From assembly GCA_036733965.1 (NCBI GenBank), contig DAIMZL010000001.1:189484-253483 (forward strand): 64,000 nucleotides of DNA. Direction: 5' to 3'. Within the stretch, counting starts at the first letter, position 1. Each line of letters opens with the position of its first letter. Of the stretch, positions 1 to 64,000 are shown piece by piece. Under the pieces are notes generated by a model. The model saw only the letters and a list, made by a program, of their open reading frames with translations, was not told the origin of the DNA and searched no databases. Made by a program: the position numbers and the translations under genes. Source of the stretch: Melioribacteraceae bacterium (GTDB lineage: Bacteria > Bacteroidota > Ignavibacteria > Ignavibacteriales > Melioribacteraceae).

Positions 1-1
1 A

Positions 2-580
2 ATCGGTCACTCTACGGCAAGTTATGAAGAAATTGTAAAAGCAATTGATCACGGTGCTATGCATGTAACACATATGTTTAATGCAATGAAGCCTATGCAT
101 CACAGACATCCGAGTTTAATGACTGCCGCATTATTACGTGAAGAATTAAAAATTGAATTAATTGCAGATACTTTTCATGTTCACCCAGCAATGATGGAGT
201 TATTACTTAAATTTAAAACTCCAAAAAATATTGTATTAATAACAGATTCGATTAGAGCAGGCGGAATGCATGAAGGTGAATATCATTTTTCGGATCAAAA
301 AGTATTTCTAAAAGATAACATCGCAACTTTAGCAGACGGTACGTTAGCCGGCAGCACGCTTACACTAAATAGAGCTGTAAAAAACTTAATTGATACTACT
401 GAAGTTAAGATTACAGATGCATTTAGAATGTCTTCATTAAACGGAAGTAAAGTTATAGGAGCCGGTCGAGGGATTTTAGCTGCCGGTAAAATTGCTGATA
501 TTGTAGTCCTAAATGAAAATTTTGATGTCGAAATGACCTTGATTGCAGGCAAAATAAGGTTTAGAAAAAAGTCTAATTAA
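2..580 (+). CDS. nagA: N-acetylglucosamine-6-phosphate deacetylase, C-terminal part (5' end lies outside the window)
   Basis: Frame is open from the window edge (IGHSTASYEEIVKAIDHGAMHVTHMFNAM...HHR). The C-terminal GTLAGSTLTLNRAV and GKIADIVVL segments are typical of NagA-type amidohydrolases. Confidence 0.8.
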   Translation: MGHSTASYEEIVKAIDHGAMHVTHMFNAMKPMHHRHPSLMTAALLREELKIELIADTFHVHPAMMELLLKFKTPKNIVLITDSIRAGGMHEGEYHFSDQKVFLKDNIATLADGTLAGSTLTLNRAVKNLIDTTEVKITDAFRMSSLNGSKVIGAGRGILAAGKIADIVVLNENFDVEMTLIAGKIRFRKKSN

Positions 581-586
581 ATCACT

Positions 587-623
587 GCAACTTATTAATA
601 ATAAAAGAATTAAGTTAAGTTGC
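587..623 (+). terminator. Weak stem-loop after nagA (possible terminator)
   Basis: 8-bp inverted repeat GCAACTTA (587-594) / TAAGTTGC (616-623) just after the nagA stop. The loop is long and AT-rich and there is no clean T-tract, so the call is weak. Confidence 0.25.
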
Positions 624-638
624 TTAAATTAACTATTA

Positions 639-1775
639 ATGATAAATATTCACATTTATAATTTAAAGAATTATTTAAGTGCAAAAAGAGTATCCGCAAA
701 ATATAAAAATATTTTAGCGGAAAAATTCTTTAACAACCATTATGTTCTTGAAATTGAAAATGAAGGTGATGTCGTCTTTAATTATAAATCTGATGACGTA
801 CTTATTATTGAAAAAAACATATTATTGTTTTTTAATATTAGCAGCGAAGTAAAAAAAACAATTTCTTTGCTAAGTGACAACATTCAAAATGTTTGTAATA
901 AATACTGCGACAATTACTTTAGAGCATCGGAAATTGCAGAAAATAAATCAAAAAGTTATGAATTAGGTGTTAAAAGTAAGAATGAATATTTTTCTATTTT
1001 CGGAATTTTAAATGTTACTAAGGATTCATTTTCTGACGGCGGAAAGTATTATGAGTTAGATGATGCAATAAATCATTATCGATATTTAAAGTACTCAGGA
1101 GCCGATATTATCGATATCGGAGGTGAATCAACGCGTCCGGGAGCATTTGAAATAAGCGAGCAGGAAGAATTAGAAAGAACATATCCTTTAATAAAGGAAA
1201 TTTTAAGAGAAAATGCAAATGAAGTTATTTCCATTGATACAACAAAATCAAAAATAGCCGAAAAAGCACTTAAAGCGGGTGCTAAAATTGTTAATGATAT
1301 TAGTGCATTTGAATTTGATAAACAAATGCTTGACGTCTTAAAGGAGTATGATCCGGTTTACGTTTTAATGCATATGAAAGGAACACCGAAAAATATGCAA
1401 GACTCTCCGTTTTACGATGATCCCATAAAAGAAATTATGCAATTTTTCTATAAAAAGATTAATATATTAGAAAAAAATAATATAAAAAAAATTATTTTAG
1501 ACCCAGGAATAGGATTTGGCAAAAGACCTGAAGATAATTTTGAAATTATTAATAGATTGTCAGAATTTTATAGTATTGGATACCCCGTTTTAATTGGATT
1601 ATCCAGAAAACGATTTTTAGGGTTTGCAACCGGTTCGGCCGTATTAAATAGGGATATTGAGACAATTATAATGGAGACTTTAGCAGTGAACAACGGAGCA
1701 CGTTATATAAGAACTCATAATGTTGAAAACTGCAATAAATTAAAAATATTACTTGAAAATTACAATAATAATTAA
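639..1775 (+). CDS. folP: Dihydropteroate synthase with an unassigned ~117-aa N-terminal extension
   Basis: The C-terminal ~260 aa carry pterin-binding DHPS motifs (GILNVTKDSFSDGG, DIGGESTRPG, NDISAF, ILDPGIGFGK). The N-terminal third has no motif I recognise. Confidence 0.85.
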   Translation: MINIHIYNLKNYLSAKRVSAKYKNILAEKFFNNHYVLEIENEGDVVFNYKSDDVLIIEKNILLFFNISSEVKKTISLLSDNIQNVCNKYCDNYFRASEIAENKSKSYELGVKSKNEYFSIFGILNVTKDSFSDGGKYYELDDAINHYRYLKYSGADIIDIGGESTRPGAFEISEQEELERTYPLIKEILRENANEVISIDTTKSKIAEKALKAGAKIVNDISAFEFDKQMLDVLKEYDPVYVLMHMKGTPKNMQDSPFYDDPIKEIMQFFYKKINILEKNNIKKIILDPGIGFGKRPEDNFEIINRLSEFYSIGYPVLIGLSRKRFLGFATGSAVLNRDIETIIMETLAVNNGARYIRTHNVENCNKLKILLENYNNN

Positions 1776-1777
1776 AA

Positions 1778-2575
1778 ATGTTTGAAATATTTAAAATCGG
1801 ATTTTTATCATTTACATTTTTAGACCTAATAGATATTACATTGGTCACTTTGGTAATTTATAAGCTTTATAATTTTATAAAAGGGACTATTGCTCAGCAA
1901 ATATTTTTAGGGTTAATTTTAGTTTTATTGCTATCGTTCATAGCACAGGCAGCAAACTTTAAGGCATTAGGGTGGTTACTTAAGTTAATTACCGATATTT
2001 GGGTAATTGCATTTATTGTTTTGTTTCAACCTGAAATTAGAAGAGTGCTTGTTTTGCTCGGTAGATATCCATTATTGCAAAAATTTGCAAAACCGGATAC
2101 TGAAATGGCTAATATACTAACCGATGCTGCGTTTGAAATGGCTAAAAACCAACACGGGGCTTTAATTGTAGTCGTAAAATCCGTTGGAATTCGTGGTATT
2201 GTAGAAACCGGAGTTTTACTGAATGCAAAACTCGATAGACTTTTATTAAGAAGCATTTTTTATCCTCGCTCGCCCATGCATGATGGTGCAGTGATTGTAA
2301 GAGACGGAATAATTGAAGCAGCTAAATGCACTTTACCTTTAACCAACAGTACTTCAATTGACGGTATAAATCTTGGAATGAGACATAGAGCAGGAGTAGG
2401 TATTTCAGAAACAGCAGATGTTATTAGTATAATTGTATCTGAAGAAACAGGAACAATTTCGGTTGCGGAAGGCGGGAAACTAAAACGAGGATTATCTAAA
2501 GAATCTTTAAGGAATTACTTGGTTAATAGTTTAAGTTTAACTAAAGAAAGAAGCTGGAAAAGTATTTTTGAATAA
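1778..2575 (+). CDS. cdaA: Membrane-anchored diadenylate cyclase (c-di-AMP synthase)
   Basis: Hydrophobic N-terminal helices followed by DAC-domain motifs (GALIVV, MHDGAVIV, RHRAGVGISE, VSEETGTISVA). Starts 2 nt after folP; the folP-cdaA pairing is common in Bacteroidota. Confidence 0.9.
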   Translation: MFEIFKIGFLSFTFLDLIDITLVTLVIYKLYNFIKGTIAQQIFLGLILVLLLSFIAQAANFKALGWLLKLITDIWVIAFIVLFQPEIRRVLVLLGRYPLLQKFAKPDTEMANILTDAAFEMAKNQHGALIVVVKSVGIRGIVETGVLLNAKLDRLLLRSIFYPRSPMHDGAVIVRDGIIEAAKCTLPLTNSTSIDGINLGMRHRAGVGISETADVISIIVSEETGTISVAEGGKLKRGLSKESLRNYLVNSLSLTKERSWKSIFE

Positions 2576-3266
2576 TAAAATAAAAATAGCCGCAGTAATT
2601 CCGTTTTTTAATGAAGCTGGAAAAATTGATAAAGTAGTTACCAAAACATTAAACTACGTCGATTTTGTAGTTTGTGTGGATGACGGGTCAAGCGATAAGT
2701 ACATGAATTCGGTTTTTTATAATAGCAAAGTAATATTATTAAAACACGAAAAGAATTTGGGAAAGGGGAAAGCTTTAAACACGGGAATTAAAAAAGCAAA
2801 AGAAAGTAATTTGGATTACGTGATTTGTTTGGACGGTGATTTACAACATGATCCGGATATGATACCTAAATTTATAAACAGTTTAAATATTGGCGATATA
2901 ATTATCGGTAAAAGAGATTTTGGCTCAAAATCAATGCCTTTTTCAAGAAAACTTAGTAATTTTTTTTCTTCAAAAATTTTAAGTATTTTAACCGGTCAAA
3001 AAATTTTGGATAGTCAAAGCGGTTATAGATTGATTAATATGAAATTATTTGATAATATTGTTATTGAAAGTTTCGGCTTTGAAGCAGAGACTGAAATATT
3101 ACTTAAAGCAGCTTATAACGGTTTTAAAATGGGATTTATTTCTATTCCTACTATTTATACTGAAAATGATGATAGTAAAATTAAAAATATTAATTCCGTT
3201 TTAGGTTTTATTCGAATTATTATTAAGAATTTAAATGGTAGAATTAAAAAAAAGACAAATTATTAA
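2568..3266 (+). CDS. Family 2 glycosyltransferase (polyprenol-phosphate sugar transferase-like)
   Basis: GT-A motifs AAVIPFFNEA, VDDGSSD and LDGDLQHDP. The TTG start overlaps the cdaA stop by 8 nt. Confidence 0.75.
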   Translation: MNNKIKIAAVIPFFNEAGKIDKVVTKTLNYVDFVVCVDDGSSDKYMNSVFYNSKVILLKHEKNLGKGKALNTGIKKAKESNLDYVICLDGDLQHDPDMIPKFINSLNIGDIIIGKRDFGSKSMPFSRKLSNFFSSKILSILTGQKILDSQSGYRLINMKLFDNIVIESFGFEAETEILLKAAYNGFKMGFISIPTIYTENDDSKIKNINSVLGFIRIIIKNLNGRIKKKTNY

Positions 3267-3708
3267 AGGCTTAAAAAATAATTTAAGTTTTAAGAAAGCT
3301 GCTAAAATTATTATTAAAAATAAGTTACTGACTTTAATTAAACTTATTAATAAATTTAACGAAAATGAATCAGTTGAAAATTTACATGATCTTAGAATAG
3401 CTGTAAGAAGATTAAGATACTCGTTTGAACTTTTTTATGATTGTTTTCCTAAAAAAGTGTATTTTGATTTTTATAATATGTTGGAAAATATACAAGATAA
3501 ATTAGGAGATGCGAGAGATTTGGATGTTATGAGTGATAAGCTTAATTACTTTGAAAAAAATTATGGTATATTAATACCGGACAATTTGCATTCCGAAATG
3601 GAAAAAAAACGTAATGAACATCGCACAATGATTAATAAGATATTAAGTGAATTTTTGTCTTCTAAATTAATCCAAAAGTTATTAACAATTAAACGAGGTG
3701 ACAAATGA
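3235..3708 (+). CDS. Short CHAD-domain protein
   Basis: CHAD signature helices LHDLRIAVRRLRYSFELF and LGDARDLDV. At 157 aa it is roughly half a canonical CHAD domain. Overlaps neighbours on both sides. Confidence 0.6.
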   Translation: MVELKKRQIIKGLKNNLSFKKAAKIIIKNKLLTLIKLINKFNENESVENLHDLRIAVRRLRYSFELFYDCFPKKVYFDFYNMLENIQDKLGDARDLDVMSDKLNYFEKNYGILIPDNLHSEMEKKRNEHRTMINKILSEFLSSKLIQKLLTIKRGDK

Positions 3709-4382
3709 AATTAAGATACTTTTCTCATTCTGCATTTCAAATAACGACAGATAAAGGGATTACAATTTTAATTGATCCTTTTTTAGACGGTAATCCTACA
3801 TCGCCGGCTAAATCTGATGAAGTTGACGCGGATTATATAATAATTACTCACGGTCACGGTGATCATCTCGGAGATGCATTTAAAATCGCAAAAAGATGCA
3901 ACTCGACATTTATTTGTGTTGATGAAATAGCAAATTATTGTATCTCAAAAGGCTTCAAAGCTCATAATATGCACATTGGAGGAAGTTATAATTTTGAATT
4001 CGGAAGAGTAAAGTTTACTATTGCCCACCATGGCTCATTAACACCTGACGGACATTATGGGGGATCGCCGGCAGGCGTATTAGTTTTTGCAGATAATAAA
4101 TGTATTTATCATACAGGTGATACGGGACTGTTTTATGATATGAAATTAATCGGCGAACTTAACAAAATTGATTATATGTTATTGCCGATAGGGGATAATT
4201 ACACTATGGGTATTGAAGATGCAGTGAAAGCTGTTGAATTAACTAAACCGATAGTTGCAGTACCCATGCATTATAATACTTTCCCTATTATAAAAGCAAA
4301 TCCGCTTTTGTTTAAAGAGAAAGTCGAAAAACTTAATATAAATTGTAGAGTATTAAATTACGGAGAAGAGATAACTATTTAG
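3705..4382 (+). CDS. UPF0173/YtkL-like metal-dependent hydrolase (MBL fold)
   Basis: DPFLDGNP, THGHGDHLGD and MHIGGS..F.FG.VKFT.A.HGS follow the UPF0173 family pattern. ATGA overlap with the CHAD gene. Confidence 0.8.
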   Translation: MKLRYFSHSAFQITTDKGITILIDPFLDGNPTSPAKSDEVDADYIIITHGHGDHLGDAFKIAKRCNSTFICVDEIANYCISKGFKAHNMHIGGSYNFEFGRVKFTIAHHGSLTPDGHYGGSPAGVLVFADNKCIYHTGDTGLFYDMKLIGELNKIDYMLLPIGDNYTMGIEDAVKAVELTKPIVAVPMHYNTFPIIKANPLLFKEKVEKLNINCRVLNYGEEITI

Positions 4383-4395
4383 TTATTACAGAAAT

Positions 4396-5163
4396 ATGAG
4401 TAAAGTTATAGCAATTGCAAATCAAAAAGGCGGTGTAGGAAAAACTTCTACTGCTATTAATTTAGCAGCATCTTTGGCTGCAGCCGAAAAAAAAATATTA
4501 ATAATAGATATCGATCCTCAGGCAAATTCTACAAGCGGAATTGGTGCAGAACCATGCGATTTGTCGGTTTATGAAGTATTATTGGGATTAAATGATATAA
4601 ATGAAGCTATTGTAAATACATCAATGCCGAATTTGGAAATATTACCGTCTCATATAAACTTGGTGGGTGCTGAAGTAGAAATGGTTTCGGTTGAAAATAG
4701 AGAAAACTTATTAAAGGAAGCTTTGACTAATTTAAAAAAAGAATATGATTTTATCTTAATAGATTGTCCGCCTTCTTTAAGTCTATTAACACTAAATGCT
4801 TTTACTGCTTCCGATTCGGTTCTAATTCCTGTTCAATGCGAGTATTTTGCATTAGAAGGATTGGGACAACTTTTAAATACCGTTAATTTGGTTAAAAAAA
4901 GTTTAAATCCTTCATTGACTGTTGAAGGTGTTTTATTGACTATGTACGATAAAAGAGTTCGACTTTCTAATCAAGTTTATGAAGAAGTAAAACGATTTTT
5001 TGGAAATAAAGTATTTAAGACGGTAATACAACGGAATGTGCGTATTTCTGAAGCACCGAGTCATGCAAAACCGGTTTTATTGTATGATTCTTTGTCTATA
5101 GGAGCACAGAACTATATTTCATTAGCAACAGAAATTATTCAGAATAATCAGAAGACGAGCTAA
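4396..5163 (+). CDS. parA: Chromosome partitioning ATPase ParA/Soj
   Basis: Deviant Walker A NQKGGVGKTS, plus DIDPQANST and LIDCPPSL. Confidence 0.92.
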   Translation: MSKVIAIANQKGGVGKTSTAINLAASLAAAEKKILIIDIDPQANSTSGIGAEPCDLSVYEVLLGLNDINEAIVNTSMPNLEILPSHINLVGAEVEMVSVENRENLLKEALTNLKKEYDFILIDCPPSLSLLTLNAFTASDSVLIPVQCEYFALEGLGQLLNTVNLVKKSLNPSLTVEGVLLTMYDKRVRLSNQVYEEVKRFFGNKVFKTVIQRNVRISEAPSHAKPVLLYDSLSIGAQNYISLATEIIQNNQKTS

Positions 5164-5167
5164 ATAG

Positions 5168-6124
5168 ATGAGTAAATTTAAACCAGGTTTAGGACGTGGG
5201 TTAGATGCTTTAATAAAAACAAGCATTGAAGATAAATATGATGAGCATGAAATTGTTAAATCTTCAGAACAGATAAGTTCTGATGACGGCAAATCAATTG
5301 ATATACTTGTTAAAATTCCGATTTTTAATATTTTACCAAATCCATATCAGCCACGCGTAAATTTTTTACCGGAAGCCTTAGATGATTTAAAGAAATCTAT
5401 TTTAGAAAATGGTTTAATACAGCCCATTACAGTAAGACGTGCCGGAGAAAATAATTATGAGTTAATTTCAGGAGAGCGAAGATTACGGGCTTGTAAAGAA
5501 ATTGGTTTTTCGGAGATTCCTGCATATATAATAGTAGTTGATTCAAAAGAATCAATGATAGCATTAGCTTTAATAGAAAATATACAACGAGAAAAGCTAA
5601 ATGCTATAGAAATAGCACAAGCTTATAAAAGGCTGTTAGAAGAGTGCAACTTAAGTCAAGAAGAGATAGCGAAAAGGGTAGGTAAAGACAGAACTACAAT
5701 CACAAATTTTTTACGACTTTTAAAGTTACCAATTGTAATACAAGAGAGTGTTGCAAAAGAAGAAATATCCGGTGGACATGCGCGAGCTTTGCTTTCGTTG
5801 CCTTCGGAAGCATTGCAAATTGAATTTTTAGGAAAGATAATCAATCAAAATCTTTCAGTTAGAAAACTTGAAAATCTTGTAAAAAAATTTTCTGAGGGAA
5901 CAACAGAAATTAAAATAATTTCTGAAACAAATAATAGAACAAAAGATTTATCTACTTTATCGGCAAGAGACTTAGAAAATAGATTGAGAAATATATTAGG
6001 AACCAAAGTAGAGTGTAGGCAGCTAAAAGACGGGACCGGCAGTATTAATATTGAATTTTATTCGGAAGACGAACTTGAACGATTATTGGAATTATTTGAA
6101 ATTATTGCCCAAAACGGTTATTAA
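5168..6124 (+). CDS. parB: Chromosome partitioning protein ParB/Spo0J
   Basis: PNPYQPR box, CTP-binding box ISGERRLRA and an HTH region. Lies directly downstream of parA. Confidence 0.92.
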   Translation: MSKFKPGLGRGLDALIKTSIEDKYDEHEIVKSSEQISSDDGKSIDILVKIPIFNILPNPYQPRVNFLPEALDDLKKSILENGLIQPITVRRAGENNYELISGERRLRACKEIGFSEIPAYIIVVDSKESMIALALIENIQREKLNAIEIAQAYKRLLEECNLSQEEIAKRVGKDRTTITNFLRLLKLPIVIQESVAKEEISGGHARALLSLPSEALQIEFLGKIINQNLSVRKLENLVKKFSEGTTEIKIISETNNRTKDLSTLSARDLENRLRNILGTKVECRQLKDGTGSINIEFYSEDELERLLELFEIIAQNGY

Positions 6125-6608
6125 TAGTTTTTGCATACTATTATTTATCGCAAATATTGGTTTTTCTCAAACGGAACAAAATTATAATGTAAACGTCCAA
6201 ACAAGTGATACTAATTTTGTGATGTCTAAAGCACCTTGGGGTGCAGTATTACGTAGTGCTATAATACCCGGTTGGGGTCAAATATATAATGAATCTTATT
6301 GGAAAACTCCGATAATTTTAGGACTAACGGGTTATTTTATTTACGGGTGGATTGATAATAATAAATTGTATCAAGATAACAAACGACTATATAATGAAGC
6401 ATTATTATCTAACAGTAATTTAATAAACGGTTATAAAAATAGTAGAGATTTTTATCGAGACCAACGGGATATGTTTATTTTTTATATAGGTCTTACTTAT
6501 TTTCTAAATATGGTTGATGCTTACGTCGATGCTCAAATGTTTGATTTTTCGGTTAGTGAAGATATAGTTACTAACAATAAAATGTTAAATATAAAATTTT
6601 ACTTTTAA
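6051..6608 (+). CDS. DUF5683-like membrane protein
   Basis: The WGAVLRSAIIPGWGQIYN motif and a position right after parB are typical of DUF5683. The ATG at 6051 overlaps parB by 74 nt. An in-frame TTG at 6096 or 6105 (MKLLPKTV... signal-like start) may be the real start. Confidence 0.65.
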   Translation: MNFIRKTNLNDYWNYLKLLPKTVINSFCILLFIANIGFSQTEQNYNVNVQTSDTNFVMSKAPWGAVLRSAIIPGWGQIYNESYWKTPIILGLTGYFIYGWIDNNKLYQDNKRLYNEALLSNSNLINGYKNSRDFYRDQRDMFIFYIGLTYFLNMVDAYVDAQMFDFSVSEDIVTNNKMLNIKFYF

Positions 6609-6609
6609 T

Positions 6610-7314
6610 ATGCAAAATTATTCTGAATGTCCAAATTGTAAAACTCAAAATCCTTTTTATCAATTGGTATGTAAAAATTGCAAAGCGTATGTAAGAGAAA
6701 AGGTTTTTAATATTGATTTTTGGAATACTTTTTGGCATATGTTCGATTCACCAATTAAGTTTTTGCAAAACGTTGTTTTTGCCGACCATAAAAACTTTTT
6801 ATTATTTACACTATTGTTACTTTCGTTTAAATATTCAGTTAACTCATTTCTTTTGACAAATATTTTTAGACCAAAATTGAATTTAACTTCTGATGTATTA
6901 AATAATATGTTTTATTTAATTCTCGGTTTTATTATTATTTTTATATTTTACTCGTTTACTTTAAAATACTTGCTTAAATTATTTAAGGTAGAAACACGGG
7001 TAAAAGATAATTTGGCAGTTTTGGTTTTTAGCCAATCATCAATTTTATTCTCGCTATTTTTTGTGTTTCCCGTTCAGCTTGGTGTTTTCGGTGTTCATTG
7101 GTTTATCTTTAATCCTTCACCCTTAATGATTAAGCAAAATGTTGCATATGCATTATTTATTTTAGAAAGTATTTTATGGGGATGGGGTTTTATACAGATT
7201 ATATTTGCACATTATGTACAAACCAAATCAGTTCTTTTCTCCATTTTGCTTAGTATTATTTTTTATAGCATTATTACTTTGCTATTTTTATTTTTTCCTT
7301 TTATGATCAGTTAA
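6610..7314 (+). CDS. Multi-pass membrane protein with N-terminal zinc ribbon (Yip1-like?)
   Basis: CPNCKTQ..x..CKNCKAY double-CxxC followed by about 5 hydrophobic helices. No family assigned with confidence. Confidence 0.5.
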   Translation: MQNYSECPNCKTQNPFYQLVCKNCKAYVREKVFNIDFWNTFWHMFDSPIKFLQNVVFADHKNFLLFTLLLLSFKYSVNSFLLTNIFRPKLNLTSDVLNNMFYLILGFIIIFIFYSFTLKYLLKLFKVETRVKDNLAVLVFSQSSILFSLFFVFPVQLGVFGVHWFIFNPSPLMIKQNVAYALFILESILWGWGFIQIIFAHYVQTKSVLFSILLSIIFYSIITLLFLFFPFMIS

Positions 7315-8211
7315 AAAGTGATTAATAATTCCGTATCTTAATCCTCTTGTACTTACTATTGTTTTATCGCTATTAAGTTTTTCCAATAGAATATATAAAA
7401 TTATTGCTCCTGTTAAAATTAAATCTTCTCTTCCAATTAAAACTTCACCAAATCTTTGCAGTGCTTCTGCCGGAGTTAAATCTTTTAATTTTGCAATTAA
7501 ATTAAATATTGAAGTTTTTTCTAAAATTGCATTTTCAACATATTCATCTTTGTAAATTTTAATCTCTCTACTCATGCAACTTAATGAAGTAGGAGTTCCC
7601 GCAACTGAAATAATACCATTATTTGCCGGAAATTTAAATGGGAATTGAAATGTATCGTCAATTAACTTTTCCATGTTTTTAACGGCTGTTGCAGTGTAAC
7701 CGTTAGTAAAAAATTGGTCAGTCAAAGTAACAACACCAAGTTTAAAACTTTTTACAAAATTAATTTTATCGGCATCACCAAAAATTATTTCGGTGCTACC
7801 TCCGCCTATATCTATAACAGTATAGTTTTCGTATTTCGGGGCATCTGAAATTGATCCTAAAAACGAAAGATTAGCTTCAACTTCACCGCTAATTATTTCA
7901 ATTTTTAATCCTGTTTTTTCATGGACTTCTTCAATAATTTCAACACTATTCTTGGCACTTCTCATAGCCTGAGTTGCAAACGGAATGATATTAGTACAAT
8001 TGTATTTTTTACAAATATCTTTAAACTCAATTAAAATATTAATTAAAAGTTCAACTTTTTCTGCTAAAATATAACCTGTATTATGTAGATCTTTTCCTAA
8101 TCTTGGCATCCTATAAACATTTAAAAGCGGTTTTACATTACCCAAGTTATCTATTTGTGTAATAAGTAATAAAACAGTATTTGTTCCTATATCAATTGAA
8201 GCAATATTCAT
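7288..8211 (-). CDS. Ppx/GppA-family phosphatase (short form, no HD domain)
   Basis: ASKHA-fold phosphate motifs SIDIGTNTVLLL and IDIGGGSTE. Its 3' end overlaps the convergent gene by 27 nt. Confidence 0.8.
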   Translation of the reverse strand: MNIASIDIGTNTVLLLITQIDNLGNVKPLLNVYRMPRLGKDLHNTGYILAEKVELLINILIEFKDICKKYNCTNIIPFATQAMRSAKNSVEIIEEVHEKTGLKIEIISGEVEANLSFLGSISDAPKYENYTVIDIGGGSTEIIFGDADKINFVKSFKLGVVTLTDQFFTNGYTATAVKNMEKLIDDTFQFPFKFPANNGIISVAGTPTSLSCMSREIKIYKDEYVENAILEKTSIFNLIAKLKDLTPAEALQRFGEVLIGREDLILTGAIILYILLEKLNSDKTIVSTRGLRYGIINHFLTDHKRKK

Positions 8212-8218
8212 AATTTTT

Positions 8219-8761
8219 TTGTATTTTTGTAAAATTAAATATTTAGGATTTAAATTTATGGAAAATTTATCAAAAACGTCAAAATTTATTCTTTTTATAT
8301 CAGTTTTAGCATTTATTGTTTGGAGCGGATCATATGTTTCAAAATTTTTATTAATTTATCAATTCTTTGAACCTGAAATGGATCTGAAACCTGTATTTCA
8401 GAATGTTGATTTTACTCCGATATTCCGAACAATATCTTCAGTATTTACTCTGAATATTATTGCATATCCAATTTATTTTGTGTTTTTAATACTTTTTGTT
8501 ATTTTTTCAAAATTAAGTATTAAAAAAGAAGGTTGGTTGTTTATAATATTAATTTTTACGATTTTAACAGCTCCTTTTGAGTTGCTTTCTCTATATAAGG
8601 ATTTTCAAATCTTAAATTTAATAAATGCAGGAAAATTTGATAACTTGCTCCATTTAACCAAAGAGAAAATAATTGATCAAAGCAGTTTCCCTATTGTTCA
8701 GTTTTTATTTGTAGGAGCAGTAGTATTTTTATCAATATTCAAACCCCTTAGAAAAAAATAA
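8219..8761 (+). CDS. Hypothetical membrane protein
   Basis: Four or more hydrophobic segments. The real start is more likely the ATG at 8258 (MENLSKTSKF), which leaves room for a divergent promoter with ppx. Confidence 0.4.
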   Translation: MYFCKIKYLGFKFMENLSKTSKFILFISVLAFIVWSGSYVSKFLLIYQFFEPEMDLKPVFQNVDFTPIFRTISSVFTLNIIAYPIYFVFLILFVIFSKLSIKKEGWLFIILIFTILTAPFELLSLYKDFQILNLINAGKFDNLLHLTKEKIIDQSSFPIVQFLFVGAVVFLSIFKPLRKK

Positions 8762-9034
8762 ATGAAGATTAAAGAAAAAGAGCTTGAAGACTTATTGAAT
8801 GACCTAAAATCACTTGCTACACAAATGGGTGCAAAAGTTCGTTTTGAAAAAGGTGATTTTAAAGGCGGTTATTGTATATTAAAAGAAAATAAAGTTATTG
8901 TTCTTAATAAAATATCAAACTTGCAAAGGAAAGTTATTACATTAGCGGCAGCTTTAAAAGAGCTTGGATTGGAAGAAGTTTATATCTCTCCAAAATTAAG
9001 GGAATTTATTGACGAAATGGATGAAACGAAATGA
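8762..9034 (+). CDS. Hypothetical 90-aa soluble protein
   Basis: Clean ORF that starts at the stop of the upstream gene and overlaps the aroQ start (ATGA). No motif recognised. Confidence 0.4.
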   Translation: MKIKEKELEDLLNDLKSLATQMGAKVRFEKGDFKGGYCILKENKVIVLNKISNLQRKVITLAAALKELGLEEVYISPKLREFIDEMDETK

Positions 9035-9465
9035 AAATTTTAATAATTAACGGACCTAATTTAAATTTACTTGGAAAAAGAGATAGCTTACAATACGGTC
9101 AATTAACATTAGAAGATATTGAGAAACTTATAAAACAAGAATATAAAAATGATAAAATTGAGTTTTTTCAATCAAATTTAGAAGGGGAGATTGTTCAGGA
9201 AATTCAGAAAGCTCCGAATTATTTTGAAGGTCTAATTATTAACGCCGGAGGATATTCTCATACTTCGGTAGCTATTCGCGATGCATTGGATATTATAAAA
9301 ATACCAAAAATTGAAGTTCATCTTTCTAATTTAGCAGGTCGCGAAGAATTTAGACATACTATGATTACGGCTCCGGTTTGCAACGGATATATTAGCGGTT
9401 TTAAAGAAAAAGGGTATTTAGCAGCTATATATTTACTTAAATTGATTGGAGATAAACATGATTAA
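9031..9465 (+). CDS. aroQ: Type II 3-dehydroquinate dehydratase
   Basis: The MKILIINGPNLNLLGKR N-terminus, GGYSHTSVA and HLSN are class II DHQase signatures. Confidence 0.92.
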   Translation: MKILIINGPNLNLLGKRDSLQYGQLTLEDIEKLIKQEYKNDKIEFFQSNLEGEIVQEIQKAPNYFEGLIINAGGYSHTSVAIRDALDIIKIPKIEVHLSNLAGREEFRHTMITAPVCNGYISGFKEKGYLAAIYLLKLIGDKHD

Positions 9466-10141
9466 AGCAATTGTTTTTGATTTAGATAATACTTTAATGG
9501 ATTTTATGAAAATGAAAAAAAGAGGAATTGAGGCAGCAATTAACGCCATGATTGATGCCGGTTTAGAAATTACTTATGATGAAGCAATTGATAAAATAAA
9601 TAAAATATATCAAGCACAGGGTATGGAGTATCAACAAGTTTTTGACCAATTTTTGCAGAATGAGCTAAATAGGATTGATTATAAAATATTAGCATCCGGT
9701 ATCGTAGCTTATCGCAAAGCAAGAGAAGCCGAATTAAACCCTTACCCTCATGTTTTTCCGACACTTATCTGCTTACAGAAAATGGGCTTAAAACTTGGGA
9801 TTGTTTCTGATGCTCCTTCAAAAGAAGCATGGTTACGTTTAGCGTATTTAAATTTTCATCATATTTTTGACTCTATTGTAACATTCGATGATACTTATGA
9901 AAGAAAACCCTCACCAATTCCGTTCAAAACAATTCTAAACAAGCTTAATGTAATTCCAGAAGAAGCCTTAATGGTTGGTGATTGGGTTGAAAGAGATATT
10001 GTAGGTGCTTCAAATCTGGGAATGAAGACAGCTTTTGCAAAATATGGTGATACATTTAATACTGAAGCGCATAATGCCGATTTTGAATTAAATGATGTTA
10101 AAGAACTTGTTTCGATTGTTAAAAAACTAAATAATTTGTAA
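9446..10141 (+). CDS. HAD-superfamily hydrolase
   Basis: Motif I FDLDNTL, motif III KPSP and motif IV GDWVERDI. The start is probably the ATG at 9458 (MIKAIVFD). Confidence 0.75.
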   Translation: MEINMIKAIVFDLDNTLMDFMKMKKRGIEAAINAMIDAGLEITYDEAIDKINKIYQAQGMEYQQVFDQFLQNELNRIDYKILASGIVAYRKAREAELNPYPHVFPTLICLQKMGLKLGIVSDAPSKEAWLRLAYLNFHHIFDSIVTFDDTYERKPSPIPFKTILNKLNVIPEEALMVGDWVERDIVGASNLGMKTAFAKYGDTFNTEAHNADFELNDVKELVSIVKKLNNL

Positions 10142-10193
10142 AAATAAATTAAAGTTGTTTTTTAATTAAGATTTACAACTTGATTTATTTTAT

Positions 10194-10223
10194 ATAATTA
10201 CTTAAATTAATTAAAGTAATTAT
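10194..10223. promoter_or_regulatory. Perfect 10-bp inverted repeat upstream of the MerR-family gene (candidate operator)
   Basis: ATAATTACTT (10194-10203), a 10-nt spacer, then AAGTAATTAT (10214-10223). It ends 25 nt before the ATG at 10248. Confidence 0.3.
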
Positions 10224-10247
10224 TTTGATAATGTTTGGACAGCTGGA

Positions 10248-10610
10248 ATGAAAAAGTTATATTATTCTATAAGTGAAGTAAGCAAACTTGCTGAAGTAGA
10301 ACAATATATACTTCGTTATTGGGAAAGTGAATTTGAACAATTACGTCCTTCAAAAAACCGAGCCGGAAACAGAGTATATACAAACGAGGATATTAAGCTT
10401 ATATTCAAAATAAAAAAACTTCTCCGTGACGAAAAATATACCGTTGAAGGTGCTAAACGTGTATTATTTGAAGGTGATGATAAAGTTGAAAACGGTGATT
10501 CTGTTAATTCAGAATCTGAGGTTGAGGAAATTATTGACGAGAAAGAAAAATTAAAGCGTGATTTGATGGAACTGAGAAACTTTTTAGTCGATATTAAACG
10601 TTATCTATAA
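10248..10610 (+). CDS. MerR-family transcriptional regulator
   Basis: N-terminal HTH YSISEVSKLAEVEQYILRYWESEF...NRAGNRVYTNEDI followed by a coiled-coil tail. Confidence 0.75.
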   Translation: MKKLYYSISEVSKLAEVEQYILRYWESEFEQLRPSKNRAGNRVYTNEDIKLIFKIKKLLRDEKYTVEGAKRVLFEGDDKVENGDSVNSESEVEEIIDEKEKLKRDLMELRNFLVDIKRYL

Positions 10611-10631
10611 AATTAACGTTAAGGAGTAAAC

Positions 10632-10958
10632 ATGATTAACTTGGTTAAATTCAAAATTCCGATTCCGATTAAGGTAATTGAATCATTTCTTAATAACCCG
10701 TCTTATGAAATAAGAGAAGAAACAAATACTGTTGTTCTCGATTATTTTGAAACTGCATTAGATATAAAAATTAATCAAAATAGTGAAATAGAAGAAGTTT
10801 ATTGTTACGATGAATTTCTTTGCAACGAAGAAAACTTATTAGGATTTGCGTATGCAATACTACCCGAAGACGGTAATTATGTTACTGCTTTTGATAGTTT
10901 AGGTACCGAATATAAATATGATAAAAAATCACTTGAAGAGTTTTTAGAAGAATATTAA
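10632..10958 (+). CDS. Hypothetical acidic 108-aa protein
   Basis: ORF with GGAG-type RBS (aaggagtaaacATG) 21 nt after the MerR gene. No motif recognised. Confidence 0.35.
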   Translation: MINLVKFKIPIPIKVIESFLNNPSYEIREETNTVVLDYFETALDIKINQNSEIEEVYCYDEFLCNEENLLGFAYAILPEDGNYVTAFDSLGTEYKYDKKSLEEFLEEY

Positions 10959-11698
10959 TTCTTAGAATAGACTACAATTAAGTGTACCGGTTTATTAAAA
11001 ATTTTATTGAATATCCAATCAATAAGCTTCCATACTTTAAATGGCAAGTACTTTAAGATAATATACGTACGCAAGAATATTAATAATTTATTACCGAAGA
11101 TATAATATTTTATATTTGAATTTGGCAATTCTGATTGCAGATTTATAAAAAACTTTTCAGTAAAACTATGTAAATGTGCATGGATAGGTGTTTTTTTATT
11201 ACAATGAGTGCATAGAACGTACCTAAGTTTTTCATTATAGGGAGTGCTTATAATCAATTTTCCTTTTTTTGCTAAAAGCTTATATAGCGATTTTATAAAT
11301 TCATCCGGTTTTGTGACGTGTTCTATTACTTCGCTTGAAATAATTGTGTCAATTTTTTCGCTTTTTATTGACGGATTAAATGAATCGGTGACTAAGCCGG
11401 AATGATTAATTACATTTGTAATTTCTTTACTTTTCTTTACATTTTTATAAGCTAAGTCGGATGAGATTGTATTAAAATTTTTTTCACAAAAATATTTTGC
11501 AACCCAACCCGAACCGCATCCAATATCTAAAATGAAGTTAGAAGCTTTGGGAGTAACCGAAATAATATACTCCCTTAATCTTTTTTCATCATCTTTTGTT
11601 GCACCAAATCTTTCTTCAAAATAATCGAACTCTTCTGAATCAGTTTTATAATGTTCAATGTAATCGAACTTATTTTGCAACTTTAACCTCATCAACAT
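10955..11698 (-). CDS. Class I SAM-dependent methyltransferase
   Basis: Motif I ILDIGCGSGW and post-I/II pattern IISSEVIEHV. Confidence 0.7.
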   Translation of the reverse strand: MLMRLKLQNKFDYIEHYKTDSEEFDYFEERFGATKDDEKRLREYIISVTPKASNFILDIGCGSGWVAKYFCEKNFNTISSDLAYKNVKKSKEITNVINHSGLVTDSFNPSIKSEKIDTIISSEVIEHVTKPDEFIKSLYKLLAKKGKLIISTPYNEKLRYVLCTHCNKKTPIHAHLHSFTEKFFINLQSELPNSNIKYYIFGNKLLIFLRTYIILKYLPFKVWKLIDWIFNKIFNKPVHLIVVYSKN

Positions 11699-12983
11699 CG
11701 TTAACTAATGCAACCATTATAGCTGCTATAAATAATGATATACCTCCTAATAATAATGCATAAATTGCTTCACCTCCAAAAAAGTTTTTTACAAAAAAAC
11801 CCAATATTGCTGCAGCAATTATTTGTGGTATAACTATAAAAAAGTTAAAAATGCCCATATAAACTCCCATTCTTTCTTTAGGAAGTGCTCCTGCTAATAT
11901 TGCATAAGGCATTGAAAGAATAGAAGCCCAAGCAAGTCCGATTCCGATCTCGGAAATTATTAGCAAGTCGGGATTAATAATAAAATAAAACGAAATTAGC
12001 CCTAAGCCGCCAGCAACTAAACTTATAGCGTGAGTTATTTTTCTTGAAGTTTTATTTGCAATAACTGGAATTAAAAAAGCAAAAAGTGCAGCAAAAGCAC
12101 TGTATGAGGCAAATAATACTCCTACCCAATTAGCGCCGGTGTTATATTCAACAGATTTTGGATCGGTTGCTTTATAGATATGATGTGTAACTGCCGGAGT
12201 AGTGTAAATCCACATACAAAATAACGCAAACCAAGTAAAGAACTGAACAACGGCTAAAGTAATCATTGTTTTAGGCATTTTTATTAGCGAATCAAAAATT
12301 TCTTTTGTTCCTTTTGCAAAGCCCAAGTTTTCTTTTTTCTTATTCTCAAATTCAATAAGGTCTTCCGGTGGGTATTCTTTGGTCTTTAAAACAGTCCATA
12401 AAACAGCACCAAAAAAAGCGATTGCTCCTAAATAAAAAGAGAAAGCAACAGAATCCGGAATTTGACCGGTGTGGGCTTCGTTAGAAACTTTAAACCAATT
12501 TGTTAAAATATAAGGCAATGCACTTGCTACAACTGCACCAATACCTATAAAAAAGCTTTGTACGGCAAAACCTAAGGTTCTTTGCTCACTGGGTAACAAA
12601 TCGGCAACAAGTGCTCTAAAAGGTTCCATGCTTATATTTATTGATGCATCCATCAACCAAAGCATACCGGCAGCAACCCACAGGTAAGGAGAATTTGGCA
12701 TAATCAATAATCCTATTGAAGCTAAAATTGCTCCTATTAAAAAATAAGGTCTTCTTCTACCGAGTTTTGACCAAGTATTATCACTCATATAGCCAATTAT
12801 GGGCTGTACCAATAAACCCGTAACAGGAGCGGCAATCCATAGTATTGGTATATCATCAATTTTAGCACCCAATGTTTCAAAAATTCTGCTAACATTTGCA
12901 TTTTGTAAAGCAAAACCAAACTGAATGCCTAAAAATCCAAAACTCATATTCCAAATTTGCCAAAATGAAAGTCGTTGTTTCAT
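11670..12983 (-). CDS. MFS transporter (GPH/SLC45-like sugar:cation symporter family)
   Basis: About 12 predicted TM helices. The N-terminal FGFLGIQFGFALQ and GRRRPY loop motif are typical of this MFS subgroup. Substrate unknown. Confidence 0.7.
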   Translation of the reverse strand: MKQRLSFWQIWNMSFGFLGIQFGFALQNANVSRIFETLGAKIDDIPILWIAAPVTGLLVQPIIGYMSDNTWSKLGRRRPYFLIGAILASIGLLIMPNSPYLWVAAGMLWLMDASINISMEPFRALVADLLPSEQRTLGFAVQSFFIGIGAVVASALPYILTNWFKVSNEAHTGQIPDSVAFSFYLGAIAFFGAVLWTVLKTKEYPPEDLIEFENKKKENLGFAKGTKEIFDSLIKMPKTMITLAVVQFFTWFALFCMWIYTTPAVTHHIYKATDPKSVEYNTGANWVGVLFASYSAFAALFAFLIPVIANKTSRKITHAISLVAGGLGLISFYFIINPDLLIISEIGIGLAWASILSMPYAILAGALPKERMGVYMGIFNFFIVIPQIIAAAILGFFVKNFFGGEAIYALLLGGISLFIAAIMVALVNDVDEVKVAK

Positions 12984-13119
12984 TTAATTATCCTTTTATT
13001 AGATAAAAACTATTTGTTATTATTTTAGATATAAAATTACAAAAATGTTTTTAAATTTAATATAAATAAGGAATATTTTATTTTTTTTTCATATTTTCTA
13101 ATATTAAAATAAAATTACT

Positions 13120-14163
13120 ATGAACGAAGATAAAACAGTACAACGAAAAATTGAACACATCGACCTCTGTATAAATTCTGAGGTTGAATACTCAAAAAGT
13201 GCGGGTTTTGAAAAATATGAGTTCAAGCATAATGCCGTTACGTCTATTAGCTACGAAAAATTGGATTTAAGCAGGTTGTTTTTAGATAAAAAAATTGACT
13301 TTCCTTTTATAATCTCGTCTATGACCGGCGGAGCTAACGAATCATTAAATATTAACAAAAAGCTTGCAGAAGTAGCTGCTTGCTTAAATATTCCTATTGG
13401 TGCGGGAAGTCAAAGGCATGTATTAGAGTCTAATACATATGATGAATCTTTTTCTGTTTTACGTAAAATTGCACCTAATGTCCCAATATTCTCGAATCTC
13501 GGAATTTCGGAGGTTATATCTCTTTATAATAGCAATCAATTAAATATAACAAATAAATTGGTTGAATTGCTTGAATCAGATGCATTTTATATTCACCTTA
13601 ATACTGCACAAGAACTTTTTCAAGTTGAGGGTAATAAAGATTTTTCAAATCTTTTAGAAAGTATAGCCGAGCTTGTAAATACTATAAAAATTCCGGTTTT
13701 TATAAAAGAAGTAGGAAACGGTATCGATTATAATGCGGCTAAGCAACTTTTAGAACTTGGAGTTAAGGGGATTGATGTTGCAGGAAGCGGAGGAACAAAT
13801 TGGCAACTTATTGAAATGAAACGTTCGGGCATTATAAACGAAGAGTTTTTGGAATGGGGGCTTCCTACTACTTATTGTGTTAAAGAAGTGAATAAATTAA
13901 AAACGGAATATGATTTTTTTATTATAGCCTCAGGCGGTATAAAAAGTGGAATTGACATTGCAAAATCTTTTGCTTTAGGTGCAGATTTTGCTGCTTCGGC
14001 AAATATAATTTTAAAGTCAATAATAAATTCAGGTGTGGATTTAACAGTTAAAAATATTAAAGATTGGTTTGACGATGTAAAACGAGTAATGTTTTTAACA
14101 AATGCTAATAGAATTGAAGATTTAAGAAATGATAAACTAATTAAAATAGGAGAATTGTATTGA
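13120..14163 (+). CDS. fni: Type 2 (FMN-dependent) isopentenyl-diphosphate delta-isomerase
   Basis: RKIEHIDLC, ISSMTGG, GAGSQR and ASGGI motifs of IDI-2. Confidence 0.88.
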   Translation: MNEDKTVQRKIEHIDLCINSEVEYSKSAGFEKYEFKHNAVTSISYEKLDLSRLFLDKKIDFPFIISSMTGGANESLNINKKLAEVAACLNIPIGAGSQRHVLESNTYDESFSVLRKIAPNVPIFSNLGISEVISLYNSNQLNITNKLVELLESDAFYIHLNTAQELFQVEGNKDFSNLLESIAELVNTIKIPVFIKEVGNGIDYNAAKQLLELGVKGIDVAGSGGTNWQLIEMKRSGIINEEFLEWGLPTTYCVKEVNKLKTEYDFFIIASGGIKSGIDIAKSFALGADFAASANIILKSIINSGVDLTVKNIKDWFDDVKRVMFLTNANRIEDLRNDKLIKIGELY

Positions 14164-15152
14164 ACACTCCAAATTTAGATTTTAACGATTTTTATAATGT
14201 AGAACGTGAAATATTGGATAAAAAATTTGCTTCTTTATTAAAAAACAAAAAGCCAAAATCTTTATACGAACCGATTGACTATATTCTAATAAACGGAGGA
14301 AAAAGACTTAGACCAATACTTGTACTACTTTCATGTATTGCTGCCGGAGGAAAAAAAGAAAACGCCTATAATGCTGCACTTGCGGTTGAAATTTTGCATA
14401 ATTTTACTCTTGTTCACGACGATATAATGGATAATGCTCCAAAAAGGAGAGGATTACCTACTATTCATAAAAAATATGACTTAAGTACGGCAATTTTAGC
14501 AGGGGATAGTATGGTAGGTTTTGCTTATCAATATTTACTATTTGATTGTATTGATAACGATAAAACAGTTTTAAATACTTTTACTACCGGAGTAATTGAA
14601 GTATGTGAAGGTCAAGGTCTTGATAAAGAATTTGAAGGAAGGAATGATGTTTCGTTAAAAGAGTACTTAATAATGATTAAAAAGAAGACGGCTGCTTTAG
14701 TGGAAATGTGTTGCACTATAGGAGCACAATTAGCTCGAGCAGATTCATTGACTGTTAAGGCAATGGCAGATTTTGGAAACAATTTAGGTATGGCTTTTCA
14801 AATTCAAGATGACCTTTTAGATATTTTTGGAGACGAGAAAGAATTCGGAAAAAAAGTTGGCGGTGATTTACTTGAAGCAAAAAAAACTTATCTATTTTTA
14901 AAAGCGATTGAAAAAGCAGAAGGTGAAGACAAAAAGTTATTGATGAAAGTAATTGAACAAAACGGCGCTAAAAAATCAGAGATTCCTTTATATAGAGACT
15001 TGTATTACAAACTTGGGATTATTGAAGATGCTCAAAAAGTTATAAACTTATATACTAAGAAAGCATTAAATGCTATTAAAGTAATAAAATCTGACATAGC
15101 AAAAGAATATTTAATACAATTGGCACACTCATTAATTAAGAGAACTAAATAG
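14160..15152 (+). CDS. Polyprenyl (geranylgeranyl/farnesyl) diphosphate synthase
   Basis: First and second Asp-rich motifs LVHDDIMD and FQIQDDLLD, plus GKRLRP. The TTG start overlaps the fni stop (TTGA). Confidence 0.85.
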   Translation: MNTPNLDFNDFYNVEREILDKKFASLLKNKKPKSLYEPIDYILINGGKRLRPILVLLSCIAAGGKKENAYNAALAVEILHNFTLVHDDIMDNAPKRRGLPTIHKKYDLSTAILAGDSMVGFAYQYLLFDCIDNDKTVLNTFTTGVIEVCEGQGLDKEFEGRNDVSLKEYLIMIKKKTAALVEMCCTIGAQLARADSLTVKAMADFGNNLGMAFQIQDDLLDIFGDEKEFGKKVGGDLLEAKKTYLFLKAIEKAEGEDKKLLMKVIEQNGAKKSEIPLYRDLYYKLGIIEDAQKVINLYTKKALNAIKVIKSDIAKEYLIQLAHSLIKRTK

Positions 15153-15418
15153 TGATTGAAAAACAAGTTACGATTGTAAATAATGCAGGTTTGCATACCA
15201 GACCTGCCGCCATGTTAACTAAGCTTGCTTCTCGTTTTAAATCCGAGTTTTATATAGTTAAAAACGGGGTTAGCGTAAATGCGAAAAGTATAATAGGGGT
15301 TATGACTTTAGCTGCAGCAAAAGGAACGGTTCTTACATTGATTTTTGACGGAGAAGACGAGCAAGAAGCTTGTGAAGCGTTAACGGACTATTTTAATAGG
15401 GGTTTTGATGAGCCCTAA
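15152..15418 (+). CDS. ptsH: Phosphocarrier protein HPr
   Basis: His15 context NAGLHTRPAA and Ser46 context NAKSIIGVMTL are both present. The GTG start shares 1 nt with the upstream TAG stop. Confidence 0.88.
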   Translation: MIEKQVTIVNNAGLHTRPAAMLTKLASRFKSEFYIVKNGVSVNAKSIIGVMTLAAAKGTVLTLIFDGEDEQEACEALTDYFNRGFDEP

Positions 15419-15439
15419 TTTTTAAACGGGAGTAATACC

Positions 15440-17218
15440 ATGCAAAAGTCCTCATCTAATATTTTAAGCGGCATTGCCGCAGCACCCGGTTTAGCATTTT
15501 CTGAGTGTTACATTTATAAAAAAGAAAACTTGGAAATTACAAAACTTAAAATAGATGATTTTGAAGAAGCTAAACAAAATTTGTTAGATGCTTTGCAAAA
15601 ATCCAAAAAAGAGCTACTTAAAATTTTTAGTTTAGCTGTTGATAAATTGGGCGAAAACAGAGCTGCAATTTTTGAAGCACAAATTATGATTTTGGATGAT
15701 CCGATTTTGATTGGGAATATATTGCAACGAATGAAAGACGAGATGCTTAATGCAGAGTATATAGTTAACGATGAAATTACAAAATATCAAGAAATAATGA
15801 ATTCATCTGATGAACTTTATATGAAGGAGCGGTCGCTTGATTTAGAAGATATTAAGAATCGAATCATCAAAAATTTACAAAATAAAAGATGGCTTTCTAA
15901 AATAACCGGAGATGTAATTGTTGTTACGGATACACTTACTCCCGCCGATACGGTAGTGTTTGCAAAAGCAAAAGTTAAAGCTTTTGTGACCGATTTTGGA
16001 GGTTTAACATCTCACGCTGCTATTTTAGCTCGCTCGCTAAATATTCCTGCTGTTGTAGGTTTGCACGATGCAACAAAAAAAATAAGACACGGAGAAAAAA
16101 TAATTGTTGACGGATTTAACGGATTAGTAATTAAAAATCCAAATTCTAAACAGTTGAACTTTTATAATAAGAAGATTGAACAATTAAGTATTGTAAATTC
16201 GGAATTAGAAAAATCAGCTTATTTGCCGGCAAAAACCTTGGACGACAAAAGAATAGAGATATTAGGTAATCTTGACTTATTAGAAGAACTTGACATAATG
16301 CAAAAAAATGGAGCCGAAGGTATCGGATTAGTTAGAACAGAGCAGTTGTTTATCGAATCCATGGGGTTTCCTGATGAAAATGAACAATATTTAAGATATA
16401 CAGATATTGCACAAAAGGCATACCCATATGAAGTTGTTATTCGTATATTTGATACCGGAGGTGATAAAGTACTTCCTATTGACGTAAAAGAAGCCAATCC
16501 GTTTTTAGGCTGGCGAGGTGTGAGATTTTTACTCGACAATCCGGATTTATTAAGAACACAAGTTTTGGCTATTCAAAGAGCTAACCAATTAAATAATATT
16601 AAGTTATTAATTCCGATGGTTACTTCAGTTAACGAAGTCAGAAAAGTAAAGGCAATTTTAGACGAATGTTATCAACTTGTTATAAATGAAGGGCATAAAA
16701 ATCTTCAAAAAGTAAAAATTGGAACAATGATTGAAATTCCTTCTGCGGCAGTTATGACGGATGAATTTGCAGAAGAAGTTGATTTTTTAAGTATTGGTAC
16801 TAATGATTTAATACAGTTTTTACTTGCTGTTGATAGGGGTAATGATATAATTTCTTCCTTGTATCAGGAATTTCATCCGGCAGTTATAAAAACACTGAAT
16901 TATATAATTAAAACGGCAAAGCGAAATGATAAAAATGTAAAAGTAAGTTTATGCGGTGAAATGGCTGCCGATACTTTAGCTACTCCTTTACTTATTGGAT
17001 TAGGGCTGGAATCATTTAGTGTTTCGCCTGCTGCAATACCTTACCTAAAACAAGTAATCCTAAATCTTAACTTTTCAGAAGCAGAAGAACTTGCCGAATC
17101 CTGTTTAAAGCTTAAGACGGAAGAAGAAATAAATTCACTTTTACAAGGATTTTTTAATCAAAAAATTGCAAATAAAATAAATAACCTTTTTGGGGAAACA
17201 AATGAAAGATTTAATTAA
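15440..17218 (+). CDS. ptsI: PEP-protein phosphotransferase (PTS enzyme I)
   Basis: Active-site His region GGLTSHAAILARSLNIPAVVG and a PEP-utilising C-terminal TIM barrel (IGTNDLIQF, CGEMA). GGGAG RBS upstream. Confidence 0.92.
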   Translation: MQKSSSNILSGIAAAPGLAFSECYIYKKENLEITKLKIDDFEEAKQNLLDALQKSKKELLKIFSLAVDKLGENRAAIFEAQIMILDDPILIGNILQRMKDEMLNAEYIVNDEITKYQEIMNSSDELYMKERSLDLEDIKNRIIKNLQNKRWLSKITGDVIVVTDTLTPADTVVFAKAKVKAFVTDFGGLTSHAAILARSLNIPAVVGLHDATKKIRHGEKIIVDGFNGLVIKNPNSKQLNFYNKKIEQLSIVNSELEKSAYLPAKTLDDKRIEILGNLDLLEELDIMQKNGAEGIGLVRTEQLFIESMGFPDENEQYLRYTDIAQKAYPYEVVIRIFDTGGDKVLPIDVKEANPFLGWRGVRFLLDNPDLLRTQVLAIQRANQLNNIKLLIPMVTSVNEVRKVKAILDECYQLVINEGHKNLQKVKIGTMIEIPSAAVMTDEFAEEVDFLSIGTNDLIQFLLAVDRGNDIISSLYQEFHPAVIKTLNYIIKTAKRNDKNVKVSLCGEMAADTLATPLLIGLGLESFSVSPAAIPYLKQVILNLNFSEAEELAESCLKLKTEEEINSLLQGFFNQKIANKINNLFGETNERFN

Positions 17219-18236
17219 AAATTATGATTTAAGTAATCAAATTGATGTGCTTATAAATTCGTATGAACAAATAGAATATGCTAAAAATAATGAATATAGT
17301 TTTGAGAAAGATGATTTTTCGGGTATTAATAAGATTTTAATATGTGGAATGGGTGGTTCGGCAATAGGCGGAGAAGTTGTTGCAAATTTATTTAAAAATG
17401 AGATAAATTTGCCAATTTTTGTAAATAGAGGGTACGACATTCCGTTATTTGCAGATAAAGAAACTTTAGTAATCGTATCATCTTATTCGGGAAATACCGA
17501 AGAAAGTATTTCGGCGTTTTTGCAAGCCGTTAATAGAAGATGTAAAATAATTGCATTTTCTACAGGCGGAAAACTTGAAGAATTGTGTTCAGCTCATAAT
17601 CTACCTTTTATCAAACTAAAAAAAGGATATCACCCTCGTTTTGCATTATATTTAATCACTTTTACATTAATTAAAATATTTGAGAGGTTGGGCTTTATTA
17701 AAAATCAATCAATCTTTATTGATGAAAGTATTGAATTGTTAAAAAATAAAGCAAAGATTTATCAAGAAACAACATCGTTACCGTTAAACTTGGCATTAAA
17801 TTTAACCGGATTTACGCCATTAATTTATGGTGCTTACGAATTTAATAATTCGTTAGCTAATAGAATAAAAGGTCAATTTAACGAAAACTCTAAAATGCAT
17901 GCATTTTTTAATCTTTTACCAGAAATGAATCATAATGAGATAATTGGTTGGGAAACATATTCCGAAACAATATGTCGATTAAAAGTATTGTATTTAATGG
18001 ATGTAGATATGCACCAACGAATAAAAGTTAGATTTAATGTTTTAGAAAAATTGTTGTTAGAAAAAGGAGCGGAAATTATTAAATTAGAAAGTAGCGAAAA
18101 GAATTTTGGACTTCGTTTGATAGATCAAATTTATCTTTGTGATTGGATGACATATTATTTGGCATTAAACCGTAAGAAAGATCCGGCAGAAATTGACTAT
18201 ATTAATCATTTGAAGCAAGAATTATCTAAAATTTAA
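17190..18236 (+). CDS. Bifunctional phosphoglucose/phosphomannose isomerase (SIS domain)
   Basis: SIS motifs CGMGGSAIGG and SYSGNTEE and a bact-PGI_C-like tail. Overlaps the ptsI 3' end; the start may be the ATG at 17202. Confidence 0.75.
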   Translation: MGKQMKDLIKNYDLSNQIDVLINSYEQIEYAKNNEYSFEKDDFSGINKILICGMGGSAIGGEVVANLFKNEINLPIFVNRGYDIPLFADKETLVIVSSYSGNTEESISAFLQAVNRRCKIIAFSTGGKLEELCSAHNLPFIKLKKGYHPRFALYLITFTLIKIFERLGFIKNQSIFIDESIELLKNKAKIYQETTSLPLNLALNLTGFTPLIYGAYEFNNSLANRIKGQFNENSKMHAFFNLLPEMNHNEIIGWETYSETICRLKVLYLMDVDMHQRIKVRFNVLEKLLLEKGAEIIKLESSEKNFGLRLIDQIYLCDWMTYYLALNRKKDPAEIDYINHLKQELSKI

Positions 18237-18336
18237 TAGAAAAAGAAAAAAATAAATCATTTGCTTAATTATTTTGTTTGAAAAAAAGCAATTTAGTTAT
18301 ATTTTTGTGCACTTAATTAAAAAAAATCGGTTATAA

Positions 18337-18390
18337 TTCATAATCTGTATTTGAATATTTCTAAAAACTTGATTATGAAATATTTTTTTT
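18337..18390 (+). terminator. Stem-loop plus T8 tract between the PGI/PMI gene and yceD (possible terminator or leader structure)
   Basis: TTCATAATC (18337-18345) / GATTATGAA (18371-18379), a 9-bp stem with a 25-nt loop, followed by ATATTTTTTTTG. Confidence 0.3.
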
Positions 18391-18419
18391 GTATTTTAAT
18401 TATTTGAGTTTTTTATAAA

Positions 18420-18914
18420 ATGATAATTAAGTTTACAAATTACTTAGACGGAATTCATGAGTTTCGTTTTGATTCCACTGCCAAAGAACTTGGATTGCCG
18501 GAAGAGTTTTATAAAGGAGTTCAAGTTGATGTAGTGATGGATAAATCTATACATCAACTTGTATTGGATTGTAAACTAAAGACAAGTGCTCTTTTAAATT
18601 GTGATAGATGTACAGAACCATTTGATTTAAACATATTTACAGAGTTTAGGCTTGTTTATTTGTTTAAATCGAGAAGTGATGACGAAGGTGAAAATTTAAA
18701 TTTAATTTATCTTTCACCTGACGATACAAAAATAAATATTACTGAAGAAGTAAAAGAATATTGTATGCTCTCAATTCCTTTAAAATTGCTTTGTAAAGAG
18801 GATTGTAAAGGATTATGCACTATTTGCGGAATCAATCTTAACATAGAATCATGTGATTGTAAAAGAGAGAAAAGCAACCCTATATGGGAAAAATTGAATA
18901 AGTTAAAAGAATAA
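18420..18914 (+). CDS. yceD: DUF177/YceD-family protein
   Basis: C-terminal Cys cluster ([20 protein letters not shown]) and position immediately upstream of rpmF-plsX, as in many bacteria. Confidence 0.75.
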
Positions 18915-18933
18915 TAAAGTAAAAGGTAGAAAT

Positions 18934-19113
18934 ATGCCAAATCCAAAACGTAGAATGTCGAAAAGCAGAAGAGACAAAAGAAGAGCTAATTATAAAGCAA
19001 CTGCTCCTACTTTAGGAAAATGTTCAAACTGCGGTGAATTGAAATTAAGCCATAGAGCATGCCCAAGCTGCGGTCAATATTCGGGCAAATCGATGTTTGT
19101 TCCTGAAGCATAA
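18934..19113 (+). CDS. rpmF: 50S ribosomal protein L32
   Basis: Not in the supplied ORF track (59 aa). I translated [59 protein letters not shown] by hand. AAAGGTAG RBS and a zinc-ribbon CxxC..CxxC. Confidence 0.9.
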
Positions 19114-19164
19114 GTTTAACTGCACTCGAGGATAGTTCTGAAAAGCAGAATTGTTATTGATACT

Positions 19165-20145
19165 ATGGGGGGTGATAATGCACCCTTCAATGAAATATTG
19201 GGAGCAATTGATGCATTAAATGCCAAACAGGATTTAGAAATTATACTTGTTGGTGTTAAAGATGTAATTGAAAAAGAATTAAAAAAACATCAATTTGCTT
19301 CCGATCGTTTAAGCATTATACATGCCGATGAAATAATAGATATGCATGACGTACCTGTAAATGCGGTACGTACTAAAAAAAACTCATCGTTAGTTATAGG
19401 CGCAAACCTAATAAAAGATAATAAAGCAGATGCTTTAGTTAGTGCCGGAAATACCGGAGCAGTTTTAGCAGCATCTACTCTTATTATCGGAAGAATTCCG
19501 GGTTGCGGTCGTCCCACAATAGGTGCTTCTTTTCCCACGTCAACTTCTAAAGTATGTCAAGTTTTTGATGTTGGTGCCAGTGTTGATTCAAAACCAAATC
19601 ACCTTTTAGAATATGCAATAATGGGTACTGTTTTTGCAACAGAAATGTATTCTATTAAAAACCCTACTATTGGGCTGCTTAGTGTTGGTGAAGAAGAGAC
19701 AAAAGGTAACGAAGTTACTTTTGCCGCTCATAAACTTTTAAGCGAATCAGGGCTTAATTTTATTGGTAATGTTGAAGGTCGAGACGTATTAAACGGTAAA
19801 GTAGATATTATTGTTTGTGACGGATTTGTCGGCAATATAATTCTAAAATTCGGCGAAAGCTTTTTGCATTTCCTAAAAGCTCGGTTAAAATTAGTTGCTG
19901 AAAAAAGTTTGATTAATAAATTAAAAATTGGTTTAGTTCGAGGTCTTGTTAAAGAAGCCTTAAGTGATGTTGACTATCAAACTCATGGTGGTGTTCCTTT
20001 GCTTGGAATAAAAGGCGTCTCAATAATCGGTCACGGGTCTTCATCTCCTTTGGCAATTAAAAATATGATTTTGCGTGCCAAAGAAATGTTGGATAAGGAA
20101 TTGATTACTAAATTTAAGGAATCTTTTGAAAAATATGGAAAATAA
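19165..20145 (+). CDS. plsX: Phosphate acyltransferase PlsX
   Basis: MGGDNAP, SAGNTGA and GHGSS motifs. The conserved N-terminal strand (KSRIVIDT) lies in-frame upstream of the first ATG, so the true start may be non-canonical (see findings). Confidence 0.9.
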   Translation: MGGDNAPFNEILGAIDALNAKQDLEIILVGVKDVIEKELKKHQFASDRLSIIHADEIIDMHDVPVNAVRTKKNSSLVIGANLIKDNKADALVSAGNTGAVLAASTLIIGRIPGCGRPTIGASFPTSTSKVCQVFDVGASVDSKPNHLLEYAIMGTVFATEMYSIKNPTIGLLSVGEEETKGNEVTFAAHKLLSESGLNFIGNVEGRDVLNGKVDIIVCDGFVGNIILKFGESFLHFLKARLKLVAEKSLINKLKIGLVRGLVKEALSDVDYQTHGGVPLLGIKGVSIIGHGSSSPLAIKNMILRAKEMLDKELITKFKESFEKYGK

Positions 20146-21130
20146 ATTGACTGCTAAAATTACCGGTGTCGGAATGTATATTCCGGAAAAAGTTTTAGAT
20201 AATAAATATTTTGAAACTTTAGTTGATACAAGTGATGAATGGATAATGACAAGAACCGGTATCAAAGAAAGAAGAATGCTTGAAAACGGTGCAACAAGTA
20301 CTTTGGCTACTCTGGCAGCTAAAGATTTGATAGAAAAACACAATATTGATCCGCTTACTATTGATGTAATTATAGTTGCTACTGTTACACCGGATATGTT
20401 TTTTCCTGCTACTGCTTGTTTAGTACAAGATAATATCGGAGCAAAAAATGCATGGGGTTTTGATTTTTCTGCAGCTTGTAGTGGCTTTCTATTTGCGTTA
20501 GAAACAGGTGCAAATCTTATTCAAAGCGGAAAATATAAAAAAGTTTTGGTTATAGGTGCCGATAAAATGAGTAGTATAACTGATTATACAGATAGAAATA
20601 CTTGTATTCTATTCGGTGATGCCGGCTCGGCAGTTTTATTAGAACCTGATTATGAAGGTTACGGAGTAATAGATTCTTTACTACACGTTGACGGTAGCGG
20701 TAAAGATTACTTGAACATGAAAGGCGGCGGAAGTTTAAATCCCCCTTCACATGACACTGTTAACAATAAAATGCATTATATCTATCAAGACGGAAAAGCT
20801 GTTTTTAAAGTTGCTGTTAAAGGAATGGCAGATATATCTGTTGAAATTATGAATAAAAACAATCTAAAATCTGAAGATGTTGCTTATTTAGTTCCTCATC
20901 AGGCAAATTTAAGAATAATTTCTGCCACAGCAGAACGCATGGGAATAAAAAGCGATCAGGTTATGATAAATATTCATAAATATGGCAATACTACTGCTGC
21001 TACTATTCCGTTATGTTTAACTGAATTTTATAGAGACGGAAAGTTAAAGAAAGGTGATAATTTAGTTCTTGCAGCATTTGGTGCTGGATTTACATGGGGT
21101 TCTATTTTATTAAAATGGAGTCTTGAATAA
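20126..21130 (+). CDS. fabH: 3-oxoacyl-ACP synthase III
   Basis: Active-site AACSGF, HQAN and GNTTAA motifs. Confidence 0.92.
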   Translation: MKNMENKLTAKITGVGMYIPEKVLDNKYFETLVDTSDEWIMTRTGIKERRMLENGATSTLATLAAKDLIEKHNIDPLTIDVIIVATVTPDMFFPATACLVQDNIGAKNAWGFDFSAACSGFLFALETGANLIQSGKYKKVLVIGADKMSSITDYTDRNTCILFGDAGSAVLLEPDYEGYGVIDSLLHVDGSGKDYLNMKGGGSLNPPSHDTVNNKMHYIYQDGKAVFKVAVKGMADISVEIMNKNNLKSEDVAYLVPHQANLRIISATAERMGIKSDQVMINIHKYGNTTAATIPLCLTEFYRDGKLKKGDNLVLAAFGAGFTWGSILLKWSLE

Positions 21131-22044
21131 TGAGCAAAAAAGCATTTATTTTTCCGGGTCAAGGATCTCAATTTGTCGGCATGGCAAAAGATCTTTTTGA
21201 TAATTCGGTTGAAGTCAGAGAAATGGTCAAAACTGCAGACGATGCTATCGGAATCTCTTTATCTCAGATAATGTTTAACGGTCCTGAGGATGCATTAAAA
21301 CAAACTGATGTTACACAACCTTCAATTTTTTTGCATAGTGTTGTTGCTTTTAGTTTGATTAGATTGCTTGAACCGGATGTGGTTGCAGGACATTCGCTTG
21401 GTGAGTATTCAGCATTAGTTGCAGCAAAATCTCTTCAGTTTTATGACGCCGTAAAATTAGTAAGAGTTAGAGGCGAAGCTATGTTACAAGCCGGTATTGA
21501 ACAACCCGGTACTATGGCTGCTATTGTTGGTTTAGAAAGTTCTAAACTTGATGAGATTTGTCTCTTGGCTTCTGAAAGAGGAATTGTTCAGGCAGCTAAT
21601 TATAATTCACCGGGGCAAATTGTAATTTCAGGTTCTGTTGAAGGCGTTAAATATGCAATGGAACTATGTAAATCGGGCGGTGCTAAACTTGTTAAAGAGC
21701 TTGTTGTAAGCGGCGCATTCCATTCGCCTTTAATGAGTAGTGCTAAAGATCGTTTAGTTAATCAAATTAATAATACTCCGTTTTTTGATTCTAAAATTCC
21801 TGTTTATGCAAATGTAACCGCAAAACCTACTTATAAAGCCGATGAAATTAAAGATTTACTTGTTCAACAGCTTACGAAGCCTGTTAGATGGGAAGAGACT
21901 ATTAAAAATATGGTTGCAGACGGAATAGAAGAGTTTTATGAGATTGGACCAGGTAAAGTGTTACAAGGTTTAGTTAAACGTATTGCACCCGAAGCTAAAG
22001 TATTTGGGATTGATAAATATTCCGAGCTTGAAAAATATTTATAA
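21130..22044 (+). CDS. fabD: Malonyl-CoA:ACP transacylase
   Basis: FPGQGSQ, GHSLGEYSAL and GAFHS motifs. ATG overlaps the fabH stop (TAATG). Confidence 0.92.
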   Translation: MSKKAFIFPGQGSQFVGMAKDLFDNSVEVREMVKTADDAIGISLSQIMFNGPEDALKQTDVTQPSIFLHSVVAFSLIRLLEPDVVAGHSLGEYSALVAAKSLQFYDAVKLVRVRGEAMLQAGIEQPGTMAAIVGLESSKLDEICLLASERGIVQAANYNSPGQIVISGSVEGVKYAMELCKSGGAKLVKELVVSGAFHSPLMSSAKDRLVNQINNTPFFDSKIPVYANVTAKPTYKADEIKDLLVQQLTKPVRWEETIKNMVADGIEEFYEIGPGKVLQGLVKRIAPEAKVFGIDKYSELEKYL

Positions 22045-22046
22045 AA

Positions 22047-22634
22047 ATGCGCTTAATTTCAGGTTATTATATTGATACTTTGATATTTGATTATCAATTT
22101 GTGAAAAGTTGCAATATTGATAAGTGCTATGGTGAGTGTTGTTATAACGGAGTATATGCAGATAGAGGTGAAGCAGAATTCATTTTATCGGTACAAAATA
22201 AATTAATTGAAATTATGGATGATTCGCAAACTAAAGATTCAAACTTATGGTTTGAATCTGCAGTAGAAGACACCGATTATGAATCAGGGTTTTGTCAAGG
22301 TACTAATACATATAACAATAAATGTGTATTTTTAGATAAGGTAGGCTTTTGTTCTTTACAAAAATTAGCTTTAAAAGAAAACTTAGATAAGTGGTATTTT
22401 AAACCAAAATATTGTATATTATACCCTTTAACTTTTGTTAATAAAATTATTTCGGTAGATACCGAGAATTTGGATTGTCATTTTAACTGTAATAATTTTA
22501 ATTCCAAAAAAGTTTCGATTATAGAAGCATGTAAAGAAGAATTGAAATATATTTTAGGAGATGAAGGATTTAAGGAATTATTAGAGTATCAAAAAGAGTA
22601 TTTTGAATCAAAAATTACGGAGAAAGTATTTTGA
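22047..22634 (+). CDS. Cys-rich DUF3109-like protein (CxxCxxCC-type metal-binding fold)
   Basis: N-terminal FVKSCNIDKCYGECCYNG cluster plus further Cys (CQG..C, FCSLQ, YCILYP, CHFNC). Size and pattern match DUF3109 as I remember it. Confidence 0.55.
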   Translation: MRLISGYYIDTLIFDYQFVKSCNIDKCYGECCYNGVYADRGEAEFILSVQNKLIEIMDDSQTKDSNLWFESAVEDTDYESGFCQGTNTYNNKCVFLDKVGFCSLQKLALKENLDKWYFKPKYCILYPLTFVNKIISVDTENLDCHFNCNNFNSKKVSIIEACKEELKYILGDEGFKELLEYQKEYFESKITEKVF

Positions 22635-23389
22635 TATTAAAAGATAAAAGAGCAATTGTTACCGGAGGAAGGAGAGGAATAGGTAAAGCAATTGTTAAGG
22701 AATTATTACTTAATGGTTGTAATGTCGTTTTTACTGATATAGTTTTCCAAGATGATAATCCGGAAGCTGAAGCAAATGCGATGTTGGAAGAATTTGGAAT
22801 TAAAGATGTTAAACTTTTTGGTTTTAAAGCAGATGCATCTTCATTAACTGATGCTCAAGCTACGGTTGATTTTGCCGTTGAAAAATTAGGAGGATTAGAC
22901 TTTTTAGTAAATAATGCCGGAATTACCCGAGATAATTTACTGATTAGAATGTCTGAAGATGAATTTGATAAAGTTATAAATGCTAATTTAAAGAGTGTAT
23001 TTAATTATACAAAATGTGCCGTTCGTCCTATGATGACACAAAGATACGGAAAAATTGTTAATATAGCGTCCGTTGTGGGTATTATGGGAAACCCGGGCCA
23101 GGCAAATTATGTAGCTTCAAAGGCAGGTGTAATTGGTATTACAAAATCTAATGCCAAAGAATTTGCATCAAGAAACATAAATATTAATGCAGTTGCTCCC
23201 GGTTTTATTGAAACGGAAATGACAAACAAATTGAACGAAAAACAAAAAGAAGCAATGCTAAGTATAGTACCCTTAAAAAGAATGGGAAAACCTGAAGACG
23301 TTGCAAGAGTCGTAAAATTCTTATTAAGTCCTGATTCGGATTATCTTACAGGTCAAGTTATTCCGATTGACGGCGGAATGGTAATGTAA
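22631..23389 (+). CDS. fabG: 3-oxoacyl-ACP reductase
   Basis: [15 protein letters not shown], the YVASKAG catalytic triad region and a PIDGGM tail. The TTG start overlaps the upstream stop. Confidence 0.92.
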
Positions 23390-23426
23390 TTAACTAAACA
23401 ATCAACAAATAAAAAAAGGTGATACA

Positions 23427-23660
23427 ATGGATGTTGAAGCAAAAGTAAAAGAAATCATTATGGAAAAACTCGGTGTTGAAGAATCTCAAGTAGTTCCCGA
23501 AGCTTCGTTTACAAACGATTTAGGAGCTGATTCATTAGATACAGTAGAGTTGATTATGGGTTTCGAACAGAGTTTTGGTATTCAAATCCCTGAAAATGAA
23601 GCCGAAAAAATTGCTACTGTCGGCGATGCAGTTAACTTATTAAAAGCAAAATTAGGTTAA
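23427..23660 (+). CDS. acpP: Acyl carrier protein
   Basis: Phosphopantetheine site [23 protein letters not shown]. Confidence 0.95.
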
Positions 23661-23687
23661 TGCTTAATAGTACAATTTATAATACAA

Positions 23688-23709
23688 GACCACGACTTTT
23701 GTCGTGGTC
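23688..23709 (+). promoter_or_regulatory. GC-rich stem-loop between acpP and fabF
   Basis: GACCACGAC-TTTT-GTCGTGGTC, a perfect 9-bp stem that is conspicuous in AT-rich DNA. No following T-tract, so it is more likely a processing/stability or partial attenuation element than a full terminator. Confidence 0.45.
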
Positions 23710-23738
23710 GTGCATTTATCCAACCGGAGAATTAATTT

Positions 23739-24983
23739 ATGAATAAACGCAGGGTTGTTATTACCGGCATAGGTACTGTAAATCCTATTGGAAATAATAA
23801 ACAAGAGTTTTTTGAAGGTTTACAAGAAGGGCGTAACGGTGCGGGATTATTAACAAAGTTTGATACAACCGAATTTGATACAAAATTTGGTTGTGAAGTG
23901 AAAAATTTTGATCCTACAGTATATATTGATAAAAAAAGTATTCGTAGAATGGATCCTTATACTATTTTTGCGGTTTGTTCTGCAAAAATGGCTGTTGATG
24001 ACGCCAATATTGATCTTGAAACTATCAATAAAGAAAGAGTAGGAGTAGTGTTTGGTAGCGGAATCGGCGGAATGGATACTTTTGAAAAGCAGCATGATGC
24101 TTTTGCTAAAGGCGGTCCAAAAATGATTAGTCCGTTTTTTGTTCCTATGATGATTTCGGATATAGCTGCCGGACAAATATCAATTCAATTTGGATTTAAA
24201 GGTCCAAATTATGCTACAACCAGTGCTTGTGCTACTTCATCTCATGCAATTGCAGATGCTTTTATGCTTATTCAGCGTGGATCGGCAGATATGATGTTAA
24301 CCGGCGGAAGCGAAGCATCGTTAACAAGAATGTCGCTCGGTGGTTTTAATGCATTGCGAGCTATATCTACCTGGAATGATAGGTATATGGAAGCTTCACG
24401 TCCGTTTGATAAAGACCGAAATGGTTTTGTTATGGCGGAAGGCGGTGCTACTTTAGTATTAGAAGAATTAGAACATGCAAAAGCCCGCGGAGCAAAAATT
24501 TATGCCGAATTAGTTGGATGCGGATTATCGGGAGATGCTTATCATTTAACTGCGCCTGCTCCAAACGGCGAAGGTGCTGTGCGATCAATGCGTGAAGCGT
24601 TAAGAGATGCAGGAATAAATCCCGAAGACATAGACTATATTAATGCACATGGTACTTCAACTGAATTAAACGATATTAACGAAACTAAAGCAATAAAAAC
24701 AGTTTTTGGCGAACATGCATATAAAGTTGCAGTAAGTTCTACAAAGTCGATGACAGGACATCTTTTAGGAGCCGCCGGTGCAGTTGAAGCAATTGCTTCT
24801 ATTTTTGCTATTCAAAAACAATTAGTGCCTCCTACAATTAACTTAGATGAACCTGATCCTGAATGTGATTTAAATTATACTCCAAAAGTTGCGGTCAGTC
24901 GTAAAATTGAGTATGTATTAAGTAATACTTTCGGATTTGGCGGACATAATGCTACTTTAATATTCAAAAGGTTTGCCGAATAG
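23739..24983 (+). CDS. fabF: 3-oxoacyl-ACP synthase II
   Basis: Active-site ACATSSHAI, HGTST and GHLLGAAG motifs. GGAG RBS. Confidence 0.93.
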   Translation: MNKRRVVITGIGTVNPIGNNKQEFFEGLQEGRNGAGLLTKFDTTEFDTKFGCEVKNFDPTVYIDKKSIRRMDPYTIFAVCSAKMAVDDANIDLETINKERVGVVFGSGIGGMDTFEKQHDAFAKGGPKMISPFFVPMMISDIAAGQISIQFGFKGPNYATTSACATSSHAIADAFMLIQRGSADMMLTGGSEASLTRMSLGGFNALRAISTWNDRYMEASRPFDKDRNGFVMAEGGATLVLEELEHAKARGAKIYAELVGCGLSGDAYHLTAPAPNGEGAVRSMREALRDAGINPEDIDYINAHGTSTELNDINETKAIKTVFGEHAYKVAVSSTKSMTGHLLGAAGAVEAIASIFAIQKQLVPPTINLDEPDPECDLNYTPKVAVSRKIEYVLSNTFGFGGHNATLIFKRFAE

Positions 24984-24989
24984 ATTTCA

Positions 24990-25772
24990 ATGTATCTTAA
25001 ACATCTCCTTCAATTTTTCTTAAAAAAACGAAACTCTTATAAAGGATTACCTTCCTACTATAAGAGTTTTGATTTATTATCTTTAGAAAAATTGCTTGGA
25101 TATAAGATATACAATCCTTTTATATATATGCAGGCTTTTTCTCATAAATCGTTTGGTGAATTTGCATATAACCATTTGCGAAGTAATGAAAGGTTAGAGT
25201 TTTTAGGAGATTCTGTCTTAAATCTTGTTGTTAGTGAATCTCTTTATTTACGTTTGCCTCATCAAGAAGAAGGTACACTTACAAAAATACGCGCTAATAT
25301 GGTTAAAAAAGAAGCTTTGACGGAAGTTGCTGAAAAACTTAAATTGATCAATTTTTTAATTTATGATAAAAAACTAATTAACGATAGTGATGAAGGAATA
25401 AAAACTATTACAAGCGATGCTGTCGAGGCATTTATAGGAGCAATATTTCTTGATAGAGGTTTTGAGGAAGCAAAAAAGTTTATTCTTAATTATATCGTTT
25501 TACCTAATCTCGGACAAAGTTCATCTTTTATAGATACAAATTTTAAGGGTCAGTTATTAGAGTTTGTTCATTCTAAAAAATTACCTGTTCCTACTTATAA
25601 AGTTGTAAAAGAAGAAGGACCGGAACACGATAAAAGATTTACTATAGACGTTTATCTTAATGAAGAAAAATTTGGCAGCGGGTTTGGAAAAACAAAAAAA
25701 GCTGCCGAACAATTAGCAGCAGAAGAGGCATTAAATCAATTAAAAAACGAGAAGAAATTAATTCTTAGTTAA
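24990..25772 (+). CDS. rnc: Ribonuclease III
   Basis: Signature NERLEFLGDSVL, the DAVEAFIGAI region and a C-terminal dsRBD (GPEHDKRFT...GKTKKAAEQLAAEEAL). Confidence 0.88.
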   Translation: MYLKHLLQFFLKKRNSYKGLPSYYKSFDLLSLEKLLGYKIYNPFIYMQAFSHKSFGEFAYNHLRSNERLEFLGDSVLNLVVSESLYLRLPHQEEGTLTKIRANMVKKEALTEVAEKLKLINFLIYDKKLINDSDEGIKTITSDAVEAFIGAIFLDRGFEEAKKFILNYIVLPNLGQSSSFIDTNFKGQLLEFVHSKKLPVPTYKVVKEEGPEHDKRFTIDVYLNEEKFGSGFGKTKKAAEQLAAEEALNQLKNEKKLILS

Positions 25773-25834
25773 TTTCTATATTTTGTTTTAAGTATAAATT
25801 TTGTATATTTATTTATTGTTTTTTACATATTATT

Positions 25835-25908
25835 CGGAACGTGGCGCAGCCCGGTAGCGTACTTGAATGGGGTTCAAGTGGTCGTGGGTTCAAATCCCAC
25901 CGTTCCGA
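25835..25908 (+). tRNA. tRNA-Pro (anticodon GGG), CCA not encoded
   Basis: Hand-folded cloverleaf. Acceptor CGGAACG/CGTTCCG. D arm GCGC-AGCCCGGTA-GCGT. Anticodon stem CTTGA/TCAAG with loop AT-GGG-GT (G37). Variable loop TGGTC. T arm GTGGG-TTCAAAT-CCCAC. Discriminator A. Confidence 0.9.
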
Positions 25909-25918
25909 CAAAACATAT

Positions 25919-25941
25919 AAGGTACCGTGTGTACCTTTTTT
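25919..25941 (+). terminator. Rho-independent terminator after tRNA-Pro
   Basis: AAGGTAC-CGTGT-GTACCTT, a 7-bp stem followed by TTTT. Confidence 0.6.
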
Positions 25942-25969
25942 ATTATACAAAATAAATTCCCTTTCAATT

Positions 25970-27448
25970 ATGAATAATTTTACTGACAAGCCCAAAGAAT
26001 ATTGCGGAATATTCGGTATTTTCAAATCACAAAATGCAGCTGTTAATACATACTATGGATTACATGCACTTCAGCATAGAGGTCAAGAAGCTTCCGGAAT
26101 TGTTACAAATTCGTTAAATGAAAACGGCAAAAGTGTTTTTAACATTTTTAAAGGATTTGGACTTGTTAACGAGGTTTTTGCAGATGCAAAGATATTTGAT
26201 GAACACTTGCAAGGGTTTTCCGCAATCGGGCACAATAGATATTCAACTACCGGTTCTTCAGAATCAAAAAAGAATATTCAGCCATTTTTAGTAAATTATA
26301 GAATGGGGAATTTGGCTGTTGCGCATAACGGAAATTTAACAAATGCAAAAAAACTAAGAGATGAATTAGTCGAAGACGGATCAATATTTCAGACAACAAG
26401 TGATTCAGAAGTAATTTTACATTTAATTGCCAAAAGCAGATATGAAAAACAAATAGACCAAGTGAAAGAAGCTTTAAGCAAAATTGAAGGAGCATATTGT
26501 TTTGTAATTTTAACAGACGACAAATTAATAGCGGCACGTGATCCGTACGGCTTTAGACCGCTATGTATTGGAAAATACAACGGGTCATATATTATTGCAT
26601 CGGAAACTTGTGCTTTGGATATTCTTGGCGCAGAATATGTTCGCGATGTATTACCGGGTGAAATAGTTGTAATTGATGATGAAGTATTGAAGACAAAAGT
26701 AATTAAAAGTTGCTTTTTTGCAGAAAAAAGGGACGCAAAACATTGTATATTTGAATATATTTACTTCAGCCGTCCGGATAGTAAAATATTTGGTACAAGC
26801 GTAGATAAAATAAGAAGAAAGTTGGGCAAAGTATTAGCCGACAAGTATGAAGTTCGAGACCCGGACGGTGAGAAAGTGATTGTTATTAGCGTTCCGGATA
26901 GCTCTAATACTGCTGCAATCGGATACCAAAACCAACTTGATAAAAAGGGGATTCCGTCAAAACTTGAAATTGGTCTGATAAGAAGTCATTATATTGGCAG
27001 AACGTTTATTTTACCGGGACAACAAAAAAGAGAAATTGGCGTTAGAATTAAATTTAATACTGTAAAAGGTGTATTGGAAAATAAAACAGTTGTTCTTATT
27101 GATGATAGTATTGTACGCGGAACTACTTCAAAGCAATTAATAAGTTTAATTAGAGAGGCCAAACCAAAATCAATTCATTTCCGTGTTTCTTCGGCCCCCA
27201 TTTTATTTCCTTGTTATTATGGAATGGATTTCCCTTCAAAGGATGAATTAATTGCTAATATTTATAATAATAACGTTAATAGAATTGCCGAATATTTAGG
27301 TGTAGATTCTTTGGCTTATATGACTATTGATGATATGCTGGAAGCAATGGTTGATCATAATAAATGTGATTTTTGTACGGCTTGTTTTTCAGGAATCTAT
27401 CCTACTATAATAGATAATAATTTTAACAAATTACAAAATGAAGTGTAG
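25970..27448 (+). CDS. purF: Amidophosphoribosyltransferase
   Basis: An 11-aa propeptide then the catalytic CGIFGIF, an Ntn-glutaminase domain, the PRPP loop VVLIDDSIVRGTT and Fe-S cysteines (CYYG, CDFCTAC). The supplied ORF (25841) runs back through the tRNA and is over-extended. Confidence 0.92.
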   Translation: MNNFTDKPKEYCGIFGIFKSQNAAVNTYYGLHALQHRGQEASGIVTNSLNENGKSVFNIFKGFGLVNEVFADAKIFDEHLQGFSAIGHNRYSTTGSSESKKNIQPFLVNYRMGNLAVAHNGNLTNAKKLRDELVEDGSIFQTTSDSEVILHLIAKSRYEKQIDQVKEALSKIEGAYCFVILTDDKLIAARDPYGFRPLCIGKYNGSYIIASETCALDILGAEYVRDVLPGEIVVIDDEVLKTKVIKSCFFAEKRDAKHCIFEYIYFSRPDSKIFGTSVDKIRRKLGKVLADKYEVRDPDGEKVIVISVPDSSNTAAIGYQNQLDKKGIPSKLEIGLIRSHYIGRTFILPGQQKREIGVRIKFNTVKGVLENKTVVLIDDSIVRGTTSKQLISLIREAKPKSIHFRVSSAPILFPCYYGMDFPSKDELIANIYNNNVNRIAEYLGVDSLAYMTIDDMLEAMVDHNKCDFCTACFSGIYPTIIDNNFNKLQNEV

Positions 27449-30400
27449 TATGATAAAAAAAATCTGGTTAATAGTTTTGGTCTATTCAGGGTTATTTGCC
27501 CAAAGCGGTTTTTTTGTGAAATTTAGAGAAAATGTATCAAATGTTGAAATTGACAAAACAAATCAAAAAATTGTTCAAAAAGTACTAAAAGAATCGAGTA
27601 ATACTACTAACAAAGGAATTTCTTTAAAATTAAAACCATTAAATCAGTATTACTTTGAAAAAGGGATTGAAATAGGTAAAATATTTTTTGTGGATTTTAA
27701 TGATACATTATTAAATAATAAAGCAAAAGAGAATTATTCTGATCTAACTGAAATAGAATATACTCAAAATAATAATATTTACAAGTTAGATTATGTACCT
27801 AACGATGAATATGTAAATAAACAATGGGCTTTAAATACTACTAAAGCATTTGAAGCCTGGGATATTACTAAAGGTAGTAAAAATGTATTAATAGCAATTA
27901 TAGATACAGGTATTGATTATTTACATCCGGATTTAAACAAAAATTTATACGTAAATGAAGCGGAAGATTTAAATAAAAACGGAGTACTTGATTCCGAAGA
28001 TATTAATGGAATTGATGATGATAACAATGGATTTACAGATGATGTAATAGGATGGGATTTTACGGATAGAGTCGGATTCCCGTTTTCTTCTACCGGAGGT
28101 GATTATATTGATTGGGACAATAATCCTATGGATGAATACGGACACGGTACATGGGTTGCAGGTGTAATAGGAGCAGTATCCAATAATGGAGAAGGAATTA
28201 CCGGATTAGTACCTAATACAAGCATGCTTAATATAAGGGCTTTTGACCCGACCGGTAACGGTGAAGAAGATGATGCTGCAGCCGGCATTTTATATGCCGT
28301 TGAAATGGGAGCGAAAGTAATTAATATGAGTTTCGGAGATGTAAATTTTTCATTAGTACTTAGAGACGTAATAAGATTTGCATATGATAACGGTGTTGTT
28401 TTAATTGCAAGTGCAGGTAATTCATCATCAAATCAGCCTCACTATCCTTCAAGTTATCCCGAAGTAATTAGCTGCGGAGCAACTGATAATAACGATTATT
28501 TGGCTTCTTTCTCAAATACAGGTTCTACAATTGATTTAGTTGCACCGGGCGTAAATTTATATACAACCGATAGAAATAGCGGTTATAGAGAGTTTAGCGG
28601 TACTTCTTCATCTGCTCCTGTAGTAACTTCCGCTGCTGCATTATTATTAAGTTTAGAAAATTTTAATCCGGAAGAAATTAAACAAATATTAAAATCAACT
28701 GCTGTTGATTTAGGATCATCTGGTTGGGATGAAAAATTTGGAGCAGGACGAATTGATATACTTTCTGCAGTATCAATTAAAGCACCGGCAATTATTAAAT
28801 TAAATTCTCCGAAACAGGATTTTTCGACAAATAGCGATACTTTAGTAATTAATGCTTCAGTACTATCAGGGTATTTTGATAGATATGAATTACAGTATGG
28901 GTACGGAATCAATCCGTCTGAATGGGTTACTTTAATAGGTAACGGAAAAAACCAATTTGTTAATCGCGATTTATATAAATTGGATTTAAAAAATTTAAAT
29001 GATTCTGTTTATTGCGTAAAGCTAAAAGTTTATTTTAAAAATGGGTTAACTACGGAAGAAAGAGCAAATTTTTATATTATTCGTAATAGTGCCGAAATTA
29101 ATTTATTAGCTTTAGCTCCTGCATTTTATGGGGATGTTTCGACAATTTTAGGGAGTTTATATACCAACGAATTATGCACTGCATTTATGCATTATAAAAG
29201 AGTAGGAGAAAGTGAATTTAAGGTAATTTCGTTAGACGGTTTTTCTACAAATAATATGTTTTACAAGCAGCTTCACTATGGTTTTATACCTTTAGACATA
29301 ACATCACCAAATGAAACTTATGAAATATTTTTTGAAGCAAAAAACTTAGCGGGTAATTCATCTTACTTATACAATGACGGGAATTATTTTGTTGTTAAAA
29401 CAGATAATCAAATTATTAATGAACCTAAAACTGTTTTAAGCTATTCATTACCGTACGGAAGACTTTCTGATAAATCTTATATTATAAATGGAATTAGTAA
29501 TAAAACACTTTTTGAAAATAGTTATGATAATTCTTCAACATTAAAAATTTATAGTTTTGACGGAAACAAGTTTGTAAAAATTGATTCAATAAATAATCGT
29601 CAAGTTCCAAAATCTGTTGGCGACTTTAATAATAACGGAAAAACTGATTTTTTAAGTTATTTTTATCCGAAAGCGACTATTGACGAACAAAAAGATTTAA
29701 ATTCGACAAAGTTTAGTCTAAAATTTGTAGATTCAACCGCAGTCTTTCGACCTATATTTGTAGAAGATATTAATAATGACCAAAATTATGAGTTACTTGC
29801 CTTAACTAATGATACTACAATATCAGTATTTAAAGTAACAAGTGATTTTAAGTTGGAATTGATTGACAAAGCATATAATTTTTCACCAAATTTATATGGA
29901 AATTACTATAAAAATTCTTTCGGATCACCAAGTGCGGTAATTTCAAACGGTGCTTCGGGAGAAAATGCTAAAGAGTTATGGTTAATAGACTCGGAAGGGG
30001 ATATAGTTTGCTATTATATAAATGAAAACGGACAATTACAAAACGGTATTTCAATAACAACAGGGTTATTGGGATTGAAGAATTTACTTACAGCCGGTGA
30101 TTTTGACGGTGACGGTCAAAATGATATTGCTGCTTTGCTCGAATCTGAGGATACTCCTTTCAAATTACTTTTAGTTTTTAACATAAAAAACTCAAAACTT
30201 AATGTAATAGCGGAACGTTTTTTTATTGATCCTTCTATTCAATTTTCCTCTTTGGGTATTAAGCCAAAAGCCAATGTGAAATTTGCAAAACTTTTTGACT
30301 CAAATAGAAAGCAATTGTTTGTTAATACATATCCATATTCATATATTTTTGACTATCGATTTAACAAAACCGAAGGGGTTTTATTTAATAAAAATAATGA

Positions 30401-31673
30401 CGTAAAAGCTAACGAATATTATTACAACACTTTTGTTGATGATTTAAACTCAAACGGAATTAACGAGTTTTCATTGCCGGTAGATAATAAAATCGTATTT
30501 TATGAATTTGGCTCAACCACAAAGACTCCTTCGCCGGTGGTTCAAAAAGGATATAGTATGTCAGGTTCAAAAGCATTTATTAAATGGATGCCTACAGGAT
30601 CCAAAACTTATATCTATAAAGGCCTATCAGAAGATAATATCTCTCTTTATGATTCTACATATTATGATTTCATAATTGATTCTAACCTAACGACAAATAA
30701 CTACTATTTTTATAAGTTGCAGTCATATAATGCTAATAGTACAATTAAACTATCGGATCTAACAGAATCCATTGGAATTTATATACATGATAAAATTAAT
30801 TATTCCGGGAAAAAAGTAATAAAAGGGAATAGCGTTGAAATTGAATTTAACGGAAAAATAAATACTGCGGTTTTAAATCTTGAATCTTTTAAGTTGAGTA
30901 ACGGTGTTAGACCTTCATCAATTCTTGCTTCTTCTGAGAAATCATATATTATTAATTTTTCACCTTCATTGCAAAAGGGAAATTATACATTAATAGTAAA
31001 TGATCTAATAGATTATTATGGCAGTCCGATTGATAATTTTAGTTTTGATTTTAATGTAGATGAAATTATAACTACAGAGAATTTTTATATTACAGAATAT
31101 AATATATTGGAGCCTAAAGTTATTAGTATAAGTATGAATCTTGATATTGATAAAAGCACATTTTCTAAGGCTGAAAACTATTTAATTAATCCTTATAATA
31201 AAGTTCAAAAAGTAGATTTTATAGGAAATAATACTGTTGTAATATATTTAAATTATCCGGTAAAAAGTACAGGTGTTACGCATACAATTAAGTTAGAAAA
31301 CGTTAAATCATCAATAGAAGCAGGCAATATTTTAATTTCGGAAGGTGCAGGTAGTTTTTTGGTATTATCAACAAATGCAGATAACTTGTCCGATATGTAT
31401 GTTTACCCGAATCCGTTTAGTTTAAGTGAATCTGACGGGATGGTATATTTTGCAAATATTCCTATAAAAACTGATATAATTATTTTTGATATAAACGGTA
31501 ATAGAATAGCAGAAATTAGTGAAAGAGATGGTAACGGAGGTACAACCTGGAATTTAACTGATTTAAAAGGAGATAAAGTTGGTTCTGGAGTATATTTATA
31601 TCGAGCGGCAGTAATAGATGAGGGGAATAAAGAAATTGAAGTAAAATTAGGTAAATTTGCAATAACCAGATAA
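27438..31673 (+). CDS. Secreted 1411-aa S8 (subtilisin-family) peptidase with FG-GAP/VCBS-like repeats and a T9SS-type C-terminal sorting domain
   Basis: Signal peptide. Catalytic Asp (AIIDTGID), His (HGTWVAGVIG) and Ser (SGTSSSAPVV). Asp-rich Ca-binding-like insert. Repeats GDFNNNGKTDF, GDFDGDGQNDIA and DDLNSNGINEF. C-terminal YVYPNPFS...GVYLYRA...KFAITR. The start may be the ATG at 27450. Confidence 0.85.
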   Translation: MKCSMIKKIWLIVLVYSGLFAQSGFFVKFRENVSNVEIDKTNQKIVQKVLKESSNTTNKGISLKLKPLNQYYFEKGIEIGKIFFVDFNDTLLNNKAKENYSDLTEIEYTQNNNIYKLDYVPNDEYVNKQWALNTTKAFEAWDITKGSKNVLIAIIDTGIDYLHPDLNKNLYVNEAEDLNKNGVLDSEDINGIDDDNNGFTDDVIGWDFTDRVGFPFSSTGGDYIDWDNNPMDEYGHGTWVAGVIGAVSNNGEGITGLVPNTSMLNIRAFDPTGNGEEDDAAAGILYAVEMGAKVINMSFGDVNFSLVLRDVIRFAYDNGVVLIASAGNSSSNQPHYPSSYPEVISCGATDNNDYLASFSNTGSTIDLVAPGVNLYTTDRNSGYREFSGTSSSAPVVTSAAALLLSLENFNPEEIKQILKSTAVDLGSSGWDEKFGAGRIDILSAVSIKAPAIIKLNSPKQDFSTNSDTLVINASVLSGYFDRYELQYGYGINPSEWVTLIGNGKNQFVNRDLYKLDLKNLNDSVYCVKLKVYFKNGLTTEERANFYIIRNSAEINLLALAPAFYGDVSTILGSLYTNELCTAFMHYKRVGESEFKVISLDGFSTNNMFYKQLHYGFIPLDITSPNETYEIFFEAKNLAGNSSYLYNDGNYFVVKTDNQIINEPKTVLSYSLPYGRLSDKSYIINGISNKTLFENSYDNSSTLKIYSFDGNKFVKIDSINNRQVPKSVGDFNNNGKTDFLSYFYPKATIDEQKDLNSTKFSLKFVDSTAVFRPIFVEDINNDQNYELLALTNDTTISVFKVTSDFKLELIDKAYNFSPNLYGNYYKNSFGSPSAVISNGASGENAKELWLIDSEGDIVCYYINENGQLQNGISITTGLLGLKNLLTAGDFDGDGQNDIAALLESEDTPFKLLLVFNIKNSKLNVIAERFFIDPSIQFSSLGIKPKANVKFAKLFDSNRKQLFVNTYPYSYIFDYRFNKTEGVLFNKNNDVKANEYYYNTFVDDLNSNGINEFSLPVDNKIVFYEFGSTTKTPSPVVQKGYSMSGSKAFIKWMPTGSKTYIYKGLSEDNISLYDSTYYDFIIDSNLTTNNYYFYKLQSYNANSTIKLSDLTESIGIYIHDKINYSGKKVIKGNSVEIEFNGKINTAVLNLESFKLSNGVRPSSILASSEKSYIINFSPSLQKGNYTLIVNDLIDYYGSPIDNFSFDFNVDEIITTENFYITEYNILEPKVISISMNLDIDKSTFSKAENYLINPYNKVQKVDFIGNNTVVIYLNYPVKSTGVTHTIKLENVKSSIEAGNILISEGAGSFLVLSTNADNLSDMYVYPNPFSLSESDGMVYFANIPIKTDIIIFDINGNRIAEISERDGNGGTTWNLTDLKGDKVGSGVYLYRAAVIDEGNKEIEVKLGKFAITR

Positions 31674-31684
31674 ATCGGAGAATA

Positions 31685-32629
31685 TTGATGAGTTTTTTCA
31701 AAAATTTAAATTTTGATAAATTAGTAAGCGGACTATCAAAGACTAAAGACAAATTAGTAACATTAGTAACCGAAACCATTACGGGTAAAGCTAAAGTTGA
31801 TGAATCTACTCTTGATGAGTTGGAAGAAATATTAGTTACCTGTGATATAGGTTATGAAACTGCTTCCAGGGTAATTGAGAATGCGAGAAAAGAATTTAGG
31901 AAAGATAAAGAACGTAGCAAAGAAAATTTATTAAGTATTATTAAAAACGAGCTTAAAAACGTTTTAGTAAGTAACGAAAATATTAAAACTGAATTTGAAC
32001 TTGTCGATAAATATAAACCTTTTGTAATACTAATAGTTGGTGTTAACGGTGCCGGAAAGACAACTACGATTGGGAAGTTAGCTCACAATTACAAACAAGC
32101 CGGTTTGAAGGTTGTAATTGGTTCTGCAGACACTTTTAGGGCAGCTGCAAACGAACAATTAGAAGTATGGGCAAAACGTGCCGGTGTAGAGATTATTATG
32201 AAAGCAGCAGGAAGTGACCCTTCATCCGTAGCTTTTGATACTTTGGCGGTTGCCAAAAAAGATAACGCTGATATTGTAATTATAGATACTGCAGGAAGAC
32301 TTCACACAAAACATAATTTAATGGAAGAGCTAAAAAAGATTAAAAAAGTAATGGCTAAAGTGTTAGATTATGCTCCTAATGAAATATTTTTGGTTGTTGA
32401 CGGTAATACCGGACAAAATGCTCTTATTCAAGCGCAAGAATTTGCAAAATATACTGAACTTTCCGGCTTGGTTGTAACTAAGTTGGACGGTACGGCGAAA
32501 GGAGGCGTTTTATTCCAAATTTCGGCACAGCAAAATATTCCCGTAAGATATATTGGAGTTGGTGAAGGAATTGAAGATCTTCAGACTTTTGATGCAGATA
32601 GTTATATAAATGCTTTATTTGGTAACTAA
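31685..32629 (+). CDS. ftsY: Signal recognition particle receptor FtsY
   Basis: NG domain motifs GVNGAGKTTTIGKLA, DTAGRLH and TKLDGTAKGG. Confidence 0.92.
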   Translation: MMSFFKNLNFDKLVSGLSKTKDKLVTLVTETITGKAKVDESTLDELEEILVTCDIGYETASRVIENARKEFRKDKERSKENLLSIIKNELKNVLVSNENIKTEFELVDKYKPFVILIVGVNGAGKTTTIGKLAHNYKQAGLKVVIGSADTFRAAANEQLEVWAKRAGVEIIMKAAGSDPSSVAFDTLAVAKKDNADIVIIDTAGRLHTKHNLMEELKKIKKVMAKVLDYAPNEIFLVVDGNTGQNALIQAQEFAKYTELSGLVVTKLDGTAKGGVLFQISAQQNIPVRYIGVGEGIEDLQTFDADSYINALFGN

Positions 32630-32649
32630 TTATTCAAAAGGAGTTAATC

Positions 32650-32859
32650 ATGTTTATGAAGAAACCAAAAAATAAAGTATTTGAGTATCAACCTCGTTTT
32701 TATAAACCGGAAGAAGACGAAACCGAACGCAGAAAACGAAAATTAAAATTTCGTTCTAATCAATCTTTAAAACGTAAAAATAAATCACCGATAATGTGGA
32801 TTGTAATTATTGGTGTAGTTATTTTTGTATATCTAAAACTAATAGGGTATTTCAATTAG
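32650..32859 (+). CDS. Small basic single-pass membrane protein (hypothetical)
   Basis: GGAG RBS, Lys/Arg-rich N-terminus and one C-terminal TM helix (IMWIVIIGVVIFVYLKLIGYF). Confidence 0.4.
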   Translation: MFMKKPKNKVFEYQPRFYKPEEDETERRKRKLKFRSNQSLKRKNKSPIMWIVIIGVVIFVYLKLIGYFN

Positions 32860-32909
32860 TTGTTTTTATAAGGTAAAAGGTAAAATGTTAATAAGTTAGC
32901 GCTTTATTT

Positions 32910-32937
32910 AGTTTACATAATATACATTATAAGACAA
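32910..32937 (-). other. dif-like XerC/XerD recombination site
   Basis: Minus strand reads TTGTCTTATAA-TGTATA-TTATGTAAACT. The central hexamer equals E. coli dif. The XerD arm equals the B. subtilis dif XerD arm 11/11. There are 16 contiguous nt (ATAATGTATATTATGT) identical to E. coli dif. Reference sites are from memory. It lies in the convergent gap between the two gene arrays. Confidence 0.65.
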
Positions 32938-32951
32938 TATAATGTATATTA
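32918..32951. repeat. Perfect 14-bp inverted repeat (palindromic hairpin) overlapping the dif-like core
   Basis: TAATATACATTATA (32918-32931), AGACAA, TATAATGTATATTA (32938-51). It could also act as a bidirectional terminator for the two convergent transcription units. Confidence 0.8.
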
Positions 32952-32977
32952 ATATTTAATTTATTATGTTTTTTTAT

Positions 32978-34789
32978 TTATATTTCAATATCCTTTTGAC
33001 CTAATAGCAATTCTTTTTGATAATGATTTAATATATCAATTCTATTTACTATGCCAATTAATTTATTATTTCCAATTTCTACAACCGGTAAATAATCAAT
33101 ATCGCTTGCTTCTAATAGATTTAAAGAAAAATCTGCCGTGCTATTTTTATTTACAGTCTTAATATTTTTAGTCATAAAATCTTCTGCTACTAAAAATTGA
33201 GAGATTGCGGCAGTCTCTTCGTTTAAGAGTGCCTCTCTAATATCTTCAAAAAATATTTGACCTACTACAAAATCATTATTATCGCAGACAATTAAGGAAT
33301 TTAATTTAATACTTTTTATCTTATTAATTACAATCTCAAAAGGTGTAAAACTATTAACTGTTTCAAATTCTTTACTTATTAAATCACCCATGTATATCTT
33401 TTTTAAGATAGATACTTTTCGTCCATATATATCTATTTCTCTTCCTTCACGTGCAAATTTAATTGAGTATAAAGACCCTTTAAGAATTGACTTTGCAACT
33501 GTTGTGGATATAATAATTGTTAACATTAACGGCAAAATAATTTTGTAATTATTTGTCATCTCAAATGTCATTATTAAAGCCGTTAAAGAGGCATTTGTTG
33601 TGCCGGCTACTACTCCTGCCATTCCTACCATAGCATATGCGCCGGAAGGAGCTGCGTAGTTTGGAAATAAATAGTTTACTAAAAACCCGAATAATGATCC
33701 TAACATTGCGCCTGTCACCAAACTGGGAGCAAATGTACCTCCGTTTCCGCCTGATCCAATTGTTGCTGCGGTTGCGATTGGTTTAAAAATTAGAATACCA
33801 AAAAATGTTAATAAAATATCAGTCGAATACGGAACATTAAAATTAACATATGTAAAACCATATAATCCCGGTAAATATACTGCTAAAATGCCGACTATTA
33901 AACCACCTAATGCAGGTTTAATTATTGGATTTATTTTTTTTAATTTTGAAAAAATATCAGAAATTAAATAAAATACTTTTACAAAATAAACCGCAACTAA
34001 TCCGCTTAATATACCTAAAAATATATAGAAAAATAATTCGATATTAGATGTTAATTCATAAGGAGGAATTTTAAAAGCCGGTTCGTTTCCAATATAACTT
34101 CTTGATATTGCAGTAGCAAAGACCGATGCTATAATTATCGGACTAAATGTCTGAGCCCGAAAAGAGCGCAAAATAATTTCAATTGCGAACAATGCTCCGC
34201 CTAAAGGTGCATTAAATGCTGCAGCAAGTCCCGCAGCTGCTCCGCATCCTAATAAAACTTTTAATCTATCGCTTGAAAGTTTCAAAATCTGACCAAATGC
34301 AGAGCCGATTGAAGCTCCTATCTGAACAATAGGTCCTTCTTTTCCGCCTGCTCCTCCGCTTCCGATACTTATAGCAGTGCCTATTATTTTTTTTATGGCA
34401 ATTGTACCTTTAATTACGCCTGCTTTTGTTGCAACCGCATCAATTACATTTGGAATACCTTCCCCTTTTTCCCCTTTTTCAAAAAAATAAGCAAAAAGAC
34501 CTACAAATAACCCTCCGATTGCAGGTAAAAATATTAATAATATTATTGAAAAAAGTGAAAAATCGCTTATCAGAGTACTTTTACCGATAATCTTTGCAGG
34601 AAAATCGTAAAAAAGATGTTTAATAATTTCAATTGTGTGATGAAATATAATTGCACCGATTCCTGCTAAAACACCTGTTATACCTCCTAATACTAAAAGA
34701 TACGATTCTTGTGAAAAAGATATTTGGGAAAATAACTTGTCAAGCTTAAAACGAATATTCGGTAAATTTTTATAGTTGAAATTTAACAA
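32978..34789 (-). CDS. ClC-family chloride channel/antiporter with C-terminal CBS pair
   Basis: Selectivity-filter motifs GSGIP-like GEGIPN, GKEGPIVQIG and GGTFAPSL. Two CBS modules in the last ~150 aa. Confidence 0.88.
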   Translation of the reverse strand: MLNFNYKNLPNIRFKLDKLFSQISFSQESYLLVLGGITGVLAGIGAIIFHHTIEIIKHLFYDFPAKIIGKSTLISDFSLFSIILLIFLPAIGGLFVGLFAYFFEKGEKGEGIPNVIDAVATKAGVIKGTIAIKKIIGTAISIGSGGAGGKEGPIVQIGASIGSAFGQILKLSSDRLKVLLGCGAAAGLAAAFNAPLGGALFAIEIILRSFRAQTFSPIIIASVFATAISRSYIGNEPAFKIPPYELTSNIELFFYIFLGILSGLVAVYFVKVFYLISDIFSKLKKINPIIKPALGGLIVGILAVYLPGLYGFTYVNFNVPYSTDILLTFFGILIFKPIATAATIGSGGNGGTFAPSLVTGAMLGSLFGFLVNYLFPNYAAPSGAYAMVGMAGVVAGTTNASLTALIMTFEMTNNYKIILPLMLTIIISTTVAKSILKGSLYSIKFAREGREIDIYGRKVSILKKIYMGDLISKEFETVNSFTPFEIVINKIKSIKLNSLIVCDNNDFVVGQIFFEDIREALLNEETAAISQFLVAEDFMTKNIKTVNKNSTADFSLNLLEASDIDYLPVVEIGNNKLIGIVNRIDILNHYQKELLLGQKDIEI

Positions 34790-34797
34790 ATTAATCC

Positions 34798-35640
34798 TTA
34801 ATATTTATAAAATCCTTCTCCCGTTTTTTTACCCAATTTTTTTGCCGCAACCATCTTTTTTAATAATGGACATGGTCGATATTTAAAGTCGTCAAATCCC
34901 TTGAATAACACATTCATTATATCCAAACAGACATCAAGTCCAATGAAATCAGCAAGTTCTAATGGTCCCATTGGATGATTCATTCCGAGCTTCATTACAG
35001 TATCAATATCTTTTGCAGAAGAAACACCTTCGTACAAAGCAAAAATGGCTTCATTAATCATGGGCATTAACACTCTGTTTGAGATAAAACCGGGATAATC
35101 ATTAACCAAAACCGGCTCTTTTTTAAGCTTTAGCACTACATCATAAATTTTATTGTATGTTTCTTCTGATGTGGAATACCCTTTAATTATTTCCACAAGT
35201 TTCATAACCGGAACCGGATTCATAAAATGTAAGCCAATAAATTTATCCGGTCTATTATTTGTCTGTAGCTCGGTGATTGATATTGCAGAAGTATTAGATG
35301 CGAATATACAGTTTGTATTAACTAAACTTTCTAACTTATTGAAAAGCTGCAACTTAGCGTCTTTCTTTTCAACTATAGCTTCAATAACTAAATCTGTATC
35401 AAAATCAATAGCGTTTATATCTGATTTAAGTGTAATATTGTTTAATGCCGTCATTTTATCTTCGACAGAAAGTATTTCTTTTTTAACCTGTCTATCAAAA
35501 TTTTTAGAGATATTAGATAAGGCATTCTCTAAAATAGAAATATTTAAGTCAATTAATTGAACCTTAAAACGAAATTGCGCAAAAACATGAGCAATTCCGT
35601 TTCCCATAGTTCCGGCGCCAATTACAGCTATTTTTATCAT
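34798..35640 (-). CDS. hbd: 3-hydroxybutyryl-CoA dehydrogenase
   Basis: Rossmann IAVIGAGTMGNGIA, the HFMNPVP motif and the C-terminal GxLxLxDxIGLD pattern (MGPLELADFIGLD). Confidence 0.88.
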   Translation of the reverse strand: MIKIAVIGAGTMGNGIAHVFAQFRFKVQLIDLNISILENALSNISKNFDRQVKKEILSVEDKMTALNNITLKSDINAIDFDTDLVIEAIVEKKDAKLQLFNKLESLVNTNCIFASNTSAISITELQTNNRPDKFIGLHFMNPVPVMKLVEIIKGYSTSEETYNKIYDVVLKLKKEPVLVNDYPGFISNRVLMPMINEAIFALYEGVSSAKDIDTVMKLGMNHPMGPLELADFIGLDVCLDIMNVLFKGFDDFKYRPCPLLKKMVAAKKLGKKTGEGFYKY

Positions 35641-35647
35641 ATTTAAG

Positions 35648-36829
35648 CTATTTATTATATTTTTTAATTATTAAAGCAGAAGCTTCTCCGCCGCCAATAC
35701 ATAATGAAGCTAAACCCAAATTTAAATTTTTTCTAATCATCTCGTAAATTAATGTAACTAATATTCTTGCACCGCTTGCTCCTATAGGATGACCTAAAGC
35801 AATTGCTCCGCCATTTAAATTAATCTTCGATTCATCTAAATGTAGAATTTTATTAACCGCCAGCGAAACAACAGCAAATGCTTCGTTTATCTCGTAAATA
35901 TCGATATCATCTTTTGTTAAATTTGCTTTTTTTAGAACTTTGGCTATTGCATCGGCAGGTGCGGTAGTAAATTCAACCGGAGCTTTTGATGCAGAAGCTT
36001 GAGCGACAATTTCAACCAAAGGAGTATATCCCAATCTTAAAGCTGTTTCTTCTGACATTACCAATAAAGCAGCAGCACCGTCATTTAATTTTGATGAATT
36101 AGCTGCAGTCACAACACCGTTTTTATCGAATGCCGGACGTAAAGTCGGTATTTTATCAAATTTTACGTTTTTGGGTTCTTCATCTTCGTCAACAGTAAAG
36201 TCCCCTTTTTTAGACTTAATTGTAACGGGAGCTATTTCTTCTTTAAATATTCCGCTTATTGTAGCTTCTATTGCTTTGTTATAAGATTTTACGGCAAATT
36301 CATCAAGCATTTCACGTGAAAGTTCGTAATCTTTAGCACAAATTTCTGCACAGTTTCCCATATGCATATCGTTATAAACATCCCAAAGTCCGTCTAATAT
36401 TACACTATCATTTAATTTACCGTGACCTAATCTATAACCATTTCTTGCATCAGAAAGCAAATACGGAGCGTTTGACATGCTTTCCATGCCTCCGGCAATA
36501 ATTATGTCGGCATCACCGCATTGAATGGCTTGAGCGGCAAGCATAACAGCTTTAAGCCCGCTACCACACATCTTATTAATAGTTAATGCCTCAGTTTTAT
36601 TTGGTAAACCAGCAAATAAAGTTGCCTGTCGTGCCGGTGCTTGTCCTTGTCCGGCAGAAAGAACGTTCCCCATAATAACTTCATCGACTAAACTAAAGTC
36701 AATTTTTGAATCGCCTAAAACAGCTTTAATTGCTTCTGCTCCTAACTTTGGTGCTGTCAAGCTTGATAAAACACCCTGAAAACTACCAATTGCCGTTCTT
36801 TTTGCAGATACTATAACAACCTTTTTCAT
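35648..36829 (-). CDS. Acetyl-CoA C-acetyltransferase (thiolase II)
   Basis: Active-site Cys NKMCGSGLKA, NGGAIALGHPIGASG and a CIGGGEA tail. Confidence 0.9.
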   Translation of the reverse strand: MKKVVIVSAKRTAIGSFQGVLSSLTAPKLGAEAIKAVLGDSKIDFSLVDEVIMGNVLSAGQGQAPARQATLFAGLPNKTEALTINKMCGSGLKAVMLAAQAIQCGDADIIIAGGMESMSNAPYLLSDARNGYRLGHGKLNDSVILDGLWDVYNDMHMGNCAEICAKDYELSREMLDEFAVKSYNKAIEATISGIFKEEIAPVTIKSKKGDFTVDEDEEPKNVKFDKIPTLRPAFDKNGVVTAANSSKLNDGAAALLVMSEETALRLGYTPLVEIVAQASASKAPVEFTTAPADAIAKVLKKANLTKDDIDIYEINEAFAVVSLAVNKILHLDESKINLNGGAIALGHPIGASGARILVTLIYEMIRKNLNLGLASLCIGGGEASALIIKKYNK

Positions 36830-36846
36830 AATTCCTCTATTAAAAT

Positions 36847-37668
36847 TTATTCGCCTTCAAATGATAAACAACATTTTAGTTTGCCGCAAGGTCCGCTAAG
36901 TTTAGACATATTCGCAGATAAATTTTGGTCATTGGCAAGTTGTGTTGTGATTTTTTTAAAATTATATAAAAAGACAGAGCAGCAATATTCTCTTCCACAA
37001 GAACCTAATCCTCCTACTCGTTTTGCTTCATCTCTAACACCTATTTGCCTTAATTCAATTCGAGTTTTAAATTCGGCAGCTAAGTCTTTTGCAAGCTCTC
37101 TGAAGTCAACTCTTCCGTCTGAAGTATAGAAGAAGAATAATTTTTTTCTATCAAATTGATAATGAATGTCAACTAATTTCATATTCAGTTGATACTTTTC
37201 AATTCTATCTTTAAAAATCGGTTTTGCTTTTGCTTCATCTTTTCTATTTAGTTCAATTTGTTCCCAATCTTGTTCGGTTAACTTACGTAATACTTTTGGT
37301 AGCTTATCTCCCTCTGTAGTATATTTAAACATTTTAAGTTTTGCTATATTCCCAACTTCAACAACTTTTGTAACTTCTATTGTGTCTTCACATTCAACAA
37401 GTGCAAAGTCTCCTTCTATCAATGTACTTGCAAGTTCTTGTGTTCCTTCACAAAAATGATTACCAAGCAACCCTTGACATTCAACCTCTATAATATTAAT
37501 GTCTTTAAGCTTAGTATTAATAATATAATCGACTGCATTTTCGATATTAGGACAATCTTTTTGACAGTCTTCGCATAAATTATTAACAACTACATCCTTG
37601 AATGTATGATAAGCTTGCAAATCATACAAATCAGGCTTAAACTCTTGTGATTTATTTATATTTTCCAA
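36847..37668 (-). CDS. PSP1-domain protein (RicT/YaaT-like)
   Basis: PSP1 C-terminal region GRVDFRELAKDLAAEFKTRIELRQIGVRDEAK..GGLGSCGREYCC. Downstream of holB, as in Firmicutes yaaT. Confidence 0.8.
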   Translation of the reverse strand: MENINKSQEFKPDLYDLQAYHTFKDVVVNNLCEDCQKDCPNIENAVDYIINTKLKDINIIEVECQGLLGNHFCEGTQELASTLIEGDFALVECEDTIEVTKVVEVGNIAKLKMFKYTTEGDKLPKVLRKLTEQDWEQIELNRKDEAKAKPIFKDRIEKYQLNMKLVDIHYQFDRKKLFFFYTSDGRVDFRELAKDLAAEFKTRIELRQIGVRDEAKRVGGLGSCGREYCCSVFLYNFKKITTQLANDQNLSANMSKLSGPCGKLKCCLSFEGE

Positions 37669-37680
37669 AACTAAAATTCC

Positions 37681-38787
37681 TTAATTGTTTGTAATATTTG
37701 ATAATAACATTACCATGCTTGCCGAAACGATAGTAATATTAACGTTTCTTTCTAAATTATTTGCTAATTGATCCAAATCGGTAAGAGTTTTATTTATGTT
37801 AACATTCGGATATCTATTATTAAATTTTGATAATGATTCAATAAATGGTTCATAACAATTTTTATTTCCGTATGCTCTAAATATCTCCAAATTATTTAAC
37901 CATGTATATATTAAAATAATAATAATTTTCATCAATTCATAATCAGAATTTTTAATAATTTCCTTAAATTCAATAAATGCAGTATTATACCAACCTGCAA
38001 ACGAATAGCGTAAAATATTTAAAGTTTTATTTAATAAAATAGTAAATTGGTTATCTAAAAGATATATTGCTTTAGTTACAGAGCCTTGACAAAAATATTT
38101 AACGGAATGAATGTGATCAAACTGATAATTAAAATATCTAATTAAAATATTGGTTAAGTCACTATCGGAAAGTGCACTAAAATTCAATTTCCAACATCGA
38201 GATTTAATAGTAGAAAGGATTCCGTTTTCGTCTGAAGTCGTTAATATATATATAACCCCTTTGGGAGGTTCTTCTAAGTTCTTAAGTAATGCATTTTGAG
38301 CTTCCTCTCCCATCAAATGTGCATCAGAAATTAGAATAAGTCTATATTTAATATTTTCGTAACTAAGCGTAGTAAAGCTGTTTATATCTCTTATACTACT
38401 TATTTTAATACTTTCGGCTCCGGATACTGATAATTTATGATATGGATTTTCAGATTTTAGTTTTAACTGGTTTTTTATTTCGGATAGTTGCTGTTCCGTT
38501 AATCCGCCATAAGGATTATCATCTGACTCGCTTTTACCACGAGGAATAGGAAAAATTAAACGTACGTACGGTTCGTTTAATAGTGTTATTTGATTTTCAA
38601 TTTTAGAATTTGCGCTTATGGCTTCTTTATTTAAAAGCTTTAAAAATTGAATAGCCGTATAAAATTTACCAACTCCCTCAGTTCCTATAAATAAAAGTGC
38701 CTGAGGGATTTTGCCTGTTTTACAAATCAGATATAAAGATTCTTTTACCTTTTTTTGTCCGTATATCTCATCTAAAAAAGGAATCAT
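37681..38787 (-). CDS. holB: DNA polymerase III delta-prime subunit
   Basis: AAA+ clamp-loader N-terminus (PQALLFIGTEGVGK), the sensor region LKNLEEPP and the SRC-like TIKSRC motif. Confidence 0.75.
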   Translation of the reverse strand: MIPFLDEIYGQKKVKESLYLICKTGKIPQALLFIGTEGVGKFYTAIQFLKLLNKEAISANSKIENQITLLNEPYVRLIFPIPRGKSESDDNPYGGLTEQQLSEIKNQLKLKSENPYHKLSVSGAESIKISSIRDINSFTTLSYENIKYRLILISDAHLMGEEAQNALLKNLEEPPKGVIYILTTSDENGILSTIKSRCWKLNFSALSDSDLTNILIRYFNYQFDHIHSVKYFCQGSVTKAIYLLDNQFTILLNKTLNILRYSFAGWYNTAFIEFKEIIKNSDYELMKIIIILIYTWLNNLEIFRAYGNKNCYEPFIESLSKFNNRYPNVNINKTLTDLDQLANNLERNVNITIVSASMVMLLSNITNN

Positions 38788-38798
38788 AGATATACCGT

Positions 38799-39029
38799 TT
38801 AGGCATTAAATTCATCGTCATCCGAAAAGAAGAAATCTTCATCTGTAGGATAATCGGGCCAAATATCTTCAATTGATTCGTAAAATTCGTCCGAATCTTC
38901 TAATTCCTGCAGATTTTCTATCACTTCAATTGGTGAACCAATTCTTTCGGCATAATCTATTAATTCTTCTTTTGTTGCAGGCCATGGTGCATCATCTAAA
39001 TAAGAAGCTAATTCTACAGTCCAAATCAT
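38799..39029 (-). CDS. DUF2795-like small acidic protein
   Basis: WPATKEELIDYAERIGSPIEVIENL matches the DUF2795 pattern as I recall it. Confidence 0.55.
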   Translation of the reverse strand: MIWTVELASYLDDAPWPATKEELIDYAERIGSPIEVIENLQELEDSDEFYESIEDIWPDYPTDEDFFFSDDDEFNA

Positions 39030-39047
39030 AATACCTCCGCTTTTTAT

Positions 39048-39983
39048 TTATTGTTTTTTCTCTTTTAAATCAAAAACCGTCAAATTATCATAAAAAAAGT
39101 TCATCGGATTTAAGGCAACACCGTTGTAAAGTACTTCATAATGTAAGTGAGGACCACTTGTTAAAGTACCAGAGTTTCCGGATAGTGCAATATAATCGCC
39201 TCTTTCAACTTTTTGGTTCTCTTTTACTTCACTTTTATGTAAATGGGCGTATAACGTTTTATATCCAAATCCATGATCAACTATAATAGTTAATCCGTAT
39301 CCTTCTTTATTTCCAACAAACTCAACTGTTCCTGCTCCCGTTACATAAACTTTTGTTCCTATATCAGTTAAAATGTCTAAACCGGTATGCATTCGCATTA
39401 TGTGTAACACCGGGTGCATTCGCATACCAAAATCATTTGCATATTCACCATCGGTTGTCGGCTTTATTGCCGGTATTGAATTATATAATTTTTCGTTTTT
39501 TGTTAAAGTAGTTTCAATTAATTTATATTCATTTTTAGCATATATAACTTTTGATTTTAAGTTATCTACATAACTATTAAGAGTTCCCAACAAATTATTA
39601 ATATCCGAAGGTCCATTAGCTAAAAAGGCATCAAAAAGTTGTCCTCCGGTTCCTAACTCAATAAATTCATCATTATTTGTCGGTAAATTAGCTTTTAATT
39701 TTAAAGAGATATCATTTTTAACTAATGTATCTAAATTTTCTCCTAACTGCTTGTACTGTGATAGAAGATAATTTAAATTTTTAATTAACTCTTTATTTTC
39801 TGCTCTTAGATTTTCTATCTTATTATCCGGATTTATTACATCATTAATAAGAATATAAACTCCAAAAACGAAAAAGCTAATTATAAATGAGACAAAAAAA
39901 ACCATAAAAATAAACTTTTTATGGAAATTCCTGATCTCAATAAACTTGAGTTTTTGTTTCGAGAAATAAAATAAATTTTTCAT
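39048..39983 (-). CDS. M23-family metallopeptidase with N-terminal TM and coiled coil (EnvC-like)
   Basis: HTGLDI and GPHLHYEV zinc ligand motifs. Confidence 0.85.
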   Translation of the reverse strand: MKNLFYFSKQKLKFIEIRNFHKKFIFMVFFVSFIISFFVFGVYILINDVINPDNKIENLRAENKELIKNLNYLLSQYKQLGENLDTLVKNDISLKLKANLPTNNDEFIELGTGGQLFDAFLANGPSDINNLLGTLNSYVDNLKSKVIYAKNEYKLIETTLTKNEKLYNSIPAIKPTTDGEYANDFGMRMHPVLHIMRMHTGLDILTDIGTKVYVTGAGTVEFVGNKEGYGLTIIVDHGFGYKTLYAHLHKSEVKENQKVERGDYIALSGNSGTLTSGPHLHYEVLYNGVALNPMNFFYDNLTVFDLKEKKQ

Positions 39984-40047
39984 ATAAAATCGGTTGCAAA
40001 TTACTAAAATTTATTATTTTATGCAAGTTAAAACAGAAATGAAAATC

Positions 40048-41055
40048 TTATTCAAAATCGTGTTCAAAATAATTAATTGTTCTATCTACTTCTCCCGTAT
40101 TTTTTCTTATTTTTTCGTTCAATCTATCTTTAAATATTTGTGAAGCATCATAACCGTAATGTTTTAACAAATAGTTTAGCGCAATAACTTCCGATATAAC
40201 GGTAATGTTTTTGCCGGGAATAATCGGTAGTTTAATATAGGGAATATCAACATCTAAGATATTTGTTGTAGGATTATCTAAACCAAGTCTGTTATATTCG
40301 TTTTTTTCATCCCATAGTTCTAATTCAATAACAACTTCAAGTCTTTTTTGAAAACGAATAGCTCTTACACCAAACATACTTCTAACATCTATTAAACCGA
40401 CACCTCTAATTTCCATAAAGTGTCCTACCAATTCAGTTCCGCTTCCTATTAGTATTCCTTCCCCTTTTTTGGTAAAAACTATCACATCATCAGCAACAAG
40501 TCTATGTCCCCTTTCAACAAGATCTAATGCTACTTCACTTTTACCTATTCCGCTTTTTCCGACAAAAAGTATTCCGGCACCGTAAACATCAACAAAAGAA
40601 CCGTGCAAAGTAACTTGAGGTGAAAACTGATCATCAAGGAAATCACTTATTAAATATGCAAGTTTAGTTGTTAAATAAGGAGAGCTGAATACCGGAATAT
40701 GAAAGTTTGAAGCACATTCTAAAAGTCCTTCGGGCGATTTGTTATTGTTAGTAATAATAACGCAAGGAATATCAAACTTAAATATATTTTCAAGTGCTTT
40801 GAATCTTTCATCAATTGACAAATTATTTAAGTACTTTACTTCGGTATTACCGAAAATTTGAATTCTTGAATGTGTAAATAAATCCACAAACCCGGCTAAA
40901 GCTAATCCGGGTCTGTGAATATTTTGATCTTTAATTATTCTATTTAAGTTAACCGAATCGTTACATAAGGTAATCTTAAATCTATCTTTTGTATTTTTAT
41001 AAAAATATTCTACACTTATTGTATCTTTTCGTATAACTCGTGATTGTTTGAACAT
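40048..41055 (-). CDS. hprK: HPr kinase/phosphorylase
   Basis: P-loop GKSGIGKSE, HRLVADD and the signature EIRGVGLIDV. Confidence 0.88.
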   Translation of the reverse strand: MFKQSRVIRKDTISVEYFYKNTKDRFKITLCNDSVNLNRIIKDQNIHRPGLALAGFVDLFTHSRIQIFGNTEVKYLNNLSIDERFKALENIFKFDIPCVIITNNNKSPEGLLECASNFHIPVFSSPYLTTKLAYLISDFLDDQFSPQVTLHGSFVDVYGAGILFVGKSGIGKSEVALDLVERGHRLVADDVIVFTKKGEGILIGSGTELVGHFMEIRGVGLIDVRSMFGVRAIRFQKRLEVVIELELWDEKNEYNRLGLDNPTTNILDVDIPYIKLPIIPGKNITVISEVIALNYLLKHYGYDASQIFKDRLNEKIRKNTGEVDRTINYFEHDFE

Positions 41056-41057
41056 AA

Positions 41058-41360
41058 TTAACGAATATTAGCCATTTTTTTTGTCTTAACTTTTCGTAAC
41101 TGACGGACTAATTTTTCAGTAGCAAGAGAAACCGATTTTTCAAATTCTTCCGTAGTTTCCGAAACAGAGAGTGTTTTACCCGGAATTTTAATCACAATTT
41201 CCGAAGTTTTTTCACTTTCTTTTAAGTGTGTAAAGCTAAGTATTACGTTTGCCTCCAGTATTTCATCATTATACTTTTCTAAAGAGGAAACTTCATTTTT
41301 GATAAAATCTTTTAGGGAATCTTTAGCCCTAAATTTTCTGGATGTGATTTGAATGTTCAT
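41058..41360 (-). CDS. hpf: Ribosome hibernation promoting factor (short HPF/RaiA)
   Basis: 100-aa sigma54-modulation/S30EA fold pattern (MNIQITSRKFRAKDSLKDFI...LRKVK). Confidence 0.85.
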   Translation of the reverse strand: MNIQITSRKFRAKDSLKDFIKNEVSSLEKYNDEILEANVILSFTHLKESEKTSEIVIKIPGKTLSVSETTEEFEKSVSLATEKLVRQLRKVKTKKMANIR

Positions 41361-41368
41361 AACAACTC

Positions 41369-42259
41369 CTATGATTTTGGATGGGCTGTTTTATATGTGT
41401 TTTTTAATCGCTCTATACTAACATGTGTATAGATTTGCGTTGTAGATAAATTTTCATGTCCTAACATTTCTTTTACCGCCATTAAATCCGCTCCTCTGTC
41501 TAACATGTGTGTTGCTGCTGCATGTCGTAAAACGTGCGGACTTTTCTTCTCTATATCGCTTACAAAGCTTAAATATTTGTTTATTACTCTATATACATAT
41601 TTAGCGTAAATTGGGTTTCCGTTTTTTGTTAAAAATAATTGTTCTTCGTCATTTTTATTATCCCTTATTTTTACATAAGCCAATATATTATTAATTGTCT
41701 GTTTTCCTATAGGAACTATTCTATATTTTGAACCTTTTCCAAAAACTCTAACAGTCCCATTTTTTATATCGATATCGTTAAGTTTTATTCCGCAGGTTTC
41801 ACTTACTCGCAAGGCACAAGAGTACGTTAAATCAATCACAGCTTTATACAGAAAACGGGAGTATTCGTCTGCAATAGATTCTTCTAATATAGAAAAAATT
41901 TTGTCAATTGAGTTTACATTAACCGTTTCGGGAAGTTTTCTTTTGCTTTTTGGGTTTTTGATATATTTTAATGGATTATCAACTATTAGATTCTGTTCTA
42001 AACAATAGTCAATAAAACTGCGTAAGGATGCTAATTTTCGTGAAATTGATGTTGCTGCAATTTTCTCCGAATTTAAATATATTATAAAATTACGAATTAG
42101 TCGTTCATTTAAATCTTTAAGCTCAAACTTTTTATTCAACCCGCAAAATAAAAAAAACTGCTTTAAATCATTTGAATAAGATATCTCGGTGTTTTCCGAA
42201 ACCCGTCTTACCCCCGAAATATATTTTATATAATTATCTATCGTATTTTCAATATTCAT
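41369..42259 (-). CDS. xerC: Tyrosine recombinase XerC/XerD family
   Basis: SAM-like N-domain and catalytic R (LRVSE), HVLRHAAATH and GHENLSTTQIYTHV. The xerC-hpf adjacency is common in Bacteroidota. Confidence 0.85.
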   Translation of the reverse strand: MNIENTIDNYIKYISGVRRVSENTEISYSNDLKQFFLFCGLNKKFELKDLNERLIRNFIIYLNSEKIAATSISRKLASLRSFIDYCLEQNLIVDNPLKYIKNPKSKRKLPETVNVNSIDKIFSILEESIADEYSRFLYKAVIDLTYSCALRVSETCGIKLNDIDIKNGTVRVFGKGSKYRIVPIGKQTINNILAYVKIRDNKNDEEQLFLTKNGNPIYAKYVYRVINKYLSFVSDIEKKSPHVLRHAAATHMLDRGADLMAVKEMLGHENLSTTQIYTHVSIERLKNTYKTAHPKS

Positions 42260-42323
42260 TTCTAACGATGAATTTATTCAATTGGCAAAATAGCAAGTTT
42301 TTAATAAAAGTCAACTACTTTTT

Positions 42324-44516
42324 TTATTTTGAAGAATTTATTTCCGGTAATTGCCAGGATGCATAATCACAATCCGGATAGCGGTTGCAACCATAAAAAG
42401 TTTTTCCCCGTTTGGTTCGTTTTGCTATTACTTCCCCTGTTCCGCATTTGGGGCACTTAATTCCAATTTTTATTTGTTCTGTATAATCACAGTTTGGATA
42501 GTTTTCGCACCCGATAAACTTACCAAATTTACCACTCCTAAAAATAGTCTTTCCTCCGCATTTAGGGCAAGTTGCTCCGGTAAACTCAGGTTCTTTTTCT
42601 TCTTTTTTGATTTCTTTTATGGGTTTTATATTTTTACATTCCGGATAGTTGGTACAAGCTAAAAATTTACCGTATCTTCCTATTTTTACATCCATATCAT
42701 GACCGCATTTTTCGCATTTAACTTTCTCAATTTCTTTTTCAACTTTTTCAAGTGCTGCAGAAAACGGGATATAAAAATCTTTTAAAACTTTTACATAATC
42801 TATTTCTCCACCGGCAATTAAATCTAATTCGTCTTCCATAGCCGCCGTAAAATTAACATTTAAGATTCGGGGAAAATTTTTAACTAAAATATCATTTACT
42901 TTATTCCCTAATTCCGTAGGATATAGTTTTCTGTTTTCAACATACACATAATCTCTTTCTAAAATTGTGCTTAATATTAACGCGTATGTACTCGGTCTTC
43001 CTATTCCCTTGTCTTCTAATTCCTTTATTAACGTACTTTCGGTAAAACGTGCCGGTGGTTTTGTAAAATGCTGATTTTTTTCTAATTCAGTAAGCTTAAG
43101 ATTCTCCTCTTTTTTTAAGCCAAGAGGGATCGGAAATTCTTCTTTTTCAGGATTAAATTCATAATCTTCTGAACTTTCGTCATATAATTTCATAAAACCG
43201 TCAAATTTTAATGCACTTCCGGTGGCTTTAAATAAATATTCATCAGCACAAATACTAACGGTTAATGATTCAAATATTGCTGATTCCATTTGCGAGGCAA
43301 TAAATCTTTTCCAAATTAAATCATATAATTCATATTGATCTTTAGATAAATATTCTTTGATTGAATCAGGCGAGTATTTTGTTGTTGTCGGTCTAATTGC
43401 TTCATGAGCATCTTGTACGTTTTTTTTCTTTTTTTCGTAAAGTTTTGGTCTATCGGGTAAATAATCCTTTCCAAATCTTTCCAGAATAAAACTTCTTGCA
43501 GCAGTCAAACTTTCTTCGCTTAATCTTGTACTATCTGTTCTCATATACGATATTAAACCAACATATCCGTCTGATCCGAGACTTATACCTTCATACAATT
43601 CTTGAGCAATCTGCATGGTTTTTTTACTCTTGAACTTTAATACTTTTGATGCCTCAACCTGTAAGGTACTTGTAATAAAAGGAGGATATGGATTTCTTTT
43701 AACATCTTTTTGAGAAATATCGGAAATTAGAAAATTCTCTTTTAACTCTATTTCTTTTGCAACTGCATCAGCTTTTTCTTCACTATCAATAACAAAATTT
43801 TTAGCACAAAACTCTTTCTTCTTGGGGTCACTTAAGTCTTTTAATAAAATCTTAATCGGTTTTCCGCTTACTTCAACAAGTTTTGCCTTAAATGAATCAT
43901 TTTTTTTAGTTAAAAAATTTCCCCATAACGACCAATACTCGCTTGAAACAAAAGTTTTTATTTCTTGCTCTCGCTCACAGATTAATCTTAGAGCAACGGA
44001 TTGCACTCGACCAGCCGATAGACTTGTGGAAGGGCTATCAATTATCGCTTTCCATAAAAACGGGCTAATTTTATAACCTATTATTCTATCCATAACACGT
44101 CTTGCACGTTGGCTATTTACTAAGTCCAAATTAATTCTACCCGGATTAGTAATTGCTTTTTTTACGCTATCTTTGGTAATTTCATTAAATAGGACTCTAT
44201 AAACATGTTCATTTTTTCCGTTTATAATATCGGCAACGTCCTGAGCAATAGCTTCACCTTCACGATCAGGGTCAGTTGCAATTATAATTTTTTCGGTTTG
44301 TTCGGCTAATTGTTTTATTTTTTTTATTAAATCCCCCTTCCCACGAATATTCATAAAATTAGGTTTGAAATTGTTTTCAATATCAACACCCAATTGTGTT
44401 TTGGGCAAATTACGTAAGTGTCCTACAGTTGCTTCAACTATAAAATTTCTTCCTAAATATTTATTAATGGTCTTTGCCTTGGAAGGTGATTCGACCAACA
44501 CTAAAGTTTTACTCAT
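42324..44516 (-). CDS. topA: DNA topoisomerase I
   Basis: TOPRIM (LVLVESPSKAKTI, DPDREGE), catalytic Tyr region (ISYMRTDS) and three C-terminal zinc ribbons (CxxC...CxNYPxC). Confidence 0.95.
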   Translation of the reverse strand: MSKTLVLVESPSKAKTINKYLGRNFIVEATVGHLRNLPKTQLGVDIENNFKPNFMNIRGKGDLIKKIKQLAEQTEKIIIATDPDREGEAIAQDVADIINGKNEHVYRVLFNEITKDSVKKAITNPGRINLDLVNSQRARRVMDRIIGYKISPFLWKAIIDSPSTSLSAGRVQSVALRLICEREQEIKTFVSSEYWSLWGNFLTKKNDSFKAKLVEVSGKPIKILLKDLSDPKKKEFCAKNFVIDSEEKADAVAKEIELKENFLISDISQKDVKRNPYPPFITSTLQVEASKVLKFKSKKTMQIAQELYEGISLGSDGYVGLISYMRTDSTRLSEESLTAARSFILERFGKDYLPDRPKLYEKKKKNVQDAHEAIRPTTTKYSPDSIKEYLSKDQYELYDLIWKRFIASQMESAIFESLTVSICADEYLFKATGSALKFDGFMKLYDESSEDYEFNPEKEEFPIPLGLKKEENLKLTELEKNQHFTKPPARFTESTLIKELEDKGIGRPSTYALILSTILERDYVYVENRKLYPTELGNKVNDILVKNFPRILNVNFTAAMEDELDLIAGGEIDYVKVLKDFYIPFSAALEKVEKEIEKVKCEKCGHDMDVKIGRYGKFLACTNYPECKNIKPIKEIKKEEKEPEFTGATCPKCGGKTIFRSGKFGKFIGCENYPNCDYTEQIKIGIKCPKCGTGEVIAKRTKRGKTFYGCNRYPDCDYASWQLPEINSSK

Positions 44517-44527
44517 AAAAAATCCTT

Positions 44528-44983
44528 TTAATTAATTGTATCGGAGGAGTAAAGAAGTACTCTGCTTCCGGGTAACAATCCGGCATTTAAATCAATAAGA
44601 GATAAAAATACTATCCAGTTAATGTCATCCTTACTTAATACCCTTCCTTCTAAATTTGCGGCGTGTTCTAAAATAAACTCAATATCGTTACTTTCAATTA
44701 ACCCTAAGTTAACCAAACTTAAAATATAATTATAATTATCTAAACCTATTAAATCTATTTCTTCTAAACTTAATACTCTAAAAGTTTCTTTATTAATTTT
44801 ATTTTTTTCTGATTTACTTACTTTTGAGCTTAGTACTTTATCAAATAATAAACTAAAAGCAGCACTAATAGTCTGGCTATCGTATTTATTACTATCCAAT
44901 AGCTTATTAACTTCTTCTAAAGTATAGTCTTTTTTTAAATTATCCAAAATAAGTGCAATTACTTCAACAATTTTTGTAACCAT
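44528..44983 (-). CDS. smg: DUF494/Smg-like protein
   Basis: Length, overall pattern (FRVLSLEE..., DINWIVFLSL) and a location next to topA resemble Smg. Similarity judged by eye only. Confidence 0.5.
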   Translation of the reverse strand: MVTKIVEVIALILDNLKKDYTLEEVNKLLDSNKYDSQTISAAFSLLFDKVLSSKVSKSEKNKINKETFRVLSLEEIDLIGLDNYNYILSLVNLGLIESNDIEFILEHAANLEGRVLSKDDINWIVFLSLIDLNAGLLPGSRVLLYSSDTIN

Positions 44984-44986
44984 TTA

Positions 44987-45421
44987 TCACTTCAAAATTT
45001 GAACATTATTAAATTTTTTTACAAACAGATTTTCTTTCCGTTTCATTTTCTTTCTGTCAATATCATTCATATCATCATATCCTACTAAATGTAAAATACC
45101 GTGAATTACCAATCTTAACAGTTCGGAATTTACCGAACAATTAAATCTTGCCGCATTTTCAACAGCAATATCATAAGATATTAATAATTCACCCTCTAAA
45201 ATATTATTATCACCGGAATAATTAAAGGTAATAATATCGGTATCATAATTATGACCTAAAAACTCCATATTCACTTTTAGTAAAGCTTTTTTGTCCACAA
45301 TATTAATATCGAGATTTACGATCGAAAAGTTTAGCTCGTTTTGAAGGTTTTCGATGAGAAAATTAATATTTTTTTTTATTATGCCGTATTTCCGGGGTGC
45401 AAATACCGAAACTAACTCCAA
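44987..45421 (-). CDS. ybeY: rRNA maturation endoribonuclease YbeY
   Basis: Zinc motif HGILHLVGYDD. Confidence 0.88.
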   Translation of the reverse strand: MELVSVFAPRKYGIIKKNINFLIENLQNELNFSIVNLDINIVDKKALLKVNMEFLGHNYDTDIITFNYSGDNNILEGELLISYDIAVENAARFNCSVNSELLRLVIHGILHLVGYDDMNDIDRKKMKRKENLFVKKFNNVQILK

Positions 45422-45440
45422 AATAATTTACTCCGTTTTA

Positions 45441-46313
45441 TTAGATAGTTATCTCAAGTAATTCTTTTGAGGGTATGCAATTTACGGAACTTTTAATTTT
45501 ATTCAAAAAATTTTTTGTATTGTTTACTACATTTTCAATCATCTCATCCGAGTAATCAGGATCATAATGAAATAAAACCAAATTTTTAATTTTTGCTAAC
45601 TCGCTAAAATATGCCAGCGCAATATTATTTGAATGTCCCCAACCAATCTTTTTATTAAAATCTTCAATTGTATATTGTGAATCATGAATTAAATAATCAG
45701 CATTTTTACAAAATTCAATTTGTGTTTTATTTTGTTCGTAAATCAACTGAGAATTTGGTTCGTTTTGTAATGCATTGTAATAAATTTCGTTATCTGTCAT
45801 ATAAACGACTGTTTTATTACCTTCCGTAATTTTAAAGGATAATGTTCCTTTAGAATGGTGAACTGTTTCTGTTTCAACTGTAAATTCATCAAAAACATAT
45901 TTTTTTGTCGGTTCTATTTTATGATATTCTATTGTTGATTTAAAAACATCTTCTTTATTTACCGGAAAATAGAACGGATGCATTTGTGAATCAATAACAT
46001 GTGAAACATTCATATCATCTTTTGCATTAGAAAAAATATTTATTTTAAAATCGCTTCTGAAAAACGGAACGAAAAACGGAATTCCTTGAATATGGTCCCA
46101 ATGTGAGTGACTGATTAATAAATTAAGCTCTTTTTTATAATTGCCTGAAATTAATTCAATACCCAAGTTTCTTATACCGGTACCGGCATCTATAATAATA
46201 GAAGTGCCTTTATTTGATATTACCTGAATACAAGGCGTGTTACCGCCGTATTTTACAGTGTTTGGTCCCGGGACCGGAATTGAACCGCGAGTTCCCCAAA
46301 ATTTAATTTTCAT
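45441..46313 (-). CDS. MBL-fold metallo-hydrolase
   Basis: FWGTRGS N-terminus and the HSHWDH metal motif. Confidence 0.7.
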   Translation of the reverse strand: MKIKFWGTRGSIPVPGPNTVKYGGNTPCIQVISNKGTSIIIDAGTGIRNLGIELISGNYKKELNLLISHSHWDHIQGIPFFVPFFRSDFKINIFSNAKDDMNVSHVIDSQMHPFYFPVNKEDVFKSTIEYHKIEPTKKYVFDEFTVETETVHHSKGTLSFKITEGNKTVVYMTDNEIYYNALQNEPNSQLIYEQNKTQIEFCKNADYLIHDSQYTIEDFNKKIGWGHSNNIALAYFSELAKIKNLVLFHYDPDYSDEMIENVVNNTKNFLNKIKSSVNCIPSKELLEITI

Positions 46314-46887
46314 TTTCCAGGTCTGTTAATGAGTTAATAGTTATTTCCGAATATTTTTTATATCTATATGCGCTTTTTTCCAATTCTTGAATTTCGGAAT
46401 CAGTCAAATCTCTTACTACTTTTGCAGGAACACCGGCAACCAATTTTCCGGTTGGAACAATAAAACCCGGTTTTACAACAGAACCTGCAGCAACCATGCT
46501 TTTAGTTTCTACAAGTGCACCGTCTAAAACTATTGCACCAATTCCGATAAGTACTAAATCTTCTATTACCGCACCGTGTAATTTTACACTATGCCCAATT
46601 GTAACTTTATTTCCAATAATTAAAGGGTATTTGGCATTCGTAACATGTAACATACTTAAATCTTGAATATTTGTCAACTCCCCAATTTTAATAAAGTTGA
46701 CATCTCCCCGAATAACAGAATTATACCATATACTCGAATCTTTACATACTTCAACTTCGCCTATAATTTTTACACCATCAGCAATAAATACTGATTTATC
46801 TATGTTAGGATATTTGCCTTCATACGAGAAATTTTTACCAAACTGTCTTAATTGTATTTTGGCGGATTCCAATCTTTTTTTCTCCAA
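46303..46887 (-). CDS. Gamma-class carbonic anhydrase family / hexapeptide-repeat protein
   Basis: Left-handed beta-helix repeats, SIWYNSVIRGD and MLHV motifs. The TTG start is uncertain and overlaps the upstream gene. Confidence 0.8.
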   Translation of the reverse strand: MEKKRLESAKIQLRQFGKNFSYEGKYPNIDKSVFIADGVKIIGEVEVCKDSSIWYNSVIRGDVNFIKIGELTNIQDLSMLHVTNAKYPLIIGNKVTIGHSVKLHGAVIEDLVLIGIGAIVLDGALVETKSMVAAGSVVKPGFIVPTGKLVAGVPAKVVRDLTDSEIQELEKSAYRYKKYSEITINSLTDLENEN

Positions 46888-47642
46888 CTTATTAATTCAA
46901 CTGTAATGTTTCCCAGTAAAACGCTTAATTTAGCATATACCGGAATTTTATATTTATCTTTTGTAAACCAACCTTCAAAATCTCCCGTTAATCCAAAAAC
47001 ACCTGTGAAATCTGCTTTTCCGTTTAATTTTGTAGTAGCAATATCATAATTCACGGCATCAATTTTGGTTCTTTCTTCTTTATCAAAAAAGTTAATATAT
47101 GTTTTTACTTTTTGTTCATTAATAAAACAGTGAACAGTTTCAGAATGCTTATATCCTGATTTAACTCGAGCATAATAAAATAAGGATAATCCGTCATTAA
47201 AGTTGTGATCTAAATCACAAGTTGAGTCAGTTTCAACCAAATAAGGCTTTAATGTGCCTCTTTTTACAAATATTTTTTTGTTCTTATAATCAAACCTATG
47301 TTCGGTAAACCTAAAATATTCCTTAGTGCGATGAGTAGCTTTAAATAAATTACTATAATTTTTAGAATTAAAATAACTTTCATATACTTCGTGTAAATCA
47401 ACAAAAGGCAACGATTCATCGCTATTAATATAAACCATTGTTCTATATACAACTTCATTATCTATTACTTTCTTTTCAAGAACTTTAAACTTTAGTTCAC
47501 CCAGCTTTATAAAAGTATATTTTACTGAATATGTTAGTTCTTCGCCTACTTCCCACTCATAATTACTCTGAGCTTTAATTGAAGAAATAAACAATAAGAT
47601 GAGTATTGTTGTTTTTATAAAAATCTTATTTTTAATTAACAT
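46848..47642 (-). CDS. DUF3108-like secreted protein
   Basis: Signal peptide and the GEELTYSVKY..IKLGELKF pattern typical of DUF3108. Confidence 0.5.
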   Translation of the reverse strand: MLIKNKIFIKTTILILLFISSIKAQSNYEWEVGEELTYSVKYTFIKLGELKFKVLEKKVIDNEVVYRTMVYINSDESLPFVDLHEVYESYFNSKNYSNLFKATHRTKEYFRFTEHRFDYKNKKIFVKRGTLKPYLVETDSTCDLDHNFNDGLSLFYYARVKSGYKHSETVHCFINEQKVKTYINFFDKEERTKIDAVNYDIATTKLNGKADFTGVFGLTGDFEGWFTKDKYKIPVYAKLSVLLGNITVELISWRKKDWNPPKYN

Positions 47643-47643
47643 T

Positions 47644-49206
47644 TTAATTCTTTTTCACTACCCTGTTTATATCTATAGAAAAATAATTTAAGGCTTGCAA
47701 AATTTCTTCATCAGTTTTAATGAATAAATAATATCTTCCGTTCTTACCCCAAAACTTGTTTGCAATTTCAGATTTTATTTTGGCAATAATTAGTGATTTA
47801 TCTTTATTAATTTCATCAATTTTAATATTTGGTTCAATTGTTTTTGCATATATAATAAAATTATTAAACATTTTCTCGGTAAAAATGAATTCACTATTAA
47901 ATGTTCTATAATTATACTTTTTCTTGTCTAATTTTTCAATCTCACCGTTTTCTGCAATAAATCTATTAAAAACATTATTTCGCAATAGCAAACCAAGTGA
48001 TTCGGTATATTCAGGTTCTTTTAATAAAAAGTCCGGATGTATCCCGCCGCCATCATAAACTTTGCGCCCCTTTTTTGTGAATTTGTAATTAGTTGTCGTA
48101 TCATTTTTATTGATTTCGGAAATAGAGTAATAGTTGCTAATATTGTCGTATTTTCGCTGTATTAACCTTCCTGAGGGTGTAAAATACTTTGCTAAAGTTA
48201 ATCGAAATTCCGATCTATCATCTAATATAAAAGATTGTTGTACCAAACCTTTTCCAAAAGTGTTTTGACCGACAATCCATCCTCTATCCCAGTCTTGTAT
48301 TGCTCCTGCAACAATTTCGCTTGCAGAAGCAGAACCATTATCAACTAAGACTATAATTGGCAATTTATCCGATTTATCTGTATCGGTTGAATAAAAATCC
48401 TGATTATACGATTTTTTTCTTGCTTTAATTGAAACAATTAGCTTATTTGGCGACAAAAATAAATCTGCTACTTTAACAGCTTGTTCTAAATAACCGCCTG
48501 GATTATTTCTAAGATCTAATAATATTTTTTTTGCTCCTTGTTTTATAAGCAAATTTACAGTAGATCTCATTTCCACATAAGTATTTTCTGAAAATCTGAC
48601 CAACTTTATATATCCTATGCTATCTGAAATTACAGTTGAAAAATCAACAGGATGCAATATTATTTCCGCTCTGTTAAGAGTAAAATTTATCGGCTTTTTT
48701 ACATTATTACGAACTATGGTTAGCACAACTTTCGAGCCTTCGTCACCTCTCAATAAACTTATTATTTTTTCTGTTTTCAATGAAATAATATTTCTGTTGT
48801 CAACCATTATTATTTTATCACCGCTTTGTACTCCGACTTTGTCGGAAGGACCGGATGGAACAACAGACATTACATTTAATGTATCGTTTATTAAGGAAAA
48901 TTCAATTCCAATCCCCACAAATTTTCCGCTCATTTCTTCTGCATAACTTTCATATTCTTCAGAATTTAAATATCCTGAATGAGGATCTAATTTTTTTAGA
49001 ACGCCTTCTATGGCGCTATTGGTAAGAGTATCCAAGTTTACTTTATCTACATAATACTCGTTTGTCAATTTTATTATATCCGATATTTTAGTCGCAGCTT
49101 TATTAACTTCTGGATTAATAAAATGATTAAGAATAAAATTTAAGTAATACCCTATTAAAAGAGCAATAATAAACAGTAATATTTTACTGCCGAAGATATT
49201 TCTCAT
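47644..49206 (-). CDS. S41-family C-terminal processing peptidase with PDZ domain
   Basis: PDZ (GIGIEF...PSGPSDKVGVQSGDKII), catalytic Ser (NGSASASEIVAGA) and Lys (TFGKGLVQ). Confidence 0.85.
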   Translation of the reverse strand: MRNIFGSKILLFIIALLIGYYLNFILNHFINPEVNKAATKISDIIKLTNEYYVDKVNLDTLTNSAIEGVLKKLDPHSGYLNSEEYESYAEEMSGKFVGIGIEFSLINDTLNVMSVVPSGPSDKVGVQSGDKIIMVDNRNIISLKTEKIISLLRGDEGSKVVLTIVRNNVKKPINFTLNRAEIILHPVDFSTVISDSIGYIKLVRFSENTYVEMRSTVNLLIKQGAKKILLDLRNNPGGYLEQAVKVADLFLSPNKLIVSIKARKKSYNQDFYSTDTDKSDKLPIIVLVDNGSASASEIVAGAIQDWDRGWIVGQNTFGKGLVQQSFILDDRSEFRLTLAKYFTPSGRLIQRKYDNISNYYSISEINKNDTTTNYKFTKKGRKVYDGGGIHPDFLLKEPEYTESLGLLLRNNVFNRFIAENGEIEKLDKKKYNYRTFNSEFIFTEKMFNNFIIYAKTIEPNIKIDEINKDKSLIIAKIKSEIANKFWGKNGRYYLFIKTDEEILQALNYFSIDINRVVKKN

Positions 49207-50855
49207 TATATTTTAAGTTTAATATTTAAGATTAGTGTAGATTCATTAGTAGAAGTATGTGGAGATTTTTCATTCTCAAAATAATAATACAGACTAATAA
49301 AGTTATTACGTATAAATTCATATTTACCTTCAAACAAAACATTAAAACTTTTAATTAGCAAACCGTCTAAAAACTTTACTTGTTCACTATCAAAAGGTCT
49401 GTGTCCTTCTTTTACGGAACCGCCATAATTAGTTACCAATGTTCCTTTTTCATCATATAAATTGCTCCCGTGCTCCTTATACCCTGCTTGAAATAAAAAA
49501 CTAACTCTTGGAGTAAAATAATAATAAAATTTTACATTAAATAATTGACTATTAGGTTCAATATTATCATTTATCAAATAATTTAATGATGTAAAATTAT
49601 TATAAGGAATTCTATGTGTAAATACAAAAGGCTCAATTCTTAAATACTGTACTGCTAAACCACCCGAAAAATTATTAATCTTTGGAGTAATATTTATTCC
49701 GATATCCCATAGAGTTTGATTTCCGTACCATTTTTTTCCTAATTTACTAAAATCGATATCATCAATAAATAATGTTAAATAAGGACTAAACCCGGACAAT
49801 GTATTATTTGAAATATCTATAAAAAGTGATGAGTTATCTCTATCTTGATTAATATGTTCAATACTCTTATAAAAGTTGAAAGGATTTAAATAACTTAAAT
49901 CAACGCTCCTATTCCCGTATATAATAAATTCACCAAGACCTAATTTGAAGTGTTTTGAAAAATTAATTTCGAAGCGATGATAGACCAAGTACTTATCTTG
50001 CAAACTATGAATTTCACCCCATAGCGAATCGGCGTAAACGTTAGGAGAGGATAGTAATTTACCATGCAGATAAGAAAAATTAAATATAGAATAATTTATA
50101 TTAAATTTAAAGTAATCTATAGGCGGAGCATTATTACCTAAAAAAGGTTTGTAAATACCTTGTCCGAGAATTATTCTATCCCGACCGAGTTTAAAATTAT
50201 AATTTCTTTTTTCAAAGAATAAATATCCTTCGGTCTCATCAAAAAAAGAATTAGCTCCTTCATAATTAGGATTTAAATTGGCTTTATAATTATATTTTAA
50301 ACTCCCGTAATTTAAAGCAGTATTTTTATCACCTTTATAAGTACCGTTAGTACCTTTTAAATAAAAACCAAGTTCGTTAAATAAATAACCTTTAACTTCA
50401 CCACCGAATGTAAAGATTGAAGCCATTTTCTCTTTTTTGATAATTGTAGAGTTATAGGCAGCAAAATTTATAAAAAAGCCGTTTTTTGAAGAATCTACAT
50501 AACTATATATTGATTTATTAGATTGGTAATAATCTTCAGCAAATTTGTTGTTTAATATAGATGAATAACTTAAATCTGTACCGTTAAATAAATAATCAAA
50601 TTCAAAAACTAAGTCATTTAATATTTCATGATCAACATCTGAAAGTTTTTCTTTATTATTTATTATTTCAATTAAATATTGCTTTATTTGGGTATTGGTT
50701 TTAGGAATTTCAAAGCCGTTATAATTATCTATAAATCCTAAAGTGTTCATTCTTTCTAAAAAAGGATATATTTTATGTTCGACATCTATATAACCGGATT
50801 GGGCTACAATAAAGGAATTTAGCAATAAAAGTATCGAGATAATATATCTTTTCAT
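49206..50855 (-). CDS. Predicted outer-membrane beta-barrel protein (possibly Wzi-like capsule-assembly family)
   Basis: Signal peptide, N-terminal helical YPFLERM segment, then alternating aromatic/Gly-rich beta-strand-like sequence. The family assignment is tentative. Confidence 0.4.
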   Translation of the reverse strand: MKRYIISILLLLNSFIVAQSGYIDVEHKIYPFLERMNTLGFIDNYNGFEIPKTNTQIKQYLIEIINNKEKLSDVDHEILNDLVFEFDYLFNGTDLSYSSILNNKFAEDYYQSNKSIYSYVDSSKNGFFINFAAYNSTIIKKEKMASIFTFGGEVKGYLFNELGFYLKGTNGTYKGDKNTALNYGSLKYNYKANLNPNYEGANSFFDETEGYLFFEKRNYNFKLGRDRIILGQGIYKPFLGNNAPPIDYFKFNINYSIFNFSYLHGKLLSSPNVYADSLWGEIHSLQDKYLVYHRFEINFSKHFKLGLGEFIIYGNRSVDLSYLNPFNFYKSIEHINQDRDNSSLFIDISNNTLSGFSPYLTLFIDDIDFSKLGKKWYGNQTLWDIGINITPKINNFSGGLAVQYLRIEPFVFTHRIPYNNFTSLNYLINDNIEPNSQLFNVKFYYYFTPRVSFLFQAGYKEHGSNLYDEKGTLVTNYGGSVKEGHRPFDSEQVKFLDGLLIKSFNVLFEGKYEFIRNNFISLYYYFENEKSPHTSTNESTLILNIKLKI

Positions 50856-51610
50856 TATCTTATTTCGTCCCAGATTCTTGATTTAGATTTTTTTAATAAA
50901 ACTACATAAATACTGTTAATTAACCAAGTAAAAAGTAGTTTAAAATGTCCGACCTTTCTGTATCTTCTTGGTGATTCGTAAATAATTGTTTTTCTATCAA
51001 AAAAAATATTCCCTAATTTTCTAACTCTTTTAAAAAATTCAAAATCTTCACCTGCAATAATGGTTTCGTCATATCCGTTTAATCTATCAAAAATATCTGA
51101 TCGTAAAACATTACATTCGCCTCTACCCATTCCGACACCGATAATATTAAGAGAATGAAAATAATTATTATAAAATGTTTGAAAGACTCTATCAATAAAT
51201 TTAGTTTCTTCAGGAAAAACCTCAACTTTGCATGTATATGCTATATATTTGCCATTTAACACTTTAGACTTAATAATTGAAAATAAATTTTCCGGGTTTT
51301 TAATTCTTGAGTCGCCGCTTAAAAATATTAATATTTTTCCTTCAGCAACTTCTCTTCCCCTATTTCTACCCATTGCAATATTTTGTCTGAAATCTTTATC
51401 ATGAATTACTACTTTATCAGCCATTTCTTTTGCAATTAAAATTGTATTATCCGAACTTCCGCCGTCAGATACGATAACTTCGTAATCATATTTAGATTTT
51501 AAATTATTCTGTTTAAGTTGTTTTAGAATATTCGGTAAAAGACGCTCTTCATTTAAAGTGGGAATAATAATACTAAAATCCAAAAATACCTCATTAATAA
51601 CAGAAAACAA
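50855..51610 (-). CDS. Family 2 glycosyltransferase
   Basis: SIIIPTLNEE, SDGGSSD and a downstream ED/xED-like AGEDFEF motif. Confidence 0.75.
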   Translation of the reverse strand: MFSVINEVFLDFSIIIPTLNEERLLPNILKQLKQNNLKSKYDYEVIVSDGGSSDNTILIAKEMADKVVIHDKDFRQNIAMGRNRGREVAEGKILIFLSGDSRIKNPENLFSIIKSKVLNGKYIAYTCKVEVFPEETKFIDRVFQTFYNNYFHSLNIIGVGMGRGECNVLRSDIFDRLNGYDETIIAGEDFEFFKRVRKLGNIFFDRKTIIYESPRRYRKVGHFKLLFTWLINSIYVVLLKKSKSRIWDEIR

Positions 51611-52538
51611 TAAACGCTGCTTTAGGAGAAATTTTTATACCCGGCAGCGGAAAGTGAAAATAATTTAGTGTATTTTTTACAAATTGTCCAAATTTTCCCG
51701 GAATCGGAATAGCTTGCCAATCTAAATCCAAACCAATAAATATTTCTCTTGTACCTCCTCCGCTTCCGTCTAAATCTTTAACACCCATTCCTGCAGATAA
51801 CATTAAAAAAGACGGCCAATATTTAGAAATAGATTTTGGTAAAATTTCTTTCATTCTTAAGCTTAGCCAATATTTTTGCCCTTCATAATCATCACTTATA
51901 TTTCCGTCTCTGTGTTTTCCGTTTCTATAATCTTCTGACGGAAAATAACTAACACGGACTTGATAATTACGAACAGCCGGAAAATAATACTTGGATAAAT
52001 GGTATGCTGCACCTAAAAAATCGGCAGCAAAATCACCCGGGCTAAAACCCCACTGAGCTCCGTACCCGTCTTCTATCTCAACAAATGTTTGAAATAAAAA
52101 TGCACCGGTTGCCGAAATAATTGCGGTTTCTTCAGGAGGTATATTGGCTGCATCTAAAGCGGCTGATAATCCGTGAGCTTCTATTGTAGTTCCGTAAAAA
52201 TGCCCTATTTTATCAATCCATAAGGCATAATTCCAGTCGTTCATAATTCTAAACGTAGAAGATCTATCATCTTTCCACCATGCGTTATAATTATATAAAT
52301 GTACAGAAACACCAATTCCTAAAGCAATTCCGCTTACGCCTAATAAAATTGGTGTATTAATATCGTCGCCGTAAGGTCTAAACTTATATATAGTATTCAA
52401 TTCGGATATTGGTAATGCTGAATCTGATGAATCAATAGCAATATTAATTTTTACACTATCCGAATTACTCTCTATTTGGGCATAAATGTTATTTATGCCC
52501 GTTACAAAAATTATTGCAAGGATAATTAGTTTTCGCAT
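51594..52538 (-). CDS. Secreted hypothetical protein (DUF2279-like?)
   Basis: Signal peptide and a DKIGHFYG motif. The family call is uncertain. Confidence 0.35.
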   Translation of the reverse strand: MRKLIILAIIFVTGINNIYAQIESNSDSVKINIAIDSSDSALPISELNTIYKFRPYGDDINTPILLGVSGIALGIGVSVHLYNYNAWWKDDRSSTFRIMNDWNYALWIDKIGHFYGTTIEAHGLSAALDAANIPPEETAIISATGAFLFQTFVEIEDGYGAQWGFSPGDFAADFLGAAYHLSKYYFPAVRNYQVRVSYFPSEDYRNGKHRDGNISDDYEGQKYWLSLRMKEILPKSISKYWPSFLMLSAGMGVKDLDGSGGGTREIFIGLDLDWQAIPIPGKFGQFVKNTLNYFHFPLPGIKISPKAAFIVFCY

Positions 52539-52542
52539 TAAA

Positions 52543-54048
52543 CTATTTTTCCGGTCTCATTAAAGGAAATAAAATGACATCCCTAATAGAAGGTTGATTA
52601 GTTAATAACATAGTCAATCTATCAATTCCTATTCCTAATCCTGCTGTGGGAGGCATACCGTATTCTAAAGCTTTTATAAAATCTTCATCAATCTGTTGAG
52701 CTTCGTCATCCCCTTCGGCTCTTGCTTTAGCTTGTGATTCGAATCTTTCTTTTTGATCAATAGGATCGTTTAATTCACTAAATGCATTGCATATTTCTCT
52801 GCCTAATACAAATCCTTCAAAACGTTCTACAATTCCTTCCTTAGATCTGTGTTTTTTAGCGAGCGGCGAAATTTCTAACGGGTAATCTATAACAAATGTA
52901 GGTTGAATTAATTCCGGTTGAATTGTTGCTTCAAATAATTCATCAATTAATTTTCCTTTGCTTTCTTTACCGCTAAGTTTAACGTGTTGCTTTTCACATT
53001 CTTTAATAAGTTCTTCTTTTGAACAATTTAGAATATCGAGTCCGGTTCTATTCTTTAATTCATCAACCATTGAAACTCGTTTCCAAGGACCTTTAAAGTC
53101 TATTTCGTATTCGTCAATTTTAAATTTTGTTGAATTGTTTATTTTAATTGCAATATGTTCAACCATAGATTCAACTAAATTCATCATCCATTCGTAGTCT
53201 TTATATGCAACATACAATTCCATCATTGTAAATTCAGGATTGTGTGTTTTGTCCATACCTTCATTTCTAAAGTCTTTTGAAATTTCATATACACCGGTAA
53301 AGCCGCCTACCAATAATCTTTTTAAATATAATTCGTCTGCTATTCTAAGATATAACTCCATATCTAATGTGTTATGGTGAGTTATAAAAGGTCTTGCGGA
53401 AGCACCACCGTACAACGGTTGTAAAACCGGAGTTTCAACCTCAAGATATCCTTTTGAATCTAAAAAACTTCTCATCGATGAAATAATTCTGCTTCTTTTT
53501 ACAAAAACATCTCGAATTTCGCTGTTAACAAATAAATCTACATATCTTTGTCTGTATCTTAGTTCTTTGTCTGCAAATTGATCAAAGATTGTTTTGTTTC
53601 CTGCTTCATCAACAATCTCTTTAGCAATAGGAATTGGGTTTAATGTTTTAGCCAATAATTCAAGCTTTTTTGTATGAACAGATATTTCACCGGTTTTTGT
53701 TTTAAAAACAAAACCTTCAACACCAATTATATCACCTATATCCAGCAATTTAAACAAATCGTATTTTTCATTTATATCATCTTTTTTAAGATATATCTGA
53801 ATTTTTCCTTTATCATCTAATATATGTGCAAAAGAAGCTTTTCCCATTCTTCTAATTGCCATAATTCTACCGGCAATTTTAACGTCCTTTCCTTCCAATA
53901 AGTCATAATTTTCTTTTATATCTGTACTTTTGTTATCAACATCAAAACTATAAGCAAAAGGATTTATTCCCATTTTTTTAATTTCTTCTAATTCCTCAAA
54001 CCTTCTTTTTGTAAGAATGTTCATTTCTTCGTTAAATGTGTTTTCCAT
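52543..54048 (-). CDS. lysS: Lysine--tRNA ligase (class II)
   Basis: OB anticodon-binding domain plus class II motifs (FRNEG, GLGIGIDRL). Confidence 0.95.
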   Translation of the reverse strand: MENTFNEEMNILTKRRFEELEEIKKMGINPFAYSFDVDNKSTDIKENYDLLEGKDVKIAGRIMAIRRMGKASFAHILDDKGKIQIYLKKDDINEKYDLFKLLDIGDIIGVEGFVFKTKTGEISVHTKKLELLAKTLNPIPIAKEIVDEAGNKTIFDQFADKELRYRQRYVDLFVNSEIRDVFVKRSRIISSMRSFLDSKGYLEVETPVLQPLYGGASARPFITHHNTLDMELYLRIADELYLKRLLVGGFTGVYEISKDFRNEGMDKTHNPEFTMMELYVAYKDYEWMMNLVESMVEHIAIKINNSTKFKIDEYEIDFKGPWKRVSMVDELKNRTGLDILNCSKEELIKECEKQHVKLSGKESKGKLIDELFEATIQPELIQPTFVIDYPLEISPLAKKHRSKEGIVERFEGFVLGREICNAFSELNDPIDQKERFESQAKARAEGDDEAQQIDEDFIKALEYGMPPTAGLGIGIDRLTMLLTNQPSIRDVILFPLMRPEK

Positions 54049-54062
54049 TTTTACTCCTAAAG

Positions 54063-55568
54063 CTATTTTCTTGAAAAATTTATTAATCGTACAAGTGCCG
54101 TATCTTGTATATATTGTGCAAAAGAAGACGGTACAAGGTAGTTGTTTGCTATTATCGAAAATACAATCGGCTCATCTTCAATTGTTGTTAAATATCCGGA
54201 AATTGCCGATACACTATTTAATAATCCCGGTTTTCCCCTAACATTATTTTCTGCAACTGTGTTTTTCATCCTATTTTGAAGTGTACCGTCTCTACCGGCA
54301 ATAGGAAATGAATTATAAAAATTTTTATAACCCGAACTTTTATACATATAACTTAACAAGTTTACAATTTGTTTTGGTGTTACTAAATTTAACCTGCTTA
54401 AACCCGAACCGTCACTTAGCAGTAGATTATCAATATTTATTCCCATTTTTTCAAAAACTTTTCTTGTCGCTTTTACACCGTTTTCAATACTTCCGTAATT
54501 ATTTATCTCTAATCCTATCGTTTTAATCAGTTGTTCTGAGTAAAAATTATTGCTGTTTTTATTAATTTCTTTAACAATTTCTTTTAATTGAACAGACTTA
54601 TGCTCAAACAATTTTGTGGTTTCTGAATAATCAATTGCATGGGCTTCTTTATCGGCATCAATTGCATAACCTTCTAAAACTATATCGTGTTTTTTTAACA
54701 CACTTTCAAATACGCTAACAAAGTACTCAGTTGGGTCTTCCACTGCAATATATTCGGTTTTGGGTATATCGGTTTCTCCGATATTTCCTTTTATAGTAAT
54801 AACATCATTTTTTCTGTTTTTTATAATCTGAATACTATTTTTATCGGAGTTTTCGGAAGTTAGTACTTTATTAATAAAATATAAGTTCTTTACGTTGGGT
54901 TCAATCGTAACCGAAGCAGGTAGATCTTTGGACGTAGGTTTTATGTAAATATTAATAACATTGTTATTAAAACTTAAAGCACCTGAAGGGGCTGCGAACC
55001 AAGCATACTCGTAATCACGCATCCAACCTGTACCATAACCTTTCTCATCAAATCCGTCATCATCACCAAGTAAATTTCCGGCTATTCTAAAAATACCTTT
55101 ACTTTTTAAGCTATCGCACCAAGCCGAAAAAATTGTATCAACATCACCGGCTATGTACCTATTAGAAATTGTAGGGTCACCTGAACCTTGTATAATTAAA
55201 TTACCATACAAAGTTCCTTTGTAAATTTCGCCTTCTGCGTAAAATCTTGTTTTATATCGGTAGTTTTCTCCCAAAAGCAATAGAGCAGCTGACGTTGTAA
55301 ATAATTTCACGTCACTTGCAGGAATAAAAAATTTATCTGCATTTCGTTTATATAATATTTCTCCGGTTTTTAGGGATTTAATTAAAACACCCCAGCTTGC
55401 TCCGGAAAAATTACTGTCGTTAAAAAGATCGTCTAAATGATTCCTTAATTCGGCAGTGGCATTAATATTAATTTTTGGTGCAGAAGTGTTTACCGAGTCT
55501 TTATGTTGGGCAACAATTACCGAACATAAAAAAAATAATGTTAAAACAAAACCTCTATTAATAACCAT
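54063..55568 (-). CDS. dacB: D-alanyl-D-alanine carboxypeptidase/endopeptidase (PBP4, S13 family)
   Basis: SxxK (PASDVKLFT) and SDGSGLSRLN motifs. Signal peptide. Confidence 0.8.
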   Translation of the reverse strand: MVINRGFVLTLFFLCSVIVAQHKDSVNTSAPKININATAELRNHLDDLFNDSNFSGASWGVLIKSLKTGEILYKRNADKFFIPASDVKLFTTSAALLLLGENYRYKTRFYAEGEIYKGTLYGNLIIQGSGDPTISNRYIAGDVDTIFSAWCDSLKSKGIFRIAGNLLGDDDGFDEKGYGTGWMRDYEYAWFAAPSGALSFNNNVINIYIKPTSKDLPASVTIEPNVKNLYFINKVLTSENSDKNSIQIIKNRKNDVITIKGNIGETDIPKTEYIAVEDPTEYFVSVFESVLKKHDIVLEGYAIDADKEAHAIDYSETTKLFEHKSVQLKEIVKEINKNSNNFYSEQLIKTIGLEINNYGSIENGVKATRKVFEKMGINIDNLLLSDGSGLSRLNLVTPKQIVNLLSYMYKSSGYKNFYNSFPIAGRDGTLQNRMKNTVAENNVRGKPGLLNSVSAISGYLTTIEDEPIVFSIIANNYLVPSSFAQYIQDTALVRLINFSRK

Positions 55569-56292
55569 GTTCCTTTTTTATGTTTTGAATTAATTTATCA
55601 TCAATCTTTAAATAAGTGCCTTCTTTAATATCGGGTAAAATAAACATTCCAAATCTAATTCTTTGTAACTGTTGAACATGATAACCAAGTGCCTTAAACA
55701 TTTCTTTTACAAAATGATATCTACCTTCGGTAGTTACTACATTAAAAATTCTATTTGATTTTTTTGCTTTTGAATATAATTTTTTAAAAGTACTTCTCTT
55801 TTTATCAAGGTAAACACCGGATAATAATTTTTCTTTATCATGGTCTAACAAATCTCTATCTAATTTTACAACATATTCTCTTTCAATATCGTGTTTTGGG
55901 TGCATAAAAATATTTGCAAAATTACCGTCATTTGTTAAAATCAATAATCCAGTAGTATCACGATCTAATCTACCTACCGGAAAAATTCTTTTATCGGTTT
56001 TTATTAAATCAATTACTATTGGTCTATTTTTTTCATCAGATCTACTTGTTATATATCCTTTTGGTTTATTTAATAAAAAATAAACTTTTTTTTCTTCTTT
56101 TACTTTTTCACCGTCAACAGAAACTACATCAATTTCCGTATCTATTTTTGCCGATAAATCTAATACGGTATTTCCGTTAACTTCAACTCTTCCCGTTGTT
56201 ATTAATTCTTCAACTTTGCGTCTGCTATCAATTCCTGCATCGGCAAGAAATTTATTCAATCGAATCAGATTCGGATTCTTCGTTTGTTTCAT
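55558..56292 (-). CDS. rluB: RluB/RsuA-family pseudouridine synthase
   Basis: S4 domain (RLNKFLADAGIDSRRK) and catalytic GRLDRDTTGLL. Confidence 0.85.
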   Translation of the reverse strand: MKQTKNPNLIRLNKFLADAGIDSRRKVEELITTGRVEVNGNTVLDLSAKIDTEIDVVSVDGEKVKEEKKVYFLLNKPKGYITSRSDEKNRPIVIDLIKTDKRIFPVGRLDRDTTGLLILTNDGNFANIFMHPKHDIEREYVVKLDRDLLDHDKEKLLSGVYLDKKRSTFKKLYSKAKKSNRIFNVVTTEGRYHFVKEMFKALGYHVQQLQRIRFGMFILPDIKEGTYLKIDDKLIQNIKKEHGY

Positions 56293-56896
56293 TTTCGGCT
56301 ATCTCTTCTATTTGGTTCATTAAAAGTTTTCGTTTTTGTTCTTGAAAATCTGCATCTTGCATAATTTCTTCAATTTCTCTTGGTTTAGGTAAGTCAGATA
56401 GTTTATTTAAACCAAAATAAATTAAAAAAGTATCGGTCGTTACATAAAGCAATGGTCTTCCTATTGTTTCTGCTCTTCCTTTTATCGTGATTAAGTTTTT
56501 TTCGAGTAGCGTATTTATCATATAATCTGAGTTTACGCCTCTTATAGCTTCAATCTCCGGTTTAGTGATTGGTTGTTTATATGCAATAATTGCAAGTGTT
56601 TCTAATGCAGCTTGACTTAATCTTCTGCTACTCTTTTCAGAAGATAGATATCCGACATATTTTGCATATTCCGGTTTAGTTGCAAATAAAAATCCGTTTG
56701 AGACTCGTAAAATATTTATAGAAATTTCTTGTGTTTTATATTTTTCATTTAAGTTATCAACAGCAAATTCAATTTCTTCATCTTTAATATCTTCGCCGTC
56801 AATTTCTTTAATAGCTTTTGCAATTTCACTTGTAGTCAAAGGTTCTTCTGCAGAAAAAATTAACGCTTCAATTATCGGTAAATATATATTATCCAT
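56252..56896 (-). CDS. scpB: Segregation and condensation protein B
   Basis: IIEALIFSAEEPL N-terminus, the wHTH pair and position after scpA. Confidence 0.85.
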   Translation of the reverse strand: MDNIYLPIIEALIFSAEEPLTTSEIAKAIKEIDGEDIKDEEIEFAVDNLNEKYKTQEISINILRVSNGFLFATKPEYAKYVGYLSSEKSSRRLSQAALETLAIIAYKQPITKPEIEAIRGVNSDYMINTLLEKNLITIKGRAETIGRPLLYVTTDTFLIYFGLNKLSDLPKPREIEEIMQDADFQEQKRKLLMNQIEEIAENETNEESESDSIE

Positions 56897-57608
56897 CTGC
56901 CAAACCGTAAATTATAAAATCATTAAAGTTGGGAGATTCTTTTAATCCTATTTTACCTGCTTTTATTAATTCAAGCATGGCAATAAATGTAACAATTATT
57001 CTTATTTTTTCATGCATTTCTTTTACCAATTCAATAAAGTTTAGTTGTTTTGCAGCTTGAACCTTATCGAGTATATAATCAATTTGTTCATCAATTGATA
57101 CATTTAGCTTCTTTATTTGATGAACAATTTCTTTGGGACGCTCCATTAATACTTGTTTAAATGCTTTCATTAAGTCATATAAAGTAATATTTTTTAATAA
57201 CTTTTGCATATCTGTATAAGTCTCTCTTTCGTCGTACTCGTAGTTTCCTCTATATGCTAACTTGCGTTGATCAGATTCAAAGAAAGAAAGTTCTTCAGAC
57301 ATTTCTTTATATCTTTTATACTCTAATAATGCATTTACCAAATCTGCACGAGGGTCAATTTCTTCACCCGCTTCATCCTTCTCCCGCGGTAATAGCATCT
57401 TAACTTTTATTTGCATTAATGTTGAAGCCATAAGTATAAAATCACCCGCAACCTCTAAATCCAGTTGTTTTATTAAAGCTATGTATTCCATAAAATCTTT
57501 TGTGATTTTTGAAATAGGAATATCGTAAATATCCAATTCATCTCTTTTAATAAAAAACAACAGTAGGTCCAACGGACCTTCAAAGTGGGGTAAAATAATT
57601 TTATACAA
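56889..57608 (-). CDS. scpA: Segregation and condensation protein A (kleisin)
   Basis: FEGPLDLLLFFIKRDELDIYDIPISKIT N-terminal kleisin motif. Confidence 0.85.
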   Translation of the reverse strand: MYKIILPHFEGPLDLLLFFIKRDELDIYDIPISKITKDFMEYIALIKQLDLEVAGDFILMASTLMQIKVKMLLPREKDEAGEEIDPRADLVNALLEYKRYKEMSEELSFFESDQRKLAYRGNYEYDERETYTDMQKLLKNITLYDLMKAFKQVLMERPKEIVHQIKKLNVSIDEQIDYILDKVQAAKQLNFIELVKEMHEKIRIIVTFIAMLELIKAGKIGLKESPNFNDFIIYGLADG

Positions 57609-58589
57609 TTAACCTATTCCCATGTTTTTCCTAACTTCGGACATAGTTGTTTCTGCAACAATTTTAGCTCGTTTTTCGCCGTCCGCAATAACTTCTTTAA
57701 CTTTATCCAAATCCTTCTCAAGTTCATATCGCCTTTCTAATATCGGAGCAAGAAAATCATTCATTTTTGCTGCACATTTTAATTTACAATCAACACAGCC
57801 AAGTGAACCTGACCTACACCCACTTTCTATTTCATTAATTATCTCAGGATTAAAGCGTTGTTGATAATTAAAAATTAAGCATACTTCGGGATGTCCAGGG
57901 TCATTTTTTCTAAGTTTCGCAGGATCCGTTTTTGCTTTTTTTAGTTTTAAAATTACTTCTTCAGGTTTATCACTCAATAAAATTGTATTATTAAGTGATT
58001 TACTCATTTTTGCATTTCCGTCTAATCCCATTAATCTTGAAAATTTTGTTAATACAGGTTCAGGTTCTGGAAATGTTAAGCCATATTGGTTGTTAAATTT
58101 TCTTGCAAGTTCACGTGTAATTTCAACATGAGGAACTTGGTCATCTCCAACGGGAACGGCAACTCCTTTATAAAGTAATATATCTGCAGCTTGTAACACG
58201 GGGTATCCTAAATGTCCGTATGTAACATTTTCTAAATCTAAGTCTCTTACTTGATCCTTTAATGTCGGATTTCTTTCTAAACGAGCAGATGTAATTAACA
58301 TAGAAAAAATTAAAAAAAGTTCTGTATGTTCTTTAATTGCAGACTGACGAAAGATCGGACTTTTAACCGGATCTAATCCGGAAGCAAGCCAATCGATTAC
58401 CATTTCAATTGTATTATTATAAACATCAGCACACTCTAACGATGTTGTTAATACATGATAATCCGCTATTAGATGAAAACTTTCATACTCATCTTGAAGT
58501 TTAATCCAATTTTCCAAAGCTCCCACATAATGACCGATGTGTAATTTGCCGGTAGGACGCATTCCGCTTAATATTCTTTTTTTAGCCAT
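57609..58589 (-). CDS. trpS: Tryptophan--tRNA ligase
   Basis: The class I HIGH motif (GKLHIGHY) and KMSKS are both present. Confidence 0.95.
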   Translation of the reverse strand: MAKKRILSGMRPTGKLHIGHYVGALENWIKLQDEYESFHLIADYHVLTTSLECADVYNNTIEMVIDWLASGLDPVKSPIFRQSAIKEHTELFLIFSMLITSARLERNPTLKDQVRDLDLENVTYGHLGYPVLQAADILLYKGVAVPVGDDQVPHVEITRELARKFNNQYGLTFPEPEPVLTKFSRLMGLDGNAKMSKSLNNTILLSDKPEEVILKLKKAKTDPAKLRKNDPGHPEVCLIFNYQQRFNPEIINEIESGCRSGSLGCVDCKLKCAAKMNDFLAPILERRYELEKDLDKVKEVIADGEKRAKIVAETTMSEVRKNMGIG

Positions 58590-58713
58590 AATTCACAAAA
58601 TAATTTTTAAATAAACTTAAATTTAACAAATTTTTATGATTCTTGTAAGTCTATTTATTAATTAATTTTAATAATTAGCAAAAAGACCTTAAAAAGTTGA
58701 ATAATTGATTTAT

Positions 58714-59199
58714 TTATTTAACAAATAAATAGGGCTTCCACTGCTCGCTTACTCTGCCGCAACTATTTATTAAAAATGTAAGATGGGTTGGTTTAAATGG
58801 TTTAATTTTAAGTTTCATATCAGCTTCTTCGGGTGTTCTATCCCCTTTTTTGTTGTTGCATTTAATACAAGCCGTAACTAAATTCTCCCAATCGTCTAAT
58901 CCGCCTCTTGATTTTGGTTTAATATGGTCTATAGTTAATTGCAAATCGCTTCGTCCACAATAAGCGCATTTATAGTTATCTCTTCTTAATACATTTTTTC
59001 TTGTTAAATATACTTTTTTGTATGGTCTATTAACAAAGTAATTTAATTTGATTATACTTGGCAGCGGAAAATCTTTTTCTACCGAATTAATTGATTTTTT
59101 ATCGTTTGGAGCTAACATTACTGCTTTGTTAAGTATTATTAATATTAATGCTTTTTTTGCCGAACAAATTGATAAAGGTTCAAACGTCTGATTTAACAC
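58714..59199 (-). CDS. Stand-alone HNH endonuclease-family protein
   Basis: CAYCG...IDHIKPKSRGG...NLVTACIKCNNKKG HNH/zinc-finger core. N-terminal (V)LNQTFEPL segment typical of a widespread ~160-aa HNH family. GTG start. Confidence 0.75.
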   Translation of the reverse strand: MLNQTFEPLSICSAKKALILIILNKAVMLAPNDKKSINSVEKDFPLPSIIKLNYFVNRPYKKVYLTRKNVLRRDNYKCAYCGRSDLQLTIDHIKPKSRGGLDDWENLVTACIKCNNKKGDRTPEEADMKLKIKPFKPTHLTFLINSCGRVSEQWKPYLFVK

Positions 59200-59265
59200 T
59201 AAAACTTTTGCATTTAGTGCATTTCCGTTATTATTCGGTTTTTCGAAGATTTACCTCACTATAAT

Positions 59266-60360
59266 TTATTTGTTTATTAATCCGCCTGCAAGTACATAAC
59301 CATCTTTATCATAAATTACTAACGACTGTCCCGGTGTTATAGATAGCTTTGGCTCTAAAAATTCCAACACTATTTCTTCTTCAGTGCTTAAAATAACTTT
59401 TGCTTTAGTAACTACATCTTTATACCGTATTTTTGCAAAAACTGTTTCTTCTTTATTTAATAAAGCAGTACTTACATAATTTATTTCATTTGCAGTAACT
59501 TTAGCGGCAAGTAAATCCTCTTTATCTCCGACAAATATCTTATTGTTTTGAAAGTCTATTTCTGTTACATACGCCGGTTTTCCAAAAGTAACTCCAAGCC
59601 CTTTTCGTTGTCCGATTGTATAAAACGGAATTCCTTTATGTTTCCCTACAACTTTTCCCTTATATACTAAATCTCCTTCCTTAATCTGTTTAATTATTTC
59701 AGGTGATCGTTCATTTAAAAATCTGTGGTAGTTATTATCTGCTACAAAACAGATTTCTTGGCTGTCCGGTTTTTTTGCCGTTCTTAATTTGTATTTATCA
59801 GCAAGGGTTCTAACTTCCTCTTTTGTAAAATCGGCAAGAGGAAAAATTGTTCTACTTAAACTTTCTTGAGTTAATCCCCATAATGCATATGATTGATCTT
59901 TATTGCTATCAAGACCTGTTTTTAATTTATATCTTCCGTGTTGTTCATCGAAAACTACTTTTGCATAATGTCCGGTTGCAACATATTTTGCATCTAAGCT
60001 ATCTGCTTTTAAAAGTAATTCTTCCCATTTTATTTTTCTGTTACAAATTACACACGGATTCGGAGTTCTTCCTTTTAAATATTCGTCAACAAAATTATCA
60101 ATAACTTCACGTTCAAAACTCTCTGTAAAATCAAATGTATAATGTGGAATTCCCAACTTGTTGGCTACGCTTTTGGCATCAAAAATTGCATCTAACGAGC
60201 AACATCCGCTTTCGTGTTTCGGAGCACCGCCTACTTCCATAAAGCCCCAAGTTTTCATGGTAACGCCAATAACTTCAAATCCTTGTTCTACTAACAATGC
60301 TGCTGCAACTGAAGAATCAACTCCGCCGCTCATGGCAATTATTACTCTTTTATCGTTCAA
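59266..60360 (-). CDS. mnmA: tRNA 2-thiouridine(34) synthase
   Basis: PP-loop AMSGGVDSS and catalytic Cys contexts (NPCVICN, EICF). Confidence 0.95.
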   Translation of the reverse strand: MNDKRVIIAMSGGVDSSVAAALLVEQGFEVIGVTMKTWGFMEVGGAPKHESGCCSLDAIFDAKSVANKLGIPHYTFDFTESFEREVIDNFVDEYLKGRTPNPCVICNRKIKWEELLLKADSLDAKYVATGHYAKVVFDEQHGRYKLKTGLDSNKDQSYALWGLTQESLSRTIFPLADFTKEEVRTLADKYKLRTAKKPDSQEICFVADNNYHRFLNERSPEIIKQIKEGDLVYKGKVVGKHKGIPFYTIGQRKGLGVTFGKPAYVTEIDFQNNKIFVGDKEDLLAAKVTANEINYVSTALLNKEETVFAKIRYKDVVTKAKVILSTEEEIVLEFLEPKLSITPGQSLVIYDKDGYVLAGGLINK

Positions 60361-60400
60361 TTGTATCCTTTCTTTTATTGCTTAAACAACTATTTTGCAA

Positions 60401-60784
60401 TTATGGTTTTAATTTATAAAATAAAACTGCATAACTAACAACATAATTGTCAGAATGACTTAGTGAAATTTGTAAATCCTTCTCTTTTCCTAAAAACTCA
60501 CCCATTTTACCATAAATATTTGTTTTAGGTGTACCGTCCGGTTCATTATATATCTCCATATCCTGCCAACTAAAACCGTTTAATTTACTTGCCGAAAATG
60601 CTTTGATTATAGCTTCTTTAGCGGCAAAACGTGCTGCATAGTGTTGAAATTTGTTTTTTTTAGACTCACAATATTCTATTTCCGTCTTAGTAAAAATTTT
60701 GTTAATAAATAAATTACCAAATCGATCAATACTTTTTGTTATTCTGTCAATTTCAATTATGTCAATTCCTACACCTATAATCAT
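60401..60784 (-). CDS. acpS: Holo-ACP synthase
   Basis: The MIIGVGIDIIEIDRI N-terminus and FAAKEA motif. Start trimmed to the ATG at 60784, 1 nt after the ggt stop. The supplied ORF start (60874) would overlap ggt by 89 nt. Confidence 0.85.
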   Translation of the reverse strand: MIIGVGIDIIEIDRITKSIDRFGNLFINKIFTKTEIEYCESKKNKFQHYAARFAAKEAIIKAFSASKLNGFSWQDMEIYNEPDGTPKTNIYGKMGEFLGKEKDLQISLSHSDNYVVSYAVLFYKLKP

Positions 60785-60785
60785 T

Positions 60786-62468
60786 TTAGTATCCCATCGC
60801 TTTGCCGAATCCTCTTGGATCTGTGGCACCAAAAAACATTTGACTTTTATAATCGTACATAATTCCTTCAGCACGTCCTAAAGATGTTTCTTCACCAAAT
60901 TTATGTCCCATTGATTTTAGAATAAGTTCAACATCTTTAACTATTGAACGAGGTTCATACTCTATTAAATCCGGAAACCACTGGTGATGTATCCTTGGAG
61001 CATCAATTGCTTCACTAATGTTCATATCAAATTCTAAAACATTTAATAAAACCTGCAAAACAACAGTTATTATTGTAGAGCCTCCGGGTGAACCAATCGA
61101 TAAAAATGGTTTATTATCTTTTAGAACAATTGTAGGAGTCATTGAACTTAGCATCCTTTTACCGGGTTGAATTGAATTTGCTTCATTACCCAAAAGACCA
61201 AATTGATTTGGTTCTCCCGGTTTCGCACTAAAATCATCCATTTCGTTATTCATTAAAAAACCTGCACCTTCCACAAGCATTTTATTCCCATAGGATGAAT
61301 TTAATGTTACTGTAGCACTTACAACAATTCCGTTTTTATCCATCACGTTATAATGAGTAGTCTCTTTACTCTCGTTATCGCTAAAAGTGCCAGGTAAAAT
61401 ATTTTCTGAACTTGTTGCAGTGTTATTAATTTTATGAAAAATTTCAGCCGCATAATTTTTGGATAGCAACTTATCTTTTGGAACCTTAACAAAATCTTCG
61501 TCTCCTAAGAATTTAGATCTATCGGCATAAACATACTTTAGGGTTTCAATTAACTTATGGTCATAACTGCTGCTTCCCCAATCCGGTTTGTCAATTTTGA
61601 AGTTTGATAAAATGTTTAATGCCTGATTTAATGCAATACCTCCTGAGGACGGCGGAGGCATAGAAACGATAGTATATCCTTTGTATTCACCTATTATAGG
61701 GTTCCTTTCAATCGGTTTATACATTAATAAATCTTCTATTGAAAAACATCCTTTATATTTTTCGGATTGCTTAACTAATAATTCGGCTGTTTCTCCTTCG
61801 TAAAATCCAGAAATCCCTTTTTCTTTTATCAATCTTAAAGTCTTTGCTAAATCTTTTTGAATAAGCAAAAAATCTTCATTTATTTTTTTTCCGTTATCCG
61901 TAAAAATATTTTTAGAATATTCGTTTTTATTAAAAGATTCATTGTACTGGTTAATAGAGTTAGCTAATCTGTACCCGACTTTAATTCCGTTTTCTGCCAA
62001 ATCAATAGCCGGTTGAATTACTTCGCTTAACGGGAGTGATCCGTACTTCTCTAATGCATAAATTAATCCGGCAACCGATCCGGGTATACCGCTGGATGTC
62101 ATTCCTGTTTGACTTAACTTTTTAATAAAATTTCCGTTTTCATCTAAAAACATATCTTTGTGAGCTTTTAGAGGTGCTTTTTCTCTAAAATCAATAGTCG
62201 TATTTTCACCGTTCGGCAAATGAATTACGAAAAACCCGCCACCGCCTATGTTTCCTGCTGCAGGATAAGTAACGGCTAATGCAAAACCAACTGCTACGGC
62301 AGCATCTACTGCATTGCCTCCTTTTTTCAATATTTCAACGCCTACTTCGGTTGCAAAAGAACTTGCGGAAACAACCATTCCGTTTTTCCCTCTTTCCGGT
62401 TCTACCGCCGCACTTATTGTTATTGTTATTATTAAAAATATACAGAGTACTTTAGAATAAATCGACAT
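60786..62468 (-). CDS. ggt: Gamma-glutamyltransferase
   Basis: Signal peptide, autoprocessing nucleophile context ETTHYNV, and GSPGGS and PRG motifs. Confidence 0.92.
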   Translation of the reverse strand: MSIYSKVLCIFLIITITISAAVEPERGKNGMVVSASSFATEVGVEILKKGGNAVDAAVAVGFALAVTYPAAGNIGGGGFFVIHLPNGENTTIDFREKAPLKAHKDMFLDENGNFIKKLSQTGMTSSGIPGSVAGLIYALEKYGSLPLSEVIQPAIDLAENGIKVGYRLANSINQYNESFNKNEYSKNIFTDNGKKINEDFLLIQKDLAKTLRLIKEKGISGFYEGETAELLVKQSEKYKGCFSIEDLLMYKPIERNPIIGEYKGYTIVSMPPPSSGGIALNQALNILSNFKIDKPDWGSSSYDHKLIETLKYVYADRSKFLGDEDFVKVPKDKLLSKNYAAEIFHKINNTATSSENILPGTFSDNESKETTHYNVMDKNGIVVSATVTLNSSYGNKMLVEGAGFLMNNEMDDFSAKPGEPNQFGLLGNEANSIQPGKRMLSSMTPTIVLKDNKPFLSIGSPGGSTIITVVLQVLLNVLEFDMNISEAIDAPRIHHQWFPDLIEYEPRSIVKDVELILKSMGHKFGEETSLGRAEGIMYDYKSQMFFGATDPRGFGKAMGY

Positions 62469-63375
62469 TTAATCCTTTTCCTTTCAATTGGCTATTCAAC
62501 TCATCAATTAATAAATCAATTTTTTCAAGTGTATCAAGAAGTTTTTTATACGTATCTTCATCATAAAGAAGTTTACCGATATTATTCTTTTTGGCTGTTG
62601 TTTCGTCACTAATTTTATTTAATTTAACCATTAAACTATCAGAATTTTTTAATAGCTTATTCAAATTTTCAATGGATTTGCTGATTTCTTTATCATTATT
62701 CGAAATAAAATTATCGGTATTTTTTACTAATTTATTACTGTTTTCAATTAATGTTGCTATATTATCTTTATTAATATTTATTAATGAATTTATTTTTTGT
62801 AACATCTGTCTTGCTTCAACAATTGTTGACTTCAAGTTTGTTTTTAATTCTGCGTCTGTTAAAACCCCGTTAATATTATCAAGCGAAACTTTAACATCTT
62901 TAATAATAGTAACTAATTCGTCCTGAACCGAACCTAAAGCTGCCATTGCTGTTGAAACATCTCCGGCAAAAGTCCCCTTTTGCGTTTCATTAAAATTCAT
63001 ATATTGATCTGAATAGCCGTTTGTAATTTCAACTTTCTTGCCCCCCATTAAATCTAACATCATTATGCTAAATGTTGCGTCCTTTGTAAGTTTTACAGGT
63101 GAGTCAAAAGTTAAATGTACAAGGATAGAATTTTTTTCTAATTTAATATTAGTAACTAAACCTTTTTTTACTCCGTTAATATAAACACCGTCACCAACAT
63201 TTAACCCTGCTACCGAGTTAAATTCGACTGCTAAAGGTTTGGTTTCGCTAAATAAAAATGAGTTTTTAGCCCAACCGATAATCCAAAGGGTAATTAATAT
63301 ACCTAAAAATACAGTTAGACCAACCTTTAATTCGGTTTTTTTATTATCTCTCATCTTCATTTTCCTGGTTATCAT
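62452..63375 (-). CDS. MlaD/MCE-domain protein with long C-terminal coiled coil
   Basis: N-terminal TM, then an MCE fold region (AGLNVGDGVYINGVKKGLVTNI). Confidence 0.7.
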   Translation of the reverse strand: MITRKMKMRDNKKTELKVGLTVFLGILITLWIIGWAKNSFLFSETKPLAVEFNSVAGLNVGDGVYINGVKKGLVTNIKLEKNSILVHLTFDSPVKLTKDATFSIMMLDLMGGKKVEITNGYSDQYMNFNETQKGTFAGDVSTAMAALGSVQDELVTIIKDVKVSLDNINGVLTDAELKTNLKSTIVEARQMLQKINSLININKDNIATLIENSNKLVKNTDNFISNNDKEISKSIENLNKLLKNSDSLMVKLNKISDETTAKKNNIGKLLYDEDTYKKLLDTLEKIDLLIDELNSQLKGKGLNVDLF

Positions 63376-64000
63376 TATTATCTAAGATTTTTATTAAAAT
63401 CTTATTTATTCTTTTATTTTCAACTTCTTTTACTGTGAAATTTATGCCGTTATAATCAAATGTCAATCCGACTTCCGGAATTGTTCCCGTGTGAGTAAAA
63501 ATAAAACCACCTACAGTGTCATAATCATCGGTCTCGGAAGAAAGATCAATTTCAAGTAATTCGTTAATTTCTGATATTGGCACTTTACCAAGAACTTCAT
63601 ACGAGTTTTCGGATAATTTAATTATTTCTGTTTCTTCTTTATCGTATTCATCTTTAATATCTCCGACAATTTCTTCAAGTATATCTTCTAAAGATACAAG
63701 ACCGGCTGTTCCTCCGTATTCATCAACAACAATTCCGACATGCATATTTTTACTCTGAAATTCATGCATTAAATCACTAATAATTTTTGATTCGGGAATA
63801 AACATAGGTTTGCGAGCAATTTTTACAAGCGATATTTCTTCTCTAATTTTTTTATCGGTTAAATATGGAAGTAAATCTTTTGCATAAATGATTCCGATAA
63901 TATTATCCAAGTTCCCTTCAAAAAGAGGAATTCTACTATGACCGGATTCTGTAATTAAATTTATCACTTCTTCAAAAGTAAATTCTGTTGAAATTGCGGC
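63344..64000 (-). CDS. CNNM/CorC-HlyC family transporter, C-terminal part (CBS pair plus CorC_HlyC domain; 5' end outside the window)
   Basis: The frame stays open to the window edge (AAISTEFTFEEVINLITESGHSRIPLF). It contains VVDEYGGTAGLVSLEDILEEIVG and a transporter-associated tail. Confidence 0.8.
   Translation of the reverse strand, partial: AAISTEFTFEEVINLITESGHSRIPLFEGNLDNIIGIIYAKDLLPYLTDKKIREEISLVKIARKPMFIPESKIISDLMHEFQSKNMHVGIVVDEYGGTAGLVSLEDILEEIVGDIKDEYDKEETEIIKLSENSYEVLGKVPISEINELLEIDLSSETDDYDTVGGFIFTHTGTIPEVGLTFDYNGINFTVKEVENKRINKILIKILDNNDNQENEDER

Follow-up and report, generated by a model that had tools for sequence, protein, structure and literature searches.

The window analysed here is a stretch of 64,000 nt whose closest assemblies are MAGs of Melioribacteraceae and Ignavibacteriaceae. 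Two arrays of genes converge on an intergenic gap (Table 1) that is bounded on the left by ftsY followed by a small membrane ORF, and on the right by genes for a ClC channel with CBS domains, a 3-hydroxybutyryl-CoA dehydrogenase (hbd), a thiolase, a PSP1-domain protein, HolB, an M23 peptidase and an HPr kinase, followed by hpf, xer and topA. The genes flanking the gap are ordinary core genes. The small ORF downstream of ftsY has no match in Pfam or NCBIfam; its C-terminal coding end is recognisable in three related loci (L007, L008 and L010), and a member of its protein cluster has been named 'uncharacterized membrane protein (DUF106 family)' by one source.

Two further features of the window deserve mention. 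Only about 27 kb separate a chromosomal-type parA/parB pair from the point at which the skew switches, where the 28-nt site described below is also found. Chromosomal pairs of this kind usually adjoin oriC. No match to the parS consensus TGTTTCACGTGAAACA with up to three mismatches was detected in the window. An Rfam scan of the whole window returned a tRNA-Pro gene only. This gene overlaps the mechanically called GTG start (25841) of a 535-aa ORF with a glutamine-amidotransferase domain (GATase_6/7), so that the true start of the latter must lie downstream.

Table 1. Coordinates of the features discussed in the text, counted from the first nucleotide of the 64-kb window.
Feature	Position	Strand	Remarks
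parA	4396-5163	+	Pfam AAA_31/CbiA
parB	5168-6124	+	Pfam ParB_N, HTH_ParB, ParB_C; NCBIfam parB_part 179 bits (cut-off 58)
tRNA-Pro(GGG)	25835-25909	+	Only RNA gene in the window
69-aa ORF with hydrophobic C-terminal stretch	32650-32859	+	Directly downstream of ftsY; ends 50 nt from the 28-nt site
Convergent intergenic gap, 118 nt	32860-32977		GC-skew and gene-orientation switch (replichore junction)
28-nt site, very probably dif	32910-32937	-	TTGTCTTATAA-TGTATA-TTATGTAAACT; 11-6-11 layout
Putative XerD-binding arm TTATGTAAACT	32910-32920	-	11/11 with the arms of B. subtilis, Chlorobium chlorochromatii (predicted) and Bacteroides vulgatus (predicted)
Central region (strand-exchange hexamer) TGTATA	32921-32926	-	Same as the centre of E. 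coli dif
Putative XerC-binding arm TTGTCTTATAA	32927-32937	-	Placed by lining up the 11-6-11 layout with that of E. coli and B. subtilis dif
Perfect inverted repeat, 14-nt arms, 6-nt loop	32918-32951 (arms 32918-32931 and 32938-32951)		Species-specific
hpf (ribosome hibernation factor)	41058-41360	-	8 nt after xer, in another frame
Xer-family tyrosine recombinase, 296 aa	41369-42259	-	Closer to XerC than to XerD; presumed partner of one dif arm

Strand composition and gene orientation around the gap

The GC skew, calculated in 2-kb windows, changes sign between 32 and 34 kb. Over the first 33 kb it stays mostly at about +0.16 to +0.27, falling briefly at 6-9 and 11-13 kb; over the rest of the window it runs at about -0.09 to -0.21. 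The cumulative G-C curve, of which the 64-kb window can give a local extremum, reaches its maximum at 32899, 11 nt off the 28-nt site. The orientation of the genes switches in the same gap: in a greedy map of long ORFs, 31 genes on the plus strand and three on the minus strand lie to the left of the site, and none on the plus strand and 30 on the minus strand to the right, 61 of the 64 genes (about 95%) being co-oriented with replication. The joint switch of genes and skew indicates that forks and genes converge on the gap, as they do at a terminus and not at an origin; the word terminus is used here for the switch point of strand composition and gene orientation, since the meeting place of the forks is not readable from sequence. 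The skew check suggested with the original prediction therefore came out in its favour. Its statement that no other convergent gap of this size exists in the window also holds, as at the two remaining plus-to-minus junctions (7288-7314 and 10955-10958) the genes overlap and leave no gap.

Both A and G are in excess on the leading strand, the AT skew being about +0.05 to +0.1 (positions 1-64000). Such a purine asymmetry is usually tied to Firmicutes-like genomes; in the window it may simply follow the gene-strand bias.

We also searched the window for polar motifs of the kind that guide DNA translocases in other bacteria. The E. coli KOPS GGGNAGGG is essentially absent from the window (one occurrence) and the B. 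subtilis SpoIIIE/FtsK recognition motif GAGAAGGG has no match in it. The Lactococcus lactis motif GAAGAAG occurs 18 times in the forward and five times in the reverse orientation, a bias no stronger than base composition alone would give (a forward share of about 0.8, by a hand estimate using the skews of the two arms). The most skewed 6- to 8-mers found de novo are AT-rich words, a result confounded by gene orientation; because 61 of the 64 genes are co-oriented with replication, these words are most simply explained by codon usage.

Sequence and conservation of the 28-nt site

The plus strand of the site reads AGTTTACATAATATACATTATAAGACAA and its reverse complement TTGTCTTATAA-TGTATA-TTATGTAAACT, that is, 28 nt made up of two 11-nt arms and a 6-nt centre, with the inner ATAA and TTAT of dif sites. 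Compared as inverted repeats, the two arms have 5 of 11 positions in common. This asymmetry, together with the contrast between an arm that does not vary across phyla and one that is lineage-specific, is the pattern of a dif site served by two recombinases.

The experimentally validated dif sites of E. coli (GGTGCGCATAATGTATATTATGTTAAAT) and B. subtilis (ACTTCCTAGAATATATATTATGTAAACT) were taken from Kono et al. (2011, BMC Genomics 12:19, PMC3025954). The site of the window is identical to E. coli dif (GGTGCGCATAA-TGTATA-TTATGTTAAAT) at 20 of 28 positions, including the whole central hexamer (6/6), and the longest identical run, of 16 nt, consists of ATAA, the centre and TTATGT. Like the site of the window, E. 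coli dif sits at the replichore junction; the differences are concentrated in the arms, with 5/11 matches in the XerC arm and 9/11 in the XerD arm. B. subtilis dif (ACTTCCTAGAA-TATATA-TTATGTAAACT), also of 28 nt with an 11-6-11 layout, is identical at 22 of 28 positions, with 11/11 in the XerD arm and 5/6 in the centre but only 6/11 in the XerC arm, and belongs to another phylum. The original prediction had read the minus strand as an 11-6-11 element and had quoted both reference sites. Re-reading gave the same letters, the two reference sequences are printed identically in the published source, and the claimed E. coli hexamer, 11/11 B. subtilis XerD arm and 16-nt E. coli run were all recovered by recomputation.

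The closest counterpart is the dif site predicted computationally in Chlorobium chlorochromatii CaD3, TTGTTGTATAATATATATTATGTAAACT (supplementary table of Kono et al., 2011, PMC3025954). It is identical to the site of the window at 25 of 28 positions, the TTGT of the outer XerC arm and the entire XerD arm (11/11) being common to both. The XerC arm of the window matches the predicted Chlorobi arm TTGTTGTATAA at 9 of 11 positions, with CT and not TG at positions 5-6, and the centre is TGTATA, as in E. coli, versus TATATA or TATAAA in the predicted Chlorobi sites. Both the predicted Chlorobi sites and the site of the window lie at a GC-skew shift point. In the same study, dif was predicted in all 11 Chlorobi and all 19 Bacteroidetes genomes, and the Firmicutes profile was the best fit for Chlorobi (Kono et al., 2011, PMC3025954). 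Ignavibacteriota are placed within the Bacteroidota/Chlorobiota group (NCBI taxonomy), and similarity to Chlorobi dif is therefore what descent predicts. Our literature search found no paper pairing 'dif site' with Ignavibacteria.

Chance expectations were computed from the strand-symmetrised base composition of the window itself. For the 17 nt of the centre plus XerD arm, they amount to 1.7e-4 per 64 kb and 9e-3 per 3.5 Mb, and for the 21 nt that also include ATAA to 2e-6 per window and 1.3e-4 per 3.5 Mb. The earlier rough figure for the 17-mer, well below 0.01 per few Mb, was thus slightly optimistic: the recomputed value lies below 0.01, but only just. The 28-mer has a single match in the window with up to three mismatches, and none of 100 shuffled sequences contained any match. 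The next-best matches in the window have nine mismatches to the 28-mer and four to the 21-nt core, and no second dif-like site or IMEX boundary was detected in the 64 kb.

A scan for the exact 28-mer, run on one genome per species (GTDB representatives), returned 10 loci, each in a different draft assembly and each present as one copy on a single contig. These assemblies are mostly MAGs labelled Ignavibacteriaceae, Melioribacteraceae, Ignavibacteriales or Ignavibacteriae, and two are labelled only 'Bacteroidetes bacterium'. The flanks of the 10 loci have nothing in common, the divergence starting at the first base next to the site, and the adjoining genes vary, with the end of the ClC gene in L007 and L008, the end of hbd in L003 and L009, and other genes elsewhere; as the loci were chosen by exact match, they set 28 nt as the upper limit of the conserved block and do not demonstrate that every position is constrained. 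One locus with the exact Ignavibacteria-type 28-mer, L004 (CBFIDI010000098.1, 3035 nt), comes from a 'permissive' Rickettsiales bin, in which it is probably a binning contaminant.

Relatives were also retrieved through the neighbouring ClC protein, independently of the DNA motif. In both informative loci the site follows just after the ClC stop codon. It is exact in L012, whose ClC protein is 87% identical to that of the window, and in L013 (ClC 61% identical) it reads TTGTCCGATAATGTATATTATGTAAACT, 60 nt past the stop, with 26 of 28 positions identical and both changes in the XerC arm, which becomes TTGTCCGATAA. Within the species, a comparison of six contigs drawn from different samples revealed two polymorphisms in the gap and none in the site. 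The 674-kb JGI contig Ga0531113_000006 has both the site and an identical xer gene. The sequence is thus conserved independently of its flanks, and the check on conservation proposed with the original prediction bore it out; that on copy number gave a single copy in the 64-kb window and in each of the 10 draft assemblies. The strand-composition switch recurs as well: in every one of the 10 relatives retrieved by the motif, GC skew passes from positive on the left of the site to negative on its right, and in all of 12 loci but one, the 3-kb contig L004, the cumulative maximum lies at most 70 nt from the site. The location of the site at a terminus is accordingly marked by the local skew maximum and the gene switch in the window and by the same arrangement in relatives.

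In the source species, a perfect inverted repeat extends over the inner XerC arm and the centre and takes in 3 nt of the XerD arm, its loop being formed by the outer XerC arm. Folded as an RNA hairpin, it has predicted energies of -12.2 kcal/mol (z = -2.2) on one strand and -13.1 kcal/mol (z = -3.1) on the other. The repeat is present in the six contigs of the same species (L019-L024) and absent from L001-L010, L012 and L013, that is, from all other species examined, and we rejected it as a part of the functional or conserved site. This 34-nt palindrome creates, head-to-head with the site, a second 'ATAA plus TGTATA' half-site without a XerD arm. A weak bidirectional terminator or the scar of a Xer-mediated event are possible readings of it.

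The Xer recombinase and alternative readings of the site

The Xer-family gene announced by the original prediction at 8.4 kb from the site is real, and the distance is right. Its product scores 302 bits with the NCBIfam XerC model TIGR02224 (cut-off 335) and 257 bits with the XerD model TIGR02225 (cut-off 330), below the equivalog cut-offs of both. Public names differ too: the protein itself is called XerC, and XerD is the name given to another protein of its 90% identity cluster. Searches of the PDB point to E. coli XerD (1a0p, E = 2e-39) and to XerH and XerA (E = 3e-20 to 4e-23). The catalytic residues R151, H242-x-x-R245, H268 and Y277 are kept, from which the recombinase is predicted to be catalytically intact. 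The gene lies directly downstream of topA; codV of B. subtilis likewise lies a short way downstream of topA. No second Xer was detected in six-frame translations of the window or of 290 kb of related loci, and no FtsK is found among the annotated genes of the 64-kb window; the window represents about 2% of a typical genome, so that the absence of a XerD is expected and these absences say little.

The best PDB match of the recombinase is chain 14 of entry 9i5v, a 401-residue protein of Porphyromonas gingivalis deposited as 'RaiA'. Residues 6-296 of this chain align to Xer and residues 307-399 to HPF, indicating a fused Xer-HPF ORF. The paper on 9i5v calls the chain only RaiA, and a text search of it returned no 'recombinase', 'XerC' or 'fusion'.

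A true dimer-resolution site at the terminus could also be served by a single Xer acting on both arms, in the style of XerS/difSL of streptococci, XerH/difH of Helicobacter and Campylobacter or the archaeal XerA/dif, which do the same biological job with recombinases of the tyrosine family. The presence of only one Xer gene in the window and the 290 kb of related loci, its scores under both the XerC and the XerD cut-offs, and the naming of near-identical cluster members as XerC or XerD by different sources would all fit such a system. We nevertheless regard it as unlikely, since the strong asymmetry of the arms, the 11/11 identity of the XerD arm with that of B. subtilis, a two-recombinase organism, and the small fraction of the genome in which a XerD could have been seen all argue against it. 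Moreover, the genomes of Kono et al. (2011, PMC3025954) were picked by XerCD conservation and include 11 Chlorobi with near-identical predicted dif sites. Unlike the sites of single-recombinase systems, that of the window is a classical asymmetric one and its gene is not adjacent, whereas difSL adjoins xerS; the XerS model NF003462 gives 95 bits, far under its cut-off of 267. A site of the XerS/difSL type proper (about 31 nt, adjoining xerS) was rejected on the same grounds of length, distance and score.

A variant that joins several of these observations supposes that a single Xer, whose gene is tightly linked to hpf in the window and fused with it in the ORF deposited for P. gingivalis, serves a classical asymmetric dif site, to which in this species the 34-nt palindrome adds a second XerC half-site and centre. 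We consider this combination very unlikely. If it were real, dimer resolution could be tied to growth arrest, and the second XerC half-site and centre could modulate the loading of Xer.

Dif-like sites also occur on mobile DNA, and the site might in principle belong to a Xer-exploiting integrative element (IMEX or phage), as its attachment site or junction, and not be the primary dif of the host. In seven IMG/VR viral contigs (L027-L033, 33-53% G+C) the 21-nt core ATAATGTATATTATGTAAACT is combined with differing XerC arms, one of these contigs (L029) matching the site of the window at 27 of 28 positions; they may represent integrative elements that make use of Xer, or host DNA at the ends of prophages. 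The partial inverted copy of the inner XerC arm and centre beside the site in this species could be seen in the same light. The exact 28-mer is, however, absent from viral contigs, the 64 kb hold no second dif-like site that could bound an element, and the flanks are housekeeping genes (ftsY, ClC channel, hbd, thiolase, holB, topA and a fab cluster). As the site also coincides with the switch of skew in 11 lineages, whose neighbouring genes differ, an element boundary appears extremely improbable. The remaining reading, a chance AT-rich near-palindrome or a plain bidirectional transcription-terminator hairpin in a convergent gap, would draw on the low G+C content of the genome (30%) and on the overlap with the perfect 14-nt inverted repeat folding at -12 to -13 kcal/mol. 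Against it stand the very low expectation for the 21-nt core, a terminator scan of positions 32500-33200 with no terminator-like site, and the fact that the 28-mer is kept exactly across species and the inverted repeat is not; a selected hairpin should tolerate compensatory changes, but the sequence is invariant in 10 other assemblies. Invariance across species with unrelated flanks excludes chance or a plain terminator hairpin, and we give this reading next to no weight.

Proposed role of the site and its implications

The site itself, its uniqueness in the window, its conservation, its position at the skew and gene switch and one intact Xer gene nearby were all directly seen. We conclude that the 28-nt site is very probably the chromosomal dif of an Ignavibacteriota bacterium, located at the junction of the two replichores. 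The original prediction of a dif site at the replication terminus is supported, and the observation behind it is confirmed.

E. coli dif is acted on by XerC, XerD and FtsK, and B. subtilis dif by CodV (XerC) and RipX (XerD). The mechanism proposed here is carried over from these two well-studied systems. Once homologous recombination has linked the sister chromosomes as a dimer, the two copies of dif would meet at the division septum. A XerC-type recombinase would bind the variable arm TTGTCTTATAA and a XerD-type recombinase the highly conserved arm TTATGTAAACT. FtsK, moving towards dif at the septum, would then activate XerD, leading to the exchange of a first pair of strands at the borders of TGTATA, after which XerC would exchange the second pair and resolve the Holliday junction into two monomers. 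By analogy with the same systems, we infer how the arms are assigned to their proteins, that this genome encodes XerD and FtsK, and in what order the strands are exchanged.

The site belongs to a well-described kind of dif, is expected in such a genome and could be found by existing methods; the understanding of Xer and dif is unchanged by it. It extends the known near-invariance of the XerD arm to another phylum and, as a dif site, would provide a precise landmark of the replication terminus in an uncultured lineage of Ignavibacteriota. Such a landmark helps to orient and close MAG assemblies and to check the balance of the replichores, serves coverage-based estimates of growth rate that need the positions of both the origin and the terminus, and helps the search for mobile elements that exploit Xer.
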